DNA of 64,000 nucleotides from Patescibacteria group bacterium. Lineage in GTDB: Bacteria > Patescibacteriota > Patescibacteriia > SG8-24. The notes below the pieces were generated by a model that saw only the letters and a program-made list of their open reading frames with translations, did no database searches and was not told the origin of the DNA. Positions 1 through 64,000 of this stretch are shown in pieces; position 1 is the stretch's first letter; the number at the start of each line of letters is the position of its first letter. A program made the position numbers and the translations under genes. Where the stretch lies: positions 4,296 to 68,295 of the forward strand of contig JBAYFM010000007.1 of NCBI GenBank assembly GCA_041667185.1. The letters are read 5' to 3'.

Positions 1-1374
1 GTGACCGTCGAACCAGAAACGGCCGGCGAGACCATCGATGGGGAGCGCGCTTACCGCGAAACTCTGGAACGCCTGAGCGAATTATCAAACGCGGTCATCG
101 TCCTGAAAATCCGCTCCGACCAGCCGACTGTCACCGTCGGCGACATCGAGCCGCTGCGCGACCAGATCGCCGCTGCCCTGGAACACGCGCCGCTCCGCCT
201 CAAGGCCAAAGAAGAGACCTGGACCGTTTCCCGGCAACTTGCCGCCGACTGGATCAGCGCCGTGACCGATCCGGCCGCGGGCCAGGGTTCCGCGGTCAGA
301 CTCGGACTCGATCGGACCAAGGTCGCGAAATACCTCGAAACCCGCGGCGGAGGCTTGCGCACTGAACCAAAGAATGCCGCTTTCGAGATGTCCGCCGCCG
401 GTCGCGTGGCCGTCTTCGAGCCCGGCCTCGACGGCGAAGAGATCGACCCCGAGGCCTCGATTATCCTGATCGAAACCCGGCTGTTCGGCGCCGACGAAGC
501 TGCTGTGAGCCCCGACGCCCTGATCCTGCCGTTCCGCGCGGTCCCGCCGCGGATCACCACGGCCGCCGCCAACCCCTTCGGCATCAAGGAGATCATCGGA
601 GTCGGCGATTCCAATTTCAAGAACAGCCCGACCAACCGCCGAACCAACATCAAGGTCGGCGCGGATTCCCTGAACGGCATCATCATTCCGGCCGGCGAAG
701 AATTCTCCCTGCTCCAGGCGCTCGGCCCCATCGACGGCGAGCACGGCTACCTGCAGGAACTGGTCATCAAACAGGACAAGACCGTGAAAGAATACGGCGG
801 CGGGCTCTGCCAGATCGGCACGACCACTTTCCGCGCCGTGATGAACGCCGGCCTGCCGGTCACGATGCGGCAGAACCATTCCTATCGCGTCCCCTACTAC
901 GAACGCGACGGCGCAGGAAACTACATGGGGCCGGGCAAAGACGCCACCATCTACGATCCCTGGCCGGACTTCAGATTCCGGAACGACACCGGCAACACCG
1001 TCCTGCTCATGACCGCGATCGACGGCAACCGGGTGACCTTCACGCTCTGGGGCGTCCTCGACGGGCGGAAAGCCGAGCAGGGTCCGGTCAAGGTCTGGAA
1101 CGAAGTGCCGCCGCCGGAAAAGAAGCTTATCGAAACGACCGATCTGAAACCCGGCCAGACCAAATGCACGGAGAGTCCGCATCCCGGAGCCGACACTTCT
1201 TTCACTTATACCGTCACGTCCTCGAACGGCGAAGTGAAAAAAACCGACTTCAAGAGCCACTACCGCCCCTGGGGCGAGGTCTGCCTTGTCGGCATCGACC
1301 CGAACGCGCCGCCGGCCGCGAATACCGCGCCAAGCCTGCCATCGATCGACGCCGCCGGGGCCGCGGGGAATTGA
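1..1374 (+). CDS. VanW-like domain protein (5' end truncated by window edge)
   Basis: ORF open from base 1; C-terminal half shows the VanW-family signature (GGGLCQIGTTTFRAVMNAG...NHSYRVPYY...DATIYDPWPDFRFRNDTGN). Confidence 0.6.
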   Translation: MTVEPETAGETIDGERAYRETLERLSELSNAVIVLKIRSDQPTVTVGDIEPLRDQIAAALEHAPLRLKAKEETWTVSRQLAADWISAVTDPAAGQGSAVRLGLDRTKVAKYLETRGGGLRTEPKNAAFEMSAAGRVAVFEPGLDGEEIDPEASIILIETRLFGADEAAVSPDALILPFRAVPPRITTAAANPFGIKEIIGVGDSNFKNSPTNRRTNIKVGADSLNGIIIPAGEEFSLLQALGPIDGEHGYLQELVIKQDKTVKEYGGGLCQIGTTTFRAVMNAGLPVTMRQNHSYRVPYYERDGAGNYMGPGKDATIYDPWPDFRFRNDTGNTVLLMTAIDGNRVTFTLWGVLDGRKAEQGPVKVWNEVPPPEKKLIETTDLKPGQTKCTESPHPGADTSFTYTVTSSNGEVKKTDFKSHYRPWGEVCLVGIDPNAPPAANTAPSLPSIDAAGAAGN

Positions 1375-1390
1375 TGGGGAAGGAAATCGG

Positions 1391-1456
1391 AGAGTGCAGG
1401 AGTGCAGGAGAGACGGAGCCACGTCGTTCGCGAACGACGTGGCGGAGAGACGATGA
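1391..1456. repeat. Composite intergenic repeat; 24-bp palindrome core CCACGTCGTTCGCGAACGACGTGG at 1419-1442 flanked by GAGTGCAGGAG x2 and GAGACGGAG units
   Basis: Perfect palindrome read directly; same core recurs at 5860, 8062, 28429, 34413, 54245. Confidence 0.8.
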
Positions 1457-1862
1457 AATATCCTAAAAGTGCGACCATAACAAAAGCGGGGGCCTGACGC
1501 TCCCGCTTTCATGATATATATCATTCTTTCGCCCTCATCTTTCACCGACTACCGTATTCTTTCACGGCAATCAAAAACACCTCAGGGAGTCGCGCTCAAG
1601 AAGATTATACTGAGGTGTCACTGAGTCGAAACCCGGTGTACCCTCGGCGTAACCCCCATGCTTGTCGTGAGCGCGATTCTCTGAGGTGTTGGTCAAAGAT
1701 CTCTGCTGACTTCGTAACGTTGTAGATTAGCAGAAGATGCCCCGCGTGTCAAGGGTCTGAATGCCTAATTGTCAATCAATTTAGCGAAAAAATATGCTTA
1801 AACATGGCAATCAAGGCTAAAATCAACGGCTGTCGTGTCAACTGATCGGGTGACAAAAATCG

Positions 1863-2045
1863 GGAGAAGTCATAAAAGAGACGGAGTCAGGGAGAGGCGG
1901 AGTGACGGAGCCATGTCGTTCGCGAACGACGCATCTCCATCTCTCCCTGATCCAATGAACGAGAGAGTGCGGGAGTGAAGGAGTTGGGGAGACCCGACAA
2001 AAACTCCCGCACTCCTGCACTCTCAAACTTCCCTACTCCGTCTCT
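1863..2045. repeat. Degenerate copy of the same repeat family (core CATGTCGTTCGCGAACGACGCATC at 1913-1936; GGAGTGAAGGAGTTGGGGAGACCCGAC / CTCCCGCACTCC arms)
   Basis: Shares GACGGAG, GAGTGCGGGAGTG and GGGGAGACCCGAC...CTCCCGCACT blocks with the 34408-34590 copy. Confidence 0.7.
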
Positions 2046-2249
2046 TCCTCAACCCCCGCCACGATTGACATGGCGGCCTTTTTATGATATATTGCTGGGT
2101 CGAGTTCTTTCACAAGCTTGAGGCGGTGCCGGACAAAAAACTCGCGGGTAGCGGGGCCTTCCAAGGTCGTCCGGGTCAGTGCAGGTTCGACTCCTGCTGC
2201 CGCCTCCAAATCCTTCCATCATCTTCGCCAAGAAGACCGAGGAGGTCTC

Positions 2250-2516
2250 ATGATGAAACCATTGACGCTGCCGCGCGGCGAAACGCCGCAGAGCGCCTAT
2301 GAGCTCGCCATGTCGAGCCAGTCATTTTTCCTCGCGGCGCAGATCGCCCTGCAGTTCAAACTCGGCGGTGACAAGATCCGCCGGGCCGCCAAACTGGCGA
2401 TCCGCCGTTATTTGGACCACGGTCACCCGGATATGGCGCTGAATACGATGGCCATCTTCGGTGTTCAAGACCGGCTCGCGGCATCCAATGAACGATGCTC
2501 GCTGTTGCCGAACTGA
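2250..2516 (+). CDS. Hypothetical small protein (88 aa)
   Basis: ATG preceded by GAGGAGG; no recognisable domain. Confidence 0.3.
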   Translation: MMKPLTLPRGETPQSAYELAMSSQSFFLAAQIALQFKLGGDKIRRAAKLAIRRYLDHGHPDMALNTMAIFGVQDRLAASNERCSLLPN

Positions 2517-2575
2517 TATGATACTAGTGCGAACTGAAACCCTGAACCTGCTGCAAGAAAGAATGGAGACATCTC

Positions 2576-2995
2576 ATGCATCCCATCATCCTGCCAGTCC
2601 AAAGTGATGAGAACCTGAAGGTCTTCGCTTACCCCGAAGGTGGCGGAATCAAGATCGGCCTGCGTGAAGGCGGTTACCTGAACGTCGGACTGTTCCGGGC
2701 GGCCTATCACAAGAAAGAGAGCATCGGCCAGACGCTCACGAGCGGACCAGTAACGGCCCAAGTGATCGCGCGCGGCGACGGGATCGAACTCGTCGTGACC
2801 ATCAAGCTGCCGCACGGCACGATCATCGAGCGGACCATCTCGCCCGCCGTCTGCGACGAGCTCGCTGAGCGCGTCAGTCAGGCCGACATGCTGCTTTACT
2901 CCTACGTCTACGACGACTCGGCGGATGTCGACCACAGCGTCCCGAAACCCCTGCCGCTGGAGCAGGCCGTTATCGACACTGTCGAAAAGGAGTGA
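2576..2995 (+). CDS. Hypothetical protein (139 aa)
   Basis: ATG with upstream GGAGA RBS; no recognisable motif. Confidence 0.4.
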   Translation: MHPIILPVQSDENLKVFAYPEGGGIKIGLREGGYLNVGLFRAAYHKKESIGQTLTSGPVTAQVIARGDGIELVVTIKLPHGTIIERTISPAVCDELAERVSQADMLLYSYVYDDSADVDHSVPKPLPLEQAVIDTVEKE

Positions 2996-3154
2996 TCTCG
3001 AACTTTCGAAGACGAGACACCAAGATCCCTGCTGCGCTTGCAGCGGGGGTCTTTTCATTTTCCGCGCCAGCCGAGGGAGGCCACATTGCCAAAACCCGCG
3101 GCCTAGGATTAACTGGGAGTGCTCTTTATAACCCCAGAACCCCGGAGGTCGGCC

Positions 3155-4138
3155 ATGGCCGGACACCATCATCATGACCACGACGGCACGGCTCGGACCG
3201 TGGCCGTGAATCTGACCGTCAACGCGACGCTCACGCTGGCCAAGTGGCTGGCCTATTTCCTAACCGGCTCGCCGTCGCTTTTCGGCGAAGCAGCCCATTC
3301 GACCGCCGACTCGCTGAATCCGATCCTGCTCTGGTTCGGCCTGCGCCGCGGCCGCCTGCCCAAGGACGCCGCCCATCCGCTCGGCCACGGCCGCGAGACC
3401 TTCTTCTGGTCGCTCATCGCGGCCGAGATGATGCTGCTCCTGGGCGCAGGACTGACCGCCTACCACGGGCTCAAGACCATCATCACCGGCGACCGCCCCG
3501 ATTACTCTCCCTGGTCGCTCGGCATCATGGGTTTCGCGCTCTGCGCCGAAGGCTTCACCCTGTTCCTGTCCTGGAAAAAGATCCGGCAGGAACGCGGCGC
3601 GACCCTCGCGGCCAAGATCCGCGGCACGAGCGACACCGTGACGCTCGGCATCCTGATTGAGAACGGCGTGGACGCGCTCGCGGTGCTCCTGGCTTTCCTG
3701 GGCTTCGGCCTGTTCGCGCTGACCGGCCAACCGCTCTGGGACGCGGGCTTCTCGCTCGCGATCGCCGCGCTGCTCGCGACCTCCTCGCTCTTTCTCATCA
3801 ACCGCAACCGGTCGCTGCTCGTCGGCGAGACCGCGCGGCCGGAGACCGTCGCCAGGATCATCCTGATCGCGGCCGTTCACCCGGCGGTCGACGTGGTCGT
3901 CGCCGCGACGGCGGTCATGCTCGACGCCGACCGGGTCCACTGCCATCTGCAGCTCAGGCTCAAGACTGACGGCTTCGTCTGGCGCTGGTGCTCCGGCCCG
4001 GCCGCGAGACCCTATCTCGCCGGCGACCCGGTGACCTGGACGCTCGACCAGCTGACCAAGGAACTCGCGTCAGTCCGATCCGCGATCAGATCCTCCGTAC
4101 CGGAAGTCGCTTCGGTCGACATCGAGATCGTCCGCTGA
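3155..4138 (+). CDS. Cation diffusion facilitator (CDF) family metal efflux transporter
   Basis: His-rich N-terminus (MAGHHHHDHD), TM helices, CDF motifs HSTADSLN and HPLGHGRETFFWS; RBS GGAGG 6 nt upstream of ATG 3155. Confidence 0.8.
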   Translation: MAGHHHHDHDGTARTVAVNLTVNATLTLAKWLAYFLTGSPSLFGEAAHSTADSLNPILLWFGLRRGRLPKDAAHPLGHGRETFFWSLIAAEMMLLLGAGLTAYHGLKTIITGDRPDYSPWSLGIMGFALCAEGFTLFLSWKKIRQERGATLAAKIRGTSDTVTLGILIENGVDALAVLLAFLGFGLFALTGQPLWDAGFSLAIAALLATSSLFLINRNRSLLVGETARPETVARIILIAAVHPAVDVVVAATAVMLDADRVHCHLQLRLKTDGFVWRWCSGPAARPYLAGDPVTWTLDQLTKELASVRSAIRSSVPEVASVDIEIVR

Positions 4139-4142
4139 CAAC

Positions 4143-4171
4143 AAAACGCTCCCCCTCGGGAGCGTTTTTTT
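4143..4171. terminator. Bidirectional intrinsic terminator (CGCTCCCCCTCGGGAGCG + T7)
   Basis: GC hairpin flanked by A- and T-tracts between convergent CDF and clpP genes. Confidence 0.6.
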
Positions 4172-4203
4172 CGCCTCTATCGGCGGGTCGCGGTCGTCCA
4201 GCC

Positions 4204-4806
4204 TCAGAAGATCTTGTCGATGATGCCGTATTTCAGCGCTTCCGGCGCGCTCATGAAATAATCACGGTCCGTGTCCTTCTCCACCTTGGCGAAAGCCTGG
4301 CCGGTACTGTCGGCCAGAATGCGATTCAATTGGTCCTTCATCTTCAGGATGCGCTCGGCGCGGATCTTGATGTCCGTGGCCTGGCCTTCGGCGCCGCCCA
4401 TGACCTGGTGGATCATGATCTCGGCGTTCGGCAAGGCGAAACGTTTGCCCTTGGTGCCGGCGGCCAAAAGGACCGCTGCCATGGAAGCCGCCATGCCGAC
4501 GCAGATCGTCGCCACGTCCGGCTTGATATAACGCATGGTGTCGTAAATGGCGAGACCGGCGGTGACCGAACCGCCCGGACTGTTGATGTAGATCTTGATG
4601 TCCTTGGTCTTGTCCTGGGACTCGAGGAACAGGAGCTGGGCGATGACGATGTTGGCCGTATCCTCGCTGATCATGTCGCCGAGGAAGATGATCCGGTCCT
4701 TGAGCAGGCGGGAGTAGATGTCGTAAGCGCGTTCGCCGTAGGTCGTCTTTTCGATGACCGTCGGGATGAGGATCTGGGAACTCAGCTCGTAGGGATTTTT
4801 AGGCAT
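4204..4806 (-). CDS. clpP: ATP-dependent Clp protease proteolytic subunit ClpP
   Basis: LIPTVIE...[19 protein letters not shown], catalytic Ser GMAASMAA and His MIHQ; start chosen at [19 protein letters not shown] (longer ORF to 4860 possible). Confidence 0.9.
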
Positions 4807-4964
4807 AATAAATAGGCTATTTAGCGCTTTCATTATATAGGCGGTCGCCCCGGCTGGCAAACCCCGACCAAACCGATAAAAAATCGCCGGGTTGACGTTC
4901 CCGGACCGTCTGCTAAGGTGCGGACACTGTTCCTTGTCAACGAGACGTGCGAAAGGGGTACGAA

Positions 4965-5756
4965 ATGCGCACTTCGATGTCGATATCTTCGTCTTATCTG
5001 GCGGCGTTCTGTCTTTTCATTTGTCTGCCCGCCTGCGCTTTCCGGCAACACGGCCCCGAGGTCTTCAAAATCCAAGAGAACCGGCAGGCGACCTACCGCC
5101 TGGACAGCCCGTTCAATGGGCATGGTTCCGGCGTGGTCGTGAGCCGCGAAGGACACGTTCTCACGGCGGCCCACGTCGCCGTGGCCGGCGATCTCGAGAT
5201 CACCATCGAAGAGGGCGGTGGCATCATCCAGACCTACCCCGCTGAACTCATCAGCCTCGATCCTGATCACGACCTGGCCGTCGTCAAGATCGACCGGCAT
5301 TTCGACCATCCGGCCGTTCTCGAAGATCCGGCCGTTGTTCACCCGGGCGATGAAGTCTACAACGTCGGCTATCCCTACAGTTTCGGGGAAATGGTCGGCC
5401 GCGGTTACGTCCAAAAATTGGACTACGGCCTGACCAAAGATGACGGTACCGTAGTTATCCAAGACGCGATCCTGGTAGACATGCCTGATGGTCCCGGAAC
5501 TTCCGGCTCCGGCATCTTCCTGGCCCGCTCCGGCAAACTCATCGGCGTGATGAGCATGGCCTTCTGGATGAGCAACGGCGACATCCCACCGACCGTGACC
5601 CGCGTCCTAGCCTCGGTCGAGTACGCCCGCAAACTACTCGAATCCAGCGGCGTCCAATATCTGACTTCCGCTGACGCGCCCCGAGATGGCGAAGTCCTGG
5701 CTTACGATACCGACCTGAAGATTACCGTCCAGGCAGCTCCACTGGCCAAGCACTGA
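4965..5756 (+). CDS. Trypsin-like (S1) serine protease, probable lipoprotein
   Basis: Lipobox LPAC after signal peptide; catalytic His (TAAHV), Asp (DLAVVKI), Ser ([10 protein letters not shown]); RBS AAAGGGG. Confidence 0.75.
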
Positions 5757-5761
5757 CTCAA

Positions 5762-5787
5762 ACGGCTCCCCTCGGAGCCGTTTTTTC
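5762..5787 (+). terminator. Intrinsic terminator (GGCTCC-CCTC-GGAGCC + T6)
   Basis: Hairpin plus U-tract directly after the protease stop. Confidence 0.6.
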
Positions 5788-5820
5788 TTAAGTTGCGATC
5801 CTAGATAGAGACGGGAATCC

Positions 5821-5851
5821 AAAAAACGGGGACCGCGGTCCCCGTCCTTTT
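5821..5851. terminator. Bidirectional terminator (A6-CGGGGACCGCGGTCCCCG-TCCTTTT)
   Basis: Perfect 8-bp GC hairpin with flanking A/T runs; serves convergent genes. Confidence 0.55.
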
Positions 5852-5945
5852 GACTCCGTCACGTCGTTCGCGAACGACGTGGCTTCGTCTCTCCATGACT
5901 CCGTCTCTCATATAACTCCCCTCCCACTACTCCACTCGCCAGCAA
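5852..5945. repeat. Composite repeat copy (core CACGTCGTTCGCGAACGACGTG at 5860-5881 plus GACTCCGTC / CTCCGTCTC units)
   Basis: Same palindrome as 1419-1442, immediately 3' of a terminator. Confidence 0.75.
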
Positions 5946-6985
5946 TTCTCCCCCTCGCAGATTTTTCCCGGTACAGAAAACCCGGCCGCTTTGCGGTGTC
6001 CGCCACCACCCAAGGCCTTGGCCACCGACGACACATCAACATCAGCCGCGGCGCGGAAACTCCCCCGCACCTGGCCGCCCGGACCCTCTTTGAGGACCAG
6101 TACAACCCCCGCGTCGAGGATGCTGCCGAGCAGATTATACAGATCGTCCGTGGCCTCCTGTGCCTTGCCTGGTTCGAAGTCCGACAGGAAAAGCGCGGTC
6201 GAAGCGATGTCGAGCCGCTTATCGTGCTTGAGCCGCGCCATGGCCGTGCCATACAACCGAAGAGACGACAGAGGGCGGCTGCGAAAAACGCGTTCCGTGA
6301 TCAGGTTGGCGTCGGCCCCGCGGCGCAGCAAGTCGGAAGCCGCTTCCAGCGCAGAACGATTCGTCGCGGAATTGGAGAAAGCGGTCGTATCATAATAGAT
6401 GCCCGTCAACAGACAGGTGGCGATGTCTTCGCTTATTTCAGCGTTGATATGCCTCAGGAAACGATAAAATACCTCACTGGCAGAGGAAGCCTGCGGGTCG
6501 ACGACATTGATATCGCCGTAACGGTCGTTCACCAGATGATGATCGAATCCGATGAGCCGCGTCCGGGCCGGACGACTGGCGATCAGGTCGACCACGCCAG
6601 TCTGATTCAGGCCGCCGCAGTCGAAAACGACGCACAAGTCATGATCCGCGGCGAAAACAGATGTGTCAGTCGTGAACTTCTCGGCGCCGGCCAAAAAGCT
6701 ATATTTCTCCGGCACGGGATCCGCGCAATAGACCGCGACCTCGATCCCCTGTTCCAGGCAATAATTGACGAATGCCGAAGACGAACCCAAAGCGTCGCCA
6801 TCCGGACGCTGATGAGTGACCGCGAGTATCTTCTTGGCCCGAGCCAGCGCTTCCCGAGCGCTATCGAATGAAAATCTGATATCCATATGGGAATGGACTA
6901 ATGTATCCTTTACCCCAATGACGGTCAAGGGGCGGCTGCGGATTGACTTTTGGATCGGTTCGGTTATAATGCGATGTTCTTTCAC
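5927..6985 (-). CDS. nrnA: DHH-family phosphoesterase, NrnA-like (oligoribonuclease / pAp phosphatase)
   Basis: HQRPDGDALGS, DHH and DHHA1-type GGGH motifs; true start may be the internal MDIRF at 6886 (listed start is GTG). Confidence 0.7.
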   Translation of the reverse strand: MKEHRIITEPIQKSIRSRPLTVIGVKDTLVHSHMDIRFSFDSAREALARAKKILAVTHQRPDGDALGSSSAFVNYCLEQGIEVAVYCADPVPEKYSFLAGAEKFTTDTSVFAADHDLCVVFDCGGLNQTGVVDLIASRPARTRLIGFDHHLVNDRYGDINVVDPQASSASEVFYRFLRHINAEISEDIATCLLTGIYYDTTAFSNSATNRSALEAASDLLRRGADANLITERVFRSRPLSSLRLYGTAMARLKHDKRLDIASTALFLSDFEPGKAQEATDDLYNLLGSILDAGVVLVLKEGPGGQVRGSFRAAADVDVSSVAKALGGGGHRKAAGFSVPGKICEGENCWRVE

Positions 6986-7008
6986 ATCAGATCAAGAGGA
7001 GTCGAATC

Positions 7009-8022
7009 ATGGGAAAATACGAACGAGCCGGACAGTATGGCATCAACTGGGATGACATCCTGCGCAAAGAATACGTCTCTCGTCTGGCCGCCGCGCCATT
7101 CTTCGAAGAAGCCGGCTCGCTGCTCATGAGCGCCGGACTCATCTGGCAAGGACGCCTCGGCGCCGGCCGCATCCGCGGCCAAGAACTCACGACACTGGGC
7201 TACACGCTCCGAGAGGCCGGCCGCAACTGGCGGCACGGCGCTCTCAGCTGGTCGCCGCCGCCGGAATGGGAGTCGTGCTACAGCCATCTGTTGGCCGAAT
7301 TCCGCGATCACCGATCCTTCAGCACCGACCGCCGGAACAGCGATCAGTCGCCCCGCCGGCACCCGCAAGCCGCCCGCACGCTCGTGGCGGCCACGATCGC
7401 GCTCGTCCAGGACCAGCTGCCGGTCATCGGCGCCACCGGACGTCACCTCTATCGCGACGACGAGGTCAAAAAATGCGAGGATCTGCTCGAGACCCTCGGC
7501 GAACATCCGGCCTCCGAACAGCCCGACCTGCCGCTCACGCAAGCCCGGATCGATCTCCTCGGCCTGCGCGCCGCGTACCGGACCTGCGAAGGCTTGTGCT
7601 GCTCGGTCGGTACGATCTGGATCTACGCCCAAACCCAAAAGGAATCCTCGGACAGGGAACCCGCCACGAAGCTGTGGTATACCCGAGGCGAAGCGTTCCG
7701 CGAACTGGCCAAGGCAGCCTACCTGCGTTTCGCCGCGGGACAACCCGAAAGCATCCGGGACTCGCTGCTCGACGCCCGCGACGACGCCATCGCCTACGGC
7801 TACGACGAACGCCACTACGCCAGCCGCGACGAGATCGCGGTGAGCGAAAAGCTGGCCGAAGCGCTCATCGACGTCCTGTTACAACTCACAGGCGAACGCT
7901 ATGGCCGCGAAGCCGCCGCGGACGCTGCCAACATCATGCGGATACAGGCATTGCCGGCCGCGGAAAGCTCAGATAAGCAGCTGACGCCGCCGCCCAAACA
8001 ACTGGCTGAACCCAAAAAATAA
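7009..8022 (+). CDS. Hypothetical protein (337 aa)
   Basis: Good RBS (AAGAGGAG) and terminator downstream; no recognisable domain. Confidence 0.5.
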   Translation: MGKYERAGQYGINWDDILRKEYVSRLAAAPFFEEAGSLLMSAGLIWQGRLGAGRIRGQELTTLGYTLREAGRNWRHGALSWSPPPEWESCYSHLLAEFRDHRSFSTDRRNSDQSPRRHPQAARTLVAATIALVQDQLPVIGATGRHLYRDDEVKKCEDLLETLGEHPASEQPDLPLTQARIDLLGLRAAYRTCEGLCCSVGTIWIYAQTQKESSDREPATKLWYTRGEAFRELAKAAYLRFAAGQPESIRDSLLDARDDAIAYGYDERHYASRDEIAVSEKLAEALIDVLLQLTGERYGREAAADAANIMRIQALPAAESSDKQLTPPPKQLAEPKK

Positions 8023-8026
8023 GCTC

Positions 8027-8052
8027 AAGGACCGCCTCGCGGTCCTTTTTTT
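8027..8052 (+). terminator. Intrinsic terminator (AGGACCGCCTCGCGGTCCT + T7)
   Basis: Hairpin plus T-run after the 7009-8022 stop. Confidence 0.65.
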
Positions 8053-8100
8053 CGCCTCCATCACGTCGCTCGCGAGTGACGTGACTCCGTCAAAAATCTC
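8053..8100. repeat. Composite repeat copy (core CACGTCGCTCGCGAGTGACGTG at 8062-8083)
   Basis: Palindromic variant of the family core, again directly 3' of a terminator. Confidence 0.7.
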
Positions 8101-8311
8101 TGGCCCAGGGCCAGAGATAGATCAATATAAGCGAATCCCCTGCACCCCGCACTACCTAGTGCTGGGGAATGGGGACGGGCCGCAAAAACCGATCGTCCGA
8201 CCAGTCGCCCTCGGGCATTGCGATTCCGCCTCAAACTGCTACAATTTTGAGGCGCTGTGGAAAGGTCGGACTTCCGGACCAGAACCATCATCCCGCCGGC
8301 GCCTCCTGATT

Positions 8312-10624
8312 ATGTATCTGCAGAAACTGGAAATCATCGGTTTCAAGTCCTTCGCTGAAAAGACGGAGCTGGATTTTTTGCCGCCGTCCGCGAATTCCAA
8401 AGGCATCACCGCGGTCGTCGGCCCGAACGGTTCCGGCAAATCAAACGTTGCTGACGCGCTCCGCTGGGTGCTCGGCGAACAGAGCACCAAACTGCTGCGC
8501 GGCAAGAAAGCCGAGGACGTCATCTTTTTCGGTTCGGAGAAACGCGCCCGCTCCGGCTTCGCCGAGGTCTCGCTCGTCCTGAACAACGAGGATGGCAAGA
8601 TCCCGCTCGATCTCTCCGAAGTCAGCATCGCGCGCCGCGTCTACCGCGACGGCGAATCCGAATATCTCATCAACAAGAACAAGGTGCGGCTCGCCGACAT
8701 CCAGATGCTTTTGGCGCAGGCGCAATTCAGCGCCCGCTCCTACTCCGTCATCGGCCAGGGCATGGCCGACGCCATCCTCACCGCCACGCCGCTCGCCCGC
8801 AAAGAATATCTCGACGAGGCCGCCGGCGTCCGCCAGTTCCAGCTGAAGCGCCAGAACTCCGTGGCCAAACTCGAAGCCACGCGCGAGAACCTGAACCAGG
8901 CCGACATGCTCGTGAACGAGATCGAACCGCGGCTGCGCTCGCTCGCCCGGCAGGTGAAGCGCCTCGAAACCCGCGCCGCCATCGAGGAAGAGTTGCACGC
9001 CATCGCGCACCAATACTACGGCCGCCAATGGCTGGAACTGAAATCCCAGATCGACAGCCGCCAGGCCACGGTCGGCAGACTCGACGAGGAATGGAAGAAG
9101 CGCGAATCCACTCTTGAGGACGCCCAGAGCGAACTCAGCGGACTCGAGGCGCAGGAGCAGGGTTCGGACGAATTCACCGCGCTGCAAACCGAATACGAAA
9201 AACTGGCCGAGGAACGCAACCGCTTGCGCGACCGCCAGGTGGGACTGCGCGGCAAGCTCGAAGTCGCGGAGCAGGTGCGCAAACAAACTGCCACGACCCT
9301 GCCGCTCTCGAAGATCATCAGCGAAGTGAAGACCATCGGCGCAGAGCAAAATAAGGCCATAACTGAGCTAAAAAACGCCACTGACCTCGCGGCGGCCCAG
9401 GCCACCGTGCCGGCTTTCGAATCTCTCCAGACGGCGACCATTTCTCTCGGCGATCGTCTGGAGCGACCGGTTCCGGAAATCAAACCCGTCGAACAGGATC
9501 CAGCCCTGCTCCGAGAGATCGAGGAGATCGGCCGGACCATCGCCGCCATCGATGAGAAGATCCGCCAGGTCCAGAACGCCCTGCAGGAATATAACCGCGG
9601 CGAACGCCAGAAAAAAGAAAAATTCTTCTCGCTCCAGCGCGGGCTGCAGGAAAAGATCTCGTCAGCGCTCGCGCTCGAACGCCAGTTGAACGATGAACGC
9701 ATCGAACTCGCCCGACTCGACACCCGCCGCGAAGCTCTCGAACAGGAGATGTCCGTCAAACTCGGCGAACGCGCAGAGCATGTCAAAACCAGCTTCATCC
9801 AGACCGGCACGGAAAGCGCCGACGAGCTCTTCGCGCAGATGCAGAAGCTCGAGTACCAGCTGAACCTCATCGGCGGCATCGACCCCGAGGTCGTCCGCGA
9901 ATATCAGGAGACCAATACCCGCCATGAATTCCTGACTGCCCAGATCGCCGACCTCCGCAAGGCCATCGAGGATCTGGAGCGTGTCATCAGCGAACTCGAC
10001 ATCGTGATCAAGACGCGCTGGGAAACGTCTTTCCGCCAGATCAACAAAGATTTCGACCGTTTCTTCAAGCAGTTATTCAACGGCGGCAAAGCCGAACTGG
10101 TCCAGATGTGGTCGGAACAGGAAGAAGCCGAAGAAGATGAACCGACCGCCGCGGCTGCGGGCTCCGAAACCGGCGAACAAGAGGCCCTCAAAAAGAAAGA
10201 ACCGTCCGCCCAGACGCTGCCGGCCTACGAACAAGGCGAGCGCATCGTCGGCATCGACATTCACGCCTGCCCGCCTGGTAAAAAGATCAAGAACGTCGAA
10301 ACACTCTCGGGCGGCGAGCGCACGCTCGTTTCCATCGCGCTCATCTGCGCCATCATGGTCTCCAACCCGTCGCCATTCGTGGTTCTTGACGAGGTGGACG
10401 CCGCGCTCGACGAGGCCAACTCCGACAAATACGCCAGCATTCTCGCCGAGCTCGCCGAAAAGACGCAATTCATCGTCGTCACCCACAACCGCTACACCAT
10501 GAAACGCGCGAACGTCCTCTATGGCGTAACCATGCGCGACGACAAGACCTCGCTTCTCTTATCCGTGAACCTCGACGAAGTGAGCGAGCTCCAGAATCAG
10601 AACCGACAAAAAGCCGTCGCCTGA
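8312..10624 (+). CDS. smc: Chromosome segregation protein SMC (short form, ~770 aa)
   Basis: N-terminal Walker A (GPNGSGKSN), coiled-coil middle, C-terminal LSGGERTLVSIAL signature and Walker B (VLDEVDAALD). ATG at 8312 matches the SMC N-terminus; the listed longer ORF start is a non-coding extension. Confidence 0.8.
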   Translation: MYLQKLEIIGFKSFAEKTELDFLPPSANSKGITAVVGPNGSGKSNVADALRWVLGEQSTKLLRGKKAEDVIFFGSEKRARSGFAEVSLVLNNEDGKIPLDLSEVSIARRVYRDGESEYLINKNKVRLADIQMLLAQAQFSARSYSVIGQGMADAILTATPLARKEYLDEAAGVRQFQLKRQNSVAKLEATRENLNQADMLVNEIEPRLRSLARQVKRLETRAAIEEELHAIAHQYYGRQWLELKSQIDSRQATVGRLDEEWKKRESTLEDAQSELSGLEAQEQGSDEFTALQTEYEKLAEERNRLRDRQVGLRGKLEVAEQVRKQTATTLPLSKIISEVKTIGAEQNKAITELKNATDLAAAQATVPAFESLQTATISLGDRLERPVPEIKPVEQDPALLREIEEIGRTIAAIDEKIRQVQNALQEYNRGERQKKEKFFSLQRGLQEKISSALALERQLNDERIELARLDTRREALEQEMSVKLGERAEHVKTSFIQTGTESADELFAQMQKLEYQLNLIGGIDPEVVREYQETNTRHEFLTAQIADLRKAIEDLERVISELDIVIKTRWETSFRQINKDFDRFFKQLFNGGKAELVQMWSEQEEAEEDEPTAAAAGSETGEQEALKKKEPSAQTLPAYEQGERIVGIDIHACPPGKKIKNVETLSGGERTLVSIALICAIMVSNPSPFVVLDEVDAALDEANSDKYASILAELAEKTQFIVVTHNRYTMKRANVLYGVTMRDDKTSLLLSVNLDEVSELQNQNRQKAVA

Positions 10625-10648
10625 CCAAACTGCCGGACAAGACGAACA

Positions 10649-10673
10649 AAACACCCTTACTGGGGTGTTTTTC
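10649..10673 (+). terminator. Probable intrinsic terminator after smc
   Basis: ACACCCTTACTGGGGTGT + TTTT. Confidence 0.45.
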
Positions 10674-10798
10674 GTCATATCTTCGGCTTCAAAATAACCC
10701 AAATAATGAATTTTGGCCGCCTAAACACCTCTGTCAAAGGAGGATAAAAAATGATAAAATTATAATAAAGTAATATAATCCGCACTAAGCCAGCAAAA

Positions 10799-13700
10799 AT
10801 GTCGAAACGGCCGCTCCAGGTCAAAAAACAGCCTCAACTCGCCGCTCTGACCGCTAAAAAGACCGACGATATAGTTTTTTGTGCTGAATCAACAGGAAAA
10901 ATAATCTTCGCCAATAAAGCGATGATTAAAACCCTGGGCTACACCGAAACCGAATTACTGGCCAAAAACCTGCAAGATATCGACTTGACGCTGAGCACCC
11001 AGGCCCAACAGCGGCTTTGGACGGAGCTGAAGAAGTCGGGCAGCAAGGTCGTCAGCAGTTCCTATCGCCGCCGCGACGGATCCGTCATCCCGGTCGAGAT
11101 CTCGACGAACTTGTTCCGTCATGGCACTTCGGAATATCTCTGCGGCATCGCCCGCGACCTCAGCGGTCATCTGGCCGCCATGGCCGATCTGGAAATGAAA
11201 GCTCTGATGTTGGACTCGATCGCGGACTCTATCTTCCTGCTCCAGCCGGACGGCGACATCGTCTACGCGAATGCAACCGCCTGCCAAGAACATGGTTATA
11301 CCTGCGCGGAGCTCATCGGCCAAAACATCAAGATCTTGCATGAAAAAAAAGACCTCCCTCAAGTGACCAAAGGACTGAGCAACTTGTCGGCCAAAGGCGG
11401 ACAAGCATCGTTCAGCGGATTCCACTTGCGGAAAGACGGCACCCCTCTGCCCATCGATGTCAACTCGCGCGCCATCAAAATCGGCGACAAACCATTCATC
11501 CTGAGCGTCGTCCGCAACGCGACCGAGCATCGTCAGCTCCAGCGGACGCTGGAACAGGAAAAACTGAGGTTCCGCCAATATTTCGACTTGGCCGCGACAC
11601 TTCTCATCTCCCTGGATCCTAACGGACTCATTCTGGCGGCTAACCGCGAGGCTTGCCGTATCCTGGGCTACGCCCGGGAAACAGACCTCATCGGCCTGAA
11701 CTGGTTCGAGAACTTCGTTCCGAAAAATATCCGCGAGCCGCTCGCCGACTATCAGCGCAAACTTATCGCCGATCGCGCTGACTCCGACGAACGCATCAAC
11801 ATGATCGTTACGCGTCACGGCAAAGAGCGGCTGATCGCCTGGCGCAACACGACCCTGAACGGCCCCGACGGCATGCCGACCATGACCATCAGTTCGGGTC
11901 GCGACATCACGAACGAGCAAGCCGCCCACAGCGAACTTCACCTCCGCTCCCAAGCCCTGGATCTGGTCGGGGAATCGGTCTTCATCCACGATCTCAACGG
12001 CAAGATTATTTTCGTCAACCGCGAGGCCTGCCTGGAGCGCGGTTACAGACCTGGCGAACTCATCGGACGGAACATCGGCACCGACATCGACGCGCCCGAA
12101 AGCAGTGCGCTCCTGAAAACACGCATTAAGAAGCTGCTGAAAACCGGCGAATCTTCTTTCGAAGTGCAGCACCGCCGCCGCGATGGATCGATTTTCCCGG
12201 CCAGCATCCACGCCCGCATCATCAAGATCGGCGGCGTGGACATGGTCCTGTCCTCCGTCCGCGACATCAGCGAGTCGCGCGAAATGGAAAATGCGCTCCG
12301 AAACGAACGGGAAAAATTCAAGAACTATTTTGAACTCGCCTCCATCATCCTGGTGGCCCTTGATCTCAAAGGGCACATCTCCGCCATCAACCGGCGCGGC
12401 GCCGAACTCTTCGGTCAGACCCCGGAAAAAATGGTCGGTCTGGAATGGCCGCAGATTTCCCTGTCGAAGGAAACACAATTGAAAATGCGGGAGTACCTGC
12501 AAAAATTACTGGCCGGACAAGTCCAGACGACGGACGAAGAGATCAATATTGCGACGCCTTCTGGCGAACGCCTGATCGCGTGGCGAAGCTCGCTCTTGCG
12601 CGATAAACACGGACAGATACTCGGCATCCTGGGATCCGGCCTCGACGTCACCGAGAGACGCCGGTTGGAAAACGAAACCGCCGCAAAAAACCGGGCTCTC
12701 GAAGTCGTCAACCGAGGCGCGGATGCGATCATGCGGGCAACCAACGAACAAAAGTTATTAACGGAGGTCTGCGACATTATCTGTCGAATCGGCGGCTACC
12801 GCCTGGCCTGGATCGGCCGCAAGTTGGCAGACAAGAACCAAACGATCGAAGCGGCAGCTTCCGCCGGAGCAGAACGAGACTACACCGTGAATCTCGGCGT
12901 CTCCTGGGGAAACAACAAACTCGGCCAGACCCCGATCGGTCTGGCGTTGCGCTCCGGCCGCCGGCAGATCGCCTTGGACCTGTTGAAAAATGATGCCTTC
13001 AAACCCTGGTCTGACCGGATCAAGCAGCATAATCTGACCGCTGATCTGGCGCTGCCGATCAAGATCGGCGACAAAGTTGAACTGGCCTTGGCCATCTATT
13101 CCAACGAGGCCGATCCATTCAACCAGAACGAGATCGAGTTGTTGGAACGGCTGGCCGCGAACCTGGCTTTTGGCATCACGAACCTCCGCACTCGTCTGGC
13201 CCAACAAGAAGCCGAGCGCACCGGCCGAGAGCTGGCCGAAAAATACGGCTTCATCATGGAGAACGCCAACGATGTTTTTTATTGGATCGCCGCGGATGGA
13301 CGGATCATCACCATTAGCCCCGGCACCAAACGCTATGCCCTGGACGCCGATCAGATGGTCGGCCACTCATTCCTCGAGTACGCCTGGGACGAAGACCGTG
13401 AATGGGTCGCCAAGGACTTCGTGGCTCTGCTGCGCGACAAAAACACGCATACGATCAAATGGCGCATTCGGGACGGACACGGCCAGCCGGTCTGGATGGA
13501 AACCGTCTCCCGCGTCGTACCCACCGACAAACCGAACAAACCCGCCGTCGTCGGCGTGTTGCGCGACATCACCGAACGCCACAATGCCGAGATGGAAAAA
13601 GCGCGCTACGACGCCATTCATCGGCTGCTGACCGAGTTGTCTTCGTTGATCCTCTCGACCACGGTCTCCAAGGTCGACACCGTGATTGACAAGATCATCG

Positions 13701-16700
13701 CGCGCGTCGGCGTTTTTGCCGGCGTCGATCGAACGTATGTGGTGACCCTCTCCGAACAGGACACCCCTCTGGCCAGCATCCGCGAATGGCGCGCCGCCGG
13801 CATCAGACCGATCACCGATAAGATCGAGGGCCTGCCTTCCGATAAAACCCCGCTCTGGGTCCAACAGCTCCTGAACGGCGAAACCCTGATCGTCAACGAC
13901 TCCGGCAAAATACCGGCTAATCAGGCCGCTGAAAAAACACTGTCGACAATGCAGGAAGCCAGATCATACGTCGGTCTGTCGCTCAAATCGCGCGGCAGCG
14001 TGATCGGCTTCGTCGGTATGAGCACGGTTCGAACGCAACGAACCTGGTCGGAAGCCGATCTCTTTCTCCTGGAACAATTGGCCAACAACATCACTGGTCT
14101 CCTCGAATGGTCCCGGGCTCAGAAAAAAACCACCGAAAGCGAGCAGCGTTTCCGCGAACTGTCCGACCTGGCGCCCCAGGCGATCATCGAGCTCGATCTG
14201 CAGGGTCGGCTGGCCTATTGCAACAAGGCCGGACTCAAAATGATGGGCTATGACCATGAGCCCTCAAGAACGCTGACCATCGCCGACTTGATCGCTCCTT
14301 CGGATCTGGCCAAGGTCTCCAAAAATATCGGCTTACGGCTGGAAGACAAAATCAACACCGGCAATGAGTATCTAGGTCGCCGTCAAGACGGCTCGACCAT
14401 ACCGATTCTGGCCTACACCAGCCCGATCATCAAGAACGGCAAGCCCGTAGGTCTGCGCGGCGTGATCTTCGATCTGACCGATATTAAAAAAACCGAAGCG
14501 CACCGAGACTACCTGGCCACTTTTCCCGGCAACAACCCCTCGCCGATCATCGAATTCAACCTCGACGGCGCCATCACTTATCTCAACCCGGCCGCTTCCA
14601 GACTGCTGACCCCGCTGCGCGTCGGACTCAATATTCATGAGGTCCTACCGGAAGTCGAATCGATTCTGAACGAAAACGCGCCGGAAACAACTGCGGTTGA
14701 AGTGGTCAGAAACAATAGCTGGTACTTGGCGCTGACCAGCCGCTCGGATCAATACAGCGGCATCCGGTTGTACATGATGGACATTACCAGCCTCAAACAG
14801 CTGGAAGCCAAGCTGACTGAAAGCGAACGACGCTATCGCGCCATCCTCGAAAACACTTCGGATGTAATTTATTCGACAGACCTCAAAGGCATCATCACTT
14901 ACGTGAGTCCGCAGGCGGCCCAATTCGGTTTCGATCCGGAAAAGATCATCGGTCACACCTTGCTGGAATTCATCTCTCCCGAAGACCGCGAACTCGTCAC
15001 CAAAGAATTCGAGCGCGCGATCACCTCGCGACACGGATTCGCCTTGCCGACGCTCCAATTCCGCCTCGTCAATCCCGAAGGCAAGATCTACTGGGTCGAA
15101 GAAAACGGCCGCGCCGTCGTTGATCCGAAAAAAGGCGCGACTGGAGCTTTCGGCGTCATGCGCGACATCACCGAACGCAAAAAGAACGAGGATCTGATCG
15201 TCAAAAAGACGGTCGCGGAAAAACTTATCTCCAACATCTCGACTGAATTCCTGAAAGCCGCTACCGAAAATTTCGACCCGATCGTCAACAACGGCCTGAA
15301 TAAACTGGCGCGGCTGACAAATGCTGATTGCGCCAAAATCTACCTGATATCCGATGATTCCAAACGATTGATCGAGCGCTTCATCGCCAATGAAGACGAC
15401 GCGGCCGGACACGAGCGTCGCGAATTCCAGCTGACCGACTTCCCCTGGATCTCCTCCAACTTCAACCGCCGCGACGTTATCCAGGTCAGCGATATCAACC
15501 AGCTGCCGAGTGAAGCTCGGCCAGAGCTCAAACGCCTCTGCAACGAACGCCTGACCTCGACTATTTTCACGCCTATTTTGGCTGGTTATCGGGTCATCGG
15601 ACTCGTCGGTTTTTCGACTTACAAAGGGATCTATACCTGGCCGCCGGAGGATGCCATCCTGCTGAAAATGTTCGCCGATATCTACGCCAACGCCCACGTC
15701 CGCCGAGAAACGGAACGGAGTCGCTTGCGGCGCTCGGAAGCGGAAAAGATCATCACCGATCTGACGGTCAAGTTCGCCTCGGTCGAAGAATCGGAACTTA
15801 ACCGCGTGTCTTCGACAGCCCTCGAAAAGATTGCCTTGTTCGCCGGCGCTGAACGTGCCGCTTTCGCCAAATTCGGACCGCAGAGAACCAATCTGTCCTG
15901 GATCCAGGAATACCACCGACCGAATCTGTCGCCAATCATCGCTACCATGCAGAATCTGCCTCTTGCGCCGGGTGATTGGCTTTTCGGCGAGATTGACTCC
16001 GACACAACCGCCACTCTGACCGATATTTCCCATCTGTCGGCCAATGTCGACGCGCGGACGATCCGCGTCAGCCCCGAAATCGGAGCTTTCGCAGCCGCGC
16101 CGATAAAACAAGGTGGGCGGGCGATCGGCTTCATCGGCCTCTACGCCACTGGTCCGAAATACTGGTCTGAAGATGAGACAAATTTATTGACCAACCTGGG
16201 CAAAATCATCGGCGACGCGCTGGAAAAAGCCGCGGCCAACGCCAAGGTCCGCGAGGCTGACTTGCTCCGCCGCAAATTCGTCCAAATCGTCTCCCATCAA
16301 CTCCGGACGCCGCTGACCGCGATCCGCTGGAACCTCGAAGCCCTGCTGACCGACGAAGTCGGCAAACTCCAACCGGAACAAAAAAGCATCATCCGCCTGG
16401 CCCACGAATCCGAGGTTGAGGTCATCAGTCGGCTCGGCCAAATGCTCACCGCGCTCGACATTGAAGAAGGCCGGGCGCTCCTGAATCCCGAACCGATGGC
16501 TCTCGATGCTTTGTGGGACTCGGTCCGTTCGTCCCTCATTCCCCGTTGCGCCAGCAAAGAACTGACCCTGACCTACAAACCGCCATCCAAACCGCTGCCA
16601 GCGATCAAAGCCGATCCGGAAAAAATCCGCGAGGTCCTGACGACCTTGGCAGATAACGCCATTGCCTATACCAACAACGGCGGCAGCATTGAAGCGCGGC

Positions 16701-16957
16701 TGGAGAATCATGGCACTTTCATTCGTTTCAGTATCAAGGATACCGGCGTCGGCATACCTAAAGCAGAGCAGCTCCGGATATTCTCCCGTTTCTACCGAGC
16801 TTCAAACGCCCCGACCATGCTGCCGAACGCCTCGGGACTCAACCTCTCCATCGCCAAATACTTCATAGAACAGCACGGCGGACAAATCGGTTTCGAAAGC
16901 CGCGATGGCCAAGGTTCAACTTTCTGGTTCGAATTGCCGCTGGTAGAAAACAGATGA
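10799..16957 (+). CDS. Giant cytoplasmic multi-PAS/GAF sensor histidine kinase (2052 aa), no receiver domain
   Basis: Many PAS-like repeats, HisKA H-box (QIVSHQLRTPLTAIRW), HATPase_c (DTGVGIP...GLNLSIAKYFIEQHGGQI...GSTFWFELP); AT-rich promoter region upstream. Confidence 0.85.
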   Translation: MSKRPLQVKKQPQLAALTAKKTDDIVFCAESTGKIIFANKAMIKTLGYTETELLAKNLQDIDLTLSTQAQQRLWTELKKSGSKVVSSSYRRRDGSVIPVEISTNLFRHGTSEYLCGIARDLSGHLAAMADLEMKALMLDSIADSIFLLQPDGDIVYANATACQEHGYTCAELIGQNIKILHEKKDLPQVTKGLSNLSAKGGQASFSGFHLRKDGTPLPIDVNSRAIKIGDKPFILSVVRNATEHRQLQRTLEQEKLRFRQYFDLAATLLISLDPNGLILAANREACRILGYARETDLIGLNWFENFVPKNIREPLADYQRKLIADRADSDERINMIVTRHGKERLIAWRNTTLNGPDGMPTMTISSGRDITNEQAAHSELHLRSQALDLVGESVFIHDLNGKIIFVNREACLERGYRPGELIGRNIGTDIDAPESSALLKTRIKKLLKTGESSFEVQHRRRDGSIFPASIHARIIKIGGVDMVLSSVRDISESREMENALRNEREKFKNYFELASIILVALDLKGHISAINRRGAELFGQTPEKMVGLEWPQISLSKETQLKMREYLQKLLAGQVQTTDEEINIATPSGERLIAWRSSLLRDKHGQILGILGSGLDVTERRRLENETAAKNRALEVVNRGADAIMRATNEQKLLTEVCDIICRIGGYRLAWIGRKLADKNQTIEAAASAGAERDYTVNLGVSWGNNKLGQTPIGLALRSGRRQIALDLLKNDAFKPWSDRIKQHNLTADLALPIKIGDKVELALAIYSNEADPFNQNEIELLERLAANLAFGITNLRTRLAQQEAERTGRELAEKYGFIMENANDVFYWIAADGRIITISPGTKRYALDADQMVGHSFLEYAWDEDREWVAKDFVALLRDKNTHTIKWRIRDGHGQPVWMETVSRVVPTDKPNKPAVVGVLRDITERHNAEMEKARYDAIHRLLTELSSLILSTTVSKVDTVIDKIIARVGVFAGVDRTYVVTLSEQDTPLASIREWRAAGIRPITDKIEGLPSDKTPLWVQQLLNGETLIVNDSGKIPANQAAEKTLSTMQEARSYVGLSLKSRGSVIGFVGMSTVRTQRTWSEADLFLLEQLANNITGLLEWSRAQKKTTESEQRFRELSDLAPQAIIELDLQGRLAYCNKAGLKMMGYDHEPSRTLTIADLIAPSDLAKVSKNIGLRLEDKINTGNEYLGRRQDGSTIPILAYTSPIIKNGKPVGLRGVIFDLTDIKKTEAHRDYLATFPGNNPSPIIEFNLDGAITYLNPAASRLLTPLRVGLNIHEVLPEVESILNENAPETTAVEVVRNNSWYLALTSRSDQYSGIRLYMMDITSLKQLEAKLTESERRYRAILENTSDVIYSTDLKGIITYVSPQAAQFGFDPEKIIGHTLLEFISPEDRELVTKEFERAITSRHGFALPTLQFRLVNPEGKIYWVEENGRAVVDPKKGATGAFGVMRDITERKKNEDLIVKKTVAEKLISNISTEFLKAATENFDPIVNNGLNKLARLTNADCAKIYLISDDSKRLIERFIANEDDAAGHERREFQLTDFPWISSNFNRRDVIQVSDINQLPSEARPELKRLCNERLTSTIFTPILAGYRVIGLVGFSTYKGIYTWPPEDAILLKMFADIYANAHVRRETERSRLRRSEAEKIITDLTVKFASVEESELNRVSSTALEKIALFAGAERAAFAKFGPQRTNLSWIQEYHRPNLSPIIATMQNLPLAPGDWLFGEIDSDTTATLTDISHLSANVDARTIRVSPEIGAFAAAPIKQGGRAIGFIGLYATGPKYWSEDETNLLTNLGKIIGDALEKAAANAKVREADLLRRKFVQIVSHQLRTPLTAIRWNLEALLTDEVGKLQPEQKSIIRLAHESEVEVISRLGQMLTALDIEEGRALLNPEPMALDALWDSVRSSLIPRCASKELTLTYKPPSKPLPAIKADPEKIREVLTTLADNAIAYTNNGGSIEARLENHGTFIRFSIKDTGVGIPKAEQLRIFSRFYRASNAPTMLPNASGLNLSIAKYFIEQHGGQIGFESRDGQGSTFWFELPLVENR

Positions 16958-17108
16958 ACGGCGTCCCGGACGACTGATATTGACTCCTGGTCCGGATTCT
17001 GGCACTCTGACGGCACGACTCTAACGTGCTGCAGGGACGCGGGTCCGCTCAGACCCTACCGTTCCGACCGAAAAAATTTTATCATCGCACCGAACATATT
17101 TTTCGCTT

Positions 17109-17432
17109 ATGTTAGTCCTCCGTCTTACCCGCGTCGGAAAGAAGAAACAGCCGAGCTACCGCCTGATCGTCCAGGAGAAGAAGCGCGATCCCTGGGGCAA
17201 AGCCCTCGAAATCATCGGCCGCTATAATCCGCGCACCAACCCCAAGACCGTCGACTTCGACGCCGAGCGCGTGAAATTCTGGCTCTCGAAGGGCGCTGTC
17301 GCTTCCGATACCGTCCACAATCTGCTCATCAACGCCAAGATCATCAAGAGCGCGAAGCGGAAGAATGCCGTTGATCCGAAGCGCAAAGATGCCGCCGCCG
17401 AGCCGGAAAAGAAGGCTGAAGAAAAGAAATAA
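17109..17432 (+). CDS. rpsP: 30S ribosomal protein S16
   Basis: MLVLRLTRVGKKKQPSYRLIV...GRYNP matches S16. Confidence 0.95.
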   Translation: MLVLRLTRVGKKKQPSYRLIVQEKKRDPWGKALEIIGRYNPRTNPKTVDFDAERVKFWLSKGAVASDTVHNLLINAKIIKSAKRKNAVDPKRKDAAAEPEKKAEEKK

Positions 17433-17444
17433 GCATTCGAAAAA

Positions 17445-17470
17445 CGACCCGCCCATGGCGGGCCGTTTTT
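17445..17470 (+). terminator. Intrinsic terminator after rpsP
   Basis: CCCGCCCATGGCGGGC hairpin + TTTTT. Confidence 0.65.
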
Positions 17471-17513
17471 GATTTCGCGGCGCGGCTGATGATGGAGACT
17501 CCCGCCGGTCTGA

Positions 17514-17542
17514 AAATAAAAAAACCCGCTGGACGAGCGGGT
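17514..17542 (-). terminator. Intrinsic terminator for the minus-strand small gene
   Basis: Minus-strand CCCGCTCGTCCAGCGGG + T7. Confidence 0.6.
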
Positions 17543-17561
17543 CATGAGACGAGGTCTTCTG

Positions 17562-17876
17562 TCAGCGGCGCCGGATCTTGCCGTGACCGAACGGATCATC
17601 GAGCAGATGCCAGGCGCCGCACGCGCACGGGCCTTCGATGACGTCGCAGGCCGTGCCGCCGTTGCGGCCGTAGTTGCCGTAACGAGCGAGATGCGCCTCG
17701 GCCAGCATCCGGTCAAAGTTGCCGCCGACCATGCAGCAAGCGTTGAACTCGGCCACATCATGACAATAATGTTCCTCGGGACGCTCGCTGATCTCGCGCA
17801 GCCGTTGCGCTAGCGGATGATCATCATTGTTCATTCCGTCGCCGACCTGGCTGCCGTTCCGATCTTCGTTCCTCAT
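17562..17876 (-). CDS. Hypothetical Cys/His-rich small protein (104 aa)
   Basis: Strong RBS (CAGGAGG) and own terminator; motifs HYCHD...CC...CDVIEGPCACGAWH suggest metal binding; no family recognised. Confidence 0.55.
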   Translation of the reverse strand: MRNEDRNGSQVGDGMNNDDHPLAQRLREISERPEEHYCHDVAEFNACCMVGGNFDRMLAEAHLARYGNYGRNGGTACDVIEGPCACGAWHLLDDPFGHGKIRRR

Positions 17877-18066
17877 GCTGAACCTCCTGATTCAAAAGGG
17901 CTGGATAATGACAGTATCTTAATATCCTCCTCTGACACCGTCAAATAATCGTCGGTCATGGCGTCTGAACCGAAAAATACCAAAAAACCGGCCGAATCAC
18001 ACCCCCACGCTGCGCCCAGCGCCGCGCTTTTTTATCCGGATAAGCCTGTTTAAGCCGCAAAATCCA

Positions 18067-18095
18067 TTGACACGGCCGCGAGGCTTGCTTATAAT
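18067..18095 (+). promoter_or_regulatory. Consensus sigma70-type promoter TTGACA-N17-TATAAT
   Basis: Perfect -35/-10 hexamers with 17-nt spacer about 110 nt upstream of the KH-protein gene. Confidence 0.5.
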
Positions 18096-18206
18096 TTTTA
18101 TGGTCCCTTTGTCCAAGGGCTCTGTGTTCCCGCCGAGGGAGCGCGCGTTAAATCTCTATAGGCACCCGCCCAAGCTCGTGAGGCAAGGGCAAAGCCAACA
18201 ACTGCT

Positions 18207-18554
18207 ATGGCAGAACGGTTTCAGGATCAGGAATTCGTCGAATACGTTGTACGGGCCATCGTCGGTCATCCGGATGATGTCCGGACCGATCGGACCATCG
18301 ATGAGCGCGGCGTCCTCATCACGCTGCACGTCAACCCGGAAGACATGGGTTACGTGATCGGCCGCCAGGGACAGACCGCCCGCTCCATCCGGACGCTCCT
18401 CAAGATCGTCGGCGCGAAGAACAATGCGCGCGTCAACCTGAAGGTCTTTGAACCGGAAGGCAGCCGCCGCCCGCCGCGCCGCTCCGAAGAGCAGCAGGCC
18501 GCTCCCGCCGCCGCTGAACCGATTGACACTTCAGCCGTCGACCTGGAGATCTAA
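18207..18554 (+). CDS. khpA: KH-domain RNA-binding protein (KhpA/YlqC-like)
   Basis: KH core MGYVIGRQGQTARSIRTLLKIV; canonical partner of rpsP/trmD operons. Confidence 0.8.
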   Translation: MAERFQDQEFVEYVVRAIVGHPDDVRTDRTIDERGVLITLHVNPEDMGYVIGRQGQTARSIRTLLKIVGAKNNARVNLKVFEPEGSRRPPRRSEEQQAAPAAAEPIDTSAVDLEI

Positions 18555-18565
18555 GATCACCACAA

Positions 18566-18598
18566 ACAAAAAAGCCCGGCTCCCAGCCGGGCTTTTTG
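18566..18598. terminator. Bidirectional terminator (A8-GCCCGGCTCCCAGCCGGGC-T5)
   Basis: Between the convergent KH gene and histidine kinase. Confidence 0.65.
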
Positions 18599-18617
18599 AT
18601 CTTCTCGAAAAACGGAG

Positions 18618-20252
18618 TTACGACCGCTTAACTTTTTGGGGCAGACTAAAACCGAAAACTGACCCCTGTCCACGGCCGGCGCTTTTCACCCAAACCTTAC
18701 CCCCCATCCGTTCAACGGTCTGCTTGACGATGAATAGTCCAAGACCGGTGCCGGCGACCTCGCCGGTCTCAGCAGTCTCAATGCGGGAGAATTTCTTGAA
18801 AAGTTTCGTGATGTCGTCGGGACTGAGCCCAAAACCGGTGTCTTCGACGCTGACATGCAACTCTCCGCCGCCAGCCGCAGTACGAATCGTGACGCTGCCC
18901 TCGACGCGATTGTACTTGATGGCGTTCGTGAGCAGATTTATCAGAACCTCGTAAACACGCCCCGGATTCCCATAAGCCACCATCGACCCGGCCGCTGTCG
19001 GCATGACCTTGATGCTGACCGATCTTTCCGCGGCCAGCGTCCCAAGGGCGGCGACGGCCCGCTCAAGGACGGGAGCGAGCTGGAATCTCTCCGAAACAAC
19101 CTTAAAGGTGCCGTACTCCAGACGCGAGACCTCCAACAGTTCGGAAACCAGCTTATTGAGCCTGGCGGTGTTCTCGCTGATGGTGCCAAGATATTCCGTC
19201 AGGTCAGCAGGCTGAGCGGCAGGCTTTGTCTGGACTTCTTTCAAAAGTTCCAGCGACCAGCTGATAGCCGTCACCGGAGCCCGCAACTCATGCGCAGCAA
19301 TAAAGATGAACTCGTCCTTCAGCTTCTGGATCGTCTTTTCTTTCTCCAAATCGCGGATATTTTGTTCCGCCAGTCTGGCTTCGATCTGTTTACGTTCGGT
19401 AATATCCTCGATAATCGCCTGATAGTATTTCAGCCGGCCACCCTCATCGCACACGGCGCCGATGTGCGTATTCGTCCAAACCACTTGACCCCGCTTGCCT
19501 ATGTAGCGTTTCTCCGCATGATAATCATCCTGAACGCAATTTCGCGCGATCCGCATGATCTTTCGGTCGGCCGATAGGTGTTCCGGGTGCGTGATGTCCC
19601 GGAGCGTCAGCCGCTTCATATCCACATCGTCGTATCCGGTGATGCGGGTGAAGGCTTGGTTGATCTCACAGACATGCAGGTCCGGATAAAGCAGCACGAC
19701 GCCCAATTGGCTGTTTTCGAATAGTTTGCGGAAACGTTCCTCGCGCTCCCACAAGATAGCCTCCAGACGGCGGCGTTCGGTCAAGTCGCGGATGGTGAAT
19801 TGTAAAAAACCGACGCCTTCAAAGCGGAAAAAACTGCATTCTAAGGCGGCATCGAAACGCCGTCCTTGTCGGGTCCGGATCGTCCAGAACTTACTGCCGG
19901 ACGAATGGCCGCATCTCAATACGCCAAAAGACCTGCGGTTACGCAAGGGACCGTTCAAAAATCCGATCTCCCACACCCTCCTCTGCGACAACTCCTTTGT
20001 GGTAAAACCCAGCAGCTTCAGCAAACTCGAGTTGCCGCCGACTATCGAACCAGTCTCAGCATCGACCAACAAGACGCCGTCACTGGTCGCTTTGAAAACC
20101 AGCTGTTGCACCTGTTCAAAAGCTGTCTTTTTAAGCATCTTGGTTCGCGATCTGCCGAATGAGGCCGATCTTGCCGACTTCGCTTTATTAAGCACATTGC
20201 AATCGTTAAAACTGATGAAAAACGCTGATATTATTATACAGTTTTTTTGCAA
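18618..20252 (-). CDS. PAS-domain sensor histidine kinase (544 aa)
   Basis: PAS repeats, H-box (AAHELRAPVTAISW), HATPase_c (DTGFGL...GTGLGLFIVK). Confidence 0.85.
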   Translation of the reverse strand: MQKNCIIISAFFISFNDCNVLNKAKSARSASFGRSRTKMLKKTAFEQVQQLVFKATSDGVLLVDAETGSIVGGNSSLLKLLGFTTKELSQRRVWEIGFLNGPLRNRRSFGVLRCGHSSGSKFWTIRTRQGRRFDAALECSFFRFEGVGFLQFTIRDLTERRRLEAILWEREERFRKLFENSQLGVVLLYPDLHVCEINQAFTRITGYDDVDMKRLTLRDITHPEHLSADRKIMRIARNCVQDDYHAEKRYIGKRGQVVWTNTHIGAVCDEGGRLKYYQAIIEDITERKQIEARLAEQNIRDLEKEKTIQKLKDEFIFIAAHELRAPVTAISWSLELLKEVQTKPAAQPADLTEYLGTISENTARLNKLVSELLEVSRLEYGTFKVVSERFQLAPVLERAVAALGTLAAERSVSIKVMPTAAGSMVAYGNPGRVYEVLINLLTNAIKYNRVEGSVTIRTAAGGGELHVSVEDTGFGLSPDDITKLFKKFSRIETAETGEVAGTGLGLFIVKQTVERMGGKVWVKSAGRGQGSVFGFSLPQKVKRS

Positions 20253-20377
20253 TTATTGTAAGTTTGAAAAACATTCCCGGACGGACGCCCCCCCCCCTAC
20301 CCGCGGCGCGCCAGCTGTTCATAATCCGGACGAACCTGTATGCTTAAGCGGTAACGACCGCTAATCAAAAAAATATT

Positions 20378-20941
20378 GTGAAAAAATTCAAGAAACTGGC
20401 CAATAAACTGCAAATTTCAGCCGAAACCGTCTGGGAGACCGGTTGGACCTACATCCGCCACGTCGTCGACACCGCGCGGGAGCCGTTCCTGATCCTGGAC
20501 AAGGATCTGCGCGTCTTGTCGGCCAATGAATCTTTCTATCGGACCTTTCAGACCATGACGCGGGATACCGAGAAAAAACTCGTCTACCAACTGGGCGGCG
20601 GTCAGTGGAATATCCCGGCGCTCAGGAGGCTGCTTGAGGACGTGCTGCCCAAAGAATCGTTCTTCCGCGATTTCGAGGTCGAGCACGATTATCCGGTCGT
20701 GGGCAAAAAGATCATGCTCATGAACGCCCGCGAAGTCTTCGAGCCGGTGAAAAAAAACCAGAAATCTTTGAAGATGATCGTTCTGGCCATGGAAGACGTG
20801 ACGAAGCAGCGTATGCTCGAAGAGAAGCTCACAGCCTACTCGAAAGAGCTCGAGGAGCGCGTGCTCGAAAGGACCAAAACCCTCGAGGAGCGCATCGCCG
20901 TGTTGGAGAGCGGAGTCAAGAAACGGCCGGGCAAACAATAG
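20378..20941 (+). CDS. PAS-domain protein with C-terminal coiled coil (187 aa)
   Basis: PAS-like fold (REPFLILDKDLRVLSANESFYRTFQ), heptad-rich C-terminus; divergent from the kinase gene. Confidence 0.7.
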   Translation: MKKFKKLANKLQISAETVWETGWTYIRHVVDTAREPFLILDKDLRVLSANESFYRTFQTMTRDTEKKLVYQLGGGQWNIPALRRLLEDVLPKESFFRDFEVEHDYPVVGKKIMLMNAREVFEPVKKNQKSLKMIVLAMEDVTKQRMLEEKLTAYSKELEERVLERTKTLEERIAVLESGVKKRPGKQ

Positions 20942-21107
20942 ATCCGCGGCGCCAGCCTGGAGATCTAATAACAAAACCAGAAACGCCCTCGGCAATCGCC
21001 GGGGGCGTTTTGAATACAGTCTGAGACAGGATGGGGACGTACATCAACAAAAAAATGGCTTATTTCAACGCCGCGCCCCAGCCTCCGGGACAGTCCCGGA
21101 ATATTCG

Positions 21108-24100
21108 TCACCCGGCCAGCGGCAGCTCGAACCAGAAAGTGCTGCCTTTACCTTCCTGGCTTTCATACCCCATCTTGCCACCGTGCGCTTCGATGACGCT
21201 CTTGGCGATATGAAGTCCGATACCGGATCCTTCAGGTTTGATGATAGCGGCGTTGCTAAAACGGTGAAAACGCCGGAACAACTGCTCTTGCTCGCCAGTC
21301 GGAATGCCGATGCCGGTATCGGTGACCTCCACGCGCACCGTCTTCTGTTCCTTTTTGATCCGAGTAGTGATCCGACCGCCTTCGGGCGTATAGCTGATGG
21401 CATTATCCAAGAGCCGCCCGAACAGATCCCGGAACTTCTCCTGATCAACATTTACCGTGCTGATTTGGTCATCACTATACGTATGTTCATGCGTGATTTT
21501 TTTGAGTTCGAACTTTTGTTTATTGTTCGCGCAAACCGAACGTACCAGATCTTCAAGAATGATTTTTTCCGGCTCCAACCGCAGGCGTCCGGCTTCGATA
21601 TCCATGACCAAAAGCAGGTCCGCGATGCGACCAACCGCTTCTTTATTGGCCTCAAGAGACATCCTCAAGATCTGCCGCTGGCTGCCGGTCAGCGGCCCCA
21701 TTTTATCGGATAAAACCTGTTCCAGCCCCCAACGAACCGAGCTCAATGGCGTACGCATCTGCTGAGACACGACCTGCACGAATTTATTCTTGATAGTATC
21801 AAGTTCGTAGGCGTGCTCTTCAGCGACTTTGCGTTCGTGGATATTGCGAACCACGCCGATCGTGCCGGCTAATTTATTGTCGGAATTTTTATAATGCGAA
21901 CCAGACGCCTCCACCCAGACGAATTGCCCATCCCGGCGTCTGAACCGCAAACTGAACGGTTTGAATACGCCGGTCTTCATGAACTCCGACCAATTAACCC
22001 GAGCCCGCTCCAGATCTTCCTCGAAGAAAAACTCCGCGGACACGAACTCCGTGAAGCTACGTCCGATCAGATCGCTTTCCTTATAACCATACATGCTGAC
22101 CTGCGGACTGATATAAGTCAGGACGCCAGATGGATCGGCGGCATAAATGATATCCTGGGTGTTCTCAATGAAATTGCGGTATTTCTCCTCGCTGGCCCGC
22201 AAGGCGCTCTCCGCCTCAACCCGAGCCGTCACATCCTCGATGACGCCATCAAAATATTCTTTGTCGATCTCATTCTTTTTCAATACGGCAGTCACCGCGC
22301 CCCAGATCTTGCGACCCTTGAGCGTCTTGAGCCGGACAACCTCGCTCTTAACGAAACCGAGTTTCTTGATCTTTTCGCTGATCAAAAGACGATCGGCGGG
22401 GTCAACATAAAGATCGGAGACGCTGATCTTCAGCAACTCTTCTTTCGAATCGGCTTCGAACATCGCCACCATCGCCGGATTCACTTCGATGAAACTGCCT
22501 TTGGGTCCGGGCGTATTGCGATAAATGCAAACCGGCAAGCTATTGAACAATTCGACAAACCGCTGGCGCGCTTCAGTAAATTTGTGCTCAACCCGACGAC
22601 GGTCAGTAATATCCTGGACGATCCCGGACAAGACGCTGATCTTGCCGGCGGCATCGCGGATAAATTCAAAAGCCTCGGCCCAAACCGTGAAAACAGCGCC
22701 GTCAGGATGAACGATGCGATACTCCATCGGCATCGGCTGCGCCTTCTCAATCACGGAACGATTGGCGACCTCAACCCGCATGCGATCGTCAGGATGGATA
22801 GCTGCGGTCATTACATCAGTCAACCGACCCGTAAATTTGGCTTTGTCGATGCCGAAAATCCGGTACATCTCGTCCGACCACTCAAGCTTATCGGCTTGGA
22901 CATGCCAGCGCCAACTGCCGATCTTGGCGAACTTCTGAGCCTGGCGCAGGTCGGCTTCCGAACGACGAATCTGTTCATGCACCCTCTTAACTTCAGCCTC
23001 ACTCTCCTGTTGATCGGTGACATCCTCGGCAATCGTCAGCAGCAGCCTTCGTTCGCCCACCGTAACCGGCTCGGTCGTGAGCCGACAAATGCGGCGACTG
23101 CCACCTTTCTGCCATATGACCGTATCCATGCCATGCGCACGGCCGGAAATACGCAGGGTCTCGACCACCCGCTGGCGATCTTCAGCGCTTACAATCCCTA
23201 ATTTGACTTCCGTCTGGCCAAGAACCTCGTCACGGGAATACCCGGTGATGCGCGTAAAAGCCTCGTTGACCTCGATGAACTCACCCCCATCAACGGTCGC
23301 CAGCGTCATCATGAGCGGCGCGGTGTTGAACGCCTGCATGAACATCTTAGCCTGTTGCTCGCGTTCAGAAAGGTCGCGCAAAAATGCGTGACATCTGAAC
23401 CGGCCATGCACCTCGAACGACGACAGCGTAACCTCGGCCAAAAAATCCTGGCCGCCCATCCGCCGATGCATCCACTCGAACCGAAAAAATTTAAGCTTCA
23501 AAGCGCGATCAACCGCTTCCCGCGCGGCCGTTTGCGAATCCTGTCCGCTGGGCTGCTGCAATGGCGAGATTTCGTCGGGGCGCCTGCCAATGATCTGCGT
23601 CCGTTCTGTCGTGCCGAACATCTTCAAGGTGGCATCATTGCAATCGACAATGGTCATGCCATCCAGAAGGATAAAAGCCTCCTGAGAACCCTCGAATACC
23701 TGGCGATAGGCCATTTCGCTCTCGCGCAAATCTTTTTCCACCTGGCGTTGCCGGATGATCTTGAACAAAGTAGCGGCTACCAGCTGGACCTGGGCAATAT
23801 CGCGCTCGTTATACGGTTTCTGCTTGTTTCCGACCCCGAAAAGGATCCGAAAACTTTCATTCTCGAACGTCGGCACGCTCATGAGGCGCTTCAGTTCGAC
23901 ATGGCCGCTCGGGAACCCTTTGCGGTTGGGCGAAGCGGCGAAATCATTGTAGATTACCGGCTTCTTTTGCCGCATCGCGTCCATCCAGTTGCCGGCCGAT
24001 TCGATCGGACGATGGCCGACATCAGGAGCCCGACAGCTCTTCAACGCCTCTTTATTCCAAGTATTCAGAATTATCTCCTTTTGGCCATCGATCACCAGAT

Positions 24101-25085
24101 GGAAGAAACCGACAGCGCTGTCAGTCAGCCGTACCACGCGATCAAGAACGAACTCATAAAGTTCCTGATCCGACATCTTGGCCGCCCGGCCGTAAACATC
24201 GAGGAGGAAAGACTCCCGCTCCGCCTCCTTGATCAAAACAAGTTCAGCCGTCCGCTGCGCCGTGATATCCTGGATCATCGTCAGGAAATAAAGCGGCTGG
24301 CCGGAAGCGTCGCGAATAAGGTTGACGTGGGTTGAAGCCCAGATTTCCTGACCCGACTTGGTCAAATAACGTTTGACCGTGTTGTACTCCCGTAACGTCC
24401 CCTTGAGGAGATCGCCGATACCCTGGCGATTAGCGGCAATATGATCGGGATGCGTGATATCCGCGTACGTCAGTTTCAACAGTTCCGACTCGGAGCGGCC
24501 GACGATCTCGCAGAACTTCCGGTTGACGCGAATGAATTTAAAATCCAGTCCGGACAGCACGATACCGACAGTAGCCTCTTCGAAGATGCGGCGAAATCTC
24601 TCCTCGCTCGATCGCAGATTTTCCTCGATTCGCTGGCGTTCAGTGATGTCGCGCGGCACGAAACGAATCATCTTCCGACCGCATTCGTCGTAGACATTAG
24701 CATCGACTTCAACCGGAATAAGCTCTCCTTTGTGGGTCTTGAGGCTTCGAGCAGCCTGGTGCAATACTCCCTCGCGGATAAAATCGGCGAATTCCGCCTT
24801 ATCAGCGAACAAGGTGCGGAGACAACACTGTTTGTCCCAAAGACTACGGCCCACGGCATCTTTTCGCTGGCAACCGGACATTTTTTCAAAACTGACGTTG
24901 ATATCCTCAATCCGCGCCGTGTCTGCATCAACGATCGCGATGCCAGACTGAGCGGTATTAAAAACTAACCGATACCGATCAGCACACTCGGCCAACAAAC
25001 CCGTAGCGGCGGATTGCGCATGATTGACCGCCGCTGTTGTCGTTTTATTTTCCGGGGCGCCGTTGCGCTTGAATAGGGACAACAT
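21108..25085 (-). CDS. Cytoplasmic multi-PAS sensor histidine kinase (1325 aa), no receiver domain
   Basis: At least 6 PAS-like repeats, H-box (QVVSQQMRTPLSSVRW), HATPase_c (DTGIGIP...GSGIGLHIAKSVIEAHGGK...GSTFWFELP). Confidence 0.85.
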   Translation of the reverse strand: MLSLFKRNGAPENKTTTAAVNHAQSAATGLLAECADRYRLVFNTAQSGIAIVDADTARIEDINVSFEKMSGCQRKDAVGRSLWDKQCCLRTLFADKAEFADFIREGVLHQAARSLKTHKGELIPVEVDANVYDECGRKMIRFVPRDITERQRIEENLRSSEERFRRIFEEATVGIVLSGLDFKFIRVNRKFCEIVGRSESELLKLTYADITHPDHIAANRQGIGDLLKGTLREYNTVKRYLTKSGQEIWASTHVNLIRDASGQPLYFLTMIQDITAQRTAELVLIKEAERESFLLDVYGRAAKMSDQELYEFVLDRVVRLTDSAVGFFHLVIDGQKEIILNTWNKEALKSCRAPDVGHRPIESAGNWMDAMRQKKPVIYNDFAASPNRKGFPSGHVELKRLMSVPTFENESFRILFGVGNKQKPYNERDIAQVQLVAATLFKIIRQRQVEKDLRESEMAYRQVFEGSQEAFILLDGMTIVDCNDATLKMFGTTERTQIIGRRPDEISPLQQPSGQDSQTAAREAVDRALKLKFFRFEWMHRRMGGQDFLAEVTLSSFEVHGRFRCHAFLRDLSEREQQAKMFMQAFNTAPLMMTLATVDGGEFIEVNEAFTRITGYSRDEVLGQTEVKLGIVSAEDRQRVVETLRISGRAHGMDTVIWQKGGSRRICRLTTEPVTVGERRLLLTIAEDVTDQQESEAEVKRVHEQIRRSEADLRQAQKFAKIGSWRWHVQADKLEWSDEMYRIFGIDKAKFTGRLTDVMTAAIHPDDRMRVEVANRSVIEKAQPMPMEYRIVHPDGAVFTVWAEAFEFIRDAAGKISVLSGIVQDITDRRRVEHKFTEARQRFVELFNSLPVCIYRNTPGPKGSFIEVNPAMVAMFEADSKEELLKISVSDLYVDPADRLLISEKIKKLGFVKSEVVRLKTLKGRKIWGAVTAVLKKNEIDKEYFDGVIEDVTARVEAESALRASEEKYRNFIENTQDIIYAADPSGVLTYISPQVSMYGYKESDLIGRSFTEFVSAEFFFEEDLERARVNWSEFMKTGVFKPFSLRFRRRDGQFVWVEASGSHYKNSDNKLAGTIGVVRNIHERKVAEEHAYELDTIKNKFVQVVSQQMRTPLSSVRWGLEQVLSDKMGPLTGSQRQILRMSLEANKEAVGRIADLLLVMDIEAGRLRLEPEKIILEDLVRSVCANNKQKFELKKITHEHTYSDDQISTVNVDQEKFRDLFGRLLDNAISYTPEGGRITTRIKKEQKTVRVEVTDTGIGIPTGEQEQLFRRFHRFSNAAIIKPEGSGIGLHIAKSVIEAHGGKMGYESQEGKGSTFWFELPLAG

Positions 25086-25321
25086 ATTTGGACTGTCTGA
25101 CCGATCTTTATTTTATAATTATATCAATAAATCACCGCCTTGGACAGTTCAAAAACGGCGTTATTCGGACCAAATGCCGCACGCCGGCGGTCCGAGCGCC
25201 GAGCTCTCAATTCGGCGTAAAAAGGCGGCGGATCAGTCGGCGACCGCCGAGGTGTTGATTATTTCAGCGGCGCTTGCTAAGCTCGGCTGTTCTTTGAAAA
25301 TCCAGCGACAGGAGCGTGCTC

Positions 25322-25585
25322 ATGAACCGACAGCGGACTTATAAGCTCCAAAAAGACGGCCGCACGATCTCGAGCCGGCAACCGTGGCGCTACGCCGGCT
25401 GGAGGTTGGGCAAGATCTTCGGCCGGCTGGACTGCGCTTCAGGCCGACGGATGAAGCCGGAGAACCGCGTCTTTTTTCTCACTTGGGACGATGCTATCGC
25501 CGCCGGCTACCGGCCATGCAAGAACTGCCGGCCGACGCCGTCGGATCGTTACACAACCCCTAACCGAAAAACGAGGCCGCGATGA
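25322..25585 (+). CDS. Ada-like Zn-ribbon (Ada_Zn_binding-type) small protein lacking the methyl-acceptor Cys
   Basis: AAGYRPCKNCRP aligns with Ada N-domain FRPCKRCQP; first Cys of the CRPSC pair is Gly here; RBS AGGAG 7 nt upstream; stop overlaps next start (ATGA). Confidence 0.6.
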   Translation: MNRQRTYKLQKDGRTISSRQPWRYAGWRLGKIFGRLDCASGRRMKPENRVFFLTWDDAIAAGYRPCKNCRPTPSDRYTTPNRKTRPR

Positions 25586-26466
25586 CAAAAATGTTCAGTT
25601 TGCGTTTCGATCCCGATCTCTGGCAGCTCGAACAGCGACAACCAGTCAACACGCTGCAAATGTTCATCACGGCCGCCTGCGACCGCCGCTGTCCGGAATG
25701 TTTCTTCCGACAGCACTTCAACGCCGGAGCGATGACCCTGGATTTCTACCGCCGGACGGTCGAGCAATATCGCCCATCCATCGGCAAGGTCATCATCCTG
25801 GGCGGCGAACCGACGCTACATCGCGACCTGCCGGCCATGCTCGCATTCAACCGCGACCTCGGCCTGCCGACCACGCTCTACACCAACGGCCGACGGCTGA
25901 TGGCGCTCGCGCCGAAAGATCTGGCCGGCGTTTCGGTCAGGCTGTCAGTCGACGGCCTGACCGGCGGACTCAAGCCGGCGCTGGCCCTGCCGAAACTCGG
26001 ACCAGTGATCATGCCGGTCTTCATGACGAGCCGGAATAACACCGGCGACTTGCTGCCGTTCCTGGACCACGTCGAGCGCTCCCTCGGCTGCACCGAGGCG
26101 TTCATCTCGAGCATCCGTGACATCCAAGAAAGCAGCGATTTCTGGCTGGATACGTCGACGACCCTGCCTCTTCGCGATTATGCGGCGACCGTCCAACGGA
26201 CGATCGACGCTTACCGCGGACGGCTGACCTTGCATATCTCCCGGCGCGGCGTGATCGCTGCCGGCGGCCCGCGCCGAACGGCCGAACCGCCTAACCGCTG
26301 CCGCTTCGGCAACGTCCTGCCCGACGGACGGCTCATCACTTGTCCGTTCGACATCTGCAAAAACCGCGTCACGGACGGTCTGCGCTTCGGCGAACAACGC
26401 TGCGAAAAGACGAGGGGCGGCGGCTGTCTGCTGCAGAAACTCGTCCTGCGACGAAAACCGACATGA
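25582..26466 (+). CDS. Radical SAM protein (CxxxCxxC) with Cys-rich C-terminal extension
   Basis: CDRRCPECFFRQHF cluster, glycine-rich GGEPTL SAM motif, C-terminal 6-Cys region (CRFG...CPFDIC...C...C). Confidence 0.75.
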   Translation: MTKMFSLRFDPDLWQLEQRQPVNTLQMFITAACDRRCPECFFRQHFNAGAMTLDFYRRTVEQYRPSIGKVIILGGEPTLHRDLPAMLAFNRDLGLPTTLYTNGRRLMALAPKDLAGVSVRLSVDGLTGGLKPALALPKLGPVIMPVFMTSRNNTGDLLPFLDHVERSLGCTEAFISSIRDIQESSDFWLDTSTTLPLRDYAATVQRTIDAYRGRLTLHISRRGVIAAGGPRRTAEPPNRCRFGNVLPDGRLITCPFDICKNRVTDGLRFGEQRCEKTRGGGCLLQKLVLRRKPT

Positions 26467-26473
26467 TCACAAA

Positions 26474-26506
26474 CCCCGCCGGCGACTGCCGACGGGGATT
26501 TTTTTA
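26474..26506 (+). terminator. Intrinsic terminator after the radical SAM gene
   Basis: CCCCG-N14-CGGGG + ATTTTTTT. Confidence 0.55.
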
Positions 26507-26573
26507 TTGACGGCCGAAATTCCCGGGCGCCGCCGCAAAGCGATGAAAGTTTTCTGGCGCGACGGATCCGCGT

Positions 26574-27335
26574 TCAAAACTTGATGTCGTTCGCGACGGT
26601 CGACGTCGCCTGGAAACCGCGGACATTCAGGAGCATGTCGCCGGGAAACTGGCTGGAGTGATACAAGCAGTAGGTCACGGACGTGCCCCACTTGGCGTTG
26701 AGCGCGTCCATGAGCGCCGTCATTTTCTTCAAATCAACCTCGGTGGCGTGAATGCCACCCAGGTCGAAGTCGAGTTCGTCGTCATCCTGGGCGATAAGCA
26801 TGGCCGACAGCACGCCGTGAAGTTTGAAAGGGAATTTCAATCCTTCGACCACCTCTTTGACGAACGGCTCGTAACGGAAAGGCCGCTCGCGATCGAATTC
26901 CGGATGAAAAACCAACGCGATCGCCTGAGGTTTCACAGCCGGACGACTATTCTGCGGCGGAGCATAAAGATCGTCGCCGCGAACTTCGAGTTCAACCGTG
27001 CTGACGGCCTTTTTGGCCGGACCACTGATCGCTTCGCCAGTCTCCGCCTTGAATTCGGAGCCGTGCCAGGGACAAACGACGATCCCATCCTTGACCACGC
27101 CCTTGCACAACGGGCCGCCCAAGTGGGTACAAGCGTTATCGAGGGCGAAAAAACGATCGCCCGAACGCACGATGGATATTTTCCTGCCGCCGATCGCGGC
27201 GCAATACGACTTATCGGCGGCGATATCCTTGACCGCGGCCACGCGCACAGGCTCGCTGGCGGCGCAATCGCAACCTCCGCCCGGACAAACCCAGGCCTGA
27301 AACATCTTCTTGAGTGGGTTGCGAACCATAAACAA
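26574..27335 (-). CDS. Rieske [2Fe-2S] domain protein fused to an uncharacterised C-terminal domain
   Basis: CTHLGGPL...CPWHGSEF (CxH...CxxH) Rieske motifs in the N-terminal half; C-terminal ~130 aa unassigned. Confidence 0.7.
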   Translation of the reverse strand: MFMVRNPLKKMFQAWVCPGGGCDCAASEPVRVAAVKDIAADKSYCAAIGGRKISIVRSGDRFFALDNACTHLGGPLCKGVVKDGIVVCPWHGSEFKAETGEAISGPAKKAVSTVELEVRGDDLYAPPQNSRPAVKPQAIALVFHPEFDRERPFRYEPFVKEVVEGLKFPFKLHGVLSAMLIAQDDDELDFDLGGIHATEVDLKKMTALMDALNAKWGTSVTYCLYHSSQFPGDMLLNVRGFQATSTVANDIKF

Positions 27336-27407
27336 CGCGAGTTTGAAATTATGTCTCCATTATAGCCGAGGGTCGGTAATGCTCCAACCACCGCCGCTTG
27401 AAAGGGA

Positions 27408-27436
27408 TTGACCGTTCACGCTAGATAAGCTATATT
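27408..27436 (+). promoter_or_regulatory. sigma70-type promoter TTGACC-N17-TATATT for sigma paralog 1
   Basis: Same architecture conserved upstream of all three sigma paralogs. Confidence 0.5.
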
Positions 27437-27489
27437 ATGCGGTCCTGCCGAATGCAAGACATTGTCCTTTACAACCGGGAGAACGTGCC

Positions 27490-28266
27490 ATGACCAACCC
27501 TCAAAGATCGACGTTCCCTGAATCGCTGAGCAAACTTTTGAAACATTCCCTGCTCGACCGAGAAGAGGAGCTTCGACTCATCCGCCGGGCCCAGCAAGGC
27601 GACCGCCAGGCGCTCGATTCGCTCGTGCACCACAACCTCAAATTAGTGATGCGCGTGGCCGGGCGCTATGCCCGACGCTACGCCGACTACAACGTCGAAC
27701 TGCAAGACTTGTTCAGCGAAGGTGTGATCGGTCTGCACAAGGCCATCATGAAATTCGATGCCGCTCGCGGCGCGAATCTGAACACCTACGCCGACTACTG
27801 GATAAAACAAGTGATCGGCCGCTATCTGGCGAACCAGCGCTACCTGATCCGCGTGCCGATCAACGCTCAGCAGAACCTGCGGGATGAGGAGGCGGGAAAC
27901 GGCAAAAAAGGTCTCACTAAAACCGACCTCCGCAACTTCTCTGCCGTCTCGCTCGACCAGGAAATTTCCTCCAACGACGCCGGCAACCAAAACGGCTGCA
28001 CGCTCGCCGATATCTGCGTAGACGGACGTGAAACGACGTCATCGGAAACCGCTGTCGCGCGCTCCGAAGTTGCAGCCATCCTCGCCGAAGCATTCGGCCA
28101 GCTCACGCCACGAGAACAGGACATCATCAAAAAACGTTTTTGTGATGAACTGTCCCAGAACCAGGTCTCGGATATCTGCGGCCTGACGCGCATGCGCGTC
28201 CGCTGGATCGAAGCCAAGGCGCTCGGCAAACTCCGGTGCCTGCTCCAAGACAAGGACATCTTCTGA
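27490..28266 (+). CDS. Sigma-70 family RNA polymerase sigma factor (group 3-like, 258 aa), paralog 1
   Basis: Region 2 (DLFSEGVIGLHKAIMKFD...TYADYWIKQVIGRYL) and region 4.2 (VRWIEAKALGKLR). Confidence 0.85.
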   Translation: MTNPQRSTFPESLSKLLKHSLLDREEELRLIRRAQQGDRQALDSLVHHNLKLVMRVAGRYARRYADYNVELQDLFSEGVIGLHKAIMKFDAARGANLNTYADYWIKQVIGRYLANQRYLIRVPINAQQNLRDEEAGNGKKGLTKTDLRNFSAVSLDQEISSNDAGNQNGCTLADICVDGRETTSSETAVARSEVAAILAEAFGQLTPREQDIIKKRFCDELSQNQVSDICGLTRMRVRWIEAKALGKLRCLLQDKDIF

Positions 28267-28273
28267 ATCTGAC

Positions 28274-28304
28274 GCGGCCGAGCCCAGCTCGACCGCGTTT
28301 TCTT
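28274..28304 (+). terminator. Terminator after sigma paralog 1
   Basis: GCGGCCGAG-CCCAG-CTCGACCGC + GTTTTCTT; homologous hairpin follows each paralog. Confidence 0.45.
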
Positions 28305-28361
28305 ATCAAAAGCCACAATTTTAAGGTCCCGCCACGGACTGATGACAAACAGTCGCCCAGC

Positions 28362-28390
28362 TTGACCAAAGACGAGAAACGCGCTACATT
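28362..28390 (+). promoter_or_regulatory. sigma70-type promoter TTGACC-N17-TACATT for sigma paralog 2
   Basis: Hexamers and spacing read directly. Confidence 0.5.
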
Positions 28391-28394
28391 ATGC

Positions 28395-28500
28395 GGTCCT
28401 GCCGTACGGAGAGACGGAGAGACGAAGTCATGTCGCTTGCGAGCGACGTGGCCGGAGTCAGCGAAATATCAGCGGACTTTGTATCTTCGCTACTCCCTGA
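28395..28500. repeat. Composite repeat copy inside the sigma paralog 2 leader (core CATGTCGCTTGCGAGCGACGTGG at 28429-28451)
   Basis: GGAGAGACGGAGAGACGAAG + palindrome + GGAGTCAGCG...CTCCCTGACTTC; lies between conserved leader blocks GCGGTCCTGCC and GTAGGACC. Confidence 0.7.
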
Positions 28501-28548
28501 CTTCTCAACAATGTAGGACCTCGCCCTTTACAATCAGGAGAACACGCC

Positions 28549-29316
28549 ATGACCGATCATCAAGGATCGCCGATCTCTGAATCGCTGAGCAAATTATTGC
28601 GTCATTCCATGCTCGATCGGGAAGAGGAACTCCGACTCATCGGCCGGTCTCAGCAAGGCGACCGCCAGGCCCTCGACTCGCTCGTGCGCCACAATCTCAA
28701 GTTCGTGATGAGCATCGCCAAGCGCTATGCCGGCCGCGGCGTCGAACTCGAGGATCTGTTCAGCGAAGGCGCCATCGGCCTGCAGATAGCCATCAAGAAA
28801 TTCGACGTCACGAGCGGTAATCGGCTCAGCACCTACGCCATCTGGTGGATCCGGCAGCTGATCGCCCGCTACCTGGATGATCATTGCCGCACGATCCGCG
28901 TACCGATCAGAGTCCAAAAGAACCTGCGCGACGAGGAATCGGCAGAAGAAAACGACAACCGCCTCACCAAGGCCGGCCTCGACAACTTCTCGCCCGTCTC
29001 GCTCGACCAGGAACTGTCGTCCGGCGACGATTCCAACCAGAACGGATGCACGCTCGCCGATACCTGCGCGGACGAATGCAAAACAGCGTCGCCAGAAACA
29101 GCCGTCGCTCGCGCCGAGGTCTCGGACATCATCACTGAGGCGATCAGCCAGCTCACGCCCCGAGAACAATACGTCATCGTAAAACGTTTTCGCGAAGAGC
29201 TGACCCTGCGCAATATCGCCGGAACCCACACTCTGTCACGCGAGCGCATTCGCCAGATCGAAGCCAAGGCGCTCGGCAAACTCCGGCGTCTGCTCCAAAA
29301 CAAGGACATCTTCTGA
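28549..29316 (+). CDS. Sigma-70 family sigma factor, paralog 2 (255 aa)
   Basis: Collinear with paralog 1 (about 65% identical by eye); region 4.2 RIRQIEAKALGKLR. Confidence 0.85.
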   Translation: MTDHQGSPISESLSKLLRHSMLDREEELRLIGRSQQGDRQALDSLVRHNLKFVMSIAKRYAGRGVELEDLFSEGAIGLQIAIKKFDVTSGNRLSTYAIWWIRQLIARYLDDHCRTIRVPIRVQKNLRDEESAEENDNRLTKAGLDNFSPVSLDQELSSGDDSNQNGCTLADTCADECKTASPETAVARAEVSDIITEAISQLTPREQYVIVKRFREELTLRNIAGTHTLSRERIRQIEAKALGKLRRLLQNKDIF

Positions 29317-29323
29317 CCCGCAC

Positions 29324-29352
29324 GCGGTCGAGCTCAGCTCGACCGCTTTTTC
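29324..29352 (+). terminator. Terminator after sigma paralog 2
   Basis: GCGGTCGAGC-TCA-GCTCGACCGC + TTTTTC (perfect 10-bp stem). Confidence 0.55.
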
Positions 29353-29410
29353 TTATCAAAATCCGTAATTTAAGGCTCCAAATAAGGCTAGTGGCGCACA
29401 GCCGCCAAGC

Positions 29411-29439
29411 TTGACAAAAAACGTAAAATAAGCTATATT
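29411..29439 (+). promoter_or_regulatory. sigma70-type promoter TTGACA-N17-TATATT for paralog 3
   Basis: Hexamers and spacing read directly. Confidence 0.5.
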
Positions 29440-29491
29440 ATACGGTCCCGCCAGTAACGGGATGAAGCTCTTTTCCAACCAGGAGATCATC

Positions 29492-29824
29492 ATGTCCAAT
29501 CACGAACAAGAAATGCTTGAGGTTTCGTTCGACGACAACACCTACCAGCTCGAATGCGCGCTCGCCGATACCGGCGCGGACGAACGCTACGCCGCGTCGT
29601 CGCCCGAAACCGCCGTCGCCCGCTCTGAAGCTGAGGTCATCGTCACCAAGGCGCTCAACAGACTCACGCCTCGGGAACAGAGCATCATCGTCAAGCGCTT
29701 CTGGGGCGACCTGGACCAGCGCGAGATCTCCAAGATCTACGGCATGACGTACGCAAACATCGACAAGATCGAAGCCCAGGCGTTCGACAAACTCCGTCAG
29801 CATCTTTCGAGAGACCTCTTCTGA
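29492..29824 (+). CDS. Sigma-70 region-4-only paralog (110 aa): decayed third copy, pseudogene or sigma-region-4 mimic
   Basis: Retains only SPETAVARSE...LTPREQSIIVKRF...IDKIEAQAFDKLR (region 4); intact RBS AGGAG and same promoter/terminator design as paralogs 1-2. Confidence 0.55.
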   Translation: MSNHEQEMLEVSFDDNTYQLECALADTGADERYAASSPETAVARSEAEVIVTKALNRLTPREQSIIVKRFWGDLDQREISKIYGMTYANIDKIEAQAFDKLRQHLSRDLF

Positions 29825-29831
29825 GACCAAC

Positions 29832-29869
29832 GCGGTCGAGCCTAGCTCGGCCGCGTTTCATTTTATCTT
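29832..29869 (+). terminator. Terminator after sigma paralog 3
   Basis: GCGGTCGAGC-CTA-GCTCGGCCGC + GTTTCATTTT. Confidence 0.45.
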
Positions 29870-29872
29870 CGC

Positions 29873-29910
29873 CGCTCCGTCTCCCCAGGACTCCCCAACT
29901 CCCGCGCTTC
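29873..29910. repeat. Short inverted-orientation fragment of the repeat family (CTCCGTCTCCCCAGGACTCCCCAACTCCCGC)
   Basis: Reverse complement of GAGACGGAG / GAGTTGGGGAGTCC units, just upstream of trmD. Confidence 0.4.
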
Positions 29911-29929
29911 ATGTTAACGTAAATTTGCT

Positions 29930-30625
29930 ATGCGCTTCGACCTTCTCACCATCTTCCCCTCGATGTTCGAGAGCTACTTCTCGGAGTCGATCATCAAACG
30001 CGCCGTCGAGCGCGGCCTTTTGGATATCCGGGCGCACGACCTGCGCCAGTGGTCCGAGGACAAACACCGCAAAGTCGACGACCGACCGTTCGGTGGCGGA
30101 CCAGGCATGGTCATGGCGGTCGGCCCTTTCTTCAAAGCGTTGAGGGCTTTAAGAGTTGGGAAGTCAGGGAGAGACGGAGATACGAAGAAACGGAACAAGA
30201 TGCGCGTCGTCCTGTTGTCCGCCAAGGGCAAAAAATTCACCCACAAAGAAGCCGTCCGGCTCGCCAAATACAAGCAGCTTATTCTGCTCTGCGGCCGCTA
30301 TGAAGGCGTGGACGAACGTGTCGCGTCCGAACTGGCCGACGAGGAAATTTCGATCGGTGACTACGTGCTCACCGGCGGCGAACTGCCAGCCATGGTCGTA
30401 GTCGACGCGGTAGCCCGCCAAGTCCCCGGCGTCTTGGGCAAAGCCGAATCCCTAGTGCAAGAATCCCACGCCGAAGAAGGCGTCACCGAATATCCGCAAT
30501 ACACCCGGCCGGAAATTTTCTCCCCGAAAAAAGGCGTGAACTGGAAAGTTCCCAAGATATTGCTCTCCGGCGACCATAAGAAGATCGCCGCGTGGCGTAC
30601 CGCGAAAAGCCGCGCCAAAAAATGA
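29930..30625 (+). CDS. trmD: tRNA (guanine37-N1)-methyltransferase TrmD
   Basis: MRFDLLTIFPSMF..., DDRPFGGGPGMVM, LILLCGRYEGVDERV, DYVLTGGELPAMVVVDAV all match TrmD. Confidence 0.9.
   Translation: MRFDLLTIFPSMFESYFSESIIKRAVERGLLDIRAHDLRQWSEDKHRKVDDRPFGGGPGMVMAVGPFFKALRALRVGKSGRDGDTKKRNKMRVVLLSAKGKKFTHKEAVRLAKYKQLILLCGRYEGVDERVASELADEEISIGDYVLTGGELPAMVVVDAVARQVPGVLGKAESLVQESHAEEGVTEYPQYTRPEIFSPKKGVNWKVPKILLSGDHKKIAAWRTAKSRAKK
30153..30187. repeat. Repeat-family fragment (GAGTTGGGAAGTCAGGGAGAGACGGAGATACGAAG) in-frame inside trmD
   Basis: 20/20 nt match to AGGGAGAGACGGAGATACGG of the 54212-54240 copy; encodes about 10 extra residues (RVGKSGRDGDT) in the TrmD inter-domain linker relative to E. 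coli TrmD. Confidence 0.5.
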
Positions 30626-30637
30626 CCGTAAACATGA

Positions 30638-30664
30638 AAAAGGCGCATCTGCGCCTTTTTTTGC
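30638..30664 (+). terminator. Intrinsic terminator after trmD
   Basis: AAGGCGCATCTGCGCCTT + T8. Confidence 0.7.
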
Positions 30665-30761
30665 TGAAATCAGCCAGGAAGCCCGGCCGACTTGCCAAGA
30701 CGCCGACGGCTAAGTAGGATGCGGCCAGAAGCAGTTCCTTGCCAAAACAAAGGAGCGAATC

Positions 30762-31502
30762 ATGACGGACCGCGCCGTTCGAATCGACCTTGCCACTGAC
30801 GCCATCGTGAACATCGACCTCCAGCCGACTTTCATGCCCGGCGGCGGACTGCCGGTTGCCGGCGGCGACGAGATCATCCCGCTCGTCCAACGCCTCAACC
30901 TGCTGTTCCCGCCCAGACAGCGCTACGCGACCCTCGACAAGCATCCGCGAGGCCACATCTCGCTCGCCAGTTCGTACAAAGGCCTGGCTCCATATTCCCA
31001 GCTCACAGCCGCCGAGGTCGCGAGCTGGACGGCAGCCGATAATCGGTTCGCCGCCGGCGCCCACTTCCGTCTCCCCGATCTGCAGAGCTATCTGGCTCAG
31101 GTCAAAACCCAGACGCTCTGGCCGGACCACGGCCTCATCGGCACGCCTGAGTCCGAACTGCATCCCGACCTGGTCCGCCGCGACTACCGGTTCGTCCTGA
31201 TCAAAGGGACCAACCCGAGGTGCGACTCCTACTCCGGCCTGCGCGATAATCTGCGGCATCCGACCGGACTGGGCGAGCTGCTGCACGTGGACGGAGTGAA
31301 GCGTATTTTCCTCACCGGCCTGGCCCTCGACTTCTGCGTCGGCTTCACCGCTCTCGACGCCCGGGACTACGGCTTCGAGGTCTTCGTCATCGAGGACGCC
31401 ACGCGCGCGGTCGCGCTGCCGGGCACCGTCGAGGCCATGAGAGCGGCTTTTCTCAAAGCCGGCGTCCGGCTCATCCAGTCGGAAGACCTCATCGCTTTCT
31501 GA
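30762..31502 (+). CDS. pncA: Nicotinamidase/pyrazinamidase (isochorismatase family, PncA-like)
   Basis: IVNIDLQPTFMPGG (Asp), Lys in LIKGT, catalytic Cys in LALDFCVGFTALDA; RBS AAGGAG. Confidence 0.75.
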   Translation: MTDRAVRIDLATDAIVNIDLQPTFMPGGGLPVAGGDEIIPLVQRLNLLFPPRQRYATLDKHPRGHISLASSYKGLAPYSQLTAAEVASWTAADNRFAAGAHFRLPDLQSYLAQVKTQTLWPDHGLIGTPESELHPDLVRRDYRFVLIKGTNPRCDSYSGLRDNLRHPTGLGELLHVDGVKRIFLTGLALDFCVGFTALDARDYGFEVFVIEDATRAVALPGTVEAMRAAFLKAGVRLIQSEDLIAF

Positions 31503-31521
31503 CCACCGCTCCATCTCTACC

Positions 31522-31553
31522 AGGACGGACCCTTGCCGGGACCGTCCTTTTTC
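31522..31553 (+). terminator. Intrinsic terminator after pncA
   Basis: GGACGGACCCTTGCCGGGACCGTCC + TTTTTC. Confidence 0.5.
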
Positions 31554-31620
31554 TTCGACCGCTTTTCTTTTCTTTACTCGCTGCCCGCGGCCGAGTAACA
31601 TTCAGATTGAACTGGATCTT

Positions 31621-33003
31621 ATGAATAAAAAAATCGCCATCTTCGGCGGCAGCTTCAATCCCGCCGGCCGCCACCACCGCGCCGTCGCGGAAGCGCTCAG
31701 CCAGCACTTCGACGAGATCATCGTCGTGCCTTGCGGCCCGCGCCCGGACAAACCGATCGTGGTGGACATCGAACCAGTCCATCGCGCGGTCATGGCCGAC
31801 CTGGCTTTCCGCGGCCTGCCGAAGGTCCGCGTGGAACTTTTCGATCTGGAACTCGACACTTATACGCGCACCATTGACCTGGACCGGATGTTCAGCCGCG
31901 AAGGCGAGATCTGGCATGTGGTCGGCACGGACCTCGTCAAAGGCGGCCGCGCCAAAAATTCCGAGATCCACCACTGGGAACGCGGCCCGGAACTTTGGGA
32001 CAACGCCAATTTTGCCGTCATCCAGCGCGCCGGCTACGACATCGACCCGGCCGACCTGCCGCCGCACAGCCAGCTCTTCCGTTCCGAACACTCCAGTTCC
32101 AGCTCCGAGATCCGCGAACGGACCTTCAAGCGCCAGCCCATCTCCGATCTGGTCACGCCCGAGGTCGAGAGCTACATCAACCGCTACAACCTGTACCGCG
32201 GCACGACGCCGCAGCGTTCGGTCAGCCTGAAGCTCGACCCGCGCGCGCTCATCGTCGCCGACGACCGCAATCCGGTGGCGGTCGAACTCGCGACCTCCCT
32301 CCAGCGCCTCGAAGACGCGGCAAATCCCAACTGCATCATCGTGATCGGCGGCGACGGCACCATGATCCGCGCCATCCGCCGACACTGGCGCTTGCGGCTC
32401 CCGTTCATCGGACTGAACGCCGGCCACCGCGGTCACCTGCTGAACGACCTCGACAAGAACGGCGTCCCCGACGTCCTGGAATCGGAGAAACACGTCCACC
32501 AGCTGCCGCTCCTCTACTCCGAGGTCTTCGACGCGGACGGTGCGCTCGCCGACAGCAGCTACGCCGTGAACGACACCTGGGTCGAACGCGCGAGCGGCCA
32601 AGCGGCCTGGATCCAGGTCAAAGTGAACAACGAGATCAAGATCCCGAAACTCGTCGCTGATGGCGCGCTCGTCGCCACGGCTTCCGGCTCGACAGCCTAC
32701 GCCAAAGCCATGGGCGGCAAGCCGCTGCTCGTCGGCGCGCAGGAGATCACACTCGTCGGCTCGAACGTGACCGCGCCTTTCGGTTTCAAATCCGCCTCGC
32801 TGCCGCTCGACGCCGCGGTCGAATTCGAATCCCTGAATCCGCAGAAACGTCCGATCCGCGCCTTCGTCGACGGCCTGGAAAAAGGCGTCGTCTCCCGGGT
32901 GAAGACCCGCGTCAGCCGCATCGCTGCGGTCGAAGTGGCTTTCTCCCCCAAACGCGACATGGCCGCCAAATTGGCCGATTTCTTCTTCACCTCGGCCAGC
33001 TGA
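31621..33003 (+). CDS. nadD-nadK: Bifunctional nicotinate-nucleotide adenylyltransferase (NadD) - NAD kinase (NadK) fusion
   Basis: N-terminus GGSFNPAGRHH, YTRTIDL, SSSEIRER (NadD); C-terminus IIVIGGDGTMIRAIR, GLNAGHRGHLLN, DGALVATASGSTAYAKAMGG (NadK GGDGT / NxGxxGFL / DGxxxxTxxGSTAY motifs). Confidence 0.8.
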   Translation: MNKKIAIFGGSFNPAGRHHRAVAEALSQHFDEIIVVPCGPRPDKPIVVDIEPVHRAVMADLAFRGLPKVRVELFDLELDTYTRTIDLDRMFSREGEIWHVVGTDLVKGGRAKNSEIHHWERGPELWDNANFAVIQRAGYDIDPADLPPHSQLFRSEHSSSSSEIRERTFKRQPISDLVTPEVESYINRYNLYRGTTPQRSVSLKLDPRALIVADDRNPVAVELATSLQRLEDAANPNCIIVIGGDGTMIRAIRRHWRLRLPFIGLNAGHRGHLLNDLDKNGVPDVLESEKHVHQLPLLYSEVFDADGALADSSYAVNDTWVERASGQAAWIQVKVNNEIKIPKLVADGALVATASGSTAYAKAMGGKPLLVGAQEITLVGSNVTAPFGFKSASLPLDAAVEFESLNPQKRPIRAFVDGLEKGVVSRVKTRVSRIAAVEVAFSPKRDMAAKLADFFFTSAS

Positions 33004-33101
33004 CGACGATAGCCGGCCGGCAGCGCTTGACAAAAGCGCTGATTTTTATTTAATTTAAGCCGTTCTTTGACAACGCATCCGCACCAGCATAGGAGGCCGC
33101 G

Positions 33102-34355
33102 ATGATCATCAAATCGCTACTCGATCTCGACTACTACAAACTGACCATGGCCCAGGTGGCCTGGCGGCATTTCTTTCATCGCGTTCCGGTGACCTACAGT
33201 TTCACCAACCGGACCCAAAAAGTCCGCTTGGCGGACCACATCGCCGAAGCCGACCTGCGGCGCGAACTCGACGCCGCGCGCGAACTGCGGTTCACGCCCA
33301 AAGAGCTCGGCTATCTCTCCAGACTCGGACCTTTCCAGCCGGACTTCCTCCAATTCCTGCGTACGTTCACATTGCCGCCCTACGACCTCGCGTTAACGGA
33401 CGGGCAATTCCGGATCGAGGTTTCCGGACCCTGGCACGAGGCCATCTTCTGGGAGACACTGATCCTCTCGATCGTGAACGAGCTGTACTACGCCAGCCTG
33501 ACCACCGGTCCTGACGCGACGAGCGGTCGCAGTCGGCTGTGCCTCGCGCATCTTGAAGGATGGCGTCGACTGGACGAAAAGATCCGGCGTCTCGAACAGC
33601 ATCCGGACATCCGTTTCATCGAGTTCGGCACGCGCCGCCGCTTCAGCCGCGCCTGGCAGGAAATGGCCGCGGTCAAACTCGCCACGCGCATCCCGCAGCA
33701 GATGATCGGCACCTCGAACGTGGACCTGGCCCGCCGTCTCGGCCTCCAGCCGATCGGCACCTTCGCCCACGAGATGTTCATGGTCTTCTCCGGCATCTAC
33801 CGCGGCGCGGGATACTCCGGCTTCTTCGCGGATGAAGACGAGGCCATCCGCTCGTCGCACAATGCCGTCCTGCAATGCTGGTGGCGCAACTACGGCGAGG
33901 CGCTCTCGATCGCGCTGACCGACACGTTCGGCACCGGTTTCTTCTTCCGCGATTTCACTCCCGAACAGGCAGCCAAGTGGCGCGGCCTGCGGCAGGACTC
34001 CGGCGACCCCTTCGTCTTCGGTGAAACCGCGATCGAGTTCTATCGGAACCTGGGGATCGACCCCCGGACCAAGACGATCGTCTTCAGCGACGGACTGGAT
34101 CTCGATCTGATCGAGTCGCTGCAAGCGGTCTTCGGCAGCCGCATCAAGACCGCCTTCGGTTGGGGTACGAACCTCACGAACGATTGCGGCCCCGATCCAC
34201 TCTCGCTCGTGGTCAAAGTGACTGGCGTGAACGGCTACCCGACCGTGAAACTCTCGGACAACCTCGCCAAGGCGATGGGGCCATCCGACGAAGTCGAACA
34301 TTTCAAACGGATCTTCGGTTACGAAGGCGGCACCAACGAAGAATGTCGCTACTGA
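33102..34355 (+). CDS. pncB: Nicotinate phosphoribosyltransferase
   Basis: MIIKSLLDLDYYKLTMAQ N-terminus and overall collinearity with PncB; RBS AGGAGG. Confidence 0.85.
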   Translation: MIIKSLLDLDYYKLTMAQVAWRHFFHRVPVTYSFTNRTQKVRLADHIAEADLRRELDAARELRFTPKELGYLSRLGPFQPDFLQFLRTFTLPPYDLALTDGQFRIEVSGPWHEAIFWETLILSIVNELYYASLTTGPDATSGRSRLCLAHLEGWRRLDEKIRRLEQHPDIRFIEFGTRRRFSRAWQEMAAVKLATRIPQQMIGTSNVDLARRLGLQPIGTFAHEMFMVFSGIYRGAGYSGFFADEDEAIRSSHNAVLQCWWRNYGEALSIALTDTFGTGFFFRDFTPEQAAKWRGLRQDSGDPFVFGETAIEFYRNLGIDPRTKTIVFSDGLDLDLIESLQAVFGSRIKTAFGWGTNLTNDCGPDPLSLVVKVTGVNGYPTVKLSDNLAKAMGPSDEVEHFKRIFGYEGGTNEECRY

Positions 34356-34376
34356 CATCTTCTCTCCCGACCCACC

Positions 34377-34407
34377 AGAGGCGCGCACCCCGCGCCTCTT
34401 TTTTTTA
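34377..34407 (+). terminator. Intrinsic terminator after pncB
   Basis: GAGGCGCGCACCCCGCGCCTC + T8. Confidence 0.7.
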
Positions 34408-34509
34408 CTCCGCCACGTCGCTCGCAAACGAAGTGACGGAGTCAGGGAGATACGGAGACGGAGTTTGGGAGAGTGCAGGAGTGGAGGAGTCGGGGAGACC
34501 CGACGCAAA
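34408..34509. repeat. Composite repeat copy (degenerate core CCACGTCGCTCGCAAACGAAGTGACGG; GACGGAG, GAGTGCAGGAGTGGAGGAG, GGGGAGACCCGAC blocks)
   Basis: Shares blocks with the 1863-2045 copy. Confidence 0.7.
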
Positions 34510-34589
34510 CTCCCGCACTTCAGCACTCCCGCACTTCAGCACTCCCGCACTTCAGCACTCCCGCACTTCAGCACTCCCGCACTTCCGCC
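34510..34589. repeat. Minisatellite: 16-bp unit CTCCCGCACTTCAGCA x5
   Basis: Five perfect tandem units read directly, about 60 bp upstream of the 16S P1 promoter. Confidence 0.9.
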
Positions 34590-34647
34590 CCTAATGCCGC
34601 CAAAAAATTTATCACCAGTTAATCCCCACAACCACCTTGCATATCCC

Positions 34648-34676
34648 TTGACATGTTTCGCCTCTTACCCTATACT
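34648..34676 (+). promoter_or_regulatory. rRNA promoter P1 candidate TTGACA-N17-TATACT
   Basis: Consensus-like hexamers about 280 nt upstream of the 16S 5' end. Confidence 0.5.
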
Positions 34677-34747
34677 CCTCCCAGAGCATTCGAACCCCTC
34701 AAAAAGAGGTCAACGAAGCGCTCTCTTTATTTCTGCCACGCAGGCCC

Positions 34748-34776
34748 TTGACGCATATCGCGACTTGGCCTAAAAT
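34748..34776 (+). promoter_or_regulatory. rRNA promoter P2 candidate TTGACG-N17-TAAAAT
   Basis: Second tandem promoter about 100 bp downstream of P1, as in classical rrn P1/P2. Confidence 0.5.
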
Positions 34777-34948
34777 GCGCAGCACCGGTCAAGAGAGACC
34801 GGACAGAGAACTTTGACAATCTGAACGAGATAGCAAACTCGTCGCGAATAGCGACGGGTGAGGAACCTAACGTCTATTTAGTTGAGTTTTCGGGAACCGT
34901 AAGGTTACGGAAGCTATGGAAGGCATAGTACCTGCCAGGTCTATGATC

Positions 34949-36456
<1,508 letters not shown>

Positions 36457-36617
36457 TAGGGAGACACTTCGTCGAGGAGAGCATATGCCTCCTTGACGAC
36501 AGAACATCGCGTTGTACAAACGCGGTGCTCCTAGGTCGTTCGCTTGGCAAGTTTACTTGCTGGGCGCCAATCTCAGACGTTAGATTCCTCTGCTATCTCG
36601 TTCAGATCGCCAAAGCG

Positions 36618-36646
36618 AAAAAGTCCCGTCATGCGGGGCTTTTTTC
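36618..36646 (+). terminator. Intrinsic terminator about 170 nt after the 16S 3' end
   Basis: GTCCCG-TCAT-GCGGGGC + T6. Confidence 0.55.
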
Positions 36647-36760
36647 GTTCCCGCAACCTGTCCTCCGTAGCCCGTAGGCGAAGGAGGAAAGCGGTGATCC
36701 ATGATCGTACACCCGACCGCGAGGCGGGATTTCAGCACAACGACAGCGGCTCGGCGACAA

Positions 36761-36784
36761 TAAAAAACCTCCGCAGGCGCGGAG
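36761..36784 (-). terminator. Terminator for the minus-strand hypothetical gene
   Basis: Minus-strand CCTCCGCGCCTGCGGAGG + T6. Confidence 0.6.
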
Positions 36785-36792
36785 GCTCAAGA

Positions 36793-37221
36793 CTACTTGT
36801 AGTTCACGGTGATGAGGCGGGAGTCGGACAAACGATCCTTGAGCCGCACGGTGCAGCCAGAATCCCGAAGCCAATAGGCCACGGCCTGGACAATCGCATC
36901 CGACGGACATCGGCCAAGAACGGACAGGTACAACCTGGCGTCGCGGCGGCCGTAGCGGGTGGCGCTCACGCACAGGGCATAAAGCGCGTCGTACCAGAGC
37001 AGGATCGCCTGATCGAGGCGGCTGATCTTTTTGCGTCTGATGCTGGTCTTCCTGATCTCGAGTCTGAAGCCTGGCATCCGAGACGCCATCTGATCGCGGT
37101 TCAACTCGGCGAGCAGGCCCAGCAGAACGGTCAGGGATTTCTTCTCCGCCTGCTCAAACAACATATCCATCAATTCGAGATCTTCTATCCTAAAAGTCTC
37201 GACAGGTCTTTTGTCGGCCAT
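36793..37221 (-). CDS. Hypothetical protein (142 aa)
   Basis: Start MADKRPVETF with AAGGAGG RBS; no recognisable domain. Confidence 0.5.
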   Translation of the reverse strand: MADKRPVETFRIEDLELMDMLFEQAEKKSLTVLLGLLAELNRDQMASRMPGFRLEIRKTSIRRKKISRLDQAILLWYDALYALCVSATRYGRRDARLYLSVLGRCPSDAIVQAVAYWLRDSGCTVRLKDRLSDSRLITVNYK

Positions 37222-37331
37222 CTGAACCTCCTTATTTCCAAAGATCTGCCGCCATCTCAACACGGACCAGGCCGACAGTCAAGCGCGCTGACCGATAAAA
37301 AAGCCGTCCCTGACAAGAGACGGCGGCGGTT

Positions 37332-37583
37332 TCAGCGTCCGATGGCGACGCCGATGCGATAATGGCTGCGTTCGATGTTCTCTTCATACCGGGCGTTGAA
37401 ACCTTCCTGCCGCAGACGGGCAGCCGCCGCGGCATAAGCCTTCTTGGTGAGCGACAGGTCGCCGGCATCGGAACGGACGATGACCTCGTGACAGATCCGG
37501 CCGTGCCAGCTCCGCCACCCCGAACCGCCAGGAAAACTTTTCAAGAGGTTATCGACCCGGCGCTGAAGTTCAGACCTGGGCAT
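37332..37583 (-). CDS. Hypothetical small protein (84 aa; start MPRSELQRRV)
   Basis: ATG overlaps the upstream gene end by 14 nt; GC-rich region so spurious ORF possible. Confidence 0.25.
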   Translation of the reverse strand: MPRSELQRRVDNLLKSFPGGSGWRSWHGRICHEVIVRSDAGDLSLTKKAYAAAAARLRQEGFNARYEENIERSHYRIGVAIGR

Positions 37584-38304
37584 GGCCGCACCCCTTATTG
37601 ATCGCGGCCCGGGGATACCGAGCGGCGAGAAAGATGCGGCCGGCTTCGAACGAGGGTGTCGACAGACCCGACAGGCGCTCGAGTCCGATCTCGAAACCAC
37701 TGCCGTCAGCGAGCCTTTGGATGACCGGACAAGCGATCTGATCGGCCGCGGCGTCGGCGGCACTCGCGGCGCTGATCGTGGCGAGCGTGCCCGTGGCCAT
37801 CAACCGATCCGGCAAGTCGTCCGCGTGCTCGGCGGCGAAAGCGACGAGCTGCGTCAGACTCGCGGGAACGAGTTCTTTGGCTAGCAGCATCTTCTCCACG
37901 TCGTGAAAACTCGTCTCCAGGTCGAAACGCAGCAACTTGAGACGCACGACCGATCCGGATTCCGAACCGGCCGCCATCGTCCATGATCCGCTGGCCAAAA
38001 GCTCGGCGGAACACCTGAGTTCCGGGGTAAGCAGCGATTCGAGGGCCAGGCCATCGATAGCTCTTACGGAATACTGCCGCAGACGCTCGCACACCCGGCT
38101 CCAGTCGGCCATCGCGGATGTTTCGTTTGGCGGCTGGATCGGCACGAACTCCTTCAGACACTGTTCCAGCCGGCCATCCATGACCGCGCGGATCAGGTGA
38201 AAATTGTCATGCAGCCGTCGGATCTGCTCGACGTTCGCGATGCCCAGCATCTGGCTAAAACGCTGCGAAACCCTCTCGATCAGGGCCCAATCGACGTTGG
38301 TCAT
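37570..38304 (-). CDS. Hypothetical protein (244 aa)
   Basis: GAGGAG RBS 7 nt upstream of ATG; no recognisable domain. Confidence 0.55.
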   Translation of the reverse strand: MTNVDWALIERVSQRFSQMLGIANVEQIRRLHDNFHLIRAVMDGRLEQCLKEFVPIQPPNETSAMADWSRVCERLRQYSVRAIDGLALESLLTPELRCSAELLASGSWTMAAGSESGSVVRLKLLRFDLETSFHDVEKMLLAKELVPASLTQLVAFAAEHADDLPDRLMATGTLATISAASAADAAADQIACPVIQRLADGSGFEIGLERLSGLSTPSFEAGRIFLAARYPRAAINKGCGHAQV

Positions 38305-38603
38305 GGGTAAAACTCCTCGCTTTCGTGACGTCAGCTATAAAAGAACGCCCGCTCAAACTAGCAGTATTCAGCCTAAAAGTCAAGGTGGCGGACGGCTGAA
38401 ATAAGGTCGACCCCGCCTTGCCAAACTCCGGACTTCTTGCTATATTTTTCCCGCATCGTTAAGATGTTTTTGCGTTATTTTGGGCGTATAGCTTCCCCTT
38501 TCGCCCCTCGGGAGGCTGCGGAGGTAGGCAGTTGATCAGAGCGCCGCACTGACCCAGTACAGAATCGGCAGTTCATTATAATCTCTCTGGTGGGCGTTCT
38601 CAT

Positions 38604-38680
38604 GGGCGTATAGCTCAGTTGGTTAGAGCGTCACACTGATAATGTGAAGGTCGATGGTTCGAATCCATCTACGCCCACCA
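38604..38680 (+). tRNA. tRNA-Ile (anticodon GAT), CCA encoded
   Basis: GGGCGTATAGCTCAGTTGGTTAGAGCG...CTGATAA anticodon loop...GGTTCGAATCC T-arm...TACGCCCACCA. Confidence 0.9.
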
Positions 38681-38798
38681 GAGAGATTAAAATGTTTGCC
38701 GATTATTGCGAGGCAAGCGCGGAAACCGCAGGTTGGCAAGCCGCCTGTTCAAAGGCTTACGCGACCATAATTTCTCGAGAGCGTGTCGGTCCAAAATT

Positions 38799-39332
38799 AT
38801 GCCCATCACTGAACTGGACGTTGTGATTCGTCTGGTCGTCATCACGGCCATTTCCGGATTCATCGGCCTGGAACGCGAGTATCACGCCAAGCCGGCCGGA
38901 CTCCGCACCAACATCATGGTGGGTCTTGGTTCGACCGTCATGACAATTGCCGGCCTCAGAGCCGTTGATCTGTTCGTCAACGCTCCCGTCGACCCGACCC
39001 GTATCGCCGGCCAGGTCATCACTGGCATCGGCTTCATCGGCGCTGGAGCGATCCTCCGACCGTCCGGCCGCGGTGTCAGCAATGTCGTCGGCCTCACGAC
39101 CGCCGCGACCTTGTGGGTGGTGAGTGGACTAGGCATTGCTGTGGGTATGGGTCTGTATTTAGAAGCCCTGCTCGCAACCCTCCTGGTTTTCTTCACTTTC
39201 TTCGTCCTGGGCAGAATGGTCACTTACATCCGCCGGCATTCCAAGAACTACCCGACGGACATCAAGGCTCACGAAGAGGCGGATGAAAAGACGAACCATG
39301 ACAATGAGGATCCATCAGGACGGGAATCATGA
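38799..39332 (+). CDS. mgtC: MgtC/SapB family membrane protein
   Basis: MPITELDVVIRLVVITAISGFIGLEREYHAKPAGLRTNIMVGLGSTVMT matches the MgtC N-terminal domain; listed longer ORF start is non-coding. Confidence 0.75.
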   Translation: MPITELDVVIRLVVITAISGFIGLEREYHAKPAGLRTNIMVGLGSTVMTIAGLRAVDLFVNAPVDPTRIAGQVITGIGFIGAGAILRPSGRGVSNVVGLTTAATLWVVSGLGIAVGMGLYLEALLATLLVFFTFFVLGRMVTYIRRHSKNYPTDIKAHEEADEKTNHDNEDPSGRES

Positions 39333-39362
39333 GACAGCGGAAGTAAATCGGTTTTCCGTGAC

Positions 39363-39437
39363 GCCGAGGTAGCTCAGTGGTAGAGCAGAGGACTGAAAAT
39401 CCTCGTGTCGCCAGTTCAATCCTGGCCCTCGGCACCA
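39363..39437 (+). tRNA. tRNA-Phe (anticodon GAA), CCA encoded
   Basis: GCCGAGGTAGCTCAGTGGTAGAGC...CTGAAAA loop...GTTCAATCC...CCTCGGCACCA. Confidence 0.9.
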
Positions 39438-39470
39438 CGGAAAGCCGATTTTTTGATAAGATGACGTCAT

Positions 39471-39546
39471 CGGGGCGTGGCCTAATGGCTAAGGCACTTG
39501 CTTTGGGAGCAAGGGATTGAGAGTTCGAGTCTCTCCGCCCCGACCA
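39471..39546 (+). tRNA. tRNA-Pro (anticodon TGG), CCA encoded
   Basis: CGGGGCG acceptor, anticodon stem CTTGC/GCAAG with loop TTTGGGA, T-arm GTTCGAGTC, 3' CGCCCCGACCA. Confidence 0.85.
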
Positions 39547-39573
39547 AATTTCATATGAATATCGGTTTCATCT

Positions 39574-39649
<76 letters not shown>

Positions 39650-39657
39650 CTGAAAAC

Positions 39658-39681
39658 GCTCCGCCACAGGCGGAGCTTTTT
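39658..39681 (+). terminator. Intrinsic terminator after tRNA-Gly
   Basis: GCTCCGCC-ACAG-GCGGAGC + T5. Confidence 0.65.
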
Positions 39682-39692
39682 CAATACCAAAC

Positions 39693-39911
39693 GGGTGATG
39701 GGAATCGAAGGGTATCCGAGGACGTGCCTAGTATGGCACGTCCGAGGAACCGGGGTGCGGCGCAAGCTGGCGTCGCGCCGCACGGGCGGGACGCACCCGC
39801 CCAGGGTTTCGCGAGTGATTCCGATTAAATACGAGCGAAACCGAAGGAGGCGGCGCACATGAGAACTTTTCCAGCGCCGCCGGGTGAGCCGGATTCCCAT
39901 CACCCGCTCCA
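39693..39911 (+). other. tRNA-Gly-derived structured element 1
   Basis: 5' GGGTGATGGGAATCGAA is the inverted tRNA-Gly T-arm/acceptor; 3' GATTCCCATCACCCGCTCCA is a direct copy of the tRNA 3' end; interior forms perfect hairpins (CCGAGGACGTGCC/GGCACGTCCGAGG, GTGCGGCGC/GCGCCGCAC, GGGCGG/CCGCCC, GGTTTCGC/GCGAAACC). Confidence 0.5.
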
Positions 39912-39917
39912 CAAAAA

Positions 39918-39943
39918 ATCCTCACCCGGTGTGAGGATTTTTT
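39918..39943 (+). terminator. Terminator-like hairpin after element 1 (ATCCTCAC-CCGGT-GTGAGGAT + T6, preceded by A6)
   Basis: Near-identical hairpin recurs at 40216-40241. Confidence 0.6.
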
Positions 39944-40198
39944 GTAGCTCAATGGTAAGCCCGCTTGATACACCAAGGAAAAGTTATGCGTGCTTGCGGC
40001 GAGAAGTGGCGGCCTTAGCCGCGCATCCGTAATGGTCCGGCTGCGCCGGACCGACGTCGTAGAGCTCCAGGTTTCCAACCTGGCCACGTGGGGTACGCCG
40101 CGAGCCGGCGCAGCGACGCACGGGCGGCAAGGGCCGCCCAGGGTCAACCGAATCATTTCCGATCCTAGACGAGGTCGACGATTCCCATCACCCGCTCA
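39943..40198 (+). pseudogene. Degenerate tRNA-Gly(TCC) copy with two ~90-100 nt insertions
   Basis: Contains TGTAGCTCAATGGTA (D-arm), then a 100-nt insert, then GTAGAGCTCCAGGTTTCCAACCTGGCCACGTGGGG (intact anticodon arm), then an 86-nt insert sharing CGCACGGGCGG...GCCCAGGGT...TTCCGAT blocks with element 1, then GATTCCCATCACCCGCTCA. The 5' acceptor strand is missing. Confidence 0.5.
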
Positions 40199-40215
40199 GT
40201 AAATAGAAATGAAAG

Positions 40216-40241
40216 ATCCTCACCTAGCATGAGGATTTTTT
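40216..40241 (+). terminator. Terminator-like hairpin after element 2 (ATCCTCA-CCTAGCA-TGAGGAT + T6)
   Basis: Paralogous to 39918-39943. Confidence 0.6.
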
Positions 40242-40251
40242 GTATAAGAAT

Positions 40252-40282
40252 TATAAAAGCGGCCCCTCCATGGAGGGGCCGC
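40252..40282 (-). terminator. Terminator for the AAA+ ATPase gene
   Basis: Minus-strand GCGGCCCCTCCATGGAGGGGCCGC + TTTTAT. Confidence 0.55.
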
Positions 40283-40307
40283 GTTGCGGTCTGATAAAGA
40301 TCCGGAC

Positions 40308-41564
40308 TCACTTGCTGCCAGGAGACAGCAGAACGGGACGGTGCTTGCGGTACAATCCGGGCTTGTTGAACTCATCCACGCGAAACATGAGTTCGTCACC
40401 GGGTTCGACTTCTCCGCCTTCGATGGCGTTGGCGAGCGGCAGCGCGACATGCTTGTTCACGATCTGCTGCAGTTCGCGCAAGCCGTACTCGCGGCTCACG
40501 CCTTCGTCGAGCAGGAACTCCTTGTAGCCGTCGCTGAAGCGGAGCTGCACCGGAACATTATTCGCCGCGACGCCGGTGAGCTTATCCTGCTCCTTCTTGA
40601 GCATGAGTTCGAGCACCCTGGCACTCTGTTCTCGATCGAGCGACCGGAAGACGATGATGTTGGTCCGGATGCGGCCGACGAACTCCGCGGGGAAGAACTT
40701 GTAGATGAGCTTCGACGTCTCCGTGTAGATGGCGGCATCGATCTCATCGGCATTGTCCTTTTCCGATCTCGTCGGCGGACGCAGACCGATCGTCTTGTCG
40801 TTTCCCGACAAGAGCTCGTTCGAACGCTGGCCGCCGATGTTGCAGGTCAGCATGATGACCGAACTCGAGAAGTCGGTGATGTCGCCGTTCGCTAGCGAAA
40901 GGCGACCGCCGTCGATGATGCGCAAAAGCGCGTTGTGCACCGTCCGGTGGGCTTTCTCGATCTCGTCGAACAATACCACGGACAAGTAGGGCTTGTTCCG
41001 CTGGTAGAATTCCGCGAGGAGACGCTCCATCTTCTTCGCATCCAAGTCCGGATCGACGCCATTCAGATTGGCGCGCACATGCTCGCGCCACTTCATCCAG
41101 AAATGAAAATCATCGATCTTCATCTGAGCCAGCTTGGGCGTGCCGTCGAAACCGACGTAACCCGGAGGCGAACCGATGAGTTCGGCGAGCTGATGATGCT
41201 CGGTGAACGTGGTGCAGTCGATGAACGTGAGCGGCGCATCCGCCTGATCGGCGATGAGCGCACGAGCCAATTCCTGGGCCATGAGCGTCTTGCCGACGCC
41301 GGTGGGACCAGCGAAGATGACCGCGTTGATCGGCTTCACCTGATCCTTGAGGCCGGCATGATAGATGGCAAAACTGCGGGCCAGACGTTCAGCCGCGCGA
41401 TCCTGGCCGATGACTCGGCTCGTCAGGAAGTCGTAGATCCGCTTCGTCTTGGGACCGAAAGCGTCCGACGAGACGTGCTCGGTGAACAGGCTTTCATCAT
41501 GAGCGAGCAGAGGTTTGGTGGACATGATCTGCCTCCCTAGCTGACGGTTGCGAAATCCGGACAC
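40308..41564 (-). CDS. Single-module AAA+ ATPase of the Clp/Hsp100 family (ClpA/ClpB D2-domain-like)
   Basis: VIGQDRAAERLARSFAIYHAGL, Walker A GPTGVGKT, Walker B VVLFDEIEKAH, sensor/arginine-finger region, C-terminal D2-small domain; no N-domain or second AAA module. Confidence 0.75.
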   Translation of the reverse strand: MSGFRNRQLGRQIMSTKPLLAHDESLFTEHVSSDAFGPKTKRIYDFLTSRVIGQDRAAERLARSFAIYHAGLKDQVKPINAVIFAGPTGVGKTLMAQELARALIADQADAPLTFIDCTTFTEHHQLAELIGSPPGYVGFDGTPKLAQMKIDDFHFWMKWREHVRANLNGVDPDLDAKKMERLLAEFYQRNKPYLSVVLFDEIEKAHRTVHNALLRIIDGGRLSLANGDITDFSSSVIMLTCNIGGQRSNELLSGNDKTIGLRPPTRSEKDNADEIDAAIYTETSKLIYKFFPAEFVGRIRTNIIVFRSLDREQSARVLELMLKKEQDKLTGVAANNVPVQLRFSDGYKEFLLDEGVSREYGLRELQQIVNKHVALPLANAIEGGEVEPGDELMFRVDEFNKPGLYRKHRPVLLSPGSK

Positions 41565-41761
41565 CGGATCCGATTTTATATGTCAACGAACACATTTATC
41601 CGCTGGCCTCATCTAAACAAAAAGGAGCAGAAAGGTCAATATCCGCTCGGACAACGATTTTTTGGCCCAACCCTGCGAAAATATCACTTGCGATAGCCAA
41701 TCAAACTAGGCCGCCGGCAAGGACCGATCCGCGCTTTCATGCCGACGCCACGGATCAACTT

Positions 41762-43009
41762 TCACCCGACTGGCTGGATCAACGGTATCTTTCTATTGCC
41801 CGCGAATACCAGCGCACCATCTCTCTTCATGGCTATCAGATTCTGCCAGGCCAGCCAGGCAATCACCGCCAGCAGAAGACCACTCGCGAACTTGTAGGTC
41901 CAGGCGAAAGGATCCAGACCGAACAGGATCGGAAATTGCAGATAGGCTGTCAGGCCCAACAAGACCAGCGCGACCGTTTCCCGCTTATCAGAGACTAGGA
42001 CAGCGAGCGGTATGAACCACACGACCCACTGCGGCGAAACAAAACGGTTGAAAAGCATGAACGGCAGCAGCAGGAACAGACAGGCGCGGATGAAAGCCTT
42101 CGCGTCAGCGATCCGACCGAAGACCAGCAGAAAAATGAAAGGAATGAACTGCAACAAGGAGAATATTCCGGCCAGGATGACCGCGAACCAAACGGAACCG
42201 CCGCCGAGGAAACTGGCCGCCCACAAGCTGATGTCGCCGAGCGAACCGATCTCAAAAGTCCGTCCCAGGTGGAACAGGATCGGCGACAGGAAAGCGTCCG
42301 GACCAGCCCAGATCAGGATGCCGCCGAGGAGGACGACCGGCGCCGCCGCTGCCGCCACCAGGACGCGGCGGCGGCCAGGCTCCGAACTGGACCCGGCCGC
42401 GCTCTGCGCCGCCAGCATGAGCAGCGGCAAAAGAAAGAAAGCTGGATAAAATTTGACCAGACCGCCCAGGATCAGCCAGAGAGCCGCTAGGACGCGACGA
42501 CCCCTGATCACTTCATGCGCCGCCGCGGCGACGAGCACCGCCGGCAGGATATCGAAACGCCAGACTGAAAAATAGATGACCCCGGGGAGAAAAAACAACC
42601 ACAAGTATTTAAGCGGCCGTCCGAGCGAAATGAGGATCTTCCCCGTGAGCCAGACCAGCAAGCCGAACAGAATACTCGTCAACAGAGCGAAAATATCCTG
42701 ATAGATGAAAGGGTTGGAAGTGAACAGCCGCGGCAAGGCCAGGAATAAGACGCCGGCCGGCGGATATTCCTGCGGCGACGCCGCGCTGTACGGACGGCCG
42801 CCGTCAGCCAGCCATTGGCCGCGTTCGAAATAAACTCGCATCTCCTGCTCGTCCCGCAAGAGCCGCAGACCGGAATCAAAAAATTCGCCATCGGAAAAAA
42901 GCGCCGGCGGAAGCAGTAGTCCGACCAGGGAAAAAACGAGGGCGAACAAAAAAGCCGCCGCGCCCCAATAACGAAGCTGAGCGGCGAGCGCGGCGCGATC
43001 ATTCATCAT
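41762..43009 (-). CDS. Polytopic integral membrane protein (GT-C/DUF2029-like), start overlapping the ruvC stop
   Basis: About 11 predicted TM segments; ATG of MMNDRAA overlaps the ruvC TGA (ATGA); listed longer N-terminal extension is Arg-rich non-coding. Confidence 0.6.
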   Translation of the reverse strand: MMNDRAALAAQLRYWGAAAFLFALVFSLVGLLLPPALFSDGEFFDSGLRLLRDEQEMRVYFERGQWLADGGRPYSAASPQEYPPAGVLFLALPRLFTSNPFIYQDIFALLTSILFGLLVWLTGKILISLGRPLKYLWLFFLPGVIYFSVWRFDILPAVLVAAAAHEVIRGRRVLAALWLILGGLVKFYPAFFLLPLLMLAAQSAAGSSSEPGRRRVLVAAAAAPVVLLGGILIWAGPDAFLSPILFHLGRTFEIGSLGDISLWAASFLGGGSVWFAVILAGIFSLLQFIPFIFLLVFGRIADAKAFIRACLFLLLPFMLFNRFVSPQWVVWFIPLAVLVSDKRETVALVLLGLTAYLQFPILFGLDPFAWTYKFASGLLLAVIAWLAWQNLIAMKRDGALVFAGNRKIPLIQPVG

Positions 43010-43521
43010 AGACGCGAGATCTTGGCCGCCAACCGACTGGTGTTCGCGAGCGTGATAGCAAGCGCAAGCGCGTCGGCGGCGTCGTCGGGCTTCGGTATTT
43101 CCTTGAGGCCGAGCAGGGCTTTGACCATGGCCTGGACCTGTTTCTTGCCGGCCGCGCCGTAACCGCTCACGGCGTCCTTGACCTCGCCGGGCGAGAACTC
43201 GCGGCACGGTATACCGCGCTCTTCGATGCAGAGCCTGATGACGCCGCGCGCTTCGGCGACGGCGATCGCGGTCTTCACATTCTTGGAAAAGAAAAGTTTT
43301 TCGATGCCGACCTCGGCCGGGCGATATTTATCCAGGAGCGCGCCGCAGTTCTCGTGCAGCCGCCGCAGCCGCTCGCCGCCCGGCATCCCGGCCGGCGTCT
43401 TCAGGCTGCCGTAAGCCAGACAACGCGGTCGGCCGGCCGACTGTTCGATCACGCCGAAACCGGCATCAGCGATGCCTGGATCGATCCCGATGAGCGTCAC
43501 AGACTCGGCCGAGACCGGCAT
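43006..43521 (-). CDS. ruvC: Crossover junction endodeoxyribonuclease RuvC
   Basis: IGIDPGIADAGFGVIE N-terminus and overall RuvC collinearity. Confidence 0.9.
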   Translation of the reverse strand: MPVSAESVTLIGIDPGIADAGFGVIEQSAGRPRCLAYGSLKTPAGMPGGERLRRLHENCGALLDKYRPAEVGIEKLFFSKNVKTAIAVAEARGVIRLCIEERGIPCREFSPGEVKDAVSGYGAAGKKQVQAMVKALLGLKEIPKPDDAADALALAITLANTSRLAAKISRL

Positions 43522-43522
43522 A

Positions 43523-44245
43523 TCAGATGTCGACGTTATAATAGATATTGTTCACGTCCTCGTCGTCGTCCAAAGCTTCGAACAAGCCTTCCAGTTTGGC
43601 TTGCGCTTCGGGATCAGCCACAGCCAGCATCTCTTTGGGCAGCCATTCCAGGCCGGCGCCGACGACCTTCAGTCCGAGTTTGTCCGCCGCCTCGCGCAAT
43701 CCATTCAAAGCCTCGACCGGACCAGTGACGTCGAGCCCCTCGGCGTCGGCCGCGATATCCTCGGCTCCGGCGTCGATGAGCGCCAGCTCCTCGGCTTCGC
43801 CGAGCGGCTGAGCGCGCTCGATCCGCAAAACACTTTTCCGCACGAACATCCACAGCACCGATCCGGCGCTGCCGAGATTGCCGCCGTGGACCGACAGGAT
43901 ATGTTTGATGTTGGAGCTGGTGCGATTCCGGTTGCTGGTCAGAGCCTCGACCACGACCGCCGCGCCGCCCGGACCATAGCCTTCATAGGTGACCTCTTCG
44001 ATATTCTCGCCCTCCGCGCCGCCGCTGCCGCGCTTGATGGCCCGTTCGATATTGTCTTTGGGCATGCTGCCGGCCTGCGCCAGTTCGATGGCGGTCCGCA
44101 GTTTGAAATTGAAATTCGGATCGCTCCCGCCCTCGCGGGCCGCGACCGTGATGACACGGGCGAGCTTGGTGAAAACCGCGGCCCGTTTGGAATCAGTGGT
44201 GCCTTTCTGATGTTTGACCTTGGCCCATTTGGAATGTTTGGACAT
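43523..44245 (-). CDS. yebC: YebC/PmpR family DNA-binding transcriptional regulator
   Basis: MSKHSKWAKVKHQKG...KLARVITVAAREGGSDPNFNFKLRTAIE matches YebC; conserved yebC-ruvC pairing. Confidence 0.85.
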   Translation of the reverse strand: MSKHSKWAKVKHQKGTTDSKRAAVFTKLARVITVAAREGGSDPNFNFKLRTAIELAQAGSMPKDNIERAIKRGSGGAEGENIEEVTYEGYGPGGAAVVVEALTSNRNRTSSNIKHILSVHGGNLGSAGSVLWMFVRKSVLRIERAQPLGEAEELALIDAGAEDIAADAEGLDVTGPVEALNGLREAADKLGLKVVGAGLEWLPKEMLAVADPEAQAKLEGLFEALDDDEDVNNIYYNVDI

Positions 44246-44261
44246 ATGAGAAGTTGGGGAG

Positions 44262-44440
44262 TTGGGAAGTGCTGGAGTGCGGGAGTCCTGAAGATTTGAA
44301 ATCAAGCTTCAGCACTCCAGTACTTCAAAACTTCTGCACTTCAGAAAAAGTTGAGGAGTTGGGAAGTGCGGGAGTGCTGGAGTGACGAAGACATCTTGTC
44401 TACCCAACTCCCTCACTTCCGCACTCTCCAACTCCTAAAG
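44262..44440. repeat. Two adjacent imperfect hairpin repeats built from GAGTTGGGAAGTGC(G/T)GGAGTG units
   Basis: GAAGTGCTGGAGTG...CACTCCAGTACTTC and GAGTTGGGAAGTGCGGGAGTG...CACTTCCGCACTCTCCAACTC inverted repeats. Confidence 0.6.
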
Positions 44441-44573
44441 AGTCTACCACTTGCCCTAAATTCGCTCAATATAGCCCCGATACAAGCCCGACAAAATGCT
44501 CTTTTTAAAGCAGCATCCGAAGACGGAGCCGCTTGGTAGCTCGGACTGGCTAAGAAGTTGGGAAGTGCAGGAG

Positions 44574-44613
44574 CACTCCAGCACTCCAGCACTCCAGCAC
44601 TCCAGCACTCCGA
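44574..44613. repeat. Microsatellite: 8-bp unit CACTCCAG x5
   Basis: Perfect tandem octamers read directly. Confidence 0.85.
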
Positions 44614-44620
44614 AGTATAA

Positions 44621-44647
44621 CCAAAACCCCGCCTGGTGAGGGCGGGG
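44621..44647 (-). terminator. Intrinsic terminator after rpoC
   Basis: Minus-strand CCCCGCCCTCACCAGGCGGGG + TTTTGG. Confidence 0.6.
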
Positions 44648-44685
44648 TTCGGCGGTTTTTCCAACCTTGATATTTTCTCTTCGGC

Positions 44686-48624
<3,939 letters not shown>

Positions 48625-48633
48625 GGCAATGAA

Positions 48634-52155
<3,522 letters not shown>

Positions 52156-52845
52156 AGGCAGTGCGATGGGTTACCTGGCTAATTTTTTCGAAATAATGTT
52201 TAAGAACCTGAGTTTGGAAACCGGACGCGCCGGCGGATCCTGACTTCCATTTTCAGGGCCTCAAATTTTCGACGGCAGTAAAAAAACACCCCCCTGCCAA
52301 TTCTTTGGGCTTGAAATTGACTTCACGACAGGGGCGTTTATTGTTTCCGCTGGATCACGATTTTTTGTTGGCGAACATGGACTGTTCGACCGCGAATTTA
52401 TTGGCCAGATTGCGCGGAATTGCGCGCCGACCAACCCCCAAAAAGGGTAGCGGTGTTCCGAATGAAGATAGCAAAGTTATGGCAATCCGTCAAGGCCAAG
52501 AGGCATAATTTTGTCAACTTGACAGATCGACCTGATAATAAATTAGGCTAAAAATGAATAAAATAAAGGCTTTACATATATAAATATCTGGTCCTGATTT
52601 ATCCACAAGCTGAGTTTTATTTTTCGCCTCCACGACCATCACTGGTCTTTTGTCCAGCCAGAGCGATTTTTGATGCGTTTCCGTAATTTTTTCCGGCAAC
52701 GGCGAGCTCCGGACAGTGTCAACGACGATTGACAAGAACGCCAAAATATGGTCTACTCAGCAGTCATCTGTTCTTTACAAAAGGTGACGCAACCATTATC
52801 AGGGGCAGGACGTTTTTGTCTCATCCCCAACCAAGGAGGAAGGCC

Positions 52846-53583
52846 ATGAGCCGAGAGTCCAGCAACACCGGTCGGGGTGAAGGCACCGCGACCACCGAAA
52901 CGTTCAAGTGCTGCACCGTGAACTGCGAGAACACCGGGACCGCCGAAAAGATGTTCAACGTCTCCCTCGACCCGGCCGCCGCCACCCGCGAGGAAATCCT
53001 CGCGAAGAAGGTGCGCTGCCAGGACTGCGCGGAAAAGATCTCCGCCGAGCGCGGCAAGCGTTTGCGCGAGCCCGGCTGCGGCGTCTACCCGCTCGTCCGG
53101 ACCCTCGCGAAGCTGACGGGTCATGATCCCATCAGCGCCCAGCGGCTGGATACCATCCGGTGGGTCGAGGCCAAGAAGCAGGAGCGCGAAGCCGCCCGCC
53201 ACGCAGCGGACCGCCAGCAGCGCATCGAGAATGCTCGCCTCAACCGCGAGGAGATCATCCGCCGCTACGCCCGGGACTACGTCCAGATGGCGTACAACGC
53301 CGACCTGGCGCAGTTCCCCGCCGCGAGACACAACGAGCACCACGACCAACTGGTCTGCGGACTGCCAGTCAACTGTTGTCGCCACGACCTTCCAGCCGAC
53401 CGGTTCATCACCGTCTTCGGCGAGGTCGTCGGCATCTGTCGGCTGGCGGCCCAGGTGTTCCTTGAGACGTTCAAGGAATTGGATGACGGCAGCGAATCTG
53501 CGCGCCGCCTGCTTTCCACGCGCGACCCCGAATCCGCCGGACATTTCGCGGACGAGTGGGCCGGCGAAAACCAGGACGAGTAG
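52846..53583 (+). CDS. Hypothetical Cys-rich protein (245 aa)
   Basis: RBS AAGGAGGAAGG + ATG; CCTVNCEN...CQDC...C and later CGLPVNCC clusters; no family recognised; sits after an AT-rich island. Confidence 0.5.
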   Translation: MSRESSNTGRGEGTATTETFKCCTVNCENTGTAEKMFNVSLDPAAATREEILAKKVRCQDCAEKISAERGKRLREPGCGVYPLVRTLAKLTGHDPISAQRLDTIRWVEAKKQEREAARHAADRQQRIENARLNREEIIRRYARDYVQMAYNADLAQFPAARHNEHHDQLVCGLPVNCCRHDLPADRFITVFGEVVGICRLAAQVFLETFKELDDGSESARRLLSTRDPESAGHFADEWAGENQDE

Positions 53584-53677
53584 CTTCCTGATGAGATGAG
53601 ATAGGATGATCCGGCGGCGGTGCGACCGATCTTGGCCGCGCCGCCGCATCCACCCTCACCCAGCAAAGGCGGTCTTC

Positions 53678-53803
53678 ATGTCATATCTGATGACAACCGG
53701 TCGCTTCCTGGTCCAGGCCATCATCGCTCTCGCTCTGCCGGGAGGGCTCGTCGTGGTCGGCGCCTGCCACTTGGTACGTCGCTACCGGAAGCGTCACCGC
53801 TAA
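53678..53803 (+). CDS. Putative small membrane peptide (41 aa, single TM helix)
   Basis: MSYLMTTGRFLVQAIIALALPGGLVVVGACHLVRRYRKRHR; followed by a strong terminator; no clear RBS. Confidence 0.3.
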   Translation: MSYLMTTGRFLVQAIIALALPGGLVVVGACHLVRRYRKRHR

Positions 53804-53826
53804 AGAAAATCCCGCTTCGACAAAAT

Positions 53827-53856
53827 GAGAACCCGCCTGATGGGTTCTCTTTTTTT
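53827..53856 (+). terminator. Intrinsic terminator (GAGAACCC-GCCTGAT-GGGTTCTC + T7)
   Basis: Perfect 8-bp stem plus U-tract. Confidence 0.65.
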
Positions 53857-53977
53857 GACGCGGCGACAAGATTGAACGTCGAAAAAAATAAAAGCCCGGG
53901 AAACCCGAGCTTTAACGAAAGCGTTGATTCGGACTCCGAGAGCGATCTCAAACATCCGCGCGAGGAGACTGATGGCG

Positions 53978-54139
53978 CTATTTGTCAGGCCGCGCGAAAC
54001 CCAAGCAGTTCACGAGGATGATCAGCGAAGCGGCGATCACGCCGACTGCCAGACCGTAGCCAAGCGTTTTGTGCAGGATCAGGGGGTAACAAACCAGATT
54101 GCCAGCTAATGTCCCCAATACCAAAGGCCAATTAATCAT
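53978..54139 (-). CDS. Putative small membrane peptide (53 aa, single TM helix)
   Basis: MINWPLVLGTLAGNLVCYPLILHKTLGYGLAVGVIAASLIILVNCLGFARPDK with AGGAGAGG RBS 5 nt upstream. Confidence 0.35.
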   Translation of the reverse strand: MINWPLVLGTLAGNLVCYPLILHKTLGYGLAVGVIAASLIILVNCLGFARPDK

Positions 54140-54211
54140 GATTACCTCTCCTCTGTCGAAGTCGAAAGAAGGAACAGTGGGTACTTTAACCGGTGGCGTG
54201 CAAACGTCAAG

Positions 54212-54325
54212 TAAGGGAGAGACGGAGATACGGAGAGACGGAGTCACGTCGTTCGCGAGCGACGTGATGTGACGTGATCAAGGAATGATGAAGCACTCCA
54301 GCACTCCAGCACTACCCTTTTAACA
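54212..54325. repeat. Composite repeat copy (GGGAGAGACGGAGATACGGAGAGACGGAG + core CACGTCGTTCGCGAGCGACGTG at 54245-54266 + CACTCCAG x2)
   Basis: Full-length member: GACGGAG units, palindrome, then CACTCCAG octamers. Confidence 0.8.
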
Positions 54326-54986
54326 ACCCCTCGGGTATACTTAAAAACACATCCGAACCTTGCAGCCATCATCAAAAGTTCGCGGCCAAATCCGTCAGGA
54401 AGGCTGCGGATCCGGTTAAGCACGATCGGCATTGAGACCCGAATGCGGTCCGACACCGACGGTCTTTCCGCCCTTGTGGCGGATACTCATCAGGCGATCT
54501 TTCGCCAGCTGACATTGTCCAGAGGTCTCAGACCATTCTCCCCGTCTCGGGGAGCGATCTTTCATCATTCCCGTCTCGGCACGAATCGAACAGCTTTTTC
54601 TGGACTCGCAGCCTTCCGGGCGGATTTTGTTAACGTCCAAAATTTCCAAGCGCCGCCGCAGGCGGTGAGCAGGAAATTTTGTGACAGTTAACAACCCCTC
54701 ACCGCGTCGCGCGACCGGGACGGAGGACGACGTGCGGGAAGCCGAATAAGGCGTTGCCGCGAGACCGATCTGTGGGCCGGCAAGCGCAAACTTCGGACGC
54801 GGTGATGGAGTAACGTCCAAAATTTCCAAGCAACACCAGTTGGCTGTGGCCCATGACCAACAGCTAATAGCCAATGGCTAATCGGACTGGCCCGCATTTT
54901 CTTAAAATGCTATCATTTTGAGGCCTAATGGAGCTTATAATGGCACCGACCCGACATTTCAGCTAACAAGCAAGCTCCGCCTCCTT

Positions 54987-57221
54987 ATGTCCAAGAACAA
55001 CCGCGCGAAAAAGAACGGTTCCAAACCCAAACGCCGCGAACCCAGCGCTCCGAAAATCAACCCGCTGGCCAAAAAAGAACTGGCCGCGCTCTTCCTGTTC
55101 GTCGTCTCTGTCATCTGCTTGTTGTCTTTCTTTGATCTCGCCGGCGCGGCTGGCCGTGGTATCGACTCTTTCTTCGCGGCGCTGTTCGGCATTGATAAAT
55201 TCCTCATTCCCTTCGTCGTTCTCGGCCTCGCCGGCCGCATCGTTTTCCCGGAAAAATTCTCCTTCCGCCTGCCGACCTGGCTCGGACTCTTCCTGTTCGT
55301 GACCGGCTGGGGCGGACTCCTCGACGTGATCATGTTCCGCACCGTCGACGCCATCCTGATCGTCGACAACGTTTCGCGCGCCGGCGGTTTCGCCGGACTG
55401 CTCCTGGCCTACCCGCTGCTCGCGGTCGCCGGCTTCTGGGCCGCGCTGATCATCCTGGTCATGACCGTCATCATCGCGCTCGTACTCACTTTCAACGTCT
55501 CGTTGCACGAACTTTCCGCGAAACTCGCCGGCGTCCGCCATCTGTCCTGGCCCTGGCCTTTCGGACACCGGATCCCGGCCGACCCGGGCGCGCCAGCCAT
55601 TGAACCGGCCGGAGAATTCAAGAAACGCCAGCTGAACCAGTCCGAAACGGACGGGGAAACCGCTGTCACTACTCCCCGCGAAGCCAAGTACGCCGAACCG
55701 CCGGTCAAACTCAGAAAAAAATATCCGCCGGTCGCCGTCCCGACCGACCTGCTGGAGAACCGTTTCGAAAAACCGACCGCCGGCGACATCAACGGCCGCC
55801 TGAACGTCATCAAAAAAACGCTGGAGAATTTCGGCATCCCCGTCGAGATGGGCGAATTCAGCGTCGGTCCGACCGTCACCCAGTTCACTCTGAAGCCGGC
55901 CGAGGGCATCAAACTGACGCGCATCACCTCGCTCTCGAACGACCTGGCGCTGTCCCTGGCCGCCCACCCGATCCGCATCGAAGCGCCGATCCCGGGCAAG
56001 TCGCTCGTCGGCATCGAAGTGCCGAACCAGACCGTCGCGGTCGTGGGTCTCCGCGAAGTCCTCGAATCCAATGCCTTCCAGACCCGCCGCACCAACCTGA
56101 CCGTCTGTCTCGGCAAGGACGTCTCCGGCAAACCCTGGGTCGCGGACCTCGGCAAGATGCCGCACCTGCTCGTCGCCGGCGCCACGGGTTCGGGCAAGAC
56201 CGTCTGTCTGAACTCCGTCATCCTCTCGCTCCTCTATCAGAACAGCCCCGACGACCTGCGGCTGATCCTCATCGATCCGAAGCGCGTCGAGATGCCGGTC
56301 TACAACGGCGTCCCACACCTACTCACACCAGCCATCACCGAAGTACCGAAGATCATCAACGCCCTCAAATGGTGCATCCGCGAAATGGACCGCCGCTTCG
56401 AACTCCTGTCGCAGAAAGGCTGCCGCGACATCGGCGCCTACAACTCTCGCGTCGATGAAAAAATGCCTTACATCGTGGTGCTCATCGACGAGCTCGCCGA
56501 CCTCATGGTCGCTTCGGCCTCCGAGGTCGAAGCCTCGATCATCCGCCTGGCCCAGATGGCCCGCGCCGTGGGCATTCACCTGATCGTCGCCACGCAGCGC
56601 CCGTCGGTCGACGTCATCACCGGCCTCATCAAAGCGAACATCACGAGCCGCATCGCATTCTCCGTCGCTTCCGTGACCGACTCGCGCACCATCCTCGACA
56701 CGGCCGGCGCCGAAAAACTCGTCGGCCGCGGCGACTCCCTCTTCCAGACCCCGGAACTCTCGAAACCGAAACGCATCCAGTGCTGCTATGTGAGCGACTC
56801 CGACACGCGGCGCGTCGTGGATTTCCTGATCTCCAAACTCGAGGAGCCGGCCGATTACGACGACACCGTGACGGCCAAGCCCGGCCACGGCGGTCCGAAC
56901 GGCAACGGCGGCATGGATTTCGGCTATAACAACGACGGAGACGACGAATTATTGGACGAAGCCAAGGAAACCGTGGTCAAAGCCGGCAAAGCCTCGGCCT
57001 CTTATCTCCAGCGCCGCCTGAAGATCGGCTACGCTCGCGCCGCCCGACTCTTGGATTTGCTCGAAGAAAGGGGTATCATTGGCCCTGGAGACGGCGCGAA
57101 GCCGCGCCAAGTGCTCGTGACCCCGATCAACGATGTTGACGGCGTCCATGTCATTGATCCGGAGGATAAGGAGGAAACCTCCGCTGAAGCTGATGAAGAC
57201 GACCAAAGCGAACAATCCTGA
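54987..57221 (+). CDS. ftsK: DNA translocase FtsK
   Basis: N-terminal TM helices, Walker A VAGATGSGKT, LIDELADLM, HLIVATQRPSVDVITGLIKANI, C-terminal winged-helix gamma domain (ASYLQRRLKIGYARAARLLDLLEERGIIG). Confidence 0.9.
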   Translation: MSKNNRAKKNGSKPKRREPSAPKINPLAKKELAALFLFVVSVICLLSFFDLAGAAGRGIDSFFAALFGIDKFLIPFVVLGLAGRIVFPEKFSFRLPTWLGLFLFVTGWGGLLDVIMFRTVDAILIVDNVSRAGGFAGLLLAYPLLAVAGFWAALIILVMTVIIALVLTFNVSLHELSAKLAGVRHLSWPWPFGHRIPADPGAPAIEPAGEFKKRQLNQSETDGETAVTTPREAKYAEPPVKLRKKYPPVAVPTDLLENRFEKPTAGDINGRLNVIKKTLENFGIPVEMGEFSVGPTVTQFTLKPAEGIKLTRITSLSNDLALSLAAHPIRIEAPIPGKSLVGIEVPNQTVAVVGLREVLESNAFQTRRTNLTVCLGKDVSGKPWVADLGKMPHLLVAGATGSGKTVCLNSVILSLLYQNSPDDLRLILIDPKRVEMPVYNGVPHLLTPAITEVPKIINALKWCIREMDRRFELLSQKGCRDIGAYNSRVDEKMPYIVVLIDELADLMVASASEVEASIIRLAQMARAVGIHLIVATQRPSVDVITGLIKANITSRIAFSVASVTDSRTILDTAGAEKLVGRGDSLFQTPELSKPKRIQCCYVSDSDTRRVVDFLISKLEEPADYDDTVTAKPGHGGPNGNGGMDFGYNNDGDDELLDEAKETVVKAGKASASYLQRRLKIGYARAARLLDLLEERGIIGPGDGAKPRQVLVTPINDVDGVHVIDPEDKEETSAEADEDDQSEQS

Positions 57222-57957
57222 ACGCTCCGGATCCGCTGCTGGCTGCAAGATCGCCGACTCCGTCGGTGCTTTGCTGAAGAAAGCGCGGACCGATCTTGGC
57301 TGTTCCCGGCGCGAAGCCGCGACGCGGATGAAGATCCCCGAGCGCTATATCGCGTTCTTCGAGGACGGCGCTTACGACAAGATGCCGGAGGACATCTATT
57401 CGAAGATCTACCTGAAAGTTTATTGTAAGTTCCTCGGACTCGACTCGCCGACGATGGTGAACCTCTATCGTCAGGAACGCTCGCGCTACGTCGCGGGACA
57501 GAAAAGCGTCGCCGAACCCGCGACCCGGCATCCGGCCCGGGCCGTGCCGGCCAGCGCGCTCGTCACGACGCCGCATCTTTTGCGCAATATCTTCCTGGGC
57601 TTGCTCGCCGCCAGCCTGCTCGTTTATCTCGGCTGGGCCGTCCAGAATATCGTCGCCGCGCCGGCCATCAGCCTGTCTTCGCCGACGGAAGGACTCATGA
57701 CCTCGGACTCCGAAATCTGGGTCGAGGGCCGCACTGAACGCGAGATCACGCTGCGCATCAACGGCAAATACGTCGCCCCGGATGACAACGGCAATTTCCG
57801 CGACAAGCTGACGCTCCAGGATGGCTGGAACGAGATCCGCGTCGTCGGCGCCAAGAAACACAGCAAGGAAGCGGTGATCACGCGGCGCGTCTTCGTCAGC
57901 ACGCCGGCCGAAGCGCTGGTCCAACCGACCGAGCAACTCACGGCCGATCTGCGCTGA
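57193..57957 (+). CDS. RodZ-like HTH (Xre-type) domain membrane protein
   Basis: HTH VGALLKKARTDLGCSRREAATRMKIPERYIAFFEDG, central TM helix, C-terminal domain; start overlaps the ftsK 3' end and is uncertain (57148/57193). Confidence 0.55.
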   Translation: MKTTKANNPERSGSAAGCKIADSVGALLKKARTDLGCSRREAATRMKIPERYIAFFEDGAYDKMPEDIYSKIYLKVYCKFLGLDSPTMVNLYRQERSRYVAGQKSVAEPATRHPARAVPASALVTTPHLLRNIFLGLLAASLLVYLGWAVQNIVAAPAISLSSPTEGLMTSDSEIWVEGRTEREITLRINGKYVAPDDNGNFRDKLTLQDGWNEIRVVGAKKHSKEAVITRRVFVSTPAEALVQPTEQLTADLR

Positions 57958-57964
57958 GACCGCG

Positions 57965-58015
57965 GATACATAGATATAGAGAGTGCGGGAGTGAAGGAGT
58001 GCGGGAGCGCAGAAC
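57965..58015. repeat. Short repeat-family fragment (GAGAGTGCGGGAGTGAAGGAGTGCGGGAGCG)
   Basis: GAGTGCGGGAGTG units as in the 1981/44370 copies. Confidence 0.5.
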
Positions 58016-58017
58016 AT

Positions 58018-58040
58018 CTGACCCCAGGTCAGATTTTTTC
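58018..58040 (+). terminator. Intrinsic terminator (CTGACC-CCA-GGTCAG + ATTTTTT)
   Basis: Directly after the RodZ-like gene and repeat fragment. Confidence 0.55.
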
Positions 58041-58110
58041 ATTGTTGACACCACGTCCGTGCCGAGTAAGATGAGGATACTTCGCCCTTTCTTTGACCAG
58101 AGGAGAAAAA

Positions 58111-58287
58111 ATGGCGCGCAAAACCAACGAAACGTACACTGTGAAAGCCGCTTCACCACTGCTCCGTCCAGGCCTGACGATCTCCACTAAAGTCAGCAAA
58201 CAGTATCTCGTGCCGACCCTGATTGAACTTTTGGACAAAATCCGGGAGTTCAATCTATCGCAGGACCCGAAAGAGGGTCAGAAATAG
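58111..58287 (+). CDS. Hypothetical small protein (58 aa)
   Basis: RBS AGAGGAG + ATG, own terminator; no recognisable family. Confidence 0.4.
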   Translation: MARKTNETYTVKAASPLLRPGLTISTKVSKQYLVPTLIELLDKIREFNLSQDPKEGQK

Positions 58288-58304
58288 GACGGTCCGACCA
58301 GCTG

Positions 58305-58330
58305 CCCGGCTTAAATAGCCGGGTTTTTTA
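58305..58330 (+). terminator. Intrinsic terminator (CCCGGC-TTAAATA-GCCGGG + T6)
   Basis: Hairpin plus U-tract. Confidence 0.65.
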
Positions 58331-58525
58331 ATGGGCAAATATTTATTTTTTATGGTCGCTGACGGCTATTGGCCATTAGCTATCAACCAATTATCCACAC
58401 CCTCCCCCTTGCCTACCGAACAAAAACCGAACATAATTAGATTAGGTGCTAGTTGCTAGGTTTTAGGGGAGCGAACCAGCTCCCTCAACCTAGAACCTAC
58501 AAACTAAAACCTACAACCTAAAAAC

Positions 58526-58554
58526 TTGACTCATTCCGTGTTAATATCTATCTT
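58526..58554 (+). promoter_or_regulatory. Candidate recA promoter TTGACT-N17-TATCTT overlapped by AACCTACAA direct repeats
   Basis: Hexamers about 55 nt upstream of the recA ATG; tandem repeats ACCTAGAACCTACAAACTAAAACCTACAACCTAAAAAC abut the -35. Confidence 0.35.
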
Positions 58555-58608
58555 GTCCCCGTTAATTTATCCGTCCCGAACCCACGCCCGGGACCGAATT
58601 GACCATTT

Positions 58609-59703
<1,095 letters not shown>

Positions 59704-59722
59704 CCCGAACGATCCCCGGACG

Positions 59723-59754
59723 CAAAAGAAGGCCGCCAATGCGGCCTTCTTTTA
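59723..59754. terminator. Bidirectional terminator after recA (GAAGGCCGCCAATGCGGCCTTC + TTTT)
   Basis: Perfect 9-bp stem with flanking A/T runs. Confidence 0.7.
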
Positions 59755-59904
59755 TATATCTGGATCCCGGCTCGCGCTGCGCTCGGCCGGGATGACAGTA
59801 TCTAAAAATGGGCGCTTACGCGCCCACTGATAATTCGGTGTGTCACTTCGCGCGCTCTTACCCGTCAGGCGAGCGGAACAGCCAGCCTCTTTAAATGTGC
59901 AGAT

Positions 59905-59934
59905 CAAAAACGCCTCCGGCTTGCGCCGAGGCGT
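59905..59934 (-). terminator. Terminator after efp
   Basis: Minus-strand ACGCCTCGGCGCAAGCCGGAGGCGT + TTTTT. Confidence 0.55.
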
Positions 59935-59990
59935 CTTGCATGTCCTACTACCGCCTGACTGGGTCTCGCGCGCCTAATGAACCGGCTGTT

Positions 59991-60554
59991 TTATTTGGCA
60001 CGCTCGACGTACTCACCGTTCTCGGTGTTCACGACCACGAACTCGTCCTGCTGGACGAACAGCGGCACCTGAATCTTCATCCCGGTCTCCAGCGTCGCTT
60101 CCTTGGTCACGCGGCCGGAAGCCGTATCGCCTTTGACGGCCGGCATGGACTCGACCACTTTGAAAGTCAGTTTCTTCGGCAGATCAACGGACAGCGGCAG
60201 ACCCTGATAAAGCAGGACGCTGACCTCCTGCCCCTCTTTCAGATACTGCCCTTTCTCGGACAGAAGCTCGGCCGAGATTGCCTGCTGTTCGAAACTGGCG
60301 TTGTCCATGAAATAATAATTGTTGGCGTCCTTGTACAGATACTGCATCGTCGCCCGGTCGAGCTCGACGACCTCCACGGATTCGCTGACCTTGAAGGTGT
60401 TCTCCATCGTCTTGCCGGTCTGCACGTTCTTCAGTTTGGCGCGCACGAAAGCACTGCCCTTGCCGGGGTTGACGTGCTGGGCGTCGGTGACGACGTGCAC
60501 GGCGTCCTTGAACATGATGAAAGTCTCCTTCTTGAGCGCTGTAGTGTCAGCCAT
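59991..60554 (-). CDS. efp: Translation elongation factor P (Lys34-type, KPGKG loop)
   Basis: VNPGKGSAFVRAKLKNVQTGK loop with the conserved modifiable Lys; collinear with EF-P. Confidence 0.9.
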   Translation of the reverse strand: MADTTALKKETFIMFKDAVHVVTDAQHVNPGKGSAFVRAKLKNVQTGKTMENTFKVSESVEVVELDRATMQYLYKDANNYYFMDNASFEQQAISAELLSEKGQYLKEGQEVSVLLYQGLPLSVDLPKKLTFKVVESMPAVKGDTASGRVTKEATLETGMKIQVPLFVQQDEFVVVNTENGEYVERAK

Positions 60555-60605
60555 AGTGGCGTTGAGCTAGTGGCCATGAGCTGGTCGCTGACGGCCGTAT
60601 TTTTG

Positions 60606-61676
60606 CTAATTTCCGAACAGGTCGGAGGCGGGAAAAAAGAGGACGTCTCGGATATCCTTGGCGTCCGTGAGCAACATTACCAGACGATCAAGGCCAAAAG
60701 CAATACCCGCGCTGGGCGGCATCCGCCCGACCGCCTCCAGGAACTGTTCATCGAGCTCCAGGACCGGCTTGCCGAGCTGGCGCCGCAATTCCTGCTCTTC
60801 GACCAGGCGTTGCCGCTGTTCAGCGGCGTCATTCAATTCCGAAAAGGCGTTACCGAGCTCGATGCCGAGGCAGTAAGCCTCGAAACGCTCGGCGTAGCGT
60901 CCATCGCCGGGTTTCAGGCGGGCCAGCGCGGCCATGGAACGCGGATAGTCGTATAGGATGACCGGTTTGGCTGTCGCGCCGGGCGTCTCCGGCTGCCCCA
61001 GTTTCGGTTCGATGTCCCGCAAAAACAATTTGAAGAAAACATCATCGAACGTATCGGTCCCGTCGATGGTGCAGCCGCGACCGGCGACTTCGCTCCGGAA
61101 CCACTCCGGATCATCAATGCCTCGCCCCAGATCCAGGGAACAATAATGGTCAAAAGCCTCGGCTACGGAAAGCCTGGTCCAGGCCGGAGCCAGCTCCACG
61201 ACCTGTCCCTGATAGTTCAACGCGGTCTGACCGACGACCTTGAGCGCCGCCTCGGCGACCAATTCCTCGGTGTCGCGCATGAGCGCGCGGTAATCGTCAT
61301 GAGCGCGATACCACTCGATCAGGCTGAACTCGGGATTGTGCGTGCCACCCCAGGGTTCGCCGTTCCGGAACGACCGGGTGATCTCGAAGATCTTCGGCAG
61401 GCCGGCCGCGAGCAATTTCTTGAGCGAGTACTCCGGCGACGTGATCAGATAACCGGCCCGCGTACCGCCGCGCTCGTCGGCGAGTCCGGTCGCGAACGGT
61501 TCCAGGTGCGGCTCCATGCCGGGATGCGCCACCAGGATCGGCGTCTCGACCTCGAGAAAACCGCGGCTGGCGAAAAAATCACGCACCGCTTTCATGATGG
61601 CGGAACGCTGAAGCATCCGACCGCGGTAAACCGCGTCCGAGCCGAGACGCCGCCAGTTTGGAGTTGAGGTGGTCAT
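60606..61676 (-). CDS. epmA: EF-P-(R)-beta-lysine ligase EpmA (PoxA/GenX; LysRS class II catalytic-domain paralog)
   Basis: RSAIMKAVRDFFASRGFLEVETP aligns with E. coli EpmA [23 protein letters not shown]; class II motifs; no anticodon-binding domain; adjacent to efp. ATG at 61676 with GGAG RBS (listed ORF starts at an upstream TTG). Confidence 0.8.
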   Translation of the reverse strand: MTTSTPNWRRLGSDAVYRGRMLQRSAIMKAVRDFFASRGFLEVETPILVAHPGMEPHLEPFATGLADERGGTRAGYLITSPEYSLKKLLAAGLPKIFEITRSFRNGEPWGGTHNPEFSLIEWYRAHDDYRALMRDTEELVAEAALKVVGQTALNYQGQVVELAPAWTRLSVAEAFDHYCSLDLGRGIDDPEWFRSEVAGRGCTIDGTDTFDDVFFKLFLRDIEPKLGQPETPGATAKPVILYDYPRSMAALARLKPGDGRYAERFEAYCLGIELGNAFSELNDAAEQRQRLVEEQELRRQLGKPVLELDEQFLEAVGRMPPSAGIAFGLDRLVMLLTDAKDIRDVLFFPASDLFGN

Positions 61677-61686
61677 GGTTCTCCAC

Positions 61687-61714
61687 AAAACCCCGTCCGA
61701 TTGGACGGGGTTTT
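61687..61714 (-). terminator. Hairpin plus U-tract between rpsR and epmA (CCCCGTCCAATCGGACGGGG + TTTTG), ending 14 nt before the epmA start
   Basis: Perfect 8-bp GC stem; T-tract runs into the epmA RBS. Confidence 0.55.
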
Positions 61715-61810
61715 AGGGTCATTGCGAGGCCGAAGGCCGAAGCAATCCCGTCGGTTGCCAGGCGGAGATCCCTCAGGCCTAAGCCCTCGGGATGATCCGC
61801 CCCGGACGGA

Positions 61811-62053
61811 TCATTTAACCAGGAACGGGATCAGCGCCATCTGCCGCGCCCGCTTGATCGCCTGGGCGAGCATGCGCTGATGCTTGGCGCAGACGCCGCT
61901 GCGGCGGCGCGGCACGATCTTGCCGTAAGACGACAGGAACCGCTTCATGCCGTTGATATTCTTGTAGTCGATGGCCATGACGCCGTGAATGCAGAACACG
62001 CAATGGCGCTGCTGGTTCATCAGGCCGGACTTCTTTTGATTCGATCTCATCAT
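61811..62053 (-). CDS. rpsR: 30S ribosomal protein S18
   Basis: CVFCIHGVMAIDYKNINGMKRFLSSYGKIVPRRRSGVCAKHQRMLAQAIKRAR matches S18. Confidence 0.9.
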   Translation of the reverse strand: MMRSNQKKSGLMNQQRHCVFCIHGVMAIDYKNINGMKRFLSSYGKIVPRRRSGVCAKHQRMLAQAIKRARQMALIPFLVK

Positions 62054-62059
62054 AAGGGT

Positions 62060-62494
62060 CTAAAAGGGAATGTCTTCAACCTTGATCTCGTCGTCTCCGC
62101 CGGTCTGCACTGCCGCGGCCGGAACCTTCTCCTGGCGGGGAGCCGCCGAGGTCTGGCCGTTGCCGCGATCCAACATGATGACATTGTCAGCCACGATCTC
62201 CGTCCGGTTGCGCTTCTGGCCGTCCTGGCCGGTCCACTCGCGGGTCTGCAAACGACCCTCGACGTAAACCTTGCGCCCCTTGGTGAGATATTGCCCGCAG
62301 ATCTCCGCGAGCTTGCTCCAGGCGACGATGTTGTGGAATTCCGCCTTCTCCTGGCGCTGGCCGGACGCGTCGGTCCAGGAATGATTCGTAGCCACGCCGA
62401 AAGAAGCGACGTTCTGGCCGTTGGTGGTGGTCCTGATTTCGGGGTCCCTGGTCAGATTGCCGATGATCATGGCCCGATTGAGATTCATGCTCAT
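62060..62494 (-). CDS. ssb: Single-stranded DNA-binding protein
   Basis: MNLNRAMIIGNLTRDPEIR OB-fold N-terminus, acidic C-terminal tip DIPF. Confidence 0.9.
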   Translation of the reverse strand: MSMNLNRAMIIGNLTRDPEIRTTTNGQNVASFGVATNHSWTDASGQRQEKAEFHNIVAWSKLAEICGQYLTKGRKVYVEGRLQTREWTGQDGQKRNRTEIVADNVIMLDRGNGQTSAAPRQEKVPAAAVQTGGDDEIKVEDIPF

Positions 62495-62571
62495 ATTTGG
62501 GTGAGTTCATCCGGCGCGCGGCGCGGCGATCGTGGGGGTCGCCTGGTCCGCTGGTCGGCTGGTTAGCCCGT

Positions 62572-63042
62572 TTAGAGGATGTCGTCGGTCAGGATCTGCT
62601 CCAGTTTCTTATCCAGTTCGGCGATGCTCATCTTGTCCTTGGCCGGCTGTTGCTGCTGGATGGTGGCGGGCTGGGACGCAACCTGGCCCTGTGGCCGCCC
62701 TTCGTAGCGCTCATGCCGCGGTTCTTCCTCGATGAGCGACGGGATCTTGGTGATATGCGGATCGCGGACTATGATCAAGTGGCGCAAGATGTCGGTCGAC
62801 ATGCGCAAAAGCTCGTTGAGTTTGATCGTCACCGCCGGTTCGGCTTCGTAGAAGAACAGGACGTAATTCCCGTTGCGGGCGTTCTTGATCGGATACGCGA
62901 GCTTGCGCCGACCGAGATCGTGAGTCTCCTTGATCGTGCCTCCAGCCGAGGTCACGATGCCAGCCACCTTGTCGGAAAGCTGCTTCAGCTCCTCCTCGGT
63001 GTACTTTGCCGGGATGATGAATAAAAGTTCGTACTGCTCCAT
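62572..63042 (-). CDS. rpsF: 30S ribosomal protein S6 (with extended C-terminal tail)
   Basis: MEQYELLFIIPAKYTEEE...GRRKLAYPIKN matches S6; conserved rpsF-ssb-rpsR order. Confidence 0.9.
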   Translation of the reverse strand: MEQYELLFIIPAKYTEEELKQLSDKVAGIVTSAGGTIKETHDLGRRKLAYPIKNARNGNYVLFFYEAEPAVTIKLNELLRMSTDILRHLIIVRDPHITKIPSLIEEEPRHERYEGRPQGQVASQPATIQQQQPAKDKMSIAELDKKLEQILTDDIL

Positions 63043-63189
63043 AATCTTTGGCCCTACTCGCGCGGTTTTGGACCGCTCATTCGCGGTTCCTGCCGTCGCG
63101 GATCAGTCAGACTTGACAGACCTTGGAAATAAGGCTTAACTGCGCCTTAATCAGCGCGTTGGCCTAGATTAACACAGATATCCCCAAGA

Positions 63190-63300
63190 TGGCAAGACGG
63201 GACGAAGTTGCGGAGTCATGGAGTTACGGAGATGCGAAGTCAGAACTATTATATTCTCCCTGACTCCGTCTCTTTCTTACTCCCCTACTCCCTGCTAAGA
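63190..63300. repeat. Degenerate repeat-family copy (GACGAAGTTGCGGAGTCATGGAGTTACGGAGATGCGAAGTCAG...CCCTGACTCCGTCTC)
   Basis: GGAG/CTCC-rich units with inverted arms; between the rpsF promoter region and the next gene. Confidence 0.5.
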
Positions 63301-63307
63301 TGCTCAC

Positions 63308-64000
63308 ATGCGCTACTTCTTCATATTAGGACTGCACCCCGCGCTCTCGTTCGCCGAGATCTCGGCCGTGCTCGCGGACAACAGATTCGAGATCAAAGAC
63401 CTCCTGGAGGCCGCGATTGTGATTGAGACCGAAAAAGAACTCGACCTGCCGGCGCTCATGAGACGGCTGGGCGGCACGATCAAAGCCGGCCGCATCATCG
63501 ACGGACCAGCCAAACTCACGGACGACGAGGTTCTCGCCAAAGCCGCCGACCACCTGCTCACCGCGCACGGCGATGATTCGCGCCCAGTCTTCGGTTTCAG
63601 CGCCTACACCGCTTTAGGCGTCGAAGGCGTACGCAGTCTGGCGAAGAAGATCATCGTCCGCGGCATGGAGACCAAAAAAATTCTCCGGGAGCAGGACCGC
63701 GCTTCGCGCTGGGTGCGTCCGCAGACCGGACTCACACTGAGCTCGGTCGTCGTGACCAAGAACAAACTCATCGAAGAGGGAGCCGAGTTTGTGGTCCTGA
63801 TCGACCGCAACAGCCTCGTGAGCCTCGCAGTCACCGAAGCCGTCCAACCTTTCGAAGAATTCTCCCGCGCCGATTACGGCCGTCCGGCCCGCGATACCCA
63901 TCAGGGCATGCTACCGCCGAAACTCGCCCGCATGATGATCAACCTGGCCGGCGTCGGCACAGATGCCGTCATCATCGATCCATTCTGCGGCTCGGGAACC
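63308..64000 (+). CDS. Class I SAM-dependent RNA/DNA methyltransferase with N-terminal THUMP-like domain (3' end truncated by window edge)
   Basis: ATG at 63308, open to the window end; motif I DPFCGSGT at the very end; MLPPKLARMMINLAG typical of RlmL/Trm11-type N2-G / N6-A methyltransferases. Confidence 0.6.
   Translation, partial: MRYFFILGLHPALSFAEISAVLADNRFEIKDLLEAAIVIETEKELDLPALMRRLGGTIKAGRIIDGPAKLTDDEVLAKAADHLLTAHGDDSRPVFGFSAYTALGVEGVRSLAKKIIVRGMETKKILREQDRASRWVRPQTGLTLSSVVVTKNKLIEEGAEFVVLIDRNSLVSLAVTEAVQPFEEFSRADYGRPARDTHQGMLPPKLARMMINLAGVGTDAVIIDPFCGSGT

Follow-up and report, generated by a model that had tools for sequence, protein, structure and literature searches.

Small non-coding insertion elements that depend on their own folded structure and specialise on tRNA genes, left as debris beside a tRNA-Gly gene, are the best explanation, with about an even chance of being right, for one region of the 64-kb stretch of DNA analysed here (the window). 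The host is known from a metagenome-assembled genome of the Patescibacteria (CPR) and is an uncultivated, ultra-small bacterium. tRNA genes are classic landing sites for mobile DNA. To our knowledge, the invaders described so far are either large protein-coding elements or self-splicing introns. The invaders in this region are 85-260-nt non-coding units with RNA-like covarying folds, placed in the conserved arms of many tRNAs, and one type, the element E1 directly behind the tRNA-Gly gene, seems to carry its own replacement tRNA end. The element families appear to match no RNA family or mobile element found described.

The tRNA-Gly locus

The tRNA-Gly gene and the terminator hairpins of the region are the following:
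39576-39649, plus strand: intact tRNA-Gly(TCC) gene (ARAGORN; Rfam tRNA, 71.5 bits; direct repeats)
39651-39683, plus strand: terminator hairpin with T run, term1 (inverted repeat; hairpin at 39658-39676)
39911-39945, plus strand: hairpin T, the ancestral tRNA-Gly terminator, orthologous by eye to the hairpin directly 3' of tRNA-Gly in the related loci L004 and L007
40212-40244, plus strand: hairpin T', the ancestral terminator repeated, with 85% identity to T (39914-39946)

Positions 57-76 of the tRNA-Gly (39630-39649) are directly repeated at the ends of both E1 and the second element, E2. The 18-mer GATTCCCATCACCCGCTC occurs four times in the window, three times direct and once inverted, against 0.11 expected. 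The repeats, hairpins and coordinates listed in the initial annotation were all recovered, including a trailing hairpin that follows both elements (T and T'). The terminators are swapped between genomes: hairpin T stands behind the intact tRNA in L004 and L007, but behind 3' fragments in the window and in L003. By-eye comparison with L004, L007 and L003 indicates that term1 is not orthologous to the tRNA-Gly terminator of these relatives, and in L004 a decayed relative of term1 lies behind the 3' fragment. Term1 is read as probably brought in together with E1. As initially annotated, the ATPase encoded downstream has a single AAA+ module of the Clp/Hsp100 type (PF07724 + ClpB_D2-small), and no genes were called between its gene and MgtC.

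Among the 37 window ORFs scanned with Pfam there is no transposase, integrase, reverse transcriptase or HUH gene, and mobility genes were also not found among the called genes of the related loci examined. A retron (msr/msd) was considered as well, and the window ORFs scanned lack its reverse transcriptase. With Rfam at gathering thresholds, the whole window yielded genuine tRNAs and 16S rRNA only; in E-value mode, no family matching the elements was found in the region and five related loci. Weak matches to YrlA, miRNA and HgcF families are due to chance or tRNA-derived, the best YrlA (RF02553) match reaching 30.9 bits against a threshold of 69 and covering the genuine tRNA-Pro/tRNA-Gly, not E1 or E2. 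Neither element was called as a tRNA or tmRNA cloverleaf by covariance model or ARAGORN, which detected 39576-39649 only. An antisense 142-aa ORF across E1 and E2 (39728-40156, minus strand) was discarded, being without Pfam match and uncalled by gene finders.

An exact look-up of the MgtC protein, made for strain variants of the locus, returned no record, and viral contigs scanned with the core of the D-loop insertion INS-D and two E1-specific patterns gave nothing relevant. Scanning genomes and metagenomes for the patterns gave mostly chance matches, in GC-rich genomes, and the real ones come from Patescibacteria contigs only. The literature describes group I introns in Patescibacteria tRNAs; nothing was found there describing these inserts.

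The element directly behind tRNA-Gly

E1 consists of two arms around a hairpin-rich interior:
39692-39709, plus strand: arm B, CGGGTGATGGGAATCGAA, the tRNA-Gly T-loop with the 3' strands of T-stem and acceptor, in inverted copy (inverted repeats)
39711-39752, plus strand: hairpin H1, with a symmetric CGAG/CGAG internal loop (tandem G.A pair) and compensatory changes in L066 and L064
39752-39835, plus strand: block H2-H4, homologous to the T-loop insert of E2
39849-39881, plus strand: hairpin H5 (GGCGGCGC...GCGCCGCC), nearly identical, together with the 3' end, in L066
39892-39911, plus strand: arm A', GATTCCCATCACCCGCTCCA, direct copy of tRNA-Gly positions 57-76 (direct repeat)

The predicted fold of E1 reaches -133.2 kcal/mol (z = -9.35), and none of 200 shuffles was as good. 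E1 homologues lie behind tRNA-Gly in two distant relatives, L066 and L064, whose AAA+ neighbours share 48-54% identity with that of the window, and over the three sequences 13 of the 49 pairs are compensated. The window and L066 hardly differ in the H5 region, whereas H1 diverged. Block H2-H4 is missing in both homologues, and it is therefore read as a likely secondary insertion or copy. The H5 loop contains GGAGG/ATG, which is not conserved in L064. The corresponding small ORF (39859-40032; GGAGG, 10 nt, ATG at 39859) is present in L066 and was rejected as non-coding, because it is lost in L064 and its frame runs through the terminator.

Arm B is complementary to the tRNA at 39627-39644 (18/18) and to the 3' end of E1 at 39892-39906 (15/15); the latter, or alternatively the former, is its pairing partner. 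The arm tracks the local T-arm, with ATGGG in the window, AACGG in L003 and CTGGG at the tRNA-Lys of L012. In L064 it measures only ~10 nt, and the idea of a hairpin that mimics the target is thus not uniformly supported. Architectural analogues of E1 occur at tRNA-Gly and tRNA-Lys; the E1-like elements in L003, L004 and L012 have interiors of unrelated sequence. In all five E1-like elements the sense strand is the more stable one. The E1 site is empty in L007, L068 and L072; an empty tRNA-Gly site in relatives was one of the checks proposed with the initial annotation, and L007 provides it.

As in tRNA-integrating elements, the insert is bounded by direct repeats (39630-39649 and 39892-39911), the upstream copy of which completes the tRNA. 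The terminator swap relative to L004 and L007 is consistent with integration into tRNA-Gly, and arm A' is read as what is probably the original tRNA 3' end, displaced. Gene calls, and Pfam on the long ORF, revealed no integrase gene or remnant inside E1. As a whole, the layout of E1 looks like a T-loop integration that delivered a new terminator together with a 3' end replacing that of the tRNA.

The duplicated pseudo-tRNA-Gly

E2 is composed of three tRNA-Gly segments and two inserts:
39943-39957, plus strand: tRNA-Gly positions 6-21 (TGTAGCTCAATGGTA), 15/15 direct repeat
39958-40061, plus strand: INS-D, 104 nt, ending in CGTA (covariance model, 62.2 bits, E about 1e-11)
40062-40092, plus strand: tRNA-Gly positions 22-53, from the 3' strand of the D-stem through the anticodon arm and variable loop to the 5' strand of the T-stem, matching the intact gene
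40093-40178, plus strand: T-loop insert, 86 nt, copy of E1 block H2-H4 (sequence comparison)
40179-40197, plus strand: tRNA-Gly positions 56-74, 19/19 direct repeat, with the CCA end lost (CTCAG)

E1 and E2 had been annotated initially as tandem members of one highly structured family. This does not hold: E2 is a dead, non-functional tandem duplicate of tRNA-Gly with two separate insertions, and E1 is distinct from it. The strong structure is that of E1, the fold of E2 being weak overall (z = -2.2), and the two elements have in common only an 84-nt block, which the homologues of E1 lack. Inserts of about 101-104 nt and 86 nt separate the tRNA segments of E2, and the middle repeat spans 40059-40092 when followed to its exact limits (34/34). 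The TGTA at the start of E2 overlaps the end of trailer T, and both trailers finish in TTTTTTGTA; this overlap marks the microhomology junction of the tandem duplication.

The similarity between the second insert of E2 and E1 that had been pointed out initially was confirmed: the T-loop insert matches the E1 interior at 73-82% over ~85 nt and shares with it a co-varying stem (GGGCGGG/CCCGCCC versus GGGCGGC/GCCGCCC). The H2 stem is broken in the E2 copy and has no compensation, and the insert is therefore decaying.

A family of D-loop insertions

INS-D consists of a hairpin P1, a closing helix P2, an invariant GCGGC-CTTA-GCCGC hairpin and a hairpin P3. The window contains a single copy, and covariance-model or pattern scans gave a family of 13 copies (85-119 nt) in at least six genomes. 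Their hosts are fragments of Gly, Pro, Lys (three copies in tandem), Ala, Arg, Thr, Phe and Ile tRNA genes. The expectation, formulated with the initial annotation, of conserved structured families with copies elsewhere is thus borne out by covarying copies in other genomes, beside other tRNAs. All 13 insert-bearing host copies are truncated and stand beside an intact copy.

Every insertion is precise relative to the neighbouring intact tRNA. The target, at the base of a tRNA-arm hairpin, is TA|R (after TA, before a purine), and the sites include the D-loop (21|22), the junction 9|10 and an antisense T-stem. Every copy has (G/A/C)TA as its left flank and a purine as the following base, and most have TA or GTA on both sides. 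The right-hand GTA in L050 and L004 differs from the native ATA or CTA, and it therefore belongs to INS-D. The target is not demonstrably duplicated; the 3' end of the insert itself (CCGTA) mimics the target, and copies can stack in tandem. An empty site is provided by L072, whose partial tRNA-Pro copy reads AACGGCTA|AGGCAC, against AATGGCTA[INS]AGGCAC in the same partial copy of L004. INS-D has no terminal inverted repeats, as a comparison of its ends (AGCCGCGG... and ...GCCGTA) shows. At GGGCGTA|GGTGG a copy stands antisense to tRNA-Ile, and the target is therefore a DNA motif and not the tRNA transcript. Owing to this copy, insertion at the RNA level into folded tRNA loops was set aside.

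The pairing of INS-D is maintained in 95.5% of cells, with 10 of the 21 pairs changed on both sides, in an alignment that was itself fitted to the covariance model; none of 500 shuffles reached this value and slid controls gave 25-51%. MAFFT misaligned P1 and P3 on full copies and was replaced by P1-loop-trimmed and model-fitted alignments. The sense strand holds 42 G.U pairs and the antisense strand 8, and the sense strand is the more stable one in 9 of 12 copies. P1 and P3 are dissimilar, and P3 varies freely.

Related patterns at other tRNA genes

Two further features of the window lie at tRNA-Ile:
38472-38552, plus strand: partial tRNA-Ile copy with insert (direct repeat, 86%)
38574-38597, plus strand: inverted tRNA-Ile acceptor 3' strand, CCA and trailer, in the leader (24 nt, 96% complementary to 38671-38694)

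The partial copy consists of a 10-nt leader with positions 1-12, a 35-nt GC-rich insert at 12|13 (38494-38528) and degenerate positions 13-38. The inverted piece is analogous to arm B of E1. At tRNA-Pro, the insert INS-A is ~95% identical between genomes whose AAA+ proteins share 45% identity, and INS-A with a partial tRNA-Pro copy stays with tRNA-Pro through an inversion. The ~95% identity of INS-A and the near-identical H5 could reflect selection for a host function, not selfish spread. Other tRNAs of the lineage have long leader/trailer stems that covary. The relatives also differ in the genes between tRNA-Gly and AAA+, with MptA_B behind tRNA-Gly, and in those between tRNAs (DUF333, a 123-aa ORF, GIY-YIG).

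Proposed mechanism and rival explanations

E1 would be a T-loop mini-integrant, the left end of which gives a replacement tRNA 3' end and a terminator, so that the tRNA gene would stay intact. The right end would be the displaced original 3' end with the ancestral terminator. Arm B would allow the single strand of E1 to form a hairpin, the stem of which would imitate the tRNA target in its double-stranded form, on the model of folded single-stranded sites (CTXphi attP, integron attC) or of IS200/IS605-type ends. The enzyme, a hypothetical recombinase or one of HUH type, would be supplied in trans from elsewhere. The empty site left after excision is predicted to join tRNA-Gly ...CACCCGCTCCA directly to CAAAAAATCCTCAC. 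INS-D would restore nothing upon insertion and would therefore survive only in redundant tRNA fragments. The initial annotation had considered a tRNA-targeting MITE with terminal inverted repeats. A tRNA-targeting insertion element does fit best, but the presumed repeats of E1 are copies of the local tRNA and INS-D has none. Against mobility, a mobility enzyme was found neither in the 37 window ORFs nor among the called genes of the related loci examined, and no circular or excised form was seen. Copy number may be low, with one INS-D per 64 kb and few genomes matched.

E1, and perhaps the insert-bearing leaders, could instead be host-functional non-coding RNAs co-transcribed with the tRNA and freed by RNase P and RNase Z. 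This release is proposed because the terminal stem of E1 copies the acceptor/T-stem of tRNA-Gly and ends in CUCCA; the product would resemble the 'top half' of a tRNA with an enlarged loop and might serve, for instance, as a decoy, as a scaffold for proteins or in regulating tRNA maturation. The sense-strand-specific structure with its many G.U pairs and tandem G.A loops agrees with such RNAs, as do the occurrence of E1 at the same locus in distant relatives with compensatory changes, the retention of H5 in L066 despite the divergence of H1, the conservation of INS-A with its partial tRNA-Pro and the covarying leader/trailer stems of other tRNAs. A host role is nevertheless unlikely, as E1 begins 9 nt past the T run of a strong bidirectional terminator, where no promoter-like site was found, and its lack in L007, L068 and L072 makes it dispensable. 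Furthermore, the acceptor-like stem cannot form in the L064 copy, L003, L004 and L012 carry E1-like elements whose interiors have no common sequence, and the occurrence of INS-D in tandem, in eight tRNA contexts and once antisense is the behaviour of an insertion and not of a gene.

The decay of larger integrase-bearing prophages or ICEs, serially integrated at the tRNA-Gly 3' end and later deleted, would leave att remnants whose structure is incidental to GC-rich DNA. Direct repeats from the T-loop to the CCA end are typical of T-loop-targeting tyrosine integrases, and they are found here with the intact tRNA upstream and the fragments downstream. The terminator swap also agrees with integration, and the variable gene content at the tRNA cluster of the relatives marks an insertion hot spot. 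This alternative, already named in the initial annotation, is right in part for E1, where the new terminator is at the intact tRNA and the ancestral one behind the displaced 3' fragment; as an account of the whole region it is improbable, to much the same degree as a host role. Random remnants would not retain folds of z = -9, compensatory changes and strand-specific G.U/G.A pairing, and decay is not expected to end in one minimal architecture shared by five genomes and two tRNA types. An inverted arm that tracks the local T-arm is foreign to double-stranded attL/attR, 3'-end integration does not explain 5' partial copies with INS-D, and the window ORFs scanned contain no integrase remnant. 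The D-loop, the anticodon loop and the T-loop, where the inserts sit, are positions known for archaeal non-canonical introns. Patescibacteria are moreover rich in tRNA group I introns (PMC13011429), and the inserts might be introns, group I or archaeal-type at non-canonical positions, spliced from functional precursors. This is very improbable, given that all insert-bearing copies are truncated (5' acceptor strand or entire 3' half gone) beside an intact insert-free copy, and that one is antisense to its tRNA. The inserts measure just 85-119 nt, compared with about 200 nt or more for group I introns; Rfam gave no group I or other ribozyme match at E <= 10 in the region (39500-40350) or at E <= 1 in the related loci (L012, L021, L050, L062, L032), and the INS-D junctions are P1/P2-flanked multi-helix junctions and not bulge-helix-bulge motifs. 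Least credible of all is an assembly artefact, in which strain variants were threaded serially into tandem tRNA fragments: contigs L002, L005 and L006 do break within or beside the repeated tRNA segments, but the whole region is identical in the separately recorded ENA assembly L001, the Logan contig L002 is identical across the 3' half of E2 and the adjoining AAA+ gene, and the same architectures, diverged with compensatory changes, occur in other species and samples (L003/L032, L004/L054, L066, L064, L072, STA_55).

Debris of tRNA-specialised insertion elements thus being the preferred reading, a broader class can be tentatively outlined. Possibly, though with some doubt, these are undescribed non-coding mobile elements whose single-stranded fold (RNA or ssDNA) would both recognise and invade the arms and loops of tRNA genes and which, with the long leader/trailer stems and the trailer modules held in common, would give tRNA loci in Patescibacteria an architecture specific to the lineage. 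The E1 type and the INS-A type at tRNA-Pro would carry the tRNA segment that keeps the gene working, and tRNA processing or regulation may have recruited some of the modules. If true, this would be a new kind of minimal mobile element, with target recognition via a structure that mimics the target, and would account for the fragments that litter the tRNA loci of the clade and are ignored by annotation tools. The INS-D, E1 and INS-A motifs would then be usable for covariance-model searches in the extremely streamlined CPR genomes. If the elements are host RNAs instead, they would be new tRNA-linked regulatory or processing RNAs.

Comparison with known systems

INS-D resembles the PATEs of IS200/IS605 and the REP/RAYT elements in several respects. 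It has neither terminal inverted repeats nor a demonstrable target duplication, lies 3' of a short fixed sequence that its own end resembles, folds in a strand-specific manner with subterminal hairpins near both ends, is non-coding and would depend on a putative enzyme in trans. The INS-D junction GTA|G is reminiscent of the GTAG that forms the base of REP hairpins in E. coli. Unlike in PATEs and REP, the left and right hairpins of INS-D are unrelated, the internal GCGGC-CTTA-GCCGC is invariant while P3, varying freely, is unlike a protein-binding site, the targets are restricted to tRNA arms and the 37 window ORFs scanned include no Y1 transposase. With the TA-target MITEs (Correia, IS630/mariner-derived), INS-D shares its small size, non-coding nature, multiple copies and insertion at TA. 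It differs from them by the lack of terminal inverted repeats, the inverted arms of E1 being genome-specific copies of the local tRNA, and by a TA that is not demonstrably duplicated (in L050, ATA on the left and GTA on the right). DDE-type MITEs need no internal covariation, in contrast to INS-D, the internal stems of which covary.

The group I introns of Patescibacteria tRNAs lie in the anticodon loop (e.g. 35/36), match Rfam group I models, are self-splicing and interrupt the sole functional copy (PMC13011429). The inserts described here are likewise structured, RNA-like sequences that interrupt tRNA genes of the same phylum, but they are 85-119 nt long, are without Rfam match and interrupt truncated copies, at D-loops, at T-loops or at the 8-9 junction.

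E1 is similar to the integrative elements of tRNA 3' ends and to CIMEs in being bounded by direct repeats from the T-loop to the CCA end, with the tRNA regenerated by element-borne sequence and the original 3' end and terminator moved downstream. In contrast to these elements, the whole of E1 measures ~260 bp, is non-coding and integrase-less, and has an inverted copy of the att segment and a conserved covarying fold. The inverted arms around a loop could fold into a target-like stem, as in CTXphi attP(+) (XerCD) and integron attC, where structure is also kept while sequence varies and folding is strand-specific; upon integration one arm comes to be inverted just inside the element, as it is in E1. 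The target of E1 is the tRNA T-arm, unlike dif or attI, and the context is neither phage nor integron. The likeness of E1 to CTXphi attP and attC is a topological one, with which the arm geometry and the strand bias are compatible.

Locus and neighbourhood

The window derives from the chromosome of a Patescibacteria (CPR) bacterium. Directly downstream of E1 and E2, the two tandem elements that follow tRNA-Gly, a gene encodes an AAA+ protein 100% identical to an NCBI protein named 'Patescibacteria group bacterium', and housekeeping genes (rpoB, rpoC, yebC, ruvC, recA, ftsK, trmD and smc) lie around. The features of the region are:

34950-36455, +, 16S rRNA
38604, +, tRNA-Ile, then an MgtC gene, tRNA-Phe, tRNA-Pro and tRNA-Gly(TCC)
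39576-39649, +, tRNA-Gly(TCC), intact
39692-39911, E1
39943-40198, E2

Gene callers called nothing from the AAA+ gene to MgtC. The whole region is identical in a separately recorded ENA assembly (L001), and a Logan contig (L002) is identical across the 3' half of E2. An assembly artefact is excluded by independent assemblies and diverged orthologues. Within the window no 23S gene is detected, hence none after the 16S gene, and the ~2.1 kb before tRNA-Ile contain ORFs without Pfam matches (36544-37362, +; 37570-38304, -); the rRNA operon therefore appears unlinked. Perfect short tandem repeats occur ~365 nt before the start of the 16S gene (ACTCCCGCACTTCAGC x4.8, 34509-34585) and directly after the rpoC stop in the yebC-rpoC spacer (AGCACTCC x5, 44572-44611). 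The AT skew is extreme (+0.48) at 42001-43000, where a gene for a 481-aa GT87-like membrane protein lies on the minus strand.

Structure of E1 and E2

Every feature that the initial annotation listed for the two elements is present in the sequence. The first 18 nt of E1 (arm B) repeat the tRNA T-loop, T-stem and acceptor 3' strand perfectly in inverted orientation, and its end is a direct 20-nt copy of the tRNA 3' end. E2 consists of tRNA-Gly positions 6-21, 22-53 and 56-74, with zero mismatches, separated by inserts of ~104 nt (INS-D, 39958-40061) and 86 nt. The second insert matches E1 39752-39835 (hairpins H2-H4) at 73-82% identity, and the terminator-like hairpins after E1 and E2 are 85% identical to each other. 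The description of both elements as highly structured holds for E1 (-133 kcal/mol, z = -9.35) and is marginal for E2 as a whole (z = -2.2); in the E2 copy of the H2 stem the helix is broken and compensation is absent.

E2 has neither the 5' acceptor strand nor the CCA end and thus cannot be a tRNA. TTTTTTGTA is the end of both trailing hairpins and TGTAGCTC (tRNA positions 6-13) the start of E2, so that the junction of tRNA trailer and tRNA body is a 4-nt microhomology, TGTA, the signature of a tandem duplication via illegitimate recombination.

Homologues of E1 are placed directly after the tRNA-Gly terminators of two distant relatives, L066 and L064, whose AAA+ proteins are 48% and 54% identical to that of the window. 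The common layout is, in order:

inverted T-arm
hairpin H1, with a symmetric CGAG/CGAG loop
GAAGGAGGC
hairpin H5
GGG(T/G)GAG..GGATTCCCAT...CCA

Among these three sequences 13 of 49 pairs are compensated. The H2-H4 block (82-84 nt) occurs in the window only, and the piece common to E1 and E2 is therefore secondary, either an insertion or a copy. Elements of L003 (tRNA-Gly) and L012 (tRNA-Lys) have the same architecture with unrelated interiors, and L004 carries a ~440-nt GC-rich stretch ending in a tRNA-Gly 3' fragment, with no evident inverted arm. Where present, arm B corresponds to the T-arm of its own locus (window ATGGG, L003 AACGG, L012 CTGGG), and the sense strand folds better in 5/5 E1-like elements. 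By eye, the hairpin after E1 and E2 resembles the terminator directly 3' of tRNA-Gly in L004 and L007, and an unrelated terminator follows the intact tRNA-Gly of the window; the same swap is found in L003.

A GCGAG/CGAG pentamer recurs on both helix strands of all GC-rich inserts, giving symmetric tandem G.A internal loops (examples are window 39717-39745 and 39810-39827, L012 6225-6330 and L062 250-400). It is likely a structural or protein-binding signature common to otherwise unrelated inserts.

The INS-D family and its insertion sites

Inserts homologous to INS-D interrupt the D-loop of a partial tRNA-Pro copy in L003 and L004 (BLAST E = 3e-11 and 8e-9), which share the gene order of the window and have AAA+ proteins 71-78% identical to its own. 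A conserved-core scan of genome and metagenome collections, followed by a covariance model, gave 13 copies, a lower bound as the collections were scanned by exact pattern, one per large collection.

Host tRNAs of INS-D
tRNA-Gly: window
tRNA-Pro: L003, L004
tRNA-Lys, three in tandem: L012 (Patescibacteria MAG STA_55)
tRNA-Ala: L021 (Patescibacteria MAG STA_55)
tRNA-Arg: L050
tRNA-Thr: L062
tRNA-Phe: L066, plus two copies of a diverged variant between positions 9 and 10
tRNA-Ile: L004, antisense to the tRNA

All hosts are truncated tRNA copies, each adjoining an intact copy of the same tRNA that has no insert; compared with this intact copy the insertion is exact. An empty site is present in L072, with the same partial tRNA-Pro copy and no insert. 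The left flank is (G/A/C)TA in all copies, the next base is a purine and the site is the foot of an arm hairpin. INS-D itself ends in CCGTA, which accounts for the way three non-identical copies are stacked head to tail in L012. The tRNA-Ile copy, inserted between GGGCGTA and GGTGG, is antisense, and hence the target is recognised on DNA and not on the tRNA transcript.

The fold comprises:

P1, hairpin AGCCNC...GNGGCT, loop of 4-37 nt
P2, helix closing the 3' domain
invariant hairpin GCGGC-CTTA-GCCGC
P3, hairpin of freely variable sequence

In an alignment fitted to the model, which biases these figures upward, 95.5% of cells are paired and both sides have changed in 10 of 21 pairs; none of 500 shuffles does as well, and slid controls yield 25-51%. 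Several alignments are built from 3-13 sequences, some of which are related to each other. The minimum-free-energy folds of single copies agree with the model, G.U pairs number 42 on the sense and 8 on the antisense strand, and the sense strand is the more stable one in 9/12 copies.

In L066 (10246-10900, -) three serial partial 5' copies precede tRNA-Phe, two with the diverged variant between positions 9 and 10 and one with INS-D between 21 and 22, each with the native leader repeated after it. Downstream of tRNA-Arg in L050 (1678-1726), a D-arm fragment (GTTCAACGGATA) is followed by a 37-nt miniature (AGCCCGC...GGCGATA) that looks like an internal-deletion derivative of INS-D.

Insertions and extensions at other tRNA genes

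The same pattern is seen at tRNA-Ile of the window (38472-38694), where a partial 5' copy upstream of the gene (leader and positions 1-12) has a GC-rich insert of 35 nt between positions 12 and 13. A partial tRNA-Phe copy in L072 also has an insert at this position. In the tRNA-Ile leader, 24 nt repeat the tRNA 3' end, CCA and trailer in inverted orientation (96% complementary). tRNA-Phe caps a leader/trailer stem of 25 nt (39345-39369 / 39427-39451) that prolongs the acceptor stem beyond CCA and finishes with a T run. Judged by eye, the stem seems to covary among L003, L004 and L007 (GTTTTCCGTG/CACGGAAAGC versus GCCTTCCATG/CATGGAAGGC), and a comparable extension of 16-19 bp is found at the inner tRNA-Pro of L003 and L004. 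To our knowledge, long extensions of this kind are unusual among bacterial tRNA precursors.

Nested tRNA-Pro genes (L003 9530-9860, -; L004 8880-9225, -; L072 4400-4640, +) consist of a partial copy (positions 1-37), a ~105-nt structured insert (INS-A) and the intact gene, and in L003 and L004 positions 39-76 are then repeated once more. In the tRNA cluster of L066 (9827-10090, -), an 87-aa ORF with a GIY-YIG nuclease domain, located between the trailer of tRNA-Phe and tRNA-Pro, could encode a candidate homing-type nuclease or be incidental. A conserved trailer module of ~110 nt (after CCA, CGTAAAAA-hairpin-TTTTTACGTG, CCCCGTG-hairpin-TTTACGGGG, ...GCTGGGTTTCACGTGGCGC) follows tRNA-Lys, tRNA-Ala, tRNA-Phe and one E1 element in two different genomes:

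L012 6086-6200 and 6349-6460
L021 6500-6620, -
L066 10130-10245 and 9310-9430, -

Proposed mechanism and alternatives

The simplest account of E1 is an insertion into the T-loop of a unit of ~262 bp, which comprises tRNA positions 57-76, a terminator, arm B and the structured cargo. Such an insertion would regenerate the tRNA and displace the old 3' end with its terminator. Because a double-stranded att site needs no inverted, target-tracking arm, we infer that arm A (tRNA positions 57-76) and arm B may pair on a single strand and so mimic the duplex of the target, in the manner of CTXphi attP or integron attC. INS-D insertion restores nothing. Survivorship best accounts for the confinement of INS-D to redundant fragments, since L072 shows that the partial copy predates the insertion. 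The partial copies derive from duplications (the TGTA junction of the window and the leader duplications of L012, L062 and L066) and also from events of the E1 and INS-A types.

A role of E1 as a host ncRNA is possible. In its favour, H5 is strongly conserved, and INS-A at tRNA-Pro is ~95% identical between L004 and L072, whose adjoining AAA+ proteins are 45% identical; against it, a terminator lies upstream of E1, three relatives (L007, L068 and L072) have no E1 and the arm of L064 is short. Plain att remnants, the alternative raised in the initial annotation, account for the direct repeats and the terminator swap but leave the covarying, strand-specific folds and the 5' fragments unexplained. 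Introns are excluded for the copies seen, given their truncated hosts, the lack of a ribozyme match and the one antisense copy.

Relation to known systems

The elements are best read as small non-autonomous insertion elements, a known kind, with a real chance that they form a new class. No Rfam family matches the inserts, no transposase or other mobilising enzyme was found in the window ORFs scanned, and no excised form was seen. The only related reports found in the literature are of group I introns in Patescibacteria tRNA anticodon loops (PMC13011429), which are set apart from the present inserts by their size, position and catalytic core and by the integrity of the host gene. The behaviour of INS-D comes nearest to that of IS200/IS605-type miniature elements or REPs, with which it shares the lack of TIR, an apparent lack of TSD, the fixed 5' flank and single-strand hairpins, but it is without their paired end hairpins. 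E1 is closest to integrase-less att-flanked remnants and differs from them in being ~260 bp long, structured and hairpin-armed.
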